The position numbers and the translations under genes were made by a program. A stretch of DNA of 20,067 nt from Candidatus Bathyarchaeia archaeon (GTDB lineage: Archaea > Thermoproteota > Bathyarchaeia > Bathyarchaeales > Bathycorpusculaceae): assembly GCA_038883715.1 (NCBI GenBank), contig JAVZLS010000017.1:1-20067 (forward strand), given 5' to 3'. Below, piece by piece: positions 1 to 20,067 of the stretch. How positions within the stretch are numbered: the first letter of the stretch is position 1; each line of letters begins with the position of its first letter. Below the pieces are notes generated by a model. The model was not told where the DNA came from and ran no database searches. It was given only the letters and a program-made list of their open reading frames with translations.

Positions 1-166
1 GATTGTTTATCCCCTTCCCATCAAACGGTGCCTTGTTAGTGAAAACATCAACTTTTCTTGGATTGCTTGAGCAGAGGCCCGCCTTCATAACCGCTTGTGC
101 AAATGTTGTTAAAAGTATTATTGCCACTATAGTTATCGTTAGCCTTCTCCATTTTATCATCGTCAT
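1..166 (-). CDS. 5' part of a secreted/surface protein with an N-terminal signal peptide (runs off the window start; not in the supplied ORF track)
   Basis: Manual translation from ATG at 166 is open to base 1: MTMIKWRRLTITIVAIILLTTFAQAVMKAGLCSSNPRKVDVFTNKAPFDGKGINN. Basic n-region (KWRR), hydrophobic h-region and A-Q-A cleavage-like site. The DVFTxKxPFxGKGxN segment resembles, from memory, N-termini of Bathyarchaeia surface proteins. Confidence 0.75.
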   Translation of the reverse strand, partial: MTMIKWRRLTITIVAIILLTTFAQAVMKAGLCSSNPRKVDVFTNKAPFDGKGINN

Positions 167-374
167 CAAGCCATTATTAGATGATATGTTCTTTAACAAA
201 TATTCCGTAATCACGAATATTGCTACAGAAGATGTGTTTTTAAAAGTGCATAACTGCGATTTTTCTTTGAAAATGTTAAAATTTGGATTCTGAATCCTAA
301 CTAATTATACATCGGAAGGGGAAACATCCCTTAAAAACATGTAGTTGCATGGCTATTGTAAAAAGGGTGCTGGG

Positions 375-539
375 ATGAAGCGTAAATTAGTTGTTATAGT
401 TGCGGAATTGGTGGATGAGGCGGCTGAGGAAAGGGATAACGTTATCAAACAAGAGCTTGCTGAGTGGTTTCGAGAAGACGCTGTTTCAATTCCATGGATA
501 AAGGAACTTAAAAGCATAGCCATCCAAGAAGAACGATAA
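375..539 (+). CDS. small hypothetical protein (54 aa)
   Basis: ATG at 375 preceded by GGGTG (SD-like). The protein MKRKLVVIVAELVDE...IPWIKELKSIAIQEER has a plausible beta-alpha-beta pattern and is followed by a pyrimidine-rich tract. The ORF-track start at 345 is probably too early. Confidence 0.65.
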   Translation: MKRKLVVIVAELVDEAAEERDNVIKQELAEWFREDAVSIPWIKELKSIAIQEER

Positions 540-617
540 AAGCGAGAATAACTATTTACTCCCTTCTTTTAAAATTCTGGGAAAGATTTATGGATTAGAT
601 GCTTACATTTTGAATGT

Positions 618-722
618 GGGCCGGTAGTCTAGCTGGCTAACAATGAAAAGAACAGCATGTTGAGGCCTACGGACGTCGCCCTCACGCGGCGAAGGTCACC
701 GGTTCAAATCCGGTCCGGCCCA
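618..722 (+). tRNA. tRNA-Val(CAC) with a ~31-nt non-canonical intron in the D-loop (about 640-670)
   Basis: Acceptor GGGCCGG(618-624)/CCGGCCC(715-721), discriminator A722; D-stem GTCT(627-630)/GGAC(671-674); anticodon arm TCGCC-CTCACGC-GGCGA with CAC at 683-685; T-arm ACCGG-TTCAAAT-CCGGT. Removing 640-670 gives a normal D-loop AGCTGGCTA. CCA is not fully encoded (CCT). Confidence 0.93.
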
Positions 723-810
723 CCTTTTATAGAAGCTTTGTTTAAACTTTTATAGCTGATGTTGGCCAATTAACGGTTGAAAAGCAAAGTTATGTTGGAG
801 AGCGGTTTTA

Positions 811-2172
811 TTGAGGTTATTTGGCACTTCGGGCCTAAGAGGTTTAGTTAATGCTGACTTGACTCCATTTTTGGCTGTTAGGGTCGGGATGGCGTTAGGA
901 AAATTCCTTGGGACTGGTAGGGTTTTTGTGGCGAGGGATACGAGAACTTCCGGCTTGATAATTGAGAATGCTTTGGTTTCGGGTTTGCTGGCCTGTGGAA
1001 TAGAAGTTTATGGTTTAGGTGTTTTGCCAACACCTGTTTTAGCTTATTTAACCATGAGGCTTGAATCTGATGCTGGGTTGATGGTTACAGCTTCTCATAA
1101 TCCACCTCAATACAACGGGATAAAAATTTTCGATGAAAAAGGCACGGCGTATGATGAAAAGCATCAAGAGATGCTTGAGAAAATTATTGAGAGCGGAGAT
1201 TTTAGACTGGCTGAGTGGCGGAATCTCGGCAGAGTCGAGTATTGCGATGAAAGCCGATTATATGTGGATATGATTTTGAAAAGCTTGAGGCTAGGCAAGA
1301 GGTGGCGGGTTGTGATAGATCTTGGTTGTGGAGCCACAAGCTATATTGCACCAGAAATTTTTAAGGGGTTGGGATGCAAGGTTAAGGCTGTAAATGCTCA
1401 GCCTGATGGTTTCTTTCCATGTAGGAGCCCTGAGCCGAACGCTGAATCTCTAAAGCCTTTGTCAAAAATTGTTAGAGAACTTAAAGCCGATGTTGGAATA
1501 GCATATGATGGTGACGGAGACAGGGTCGCCTTCATAGACGAGAAGGGCAACTTTGTGGATTTTGATAGGGCTTTGGCGGCGTATGCAGCTTATATCTTAA
1601 AAAAGTGTGGTGGCGGAACGGTTGTCACGAATGTTGAAGCTTCCATGTGTTTTGAAAAGATGGTTGAGCCTATGGGCGGGAAAGTTATCAGAACGAGAGT
1701 TGGGGATGTTTATGTTGCAGAAACCGTGAAGAGGTTTGGGGCGGTCTTTGGTGGTGAACCGTGCGGGGCTTGGATACATCCAAAACACCATTATTGTCCA
1801 GACGGAATTCTTTCATCAGTGCTTCTTTTGAAGGCTCTTGAAGATGAGGGAAAAAGCCTTTCAGAATTTATTGCCGATGTTCCAACATACCCTATCATTA
1901 GAAAGAACATTAAGTGTAGAAACGAGACGAAGCATAAAGTTGTCGAGAGGGCTGAGGAGCTTCTGAAAAAGGCTTTTCCGAGTTATAGGCAAATTTCAAC
2001 GGTTGATGGTGTTCGCTTGTCCCTTGAGGATGGTTGGGTTTTGGTTAGGGCTTCTGGCACAGAGCCCCTTATACGGCTGACGGTGGAGGGTGAATCTTTA
2101 AAGACTGCTGAGGCAATAATGGATAGGGCTTTGGCCGCTGTTGAAAGGGCTTTGGAGGATTTGGAAAAATGA
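811..2172 (+). CDS. glmM: phosphoglucosamine mutase (alpha-D-phosphohexomutase family)
   Basis: LFGTSGLRG start, TASHNP phosphoserine loop, DGDGDR metal loop, GGE sugar-binding loop, VRASGTEP C-terminal motif. Coupled to the glmU-like gene by an ATGA overlap. PMM/PGM specificity is not excluded. Confidence 0.88.
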   Translation: MRLFGTSGLRGLVNADLTPFLAVRVGMALGKFLGTGRVFVARDTRTSGLIIENALVSGLLACGIEVYGLGVLPTPVLAYLTMRLESDAGLMVTASHNPPQYNGIKIFDEKGTAYDEKHQEMLEKIIESGDFRLAEWRNLGRVEYCDESRLYVDMILKSLRLGKRWRVVIDLGCGATSYIAPEIFKGLGCKVKAVNAQPDGFFPCRSPEPNAESLKPLSKIVRELKADVGIAYDGDGDRVAFIDEKGNFVDFDRALAAYAAYILKKCGGGTVVTNVEASMCFEKMVEPMGGKVIRTRVGDVYVAETVKRFGAVFGGEPCGAWIHPKHHYCPDGILSSVLLLKALEDEGKSLSEFIADVPTYPIIRKNIKCRNETKHKVVERAEELLKKAFPSYRQISTVDGVRLSLEDGWVLVRASGTEPLIRLTVEGESLKTAEAIMDRALAAVERALEDLEK

Positions 2173-3446
2173 AGGCTGTTGTTCTTGCGGCAGGCGAGGG
2201 CACGAGGCTTCAGCCTATCACTCTAACCCGTCCAAAACATCTAATCAGCGTGGGAGGAAAGCCTGCTCTTGAGCATTGTTTAAATGCTGTTAGGGCTTGT
2301 GGAATAAGCGAGATAGTAGTAGTTGTGCATTATATGGCTGAAGCTATCCGCAGATATTTTGGCTCTGGAGAAAAATTTGGGCTAAAAATTGAGTATGCCC
2401 ATCAAAAAGTTGTTCTTGGGACTGGAAATGCTGCAAGCGTTGCCGAACCATTTGTTGATGGAGACTTTGTATTAATCTATGGTGATTTGCTTTTCACTCC
2501 AGAGGCTCTCAAAAAAGTTCTGGAAATGCACAACCGAAAGAGGCCTTCAGCAACGCTTTCTGTTGTGCCTGTTGAGCGCCCAGAGGATTATGGCATAATC
2601 GAGCTTAAAGACGATGGAGCTGTAAAGCGTATAATCGAAAAGCCCCGCCGAGAAGAGGCGCCTACAAACTTGGCTAATGCCGGGCTATACGTTTTCACTT
2701 CTGAAATTTTTGAGAAATTGAGGGGGGTTTCGGCTTCTTCGAGGGGCGAATTGGAAATAACAGACGCCATTGAGTTTCTCATAAAAGAGGGGAAGCCTGT
2801 TTTCGCCGTTGAAATTCCGAGGAATGAGTGGGTTGATATAGGTAGACCTTGGGATTTGTTGGAGGCTAACCGCTGGGTGCTTACTCGTATGGAACACGGC
2901 GTATTTGGAAATGTTGAGGAGGGCGCTCACATAATTGGACCAGTAAGGGTTGCCGAAACCGCCCATATACGCTCCGGAGCCTACATTGAAGGACCAGCCT
3001 ACATAGGCGAATACAGCGATGTTGGACCCAACTGTTACATACGCCCATGCACAAGCATAGGCAAAAACGTGCGGATAGGAAATGCTTGCGAAATAAAGAA
3101 CAGCATAATCATGGATGGAGTGCATATTGGGCATTTGTCCTATGTTGGCGACAGCATAATTGGCGAAAACTGCAACTTGGGGGCTGGAACAATAACTGCT
3201 AATTATCGCCTTGACGCTGGAACAATAAAAATGATGGTTAAGGACAAGCTTGTGGACTCTGGAAGAACAAAGTTGGGCGCAGTTTTGGGAGACAACGTTA
3301 AAACAGGCATAAATGCGCTCCTAATGCCCGGCGTAAAGGTTGGAAACAACTGTTGGATCGGACCAAACGTCATAGTTTACCGTGACTTGCCGCCGAACAC
3401 CGCTATATTTCTGAAGCAGAGCCTAGAAGAGAGGAAGATGGGCTGA
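2169..3446 (+). CDS. glmU: archaeal bifunctional sugar-1-phosphate nucleotidyltransferase/acetyltransferase (GlmU-like)
   Basis: LAAGEGTRL..T..PK nucleotidyltransferase signature, EKP motif, C-terminal hexapeptide left-handed beta-helix including HLSYVGDS and NLGAGTITAN. Confidence 0.9.
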   Translation: MKAVVLAAGEGTRLQPITLTRPKHLISVGGKPALEHCLNAVRACGISEIVVVVHYMAEAIRRYFGSGEKFGLKIEYAHQKVVLGTGNAASVAEPFVDGDFVLIYGDLLFTPEALKKVLEMHNRKRPSATLSVVPVERPEDYGIIELKDDGAVKRIIEKPRREEAPTNLANAGLYVFTSEIFEKLRGVSASSRGELEITDAIEFLIKEGKPVFAVEIPRNEWVDIGRPWDLLEANRWVLTRMEHGVFGNVEEGAHIIGPVRVAETAHIRSGAYIEGPAYIGEYSDVGPNCYIRPCTSIGKNVRIGNACEIKNSIIMDGVHIGHLSYVGDSIIGENCNLGAGTITANYRLDAGTIKMMVKDKLVDSGRTKLGAVLGDNVKTGINALLMPGVKVGNNCWIGPNVIVYRDLPPNTAIFLKQSLEERKMG

Positions 3447-3457
3447 TTTGAAAAGCT

Positions 3458-4513
3458 TTAGCTGACCATTATTGCGGTTCCACAGTATTCGCACTGCACA
3501 GATGTTTGTCCCTTGTAAATTTCCTTTGTGTAAGGTGCCCCACAGTGGGGACATCTGATAATCCTTATTGTTGGTGCTTCTTTTGGAGTTATGCCTTTTA
3601 TTGCCGCTATGTCTCTGTCTGCCTCACCGCCTATAATGTATTGGAAGAACCTTGTTATTACGTCTGCCTCCCAACCCTTAACGTCAAAAGGCGTCTCCTC
3701 TAATCCACGTTCTGGTTTAAAGCGAATATAAACGCCCGTCCAAGCAATAAGCCCCACCCTTCCCTTTGAAATTTCTTGAAGAGCTCCTATAGGCTGTTCT
3801 ATGAGGACCATGCGTTCCGTCTTCTTTTTTGTCGCTATGAATAGTTTCTTTTCAAGGACGACCTCTTTCTTCCCTTCGAAGATGAACCTTTGGTTTGTGA
3901 AGTAAAGGGTTCCTTCGCATTTATCTTTCGTCATAATTTTTCCTTCAACGGCTAGGACTGGGCTTTCCTCTGGTTTCAATGGGAAAGACGCGTATGAGAA
4001 AAGCTCCATGGTTTTTTCTGCTACTTTTAGGTCTCTGTCTATGGCGTTTATGCTTCCCAAAAACTCGCCGAGTGAGGCGCTGATTTTCGCTGTCTCCATA
4101 GATATCCTAGCTCTTAACATGGAGGCTTCTGTTGAGAGGCGCCCAGCCAAAGACCAACAATAGCCTATGTTTCCACGGTCTATCTCGGCTCTAAGCCTAT
4201 GCGCATCAGATTGAAGTGTTCGAATTTGGGCTGTTAGTGGCTGGACATTGCTGTAGAAGCTTTGCTTAATAGTTGGCGAGGCTTCCATCCACTTCTTGGT
4301 TAAGATTTCAATGCTTTTCTCTAAATGTCCCATTGCTGCATAACCCCGCCCCCGAACCGTCACGAGTCTGCTTGGCAATGAAGCCATTGAGCTGTCAATC
4401 TGGGATAGTTTGCTTTCAACGTCGCTTATTGCCGCAGAAGCCACTGAAAGGTCGGACTCTATCGAGCTAAGCCTCGAGTACAAGGCTTCCCTTTCTCTAT
4501 CAACTTGAGCCAT
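3458..4513 (-). CDS. hypothetical protein: N-terminal helical/coiled-coil region + PH/GRAM-like domain + C-terminal Zn ribbon
   Basis: Heptad-rich first ~170 aa; EGTLYFTNQRFIFEG is typical of GRAM/bacterial-PH strands; C-terminal CPHCG-x15-CEYCG. The 351-aa ORF fills the gap between glmU and Lsm. Confidence 0.8.
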   Translation of the reverse strand: MAQVDREREALYSRLSSIESDLSVASAAISDVESKLSQIDSSMASLPSRLVTVRGRGYAAMGHLEKSIEILTKKWMEASPTIKQSFYSNVQPLTAQIRTLQSDAHRLRAEIDRGNIGYCWSLAGRLSTEASMLRARISMETAKISASLGEFLGSINAIDRDLKVAEKTMELFSYASFPLKPEESPVLAVEGKIMTKDKCEGTLYFTNQRFIFEGKKEVVLEKKLFIATKKKTERMVLIEQPIGALQEISKGRVGLIAWTGVYIRFKPERGLEETPFDVKGWEADVITRFFQYIIGGEADRDIAAIKGITPKEAPTIRIIRCPHCGAPYTKEIYKGQTSVQCEYCGTAIMVS

Positions 4514-4617
4514 TACATCCCGCCAAAAATATTTTGGTTTGATAATCCTAATAATGCTTGTGCAGTTAAACCCTAAAATATGTGTTCTAATAACGTGTAC
4601 GTAGAGGAGGATAAGCG

Positions 4618-5040
4618 TTGTCAGTGGCTCAAAGAAGATTCTTCACGGAAGTCTCAGCCCTCATAGATAAAACAGTGATTGTCACAACTACAGCTGGCAA
4701 AACATATAATGGAACACTGATAGGAATTAACCCTGACAATTTAAGCCTATGCTTGGCAGATGCAAAAGACGAGGAAGGCAAAAAGCTCCATAGGGTTTTT
4801 TTGAACGGTAATGTTGTCGCCCAAATTTTGAGTGTTGAAAAGCCCTTCGACTTGAAGGCTTTGGCTGAACGTCTTGAAAGGGTTTTCCCAACAATGGTTA
4901 AGCTTTATGAAGATAAGGGTTTCATCTGGGTTATGGACAAGGTTAAAGTGACGGAAAAAGGCGTTGTTGAGGGTTCAGGTCCGGCTGCTGAAAGGGTTCA
5001 AAAGGTTTACGAACAGTTTATTAGTGAAACTAGGGGCTAG
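4618..5040 (+). CDS. Sm-like archaeal protein with C-terminal extension (SmAP3/Lsm family RNA-binding protein)
   Basis: Sm1 (IDKTVIVTTTAGKTYNGTLIGINPDNLSLCLADA) and Sm2 (RVFLNGNVVAQI) motifs plus a ~65-aa C-terminal domain; strong SD GAGGAGG at 4604-4610 before the TTG. Confidence 0.88.
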   Translation: MSVAQRRFFTEVSALIDKTVIVTTTAGKTYNGTLIGINPDNLSLCLADAKDEEGKKLHRVFLNGNVVAQILSVEKPFDLKALAERLERVFPTMVKLYEDKGFIWVMDKVKVTEKGVVEGSGPAAERVQKVYEQFISETRG

Positions 5041-5786
5041 ACAAACCAGCGGAATTGCTCTTCCCTTTTCTTTTCCTCTTTAACAGTTCTAACCCAGCCG
5101 AAAGACTCCAAAATCTTCGTTGTCTTCTCAGCGGCAGCATCAAGCCTTGACAAGTCAACTTTAAGGTTCAAATACTTGTTTAGGGCGGAAAGCGCATATC
5201 GAGCTGCATTAGCGTCCGGATAAGTACCTAGAGTCTCTACTAGGAGCGAAAAGCCTCTAAAGCCTCTGAGGCTTCCAAGCCCTATTAGTATGCCAGCCAC
5301 TCCGAAAATGTTTCCAACCATTATTTTTGCGCCCAAGTTTAAGGCTTCTTTTAGGGTTTCTGGGTCGGAAGCTGCGCAGTAAATTTCTGGTGTTTCCTTA
5401 ACCTCTTCTTGTTTGAATCCTCCGATGGTTATGAGGAAGCGGCATTCCAGCTCCTCGGCAATGTCAAGAACTTTTCCACAAAGCTCGTACTGTCCAAAAG
5501 TTGTTAGGGCTTGGGTGTTGCCATACCAAATAATAAGGTCTCGCCCTTCTCCCTTGCTCTTGTAGTAGTATAGCTCGTTTATTGGGGAGCGGGTGCCACC
5601 ATTTTCTGTTGTTACAGCCAAGTCTTGGAACGATGCAGAAAAGATTCTTGCAAAGCGTTTTGCTTCGAGCTCATGGATTAAGTGTAATGCCACTATGTTG
5701 GCTACAAAGCCTATGCCCGGCAACCCCTCGATTAGAACGGGGTTTTCAAGTTTTGGCTTCTCTTCAATTTGGACAGTTAAAGCCAT
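5037..5786 (-). CDS. PAC2-family proteasome assembly chaperone homologue (PbaA/PbaB-like)
   Basis: LIEGLPGIGFVA, ITIGG, G.IFGVAG.L.G and LLVET.G..PD..AA motifs. Start placed at ATG 5786 because AGGAG lies 7 nt upstream (ORF track gives 5828). Confidence 0.88.
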   Translation of the reverse strand: MALTVQIEEKPKLENPVLIEGLPGIGFVANIVALHLIHELEAKRFARIFSASFQDLAVTTENGGTRSPINELYYYKSKGEGRDLIIWYGNTQALTTFGQYELCGKVLDIAEELECRFLITIGGFKQEEVKETPEIYCAASDPETLKEALNLGAKIMVGNIFGVAGILIGLGSLRGFRGFSLLVETLGTYPDANAARYALSALNKYLNLKVDLSRLDAAAEKTTKILESFGWVRTVKEEKKREEQFRWFV

Positions 5787-5826
5787 TGGATGACTCCTCT
5801 TCGCTGGTATTAGAAATGGACCTTGC

Positions 5827-5856
5827 AATATAAGTTTGCGGCTCTACATTTTATAA
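5827..5856. promoter_or_regulatory. divergent TATA boxes for PAC2 (minus, CTTATATT at 5827-5834) and tgtA (plus, TTTTATAA at 5849-5856)
   Basis: Archaeal TATA-like octamers roughly 30-45 nt upstream of each start codon in a short divergent spacer. Confidence 0.55.
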
Positions 5857-5888
5857 GTATGTTCAACTGATTTTGTTTAGATTTCATA

Positions 5889-7502
5889 ATGAGCTTCGAA
5901 GTAAAAGAAAGAGACTTGCTTGCCAGAATTGGGAAACTGCGAACAAAAAGCGGCACTATAGAGACTCCACTCCTTTTCCCCGTTGTAAACCCGGCTATAC
6001 AACCAATACCGCCTAAAAGAATTCGCGAGGATTTTGGCTTCGAAGCTCTAATAACTAACGCCTATATCCTAAAAAGGCGATTCCAAAACCAGCCAGCCGA
6101 AAAGGGCTTGCACAGTTTTCTAGATTTTAAGGGCGTAATAATGACGGATTCCGGCGCCTACCAAATTTTGGTCTATGGAGATGTGAAAATCACCCCAGAA
6201 GAAATTGTGGATTACCAAGAGCGGATAAACACAGACATAGCCACAATACTTGATTGGCCGACTGGTTGGAGGGTTTCAAGGAAGCATGCGGAGCAAACAG
6301 TGAATGAAACGCTGAAAAGGGCAGCTGAACTTTTCAAGGTTAAAAAGAGGGAAGATATTCTCTGGGTTGGGCCTATTCAAGGCGGACGTTATCTGGATTT
6401 GGTAGCGATGTCAGCTTCGGAGATGGCTAAGCTTCCATTCGACATTCACGCTTTAGGAAGCCCAACAGAGGTTATGGAAAACTACCGCTTCGACGTTTTA
6501 GTAGACATGATTTTAACAGCTAAAATGAATTTGCCCATTGAACGCCCCTTCCACCTTTTTGGCGCTGGACACCCCTTCATGTTTTCGTTGGCTGTTGCCC
6601 TAGGATGCGACTTTTTTGACTCCGCAGCCTATGCCATTTACGCCAGAGAAAACCGTTACATGACGGAAACAGGAACTGTGAGACTTGAAGAGCTTGAGTT
6701 TTTCCCATGCGCATGCCCAAAATGCTCAAGTAAAAGCCCAAAGGATGTGGCTGAACTCCCAAGCAAAGAGAGGCAAGCCTTTATCGCGGAACACAACCTT
6801 CACATTTGCTCTGCTGAAATTAAGCGGATAAAACAGGCGATAAAAGAAGGTAGACTTTGGGAGCATTTAGAGTTTAGGGTTCATGGGCACCCCGCACTTT
6901 TGCAGGCACTAAAAAAATTGAGAAAATACGAAAAGTTCATCGAAAGGCATAGCCCAACAGTAAAGCGTAGCGGACTTTTCTACTTCGATTCTGCCGGTTT
7001 AGTCCGCCCGGAGGTTGTACGCCACAGAATAAGGCTGTCTGAGAGATATACTCCTCCAAGAGAAGCTGAAATTCTTATACTGATGCCCCAGACCAGAGCC
7101 AAGCCCTACCACAAATCTGAGGAATACAAAAGGCTGGTGAAAGCTCTTCAAGATTTTCCAAAAGAACGTATACATAAACTCCACATCTGTTTTTATGAAG
7201 CACCTTTCGGGGTAATCCCACTGGAACTTGATGAGATTTATCCACTTTCTCAGCATGAAACAGCTATGCCGCCGGACAAAGAGACTGTAGGATATGTGGC
7301 TTCGCAAGTGGCAGATTATATAAGCAGAAACAATTACAAGGTGGCACTGTTACTTCACAATGTTGAAGATTGGGGCGAAACTGTTCTGAAGGCATGCAAA
7401 AAGGCGTGTGTAGCCAAAGGCGTCACTTTTAAATCTTTTAATATGGATAAGAGATGGGTTAAATCATTGTTAAACTTTTTAAAGAGAATGCAGACAGACT
7501 AG
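5889..7502 (+). CDS. tgtA: archaeosine tRNA-guanine(15) transglycosylase (arcTGT), without a recognisable C-terminal PUA domain
   Basis: ARIGKL....G.IETP, MTDSGAYQ, GPIQGG, HLFGAGHP, GCDFFDSAAY, Zn site CACPKC...HNL, and PFGVIPLELDEIYPLSQHE in the C-terminal part. Confidence 0.93.
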   Translation: MSFEVKERDLLARIGKLRTKSGTIETPLLFPVVNPAIQPIPPKRIREDFGFEALITNAYILKRRFQNQPAEKGLHSFLDFKGVIMTDSGAYQILVYGDVKITPEEIVDYQERINTDIATILDWPTGWRVSRKHAEQTVNETLKRAAELFKVKKREDILWVGPIQGGRYLDLVAMSASEMAKLPFDIHALGSPTEVMENYRFDVLVDMILTAKMNLPIERPFHLFGAGHPFMFSLAVALGCDFFDSAAYAIYARENRYMTETGTVRLEELEFFPCACPKCSSKSPKDVAELPSKERQAFIAEHNLHICSAEIKRIKQAIKEGRLWEHLEFRVHGHPALLQALKKLRKYEKFIERHSPTVKRSGLFYFDSAGLVRPEVVRHRIRLSERYTPPREAEILILMPQTRAKPYHKSEEYKRLVKALQDFPKERIHKLHICFYEAPFGVIPLELDEIYPLSQHETAMPPDKETVGYVASQVADYISRNNYKVALLLHNVEDWGETVLKACKKACVAKGVTFKSFNMDKRWVKSLLNFLKRMQTD

Positions 7503-7513
7503 GGCGAATAACC

Positions 7514-8119
7514 TTGATTCATGTAGACTTACACATTCACACGATATTTTCGCCGGACGCTTCAATACACCCAAAAACTATAGTGGAGCAGCTTTTCGCC
7601 CACCCCCACATAAAAGCGGCAGCAATAACAGACCACAACACTGTTAGAGGATACCACAAAGTGTTGGAGCTGGCTAAAGCTTACCCAGACATCCTCATCA
7701 TTCCGGGCGTAGAAGTCAGCACCGTTGGCGGTGACCTTATCCTTTTAGGAGTCGCTGAAGTTCCACCCCAACCATGGACTGTTGAAAATGTCATAGATTT
7801 TGCCCATGAAAGAGGCGGCTTAGTGGTTGCAGCACATCCATATAGAGCCTTTGGTTTGGGCGATTCAGCCAAAAACTACGCGATTGATGCCGTTGAGGTT
7901 TTGAATGGTGGTTGCTCCCGACAACTAAACATGTTAGCCGAAGAATTAGCCAAGGCGATGGCTTTGCCCAGCGTGGCTGGAAGCGACGCCCATAGAGTAG
8001 ACGAGCTTTGGACAGTTTACAACGAAATTCAAGCTTCAACAGATTTGGATGAAATTTTAAGGGCTATTAAACGTGGACTTGTTAGAGTAGCCTATGCCGA
8101 AAAGTCAATACATTTTTAA
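7514..8119 (+). CDS. PHP-domain metal-dependent phosphoesterase
   Basis: DLHIHT, AITDHN, PGVEVS, AAHP and GSDAH motifs. Confidence 0.9.
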   Translation: MIHVDLHIHTIFSPDASIHPKTIVEQLFAHPHIKAAAITDHNTVRGYHKVLELAKAYPDILIIPGVEVSTVGGDLILLGVAEVPPQPWTVENVIDFAHERGGLVVAAHPYRAFGLGDSAKNYAIDAVEVLNGGCSRQLNMLAEELAKAMALPSVAGSDAHRVDELWTVYNEIQASTDLDEILRAIKRGLVRVAYAEKSIHF

Positions 8120-8151
8120 AACAGCTGCGCCAATGTTAAGTGCGTTAATGG

Positions 8152-9426
8152 TTGAAAGAAATGAGTCCTCTTCAAATAAAGTTTCTAGGCGCAACCCATG
8201 AGGTTGGTAGAGCAGCCATATCCGTCAAAACAGAAAAAACACAAGTTTTGCTAGACTACGGCGTAATGCTCAACCACGAGCCTGGCTTCCCAATGCATTT
8301 GCCACCAAAAGAAGTGGACGCAATAATTTTGGGACACAGCCACCTAGACCACTCCGGTGCAATCCCCATATTCTTCATTCATGGAAAGAAAACAGTTTAC
8401 GCGAACAGACTTACAGCAGAGCTTAGCCAACTACTAATTTCAGACTTCATACACCTTTCAAGCTACTATCTCCCATACGAGTATCTTGAACTAAGAACCA
8501 TGATGAGGCACATTAGGCACTTGGATTTTGGCGCGAAAGAAACCGTTGGAGACATAACCTTCGAACTTCACAACGCTGGACACATCCCCGGAAGCGCACA
8601 AGTCCTCATAGAGGCTGAAGGAAGGAGGCTATTGTATACTGGCGACTTTAACTTGATAAATACAAGGCTTTTAGAGGGGGCGAAAATGGACTACGGCGAC
8701 CTAGACGCAGTCATAATAGAGAGTACATACGCCGATGAGGACCACCCGGAACGTTCAGAACTCGAAAAGCAATTCGTTGAGGAAGTGACAGAAATAGTAG
8801 AACGGGGCGGGACAGTTCTTATACCAGCCTTCAGCATTGGAAGATCCCAAGAGATTGCATGCATCCTCGCCGCCTACCATTTTGAGCATCCAGTTTACCT
8901 CGATGGGATGGCGCGGGAAGCCAGCAGAATGATGATGAATCACATGCAATTCTTGAGGGATCCAAAACTGTTCATGGATGCCGTCCACTCGGTCAATTGG
9001 GTGGAGGGCTGGCGGGACCGCAGAAAAGCCACAAAAATGCCTTGCGTAATAATTTCACCAGCTGGCATGCTTAAGGGCGGTCCTGCAGCATTCTACATAT
9101 CTAAAATTGGTAAAAAGGCGAATAACGCAGTTTTCCTCGTGAGCTACCAAATCCCCGGCACGCCTGGAAGAGAACTCCTAGAGAAAGGGGTATGCGTCAT
9201 CGACGGGAAAATGCGAAAGGTTAAGGCTACAGTTAAACACTTTGACTTTTCATCCCATTGCGGCGCAAAAGAGCTTAAAGAAGCCGTGAAAAAAATTAAC
9301 GGCAAGGCAAAATTCTACGTGATCCACGGCGCCGAGGGAAACTGCGAACTTCTTGCAAAATGGATAGAGAAAGAAGCTGGGCTGGAGGCTGTAGCTCCTA
9401 GACCAGGAGACACATTTAAGGTTTAA
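8152..9426 (+). CDS. metallo-beta-lactamase/beta-CASP ribonuclease (aCPSF2-like, no KH domains)
   Basis: FLGA..EVGR, LLDYG, HSHLDH, AGHIPG, YTGDF, IESTY, PAFSIGRSQE, FSSH and IHG motifs. Start may be ATG at 8161. Confidence 0.9.
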   Translation: MKEMSPLQIKFLGATHEVGRAAISVKTEKTQVLLDYGVMLNHEPGFPMHLPPKEVDAIILGHSHLDHSGAIPIFFIHGKKTVYANRLTAELSQLLISDFIHLSSYYLPYEYLELRTMMRHIRHLDFGAKETVGDITFELHNAGHIPGSAQVLIEAEGRRLLYTGDFNLINTRLLEGAKMDYGDLDAVIIESTYADEDHPERSELEKQFVEEVTEIVERGGTVLIPAFSIGRSQEIACILAAYHFEHPVYLDGMAREASRMMMNHMQFLRDPKLFMDAVHSVNWVEGWRDRRKATKMPCVIISPAGMLKGGPAAFYISKIGKKANNAVFLVSYQIPGTPGRELLEKGVCVIDGKMRKVKATVKHFDFSSHCGAKELKEAVKKINGKAKFYVIHGAEGNCELLAKWIEKEAGLEAVAPRPGDTFKV

Positions 9427-9431
9427 AGAAC

Positions 9432-9980
9432 ATGAAGATAGGAATTTTACGCATAGGGCAAGTCTACTCGAAAGTCCTAAACAGAATATGCGAAAACATA
9501 AACATGGCGTTCCCAAAAACACAGTGCCAAGTAATCCGTGAAACTTTGACTTTGCCGAAAGAAGCCTTCGACAAAGTAAGGAAGCAGTACCGCTCAGACG
9601 TGATCTTAGGCTTAGTGGCAAGCTATGCAGAAAAAGCCAGAAACCTAAACCGTGTTTTAGGCGTGGTCGACACCGACATTTATGTTCCAGGATTAAACTT
9701 TGTTTTTGGAGAGGCGGAATGCCCTGGAAAGGCTGCCATCATATCCCTTTGGAGGCTGAGACCAGAATTTTATGGCGCTCCATCGAACTTTGAACTTTTC
9801 ATCGAAAGGGGCACAAAGGAGGCTGTGCATGAACTTGGACACACCTTCGGCTTAACTCACTGCAAAAATCCATTTTGTGTTATGTACTTTTCCAACTCCA
9901 TCTTTGAAACAGACAGAAAGAAAGGCATATTTTGTAATACGTGTTATTCAAATATTGAAAAGCTTCTGCAAATTAAATAG
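9432..9980 (+). CDS. amzA: archaemetzincin (M54 Zn metalloprotease)
   Basis: LNFVFGEA, HELGHTFGLTH zinc motif followed by C-x4-CVM...FC-x2-C (Cys4 site and Met-turn). Confidence 0.93.
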   Translation: MKIGILRIGQVYSKVLNRICENINMAFPKTQCQVIRETLTLPKEAFDKVRKQYRSDVILGLVASYAEKARNLNRVLGVVDTDIYVPGLNFVFGEAECPGKAAIISLWRLRPEFYGAPSNFELFIERGTKEAVHELGHTFGLTHCKNPFCVMYFSNSIFETDRKKGIFCNTCYSNIEKLLQIK

Positions 9981-10004
9981 CCAAGCACCTCGGTCTTCTA
10001 AAGA

Positions 10005-10117
10005 TTGGGGATTTACCCAAGGGTTCGGTGAGTTTTAAGAGGGGAGAAAGGAGAGAAGGGAGCTCCAAAAATAGGAACCACCGAACCCTTTTTGGGCTCC
10101 CCTTCCTTTCTTTCAAT
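10005..10117 (-). ncRNA. candidate structured non-coding RNA (long stem plus pseudoknot); not a family I recognise
   Basis: Interleaved inverted repeats 10045-10071/10089-10111 (~23 bp with bulges) and 10019-10030/10079-10090 (12/12). A G.U pair forms only on the minus strand. Upstream BRE-TATA at 10141-10155. Ends are estimates. Confidence 0.5.
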
Positions 10118-10140
10118 GGAAAAAGGAAAGAGAAGCACTA

Positions 10141-10155
10141 ATATAAAAGCTTTTC
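10141..10155 (-). promoter_or_regulatory. BRE-TATA promoter (GAAAAGC-TTTTATAT) pointing into the intergenic structured element
   Basis: Near-consensus archaeal BRE + TATA on the minus strand with no annotated gene downstream; standard spacing puts +1 near 10114-10118. Confidence 0.6.
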
Positions 10156-10180
10156 TATCAAAAAAGCGTTTCATCAGCAG

Positions 10181-11206
10181 CTAAAACTGTTTCACAGCTC
10201 TAACAGTTCTTTCTAGGAGAAGTTGGGCTGCTTCTTGTGTTGGCCAACCACCGAGTCCGCAGTCTGGCCCTGTGAAGGTCATTCTCTCTCCAAATTTTTC
10301 CGTGGCGTTTTCAAATCTTTTTCTGATAGTTTTTTCGTCTTCGACAAGCTGTCCTATTTCTGGTTTTGTTATTCCCTTCTCATAAAGTTCTGCGATGATG
10401 GAGTCTATGTCGGTTCTGGCTATTCCAACACGGATGAACTTATCCGTCTTTTCAAGTATGCTTTTTGAAAGGAATTCTAGGCTGCAAGGAGAGGCTGCAT
10501 ACTCTATGGACACCACATCCAGATTTTTAACATTTAAAATGTCCACGATTCTTGCTGGAGAGTGCATATGAATGTGCTTTTGAACGTCGCCTTCGAAATT
10601 TAAGGCCTTTTCTAGGGCTTCCACTGTTGTTTCTTTGTCTGCTGATATTTCTTGAAAGCCGAAACTCGGCTCGTCGAGGGCGACAACCTCCGTTTTTACG
10701 TATTTTGAGTTTAAAATGGCGTTTTTGGCGAACCGTCTTACGGTTTCTGCAAACATAAATAGCACATCCTTGTATAGGGTTGTTCCGATCTCTTTTAAGT
10801 AAAGCTCCAATGGACCAGTAACACAGACGCGAAGGGCAATCCTTTTTCCTATACCTTTGTAAATTCTTTTTGCCTCTTCGTTGATAACATGTACTTCGGG
10901 TATGATAGCGTCTTTCTCTTCAACAATGTATGTGCCTCTTTCCATCGCCTTATGGATGGGTTCAGCGAACTGCCTATGTATGTCATAGTGTTGTGGATAA
11001 TTGGCGATATCCAAACCGGTTTTAAGCTTTTTAAAAAACGATTCTACTACAACTTCGTAGAAGTTTTTATACAGGAAAGGGTTCTCTTTCAAATTTTTTC
11101 CGTTGGCAACTTGTTCTCTTGCCAGCTTATAAGCTTCATCAAACACTTTTCTTTCAATAGATTTGGGCAGGGGGAAGCTTCCTACGTCGTCAACAAACAC
11201 TTCCAT
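10181..11206 (-). CDS. core (single-barrel, folate-independent) methionine synthase, MetE C-terminal-like, probably MesC-type
   Basis: DDVGSFP N-terminus, CVTGP, LDEPS, HIHMHS (H-x-H in place of H-x-C), SIEY and GPDCGLGGW. At 341 aa it lacks the N-terminal folate-binding barrel. Confidence 0.8.
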   Translation of the reverse strand: MEVFVDDVGSFPLPKSIERKVFDEAYKLAREQVANGKNLKENPFLYKNFYEVVVESFFKKLKTGLDIANYPQHYDIHRQFAEPIHKAMERGTYIVEEKDAIIPEVHVINEEAKRIYKGIGKRIALRVCVTGPLELYLKEIGTTLYKDVLFMFAETVRRFAKNAILNSKYVKTEVVALDEPSFGFQEISADKETTVEALEKALNFEGDVQKHIHMHSPARIVDILNVKNLDVVSIEYAASPCSLEFLSKSILEKTDKFIRVGIARTDIDSIIAELYEKGITKPEIGQLVEDEKTIRKRFENATEKFGERMTFTGPDCGLGGWPTQEAAQLLLERTVRAVKQF

Positions 11207-11305
11207 AAGAGGAGACTATACACTTTTACCAATAAAAGTTAATCTGGAGGCTTAAATCTTAAGAGTAACAAATATAAGCGTGTTCCCTTCTGTGAACATT
11301 GACTG

Positions 11306-12274
11306 GTGAGAAAAATGCCGAGCGTATGGAAACTTCGTGCATCCATGATTGGAACATTAGCCCTAATAATAGGCTTATCCACGTTGGTGTTCACGTTAAT
11401 CTTGAGCTTAATCGGCATACCGAACTTGCTTATTTTGGGAGTTTTGGTTGTGGCATTCAACGTGGGACAGTGGTTAATCTCCCCATACATAATTGACGCC
11501 CTCTACCGCACACGTGAAATACATGAAAGTGAAAACCCAAAACTTCATCAGATAGTTGAAAATCTAAGCAGAAAAAGCGGATTAAAAAAGCCAAAGCTGA
11601 TGCTTGCCCAAATTCCAATTCCAAACGCCTTTGCGTATGGCTCGCCCATCGCTGGAAACCGTGTGGCCGTGACAAGCGGGCTTCTAAAAACCCTCGATGA
11701 AGGGGAGGTTGAAGCGGTTTTAGGTCATGAGCTGGGACACTTGAAACATAGGGACGTGCAAATAATGATGTTTGTTTCGCTTCTTCCAGCGCTTTTCTAC
11801 TACATTGGCTATTCACTTATAATCTCTTCAATGTATGGCAGGCGAAGAGAAGAAGGCAGTGGAACAGCAGCGTTAGGCTTTGGTTTCATGGCTTTCTCAT
11901 GGATTCTAAACATGTTCATACTATACTTAAGTCGTCTCCGTGAGTATTATGCTGACAGACACAGCGCCCTAATAGTCGAAAATGGTGCACAAAAACTCTC
12001 AGAAGGACTAGCAAAAATAGTCCACACAACTAGGAACATGGGGAAAGCAAGAAAACAGGTGCAGCACCTAAACGCCTTCAAGGCTTTATTCATAACAGAC
12101 CCGGATCGTGTGGAAACAGACTCGGCGGCATTAACAGCGGCAGCATCTGGCGACCAAAAACTTGTCCAAGAACTCCTATCAAGGAGACTGACAACACTGG
12201 ATAGAATAATCGAAATTTTCTCAACGCATCCAAACATAGTAAAACGCTTAAGAGCTCTGCAAGAACTAGGCTAA
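11306..12274 (+). CDS. htpX: membrane Zn metalloprotease HtpX (M48)
   Basis: Two N-terminal TM segments, PNAFAYG, AVLGHELGHLKHRD, SRLREYYAD and FSTHP...RL motifs. Start is GTG 11306 or ATG 11315. Confidence 0.93.
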   Translation: MRKMPSVWKLRASMIGTLALIIGLSTLVFTLILSLIGIPNLLILGVLVVAFNVGQWLISPYIIDALYRTREIHESENPKLHQIVENLSRKSGLKKPKLMLAQIPIPNAFAYGSPIAGNRVAVTSGLLKTLDEGEVEAVLGHELGHLKHRDVQIMMFVSLLPALFYYIGYSLIISSMYGRRREEGSGTAALGFGFMAFSWILNMFILYLSRLREYYADRHSALIVENGAQKLSEGLAKIVHTTRNMGKARKQVQHLNAFKALFITDPDRVETDSAALTAAASGDQKLVQELLSRRLTTLDRIIEIFSTHPNIVKRLRALQELG

Positions 12275-12318
12275 ACTTTCCTCCTTCTTAACATTTTTAA
12301 CAAAGAGTCACGTAAGGT

Positions 12319-13434
12319 TTACTGATAAACTTTGACTGGTTTTCCAAGGATTTTGTTATTTAACTCCTTTATTCCCAGTCCGTGAATTTTTGGAAACGTC
12401 CGCATTGAGTCTCTGACTTTCGTTCCGCCTTTTGTAACCAGTTTGTCCTTGAGTAGCAAGTCGGAGTCTAGGTCTGCATACTGTATGTTTTTTACTGCCG
12501 CGGCTAGGTGGGTTCCAGCTGCTATGCCTATTTCTGACTCACCCATGCAGCCTATCATGCATGATATTCCAGCGGCTTCGGCTATGGCGGCTATTTTCTT
12601 GGCTTTGTGAATTCCTCCACTTTTCATCAACTTTATGTTTATCATGTCTACGGCTTCAGCTTTTATCAGTTGTAGGGCGTCTTCCGGCGAGTGAACGCTT
12701 TCATCCGCCATTATCGGAATAGGCGAGTTCCGCTTAACCTCCACTAGTCCTTTCAAGTCTTCTGCTGGGACTGGCTGTTCCGCGAATTGAATGTTAAACT
12801 TTTCAATTTTGTTTAAAACTTCTATGGCTTGCTTTGGCGTCCAGCCTTGATTTGCGTCAATCCTTATCTGTATTTTTTCGCCGACCGCTTCGCGGATAAG
12901 CCTAATCCTTTCGATGTCTTCTTCTGGGTTTACTCCAACCTTAACTTTTAGGGCTTTAAACCCTTTCTTAACGGCTTTAACCGCGTCTTTAGCCATTTCC
13001 TTTGGAGACTTTATGCTTAATGTGATGTCGGTTAGGACTTCGGTTCTGTAGCCACCCATAACCATGTAAAGGGGCTTTCGAACAGTCTTGCCTAAAATGT
13101 CGTGTAAGGCTATGTCTATGGCCGCCTTTGCCGAGGGGTTTCCAGCCACAATGGAATCCATAAGCTCAATGTTTTGCTCAATTCTTAAGGGGCACATGCC
13201 AATAAGCTTAGGCACAATCTTATCCAAGGCTTTGATGACGGTCTCAGCTGTTTCGTCGGTAACCCGCTCTGAAGGCGAAGATTCACCCCAGCCGTAAACG
13301 CCATAATCCGTAACTATTTTCACGACAACGTTGTGGCTTTCGGTGCTTGCGCCCGGAGCGATACGGAAAGGTTCACGGTAAGCCAAAGTAACCGGATAAA
13401 CTTCGATTTTTTGAATTCCCAAAGCTTCTTTCAC
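12319..13434 (-). CDS. dipeptide epimerase (L-Ala-D/L-Glu epimerase family, enolase superfamily MLE subgroup)
   Basis: G.GE, AAIDIALHD..GK, catalytic KVK, metal ligands DANQ/EQP/DES, NIKLMK and the DLD motif diagnostic of dipeptide epimerases. Confidence 0.88.
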   Translation of the reverse strand: MKEALGIQKIEVYPVTLAYREPFRIAPGASTESHNVVVKIVTDYGVYGWGESSPSERVTDETAETVIKALDKIVPKLIGMCPLRIEQNIELMDSIVAGNPSAKAAIDIALHDILGKTVRKPLYMVMGGYRTEVLTDITLSIKSPKEMAKDAVKAVKKGFKALKVKVGVNPEEDIERIRLIREAVGEKIQIRIDANQGWTPKQAIEVLNKIEKFNIQFAEQPVPAEDLKGLVEVKRNSPIPIMADESVHSPEDALQLIKAEAVDMINIKLMKSGGIHKAKKIAAIAEAAGISCMIGCMGESEIGIAAGTHLAAAVKNIQYADLDSDLLLKDKLVTKGGTKVRDSMRTFPKIHGLGIKELNNKILGKPVKVYQ

Positions 13435-13470
13435 CGCATGATAGTTTACACACTTCCTGGAAAAGTTTTA

Positions 13471-14763
13471 CTAAAATTCTTCTGCCGTTTTTCGTCGCTT
13501 TATTCCCGTTCTCTTGAACTTTATTTTTGCCGTTAGAATTTTCTCTGTGGCGAAAAGCCTTGAGGCTGCATACATAACTACCATCGTGAAGGCAAAAACG
13601 TAGGTTATGCCTAATGCTGCGGTCCAATAGTCGCCCATTATGACGGCTTTTGAGGCTATTATGGGGTGGCTAAATGGAATAGCATAAAAGAGAATTCTAA
13701 TAGCCAATGGCAAGGTGTTGATGTCCAAGTATATTAGGGCGAAGGATGGAAGAAATATAAGCGGGTAAATGTAGCCCACAAAGGATTGGGCGCTTCTCAC
13801 ATCTTCAGCGAAGGCAGACATTATAACAGCCAAAGCCAAAGCCGAAAGCATTGAAACAAAGAGGGATACACCCAAGAGCAGATAGCCACAAAAAGAAGGC
13901 GTAAGCCCCAAGGCAGCCAAATCCAGGTTTATGTTAGCTGGAATCCCGGACATGGCCGAGCCCAACAAATAGCTGTAGCCAGCCATATATGCCACAGCGC
14001 CAACAGCGGCAACAATAATTGAACCGGAAAGCTTCCCCAAAAGTATTGAAAGGCGATCCATAGGCAGAGTTAACAATGTTTCAAGGGTTTTCTCCTCCTT
14101 TTCCATGGCTACCGAAGTGGCAGCTATCTGCACCGAATAAGTAAGTAAAATCATAATCGTAATGGGAAGAGCAATAGACTGGGACATAAGCAGACCAGAA
14201 AGCATGGCTGGATCAACGCCGGGCTTAACTTCGCCCTTTATAATTGCTGACTTTTCAACTGCCACAACATTTGGGGCAACATGCCTATTAAACTGTTCAA
14301 TGAAAGCATCAATTATTGACGAGCCAAACCCCTCGAAAGCGCCTACTGTAGAAAGCACTCCATAAAACTTCAACTTGATGCTCACGTTTTGCCCGCCAAG
14401 GTATGCATTAATAGTATCGTTAAAGCCGTTGGGAATTTCGAGAACTTGCTTGACATTATATTTTAAAAGCAGCTTTGTTATGTTTTCGTTGCTTAGTACA
14501 ATGTTGCTTTCATTGAAAACGTTAATACTCGCCATCCTAAGCATGTCTGTAAAATTCTTAGCCCAGTATCCTCCATCATTATCTACAACAACAAGGGCGG
14601 CTTTTGCTGCTCTTTCTTGCGCAGATTTTGTTGCATAGTTTATGACTCCGCCCAAAACTGGAAACATTACTAGGGGGACAATTATCATTCCTAAGAGGAT
14701 TTTTGGGTCTCTTACAAGCTCTTTAAGCTCTTTTAATAGGAAGTTGCCAAATCCCCTAAGCAA
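13471..14763 (-). CDS. ABC-2 type exporter permease (NatB-like)
   Basis: KELKELVRD start, one TM, large extracytoplasmic loop, EKEEKTLETLLTLP...GK motif and about five further TMs; overlaps the ATPase stop by 8 nt. Confidence 0.88.
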   Translation of the reverse strand: MLRGFGNFLLKELKELVRDPKILLGMIIVPLVMFPVLGGVINYATKSAQERAAKAALVVVDNDGGYWAKNFTDMLRMASINVFNESNIVLSNENITKLLLKYNVKQVLEIPNGFNDTINAYLGGQNVSIKLKFYGVLSTVGAFEGFGSSIIDAFIEQFNRHVAPNVVAVEKSAIIKGEVKPGVDPAMLSGLLMSQSIALPITIMILLTYSVQIAATSVAMEKEEKTLETLLTLPMDRLSILLGKLSGSIIVAAVGAVAYMAGYSYLLGSAMSGIPANINLDLAALGLTPSFCGYLLLGVSLFVSMLSALALAVIMSAFAEDVRSAQSFVGYIYPLIFLPSFALIYLDINTLPLAIRILFYAIPFSHPIIASKAVIMGDYWTAALGITYVFAFTMVVMYAASRLFATEKILTAKIKFKRTGIKRRKTAEEF

Positions 14764-15490
14764 GCTTCACCACCTTTGCAAAAACTTCTTCCAAATTTGT
14801 GCCTCCAAACTTTTCCTTCAGTTCTTGGGGTTCCCCCTCGGCAACTACCATGCCCTTGTTTATTAGGGCAACCCTATCGCATAAGTATTCAACCTCAAGC
14901 ATGTTGTGGCTTGAAAGAAGAACGGTTACACCATGCTTCTTAACATAGCTTTTTATTATTTCTCTAACATGGTAGGAGTGAAGCACATCCAAACCACTTG
15001 TGGGCTCGTCAAGGATAGCCAACTTCGGCTTAAGCATTAAGGCTCTGGCAACGAGAAGGCGACGCTTCATTCCCTTACTATAAGTTTTGGTTTTATCCTT
15101 CAGTCTTTCCCCTAAACCAGAGATTTCAGCAGCCTCCATAACCATTTTACGGGCTTCAGCCTTATCGCTTGTATGAAACCTTGCCATAAACTCAAGATAC
15201 TCCAAACCAGAAAGATAACGATAAGCGCCAGCCTCCTCCGGAAGATAAGAGATTATTCGACGAACATCAGCCGCATTTTGCACCACGTCATATCCAAAAA
15301 CCTTAACAGTACCCGAAGTTGGCAGAAGCAGCGTTGAAACTATCCGCAGAGCAGTAGTTTTTCCAGCCCCGTTAGGACCAATAAGCCCGAAAACCTCGCC
15401 GGGTTTGACGCTGAAACTTAACCTGTTTAAAGCGCGGATGCTCCCAAAAACTTTGGTAACGTCGTGAGCATCAACAGCCAACATTGCCAA
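14756..15490 (-). CDS. ABC exporter ATP-binding subunit (NatA/CcmA-like)
   Basis: Walker A GPNGAGKT, signature YSKGM, Walker B ILDEPTSGLD, H-loop SSH. Start probably TTG 15490 or ATG 15484 after GAGG (ORF track gives 15520). Confidence 0.92.
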   Translation of the reverse strand: MAMLAVDAHDVTKVFGSIRALNRLSFSVKPGEVFGLIGPNGAGKTTALRIVSTLLLPTSGTVKVFGYDVVQNAADVRRIISYLPEEAGAYRYLSGLEYLEFMARFHTSDKAEARKMVMEAAEISGLGERLKDKTKTYSKGMKRRLLVARALMLKPKLAILDEPTSGLDVLHSYHVREIIKSYVKKHGVTVLLSSHNMLEVEYLCDRVALINKGMVVAEGEPQELKEKFGGTNLEEVFAKVVKLA

Positions 15491-15545
15491 AACCTCTCTT
15501 TTGAGAACGTTTACAAACATCCTTAAAATAATTGCTATTACGCGT

Positions 15546-16688
15546 CTACAATTTCCAGTCTATTTTATGATTTTTAAAGAAGATTCCAGCAATTATGCCG
15601 GCAAAGAGGACAATAAAGGATATGGGCTGATAAAAAAAGTAGTACGCTACGAATTCGACAAGGCTGAATCGAAATCTAAGCTTCCTCGAGGCTATATAGA
15701 AAATTATCGAGAACATGATGAAACCAAAAAAGAAGTTTGTCAAGACCGTAAACAGCATGGATGTCAATGAAGGAGGCAGCACAGGCACACTTGTAAGGTT
15801 CAATTGAGACGCCAAAGCTCTTGGGATAAAGTTGAACAGTTGGACGTCTGGGAAAAGGGAGCAAATGTAATTAAAAAGCATGAGAGCAACTGTTGGGAAA
15901 AGCATGAGGGAGCATGGAAAAGCTATGTATGGATACCTTGCAATGTATCTAACAACCTTTCCCCCATGGGTTTTAATCCATATTCCCGTTCCAATACCCC
16001 ACCTCTTCCTCTGGGCTAGCCAGCTTCTCCATCTTGAAGGAGCCTTTGTATAAACTTCAGCCTTGTTAGTAAACTTAAACCGCTTATTTTGATAGAAGGT
16101 CCTCGCCGCCAAGTCAAGGTCTTCTGAAACCACTTTGGCAAATCCTCCAACCTCTTTGAAGGTTTCCCTTTTAATGGCGAAGGCTGTACCGCCGACAGCA
16201 AAACATTTCTGTACAAGTTTTGAGTATAAGAAGCTTGAAAAGTTTGAGCCGACAAACTCGTAATTCACCATTCTAGATATGAAGGAATCCTTGATAATCT
16301 TCTTCTTTATGTCAAGAATGTCCGCATCCTCCATCTCTAAAGCTACAGTTTTTAGAAAATCCTTGCATTCGCCTAGCTTAACATCCGCGTCCATAAAAAC
16401 AAGAATTTCCCCGCTGGAAACACTAACAGCCTCGTTCAAAGCTCTAACCTTACCTCTTCTGCGACCATTTAAAATGAAATGCACCTCGCCACGAAAACGC
16501 TCAACAACTCTATGCGCATCAGCCGTAGGTTCATCTATAGTAACAAAAATCTCTTTATTTTGATAAGAGTCGTTAACCAAACCCTCAAGAAGCTCCTCCA
16601 GCAAATCCGAATGCCTATAAACCGGTATAAAAACACTGATTCTTCTATCCTTAGAACTGGACGGGCTGCTGCCTTGCAAATCATCCAT
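15546..16688 (-). CDS. family 2 glycosyltransferase with QxxRW motif and C-terminal TM helices
   Basis: IPVY, TIDE, GKVRALN, DAD, SED and QRKRW motifs; about three hydrophobic C-terminal segments. Confidence 0.88.
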   Translation of the reverse strand: MDDLQGSSPSSSKDRRISVFIPVYRHSDLLEELLEGLVNDSYQNKEIFVTIDEPTADAHRVVERFRGEVHFILNGRRRGKVRALNEAVSVSSGEILVFMDADVKLGECKDFLKTVALEMEDADILDIKKKIIKDSFISRMVNYEFVGSNFSSFLYSKLVQKCFAVGGTAFAIKRETFKEVGGFAKVVSEDLDLAARTFYQNKRFKFTNKAEVYTKAPSRWRSWLAQRKRWGIGTGIWIKTHGGKVVRYIARYPYIAFPCSLMLFPTVALMLFNYICSLFPDVQLFNFIPRALASQLNLTSVPVLPPSLTSMLFTVLTNFFFGFIMFSIIFYIASRKLRFRFSLVEFVAYYFFYQPISFIVLFAGIIAGIFFKNHKIDWKL

Positions 16689-16907
16689 CCTGCAAAGTCT
16701 CCAAACCTATGTTAATAATTCAGCTTTTTTGTTTTACGCATAACTACGTCTTCCAGAATATTCCCAGAAAGAAATATCGCCAAACTAAGCCATCAACAAA
16801 CCCCTTTTTGCTCTACTGGAAACACCAAATTTATGGCTGATTTCACGCAAATTGGCTAGCCCTCTAAATTTCTGTTCAACTGCACTACAAAACGCGAAAC
16901 AAAACTC

Positions 16908-17030
16908 ACCAGCGCCCTTGACCATGGTAGTGGTGGGGTAGCTGGGATTTGAACCCAGGATCGCCAGCGCCCCAGGCTGGTATCCTAGACCAAGCTAGAC
17001 GACTACCCCAATATTACAGACCAGCGCCCT
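16908..17030. repeat. 11-bp direct repeat ACCAGCGCCCT flanking tRNA-Pro, with a 9-bp copy inside its anticodon arm
   Basis: Exact copies at 16908-16918 and 17020-17030; CCAGCGCCC at 16964-16972 within the tRNA. Confidence 0.6.
16931..17009 (-). tRNA. tRNA-Pro(GGG), intronless, CCA encoded
   Basis: GGGGTAG/CTACCCC acceptor, GTCT/GGAT D-stem, CCAGC-CTGGGGC-GCTGG anticodon arm, CTGGG-TTCAAAT-CCCAG T-arm, ACCA end. Confidence 0.96.
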
Positions 17031-17371
17031 CATACTTATTTTCTTTTTCTAAGCCAAGATTTTGGGGTTATGTTTGTGCTGTTATGCCTTTACAAAACAC
17101 TAGCCATCTTAGTTTTTCGGAGCGACCTGAAGTATTTTCGTGTTGTGGATTTTAACATTGACATTCGTCCTGCCAGCACATAGTCAAATTTAGGTTGCAG
17201 TGGCATTTAAATTGAGTACCCTCTAGGTTTGTCTCATTATGTGGCCAGAAAATATGCTTTTGGCTTCTGTGGAAAATGGGCTTTCAAGGGCTTTATTTTC
17301 CCTACCCCTCCTCTCTATGTTTAGTTGAAAAAGCAACAACTTCAAAACCCACGGGGTTATCGACAAAATAC

Positions 17372-17465
17372 TGGCGGGCCCGCCGGGAATTGAACCCGGG
17401 ACCCCCGGGTTTCTCGGCTTTTGGCTTAAAAGCCCGGTGCTCTATCCTTACTGAGCTACGGGCCC
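17372..17465 (-). tRNA. tRNA-Lys(TTT) with a 16-nt canonical 37/38 intron (17411-17426), CCA encoded
   Basis: GGGCCCG/CGGGCCC acceptor, GCTC/GAGC D-stem, CCGGG-CT-TTT-A[AGCCAAAAGCCGAGAA]A-CCCGG, CCGGG-TTCAATT-CCCGG T-arm, GCCA end. Confidence 0.95.
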
Positions 17466-17536
17466 TTTTTTGTTTTCGTTTTAGAGAATTTAGGAGGATG
17501 TTATTTAGTATTTCGTTTAGTTTTGTATTTTAAAAG

Positions 17537-17911
17537 TTAGGATGGTGGCGATTGGACCTTCAAAAGGCTTGTTATGAAGTTCTTTATCTTGTCATTGGCG
17601 CTGAGAATTGTCTCTATTGTTTTTGCACCTTTCTCCGTTAGCTTATAAACTCTTTTCCTCTCGTTCCATGTGCCCTCTATTAGCCCATTTCTCTCTAAAG
17701 AGTAGAGTAGGGAGTAGACTGTTCCAGAGCTTACTAGTAGGTGGAATTTGTTGTGAATGAAGGATATGACGTCGTAGCCGCTCATGGGGCCGTTTCTGAG
17801 TTCCGCCAAAATTATTATGTCCATGAAGTTTTTGATTATGCGTTCATGCATTTTCTTTAATATTTTTCCTTCCAACTTTCCACCGCCAACAATGATTGTC
17901 AAAGCCGTCAT
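17537..17911 (-). CDS. PadR-family winged-helix transcriptional regulator
   Basis: IILAEL..GPMSGYDVI...SSGTVYSLLYSLERNGLIEG...RKRVYKLTEKG pattern. Confidence 0.88.
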   Translation of the reverse strand: MTALTIIVGGGKLEGKILKKMHERIIKNFMDIIILAELRNGPMSGYDVISFIHNKFHLLVSSGTVYSLLYSLERNGLIEGTWNERKRVYKLTEKGAKTIETILSANDKIKNFITSLLKVQSPPS

Positions 17912-18197
17912 GTTTATTCACGTTTTAACATTTTAGGTTAGATATAAATATTTAAATTTTATTCTAATTCTGAATTGGAAGTTGAAACTGAATAAAATAA
18001 GTTTAAATATTGAAAGACTACGTTAAGCGTTAAAATTTCAAAGTTTCAGTAACTTTAATGAAGTTTTGGCTGACATTTTAAAGTTTAATTTTCATTAATT
18101 TTGGTCGAAAACGGCTTATTTTAACAGTTAGCGATATCTCTGCATATTAACAAACGTTATTTTCTCTTTTCGCCTTTTTTATGGCTGGTGTTAGGGA

Positions 18198-18764
18198 TTG
18201 TTTTCGTGGAAGCGTTCCTCTGAGAGGTTAAATAGCGAATATGAGACTGTTTTGAAAAAGAGGCAAGCCTTGAACAGCTTGCTTGAGAGCGGTAGAATAT
18301 CGAGGCCGACATACGAGCTTTTTGAGAATGAAATGAACGAAGCCATAGCCGAGATCGAAAGGCAGAGGAAGGCTTTGCTGGATAAGATGGCCGTTAAGGC
18401 AAGGGAGCTTGAAGAGCAAATTAAGACTTTGGAGAAGTTGCTGGCGAACTTTGAGATTCAACACGTTGGCGGCGAAATAGAGGAGGAAGTTTACCAGCGG
18501 GAAATAGCTCTTCTATCCATGGGACTTGAGAGCACGAGGCAAGAGTTAAATGCCATCAAAGAAACCATTGAAAAACTTACAAATCCACAGGTGGCGGGTA
18601 GTGGCGCCATGCCACAACAACAAGGGGAACAAAAATCTGCGGAAGGCGGTGAAACTGGCAACCTTGAAGTAGCGGTTGTGGAACTAACCCCGAAAGTTGA
18701 AACTGAGGGTGTAAGCGAAAGCTTGCAGGAAACCCGGCAAACAGAACAGAAAAGCGAGGGATAA
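18198..18764 (+). CDS. CdvA-like coiled-coil protein (no N-terminal PRC barrel), acidic low-complexity tail
   Basis: ALNSLLESGRISRPTYE and FEIQHVGGEIEEEVY helical-hairpin repeats within a long coiled coil, as in the CdvA coiled-coil domain; GGTG SD before the TTG. Confidence 0.75.
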   Translation: MFSWKRSSERLNSEYETVLKKRQALNSLLESGRISRPTYELFENEMNEAIAEIERQRKALLDKMAVKARELEEQIKTLEKLLANFEIQHVGGEIEEEVYQREIALLSMGLESTRQELNAIKETIEKLTNPQVAGSGAMPQQQGEQKSAEGGETGNLEVAVVELTPKVETEGVSESLQETRQTEQKSEG

Positions 18765-18770
18765 CTGAAA

Positions 18771-18793
18771 CTCTTTTCTCCTTTTTCTATTTT
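18771..18793 (+). terminator. T-rich archaeal terminator-like tract after the CdvA-like gene
   Basis: CTCTTTTCTCCTTTTTCTATTTT immediately after the stop codon. Confidence 0.45.
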
Positions 18794-18854
18794 AAACTCG
18801 CTAATTTAAGGGCAAGAGAATTTTATATTCCAGTCATTCACTTATTTTCGAGGG

Positions 18855-19937
18855 TTGTGTTTGCAAAGTGATAATGTTTTGATGACTTTCCATGAAAAGT
18901 TTAAGCAGTACGATCTTGGAGAGGGACACCCATTTAGGGGAGACAGATTCATAAACGCCATGAAATTCTTCAAAGAGCAAGGCTTGCTTAATCGTCCACA
19001 GCTCAAGATTGTGGAACCAAAACCAGTTTCAAAGGGGGAGCTTTTAAGGGTGCATACTGAAGACTACGTTAACTTGATTTTCCGGCTGGCAGAGGAAAGC
19101 AGACCATACGACATTGAGACTCCAGTTTCGCCTTCAATTCTTGAAGCCGCCCTGCTTATTATTGGCGGCGCAATTGAATGTGGAAAAGCTGTTCTTGACG
19201 GAACCGCTAAACATGCCATATCGCTTGGCGGCGGTTACCATCACGCTGGGAGGGATTATGGTGGTGGATTCTGCCTTTTCAACGACATAGCCGTTTTAGT
19301 CGAATTTCTGAGGGTTGAAAAGGGTGTGAAACGCTTCCTCATACTGGATTATGATGTCCATTTTGGGAATGGAACAAGCGACATTTATTATGCCGACCCA
19401 AGCGTACTTTTTATTTCTCTGCACCAAGACCCACGAACAATTTACCCTGGAAAAGGTTTCACATGGGAAATAGGCGAAGGCGAAGGGGAAGGCTACAACG
19501 TTAATGTGCCATTGCCGCCCGGGACAGGAGACGAAACATATTTGCGTGCTGTCAGGGAGATTTTTGTGCCCTTAGCCGAGGAGTTTAAACCAGAAATAAT
19601 AATTGCGAACGGTGGAAGCGACTCTCATTTCGCAGACATGCTGGGCGACTTAAGTCTAACAGCCGACGGCTTTTTTAGGCTCTCATGCCTAATTAGGGAG
19701 ACAGCCCAAAAAGTATGCAGTGGAGAGCTCGTTTTATTGCTTGGAAGCGGATACAACCCAAAAGTTCTGCCCATATGCTGGTACGCCCTTGTCGCAGGAG
19801 CGGTAGGCCTAGAAAAAATAAATGTTAAAGAGTCACACATGCTGCCTGTTGAACCACCTTTCGTAAGGAAAAAAGTTGAAGACACGATTGATGAGTTAAA
19901 AGGCTTGCTGAAGAAGAAATGGAAATGTTTTAGGTGA
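18855..19937 (+). CDS. histone deacetylase/AcuC-family Zn-dependent amidohydrolase
   Basis: GHP....R, LLRVH..DY, GGGYHHA, GFCLFND, DYDVHFGNGT, SLHQ...YPG, NVPLPPG, GSDSH..D and GSGY motifs. Exact start uncertain. Confidence 0.92.
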   Translation: MCLQSDNVLMTFHEKFKQYDLGEGHPFRGDRFINAMKFFKEQGLLNRPQLKIVEPKPVSKGELLRVHTEDYVNLIFRLAEESRPYDIETPVSPSILEAALLIIGGAIECGKAVLDGTAKHAISLGGGYHHAGRDYGGGFCLFNDIAVLVEFLRVEKGVKRFLILDYDVHFGNGTSDIYYADPSVLFISLHQDPRTIYPGKGFTWEIGEGEGEGYNVNVPLPPGTGDETYLRAVREIFVPLAEEFKPEIIIANGGSDSHFADMLGDLSLTADGFFRLSCLIRETAQKVCSGELVLLLGSGYNPKVLPICWYALVAGAVGLEKINVKESHMLPVEPPFVRKKVEDTIDELKGLLKKKWKCFR

Positions 19938-19974
19938 GACGTCTCTTAATTCTAAGCAAATGAAGGTATAAGAG

Positions 19975-20067
19975 ATGGAAAATATTGATGAGGTTCGTGA
20001 GCTTTTTCCCGTCGTCAAGAACAAGGTTTTCTTGAATCATGCTGCCCAGTCGCCGCTTCCAAAGCCC
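19975..20067 (+). CDS. 5' fragment of an aminotransferase class V/cysteine desulfurase-like PLP enzyme (runs off the window end)
   Basis: Manual translation MENIDEVRELFPVVKNKVFLNHAAQSPLPKP matches the R..FP.....(Y/F)LN.AA.SP.P N-terminus of this family. Confidence 0.8.
   Translation, partial: MENIDEVRELFPVVKNKVFLNHAAQSPLPKP

Follow-up and report, generated by a model that had tools for sequence, protein, structure and literature searches.

An undescribed Bathyarchaeial non-coding RNA family with an invariant C/U-rich loop and a predicted bulge-helix-bulge processing site

Bathyarchaeia are abundant, uncultivated archaea. Among small RNAs described in other organisms, Qrr1-5, GcvB R1, RsaE/RoxS and Methanosarcina sRNA41 represent sibling RNAs that share a seed, or C-rich-motif RNAs that mask Shine-Dalgarno (SD) sequences; in base-pairing regulators such as Qrr and GcvB R1 an identical unpaired stretch is shared. 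CsrB and RsmZ are protein-sequestering RNAs with short motifs repeated in their loops. The archaeal splicing endonuclease, which acts on bulge-helix-bulge (BHB) motifs, cleaves after the second nucleotide of a bulge.

The BHB motif (hBHBh') is defined in PMC4090602, which also describes the pairing of the first two anticodon bases with the intron, an arrangement that fits cleavage after the second bulge nucleotide. According to PMC4731332, the 23-nt leader and trailer of the Thermoproteus SRP RNA precursor form a BHB that is cut by the endonuclease, giving a circular product, and PMC12558985 presents BHB-dependent circular RNAs as general in archaea. Cutting of BHB-flanked precursors by the splicing endonuclease and their circularisation by RtcB are described in PMC4731332, PMC4090602 and PMC12558985.

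The locus compared with these systems below is an intergenic gap in a window of 20,067 nt, the whole stretch of DNA analysed. The explanation that best accounts for the data as a whole, with a probability of roughly 0.6, is an independent gene whose transcript folds as a rod, is excised at a BHB and works through a C/U-rich loop.

Locus, promoter and transcript

The gap (9981-10180, 200 bp) separates two convergent genes, an archaemetzincin ORF on the left (9432-9980, plus strand, 182 aa) and a methionine-synthase-like ORF on the right (10181-11206, minus strand, 341 aa). An earlier note on this DNA had called it unusually wide, and this is borne out by the other three convergent pairs of the window, with gaps of 11, -4 and 44 bp. 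All the sequence features listed in that note were found where it had placed them. By blastn the 200-nt gap has one full-length match in its own genome, namely itself. The comparison with relatives proposed in the note gave a divided answer: the element is present in 11 of 13 other genomes of the genus (83-94% identity, blastn), whereas blastn of the gap in 27 genomes of other genera returned nothing above chance. The completeness of the other two genus genomes, in which no strong match was found, is 74% and 64%. The 3.2-kb context of the element is collinear in the genus and 82-93% identical overall. In 50-nt bins over 11 relatives, positions 10080-10031 reach 94.5% mean identity, the highest value in the 3.2 kb, compared with 70-92% in the coding bins and 57% at 10030-9981. 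Judged by sequence comparison, this conservation shows that the element is more than a product of chance.

The promoter region and the two ends of the transcript comprise the following features:

10141-10155, minus strand: promoter GAAAAGC TTTTATAT, archaeal and BRE/TATA-like; nearly invariant in all 12 genus copies; the conserved block begins there
10118-10140, minus strand: C/U-rich spacer from the TATA box to the predicted start, conserved above the neutral flanks
10103-10117, minus strand: predicted start (~10117) and purine-rich 5' leader AUUGAAAGAAAGGAA, placed from the position of the TATA box
9999-10006, minus strand: 3' tail with a short T-run (10002-10000), likely termination region; the 3' end is predicted from the sequence

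The promoter that had been proposed at 10155-10141 on the minus strand (GAAAAGC-TTTTATAT) is thus present and nearly invariant in the genus. Transcription would begin ~25 nt downstream of the BRE/TATA box, near 10117; for the Thermoproteus SRP RNA, PMC4731332 gives a TATA-to-start spacing of 26 nt. The length of the leader differs among relatives. The spacer has a sequence similar to that of the loop motif, with complementarity to the purine-rich leader; in view of its conservation, the start may lie elsewhere. Of 78 members of the wider family described below, 65 have a TATA-like box on the sense strand at 60-110 nt upstream of the loop motif; in the mirrored window of the antisense strand, used as control, 5 of 78 have one. 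TTTT occurs 30-90 nt past the motif in 42 of 78. The assignment to the minus strand, initially made from G.U pairs, also holds, as many U.G pairs of the fold would be A.C on the other strand.

The location between two convergent genes leaves room for a cis-acting role, either as 3' UTR or terminator of the methionine synthase mRNA, an alternative already raised in the note, or as an antisense regulator of the archaemetzincin gene, since the T-run after the element is short and read-through into peptidase antisense is possible. Such a role is very improbable. The element has its own consensus promoter, the conserved block starts abruptly at ATAGAAAAGCTTTTATAT, and the stretch from the methionine synthase stop codon to this block is rich in indels and not conserved; in one relative, an insertion of ~630 nt separates the methionine synthase gene from the promoter. 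Furthermore, synteny with the methionine synthase gene is limited to the genus: a tblastn search for the window's neighbour genes beside members of other genera gave 0 hits at 30 loci. The independent structured minus-strand RNA, the other possibility considered at the outset, is supported by its own BRE/TATA box, by the rod fold and by the end of synteny at the genus boundary. The gap very probably holds an independent minus-strand non-coding RNA gene with its own promoter, whose transcript folds as a rod.

Reads of the sole true RNA run cover 9711-9856 only, within the peptidase gene, and two runs labelled 'metatranscriptomic WGS' show DNA-like behaviour. A higher summed depth at 10002-10163 was considered as a sign of expression and rejected, because it reflects contigs of several related strains.

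Rod fold and predicted processing

A comparison of folding energies with shuffled controls (200 shuffles per strand of the gap) came out in favour of the minus strand, at -64.9 kcal/mol with a z-score of -3.30 and 0 of 200 shuffles as good; for the plus strand the values are -61.7 kcal/mol, -2.34 and 3 of 200. The predicted transcript (10117-10000) folds as a rod of -41.6 kcal/mol (z = -2.63). The same rod, rather than the hairpin of the earlier note, results from RNAalifold on 12 genus copies and from 10 of 12 single-sequence minimum-free-energy (MFE) folds. At its base, GGGGAGCCC (10102-10094) pairs with GGGU...UCCCC (10018-10007); the 12-nt helix follows, and the C/U-rich strand is left unpaired. 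The parts of the rod are listed below, with the percentages referring to cells of the genus alignment that can pair and the types to the stem types of the family:

10098-10102, minus strand: outer helix h, 5' strand GGGGA; pairs with 10007-10011, with both-side changes in 3 of 5 pairs in the genus
10094-10097, minus strand: central helix H, 5' strand GCCC, 4 bp; pairs with 10015-10018 (GGGU), 93.8% in the genus
10091-10093, minus strand: 5' bulge AAA, predicted endonuclease site; AAA in 19 of 19 type 1 and 33 of 34 type 3 parsed copies
10079-10090, minus strand: inner helix h' (P2), 5' strand; pairs with 10019-10030, 95.1%
10062-10078, minus strand: apical hairpin P3 with the U-rich loop UAUUUUU; GGUUC (10078-10074) with GGAGC (10066-10062)
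10039-10062, minus strand: invariant C/U-rich strand CUCCCUUCUCUCCUUUCUCCCCUC, presumed functional site; invariant or nearly so in the genus, and common to stem types 1 and 2
10019-10030, minus strand: inner helix h' (P2), 3' strand; 12-nt complementarity and covariation
10015-10018, minus strand: central helix H, 3' strand GGGU; pairing in the genus and in parsed copies
10012-10014, minus strand: 3' bulge AAA, predicted endonuclease site; AAA in 17, GAA in 1 and AAG in 1 of 19 type 1 copies
10007-10011, minus strand: outer helix h, 3' strand UCCCC; pairs with 10098-10102
10013-10091, minus strand: predicted excised RNA, 79 nt, possibly circular, from BHB geometry and the cleavage rule given above

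The structure originally proposed for the locus combined two complementarities, a hairpin of ~23 bp and a 12-nt long-range helix, as an H-type pseudoknot or a functional two-state switch. Both helices can be drawn, the first from an inverted repeat with 26-nt arms (10046-10071/10089-10114, 73% complementary) and the second from a repeat of 12 nt (10019-10030/10079-10090, 100% complementary), and the arm order B-A-B'-A' is present in the sequence. They differ, however, in their covariation, which was assessed with column shuffles (n = 500) of the 12-sequence genus alignment. The 12-nt helix is real and covaries, as the inner helix of the rod: 93.3% of cells pair over the rod, covariation is 0.236 compared with 0.186 in shuffles (0 of 500 as high), and slid controls pair at most 57%. 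For the hairpin, 86.4% of cells pair in the same alignment, but its covariation of 0.152 stays at the shuffled level of 0.149 (187 of 500 shuffles equal or exceed it), and 62-70% of cells still pair in slid registers, as expected because a purine tract faces a pyrimidine tract. The 3' arm of the hairpin is invariant and its 5' arm shares GGGGAGCCC with the covarying outer and central helices at the rod base; consequently, rod and hairpin are mutually exclusive.

The energies draw the same distinction. In this genome the hairpin-constrained fold (-40.8 kcal/mol) lies within 1 kcal/mol of the MFE (-41.8 kcal/mol), and the two are near-isoenergetic only here, helped by a G at 10063 that is found in this genome only and is absent in 11 of 12 sequences; one of the 12 sequences has the hairpin's C-G pair at alignment columns 27/62. 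The rod is better than the hairpin by 2.1-22.2 kcal/mol in seven well-aligned relatives. Four further rows, misaligned by MAFFT, are uninformative for this comparison, with the hairpin scoring better in one. Purine-rich leaders, which could pair with the loop, also occur in type 1 of other genera; those of type 3 are not purine-rich. With a hairpin whose covariation does not exceed composition and which the covarying rod base excludes, the H-type pseudoknot is not supported, and the pseudoknot or switch model as a whole is improbable. A further small hairpin, UUGGG/CCCAA, can be drawn as had been described, but relatives use the same bases in other pairs.

Within the rod, 8 rows have C-G and 4 have A-U at the column pair 34/105 of the inner helix, several other pairs of h' alternate between U-A and U.G, and the outer helices show wide covariation across the family. 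In the apical hairpin P3, 95% of cells pair with one-sided changes only, and P3 is in competition with a P2 extended by 3 bp.

At its base, the rod of this genome has a canonical BHB, in which a 4-bp helix lies between two AAA bulges. In types 1 and 3 the 5' strand of the base runs through outer helix, 4 bp, AAA and inner helix, and the 3' strand through inner helix, 4 bp, 3-nt bulge and outer helix. This motif, like the family-wide invariance of the loop, had been overlooked in the earlier note. BHB counts were obtained from an explicit parse of copies, constrained folding and the type 3 alignment. In this genome, the canonical 3-4-3 BHB fold lies 0.7 kcal/mol above the MFE when folding is constrained. 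The 19 parsed type 1 copies all have the four pairs of H and the 5' AAA, and 14 of 19 have an adjacent outer helix of at least 2 bp and hence canonical geometry. Among 34 parsed type 3 copies, 24 are canonical, 7 carry an extra nucleotide opposite the 5' bulge and 3 are of other kinds. The central helix itself reads GCCY/RGGY in type 1 and GUGG/CCAC in type 3, where it is 100% paired (34 copies). Altogether, 38 of the 53 parsed BHB-class copies have canonical geometry. The other 15 are relaxed: 7 have the extra nucleotide opposite the 5' bulge, and 8 have an outer helix that is non-adjacent or at most 1 bp long. The type 3 alignment has 9 pairs with changes on both sides, compared with 3.0 ± 1.1 in shuffles (0 of 500 reaching this number), including all six pairs of the outer helix.

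None of 390 mononucleotide shuffles folds into a BHB. A strict detector applied to MFE folds recognised 2 of 26 BHB-class copies, owing to register ambiguities in those folds; a permissive detector, which passed 386 of 1800 shuffled flanks, was too lax. Type 2 copies yielded no BHB within 1 kcal/mol of the MFE (0 of 60; median penalty 19 kcal/mol), which indicates that processing is not required for display of the loop. The genome encodes two ORFs of the PF01974 endonuclease family (194 and 192 aa), which we take to form the heteromeric, broad-specificity type, and one RtcB (PF01139). The two endonuclease-family ORFs lie at G000:C3:90065-90322 and at C2:64656-64910.

In the proposed mechanism, a precursor of ~115-120 nt would be transcribed from the minus-strand gene and, given the covariation, would fold into a rod by leader-trailer pairing, with a 12-bp inner helix and an apical C/U-rich strand of 24 nt left unpaired. 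The tRNA-splicing endonuclease would then cut both bulges, and RtcB would ligate the ends to give a stable, dumbbell-shaped circular RNA of 79 nt (10091-10013). BHB processing of the precursor is the outcome that this model favours, with reasonable though not strong confidence, and the released RNA would probably be circular.

Distribution of the family and its stem types

The covariance model R1, built from the genus alignment and with E-values that are rough, finds matches in 113 of 151 genomes of the taxonomic family and in 60 of 70 genera, often two or three per genome. One of them is a second copy in the same genome (G000:C12:13272-13365), which has its own TATA box, an entirely different 14-bp stem and the same loop. 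The aligned matches have TCCCTTCTCTCCTTTCTCCCCTC, or a sequence close to it, in common; by their stems they are of three types:

Type 1 (that of the window): GCCY-AAA-ACGGGUUYGG...
Type 2: UGAGGAGAAUGGURG...CYACCAUUCUCCUCA
Type 3: GUUGG-GUGG-AAA-GGUUUGGAG...CUCCAAACC-CCAC-AAN-CCAAC, with the loop variant CUCUCC(U/C)UUCUCCCC

For 74 of 79 unique members, the motif is enclosed by at least 10 bp in the MFE fold; an average of 85% of it is unpaired in the MFE folds of types 1 and 2. The type 2 stem has both-side changes in 7 of 13 consensus pairs (e.g., A-U in 36 and G-C in 15). When 14 genomes with two matches were sampled, 12 combined one type 1 or type 3 copy with one of type 2; the remaining two held a type 1-like and a type 3 copy, and two type 2 copies, respectively.

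An exact 21-mer of the motif is found in 66 stretches of a species-representative genome collection, 63 from Bathyarchaeia/Bathyarchaeota and 2 from entries named 'uncultured archaeon'; the last match is to a Thermoleophilia MAG, within a long C/T-rich low-complexity tract. Of 401 genomes of the class, 32 contain a 19-mer with at most one mismatch: 29 of the 103 genomes of the family, 2 elsewhere and the genome itself. The reversed 19-mer gave 1 hit. Genera without the strict motif have the type 3 variant instead. At the level of the order, R1 with E <= 1e-4 matches 16 of 35 genomes of the family and 4 of 115 of other families, and the element occurs in four sister families. Viral contigs were considered as further carriers and set aside: they contain three exact 19-mers, yet R1 scores just 14.2 and 11 bits there.

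These data also bear on whether the element acts as DNA (an H-DNA mirror repeat or a protein-binding site), encodes a small protein or is mobile. The loop is mirror-symmetric at 20 of 24 positions, and ORFs of 47 and 53 aa overlap the element region. Nevertheless, the compensatory and G.U changes in the stems are sensible only in RNA of one strand, and the two ORFs were rejected as genes, since they are hit by indels that are not multiples of three and neither their frames nor their start codons are conserved. Dispersed copies, as expected for a MITE, are not what the genome contains: there is one full-length copy and one paralogue with a different stem, and synteny and position are stable across the genus. 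All of these readings are accordingly given very little credence. The near-mirror symmetry of the loop has, as a binomial estimate, a probability of roughly p = 0.02.

The C/U-rich loop and comparison with known systems

The loop is the most constrained part of the element, and siblings share it on differing scaffolds and promoters, which points to a site that acts in trans. It is complementary to GGAG, GGGGA and GAAAGG runs and is without the CCUCC anti-SD core; the organism's ribosome-binding sites are of the GGAGG/GGTGA type, and its 16S rRNA ends in GGAUCACCUCCU. Base pairing with purine-rich RNA ranks first among the possible functions, ahead of protein binding and then of other roles, and is put forward tentatively. 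The C/U-rich loop would be the working part of the RNA, most likely pairing with purine-rich RNA such as SD-type leaders and otherwise binding protein. Very purine-rich leaders are found ahead of several genes for secreted proteins, e.g., at C2:110762 and C2:112757.

The searches returned no specific target. In an ungapped comparison of translation-start regions with the loop, 32 score at least 24, compared with 25.5 ± 6.9 for 60 composition-matched shuffles, of which 13 were as good. Pairing with the loop is 2-4 times more frequent in translation-start regions than inside ORFs, but shuffled C/U strings pair with these regions just as well. RNAduplex on 16,163 candidate starts did no better with the loop than with the reversed loop, which is a weak control as the loop is nearly mirror-symmetric. 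A long antisense partner with at most 6 mismatches of 26 was not found in the genome itself. By eye, a match to rRNA extends over 8 nt only, in the 16S trailing spacer.

That target enrichment was not found is one of the points in favour of a possible, somewhat doubtful alternative, in which gene and fold are the same and the loop is a protein-binding site (a sponge or RNP scaffold, e.g., of KH-, CSD- or Sm-type) instead of an antisense seed. All 24 loop positions are invariant, including U/C positions where wobble would tolerate change, the loop contains repeated UCC/CUCC-like units, and most members have a U-run ahead of the motif. On the other hand, none of the three types has a candidate partner gene linked to it, and base-pairing regulators, too, typically come as siblings that have a long identical unpaired stretch in common.

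The surroundings of type 2 give a weak hint of a link to redox stress. Of 52 unique type 2 copies tested, 38 are followed on the same strand by a flavodoxin-like/FMN-reductase gene, with the copy ~130-190 nt upstream of it. Genes for isochorismatase, thioredoxin/glutaredoxin-like proteins and 8-oxoguanine glycosylase are frequent in the vicinity of type 2. Near the promoter of the flavodoxin-like gene, downstream of type 2, lies a GGAGAAAGG stretch that is not conserved, being present at 5 of 49 loci compared with 6 of 49 in a control window. With the same loop on another stem and promoter, the linear type 2 sibling and its relatives may serve different inputs. A broader proposal, a stand-alone 'intron without exons', would make the endonuclease-excised, RtcB-circularised RNA, with its invariant 24-nt loop on display, the only product of the family and, with a linear sibling of the same loop beside redox genes in each genome, form a lineage-wide riboregulator or sponge system in Bathyarchaeia; it is regarded as an unlikely but possible extension.

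With respect to novelty, Rfam 15, including its tRNA, C/D box, H/ACA, SRP, RNase P, sscA and RsaE families, gave no match on the gap at gathering score. The best sub-threshold matches are generic miRNA hairpins (at most 29 bits, with thresholds of at least 45), and at nine loci with paralogues and orthologues Rfam recognised nearby tRNAs only. Among the papers listed by full-text literature searches, none dealt with Bathyarchaeial non-coding RNAs; a mention in the supplement of a genome paper is possible. The element belongs to an undescribed Bathyarchaeial non-coding RNA family. BHB processing is a known mechanism; of a dedicated small-RNA family built on it, with an invariant C/U-rich loop and a linear sibling, we found no description. 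Its sharply defined presumed functional site makes the family readily accessible to metatranscriptomic and biochemical studies. Should the BHB prediction be true, a dedicated small-RNA gene would join the short list of non-tRNA, non-rRNA splicing substrates, and a natural pair would become available, a circular and a linear sibling with the same active loop.

Compared with H-type pseudoknot RNAs, the arm order B-A-B'-A' is alike, but covariation is limited to one of the two helices, and the hairpin competes with a covarying helix of the rod. RNAs of the CsrB/RsmZ type likewise have sibling genes and short repeated motifs in an unpaired region; unlike them, the present family has one loop per RNA, a C/U-rich rather than GGA motif and no known partner protein. 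The likeness to seed-sharing small RNAs (Qrr1-5, GcvB R1) lies in paralogues that carry an identical single-stranded stretch on different scaffolds and promoters, and that to C-rich-motif RNAs (RsaE/RoxS, sRNA41) in a pyrimidine-rich stretch complementary to GGAG/GAAAGG-type runs. In contrast to Qrr, GcvB, RsaE and sRNA41, the family is archaeal, has no sequence or Rfam relation to them and has an invariant stretch of 24 nt without CCUCC, and its predicted targets are no commoner than those of shuffled loops. From BHB-flanked precursors it differs in that the excised part has no similarity to SRP RNA, rRNA, tRNA or C/D box RNA, in that there is no flanking 'exon' of known function, and in that cleavage and circularity are here predicted from sequence. 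With these same precursors (Thermoproteus SRP RNA, pre-16S/23S rRNA and tRNA introns) it nevertheless shares the leader-trailer helix, the 4-bp helix, the two 3-nt bulges and the inner helix, and, as in the permuted SRP RNA system of Thermoproteus, the element has its own TATA promoter in a genome that carries endonuclease-family genes and RtcB.

Type 2 copy and the distribution of the stem types

The genome that holds the window carries a second copy of the C/U-loop RNA, the predicted noncoding RNA with an invariant C/U-rich loop, and this copy has a type 2 stem.

G000:C12:13272-13365 (L056:1001-1094), minus strand: second C/U-loop RNA copy, type 2

The copy has a TATA box of its own and a 14-bp stem with arms GGGGAGAAUGGUGG and CCACCAUUCUCCCC, from which the bulge-helix-bulge motif is absent; a gene for a 159-aa flavodoxin-like protein lies ~145 nt downstream. 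The surrounding gene order is conserved among the type 2 loci L061-L126, with isochorismatase and M24 peptidase genes on the upstream side and, on the downstream side, genes for flavodoxin-like and thioredoxin/glutaredoxin-like proteins and for an OGG glycosylase.

In one genome, G061, a type 1-like copy occurs alongside a type 3 copy (loci L142 and L032), and types 1 and 3 are therefore not simply orthologous replacements of one another. The exact 19-mer is also found in three contigs of a viral collection (IMG/VR, L178-L180). One of these, L180, appears to have at 9105-9218 a weak hairpin of type 2-like form (14.2 bits), and may come from a Bathyarchaeial genome, as a provirus or through misbinning.

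Sequences related to the loop, and a tRNA gene

Unusually long purine-rich leaders, similar to the 5′ leader of the C/U-loop RNA and complementary to its loop, precede genes for secreted or dockerin-like proteins in the window's genome (G000:C2:110762 and C2:112757, both on the minus strand, and C15:17538), as exemplified by GAAAGAAAGGAGAAGGGGAAAGAGGGAA ahead of an AUG. At the invariant loop of the window copy, assembly contigs from sequencing runs X2 and X5 end on either side (10041/10067), probably owing to strain mixing at a conserved segment.

Window 17372-17465, minus strand: tRNA gene, 91-94 nt (Rfam, 60 bits)

ARAGORN could assign no type to this gene, which probably contains an intron; such an intron is consistent with an active splicing endonuclease.

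Promoter region and predicted 5′ end of the window copy

Window 10118-10140, minus strand: TATA-to-predicted-start spacer, CUUCUCUUUCCUUUUUCC, conserved at genus level
Window 10110-10117, minus strand: predicted 5′ end of the RNA, AUUGAAAG

The spacer is similar to the loop motif and complementary to the RNA's purine-rich leader; its conservation may mark a regulator site or indicate that the start is located elsewhere. Further upstream, a single genus copy (L014, G010:C6) has ~630 nt of inserted sequence separating the RNA promoter from the stop codon of the methionine synthase gene; the other 11 copies lack this insertion.

The predicted 5′ end is identical to the 8-nt 5′ handle that many archaeal crRNAs carry. 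As AUUGAAAG is present in only 8 of the 12 genus copies, and in none of the types other than that of the window copy, the resemblance to the crRNA handle is probably a coincidence.
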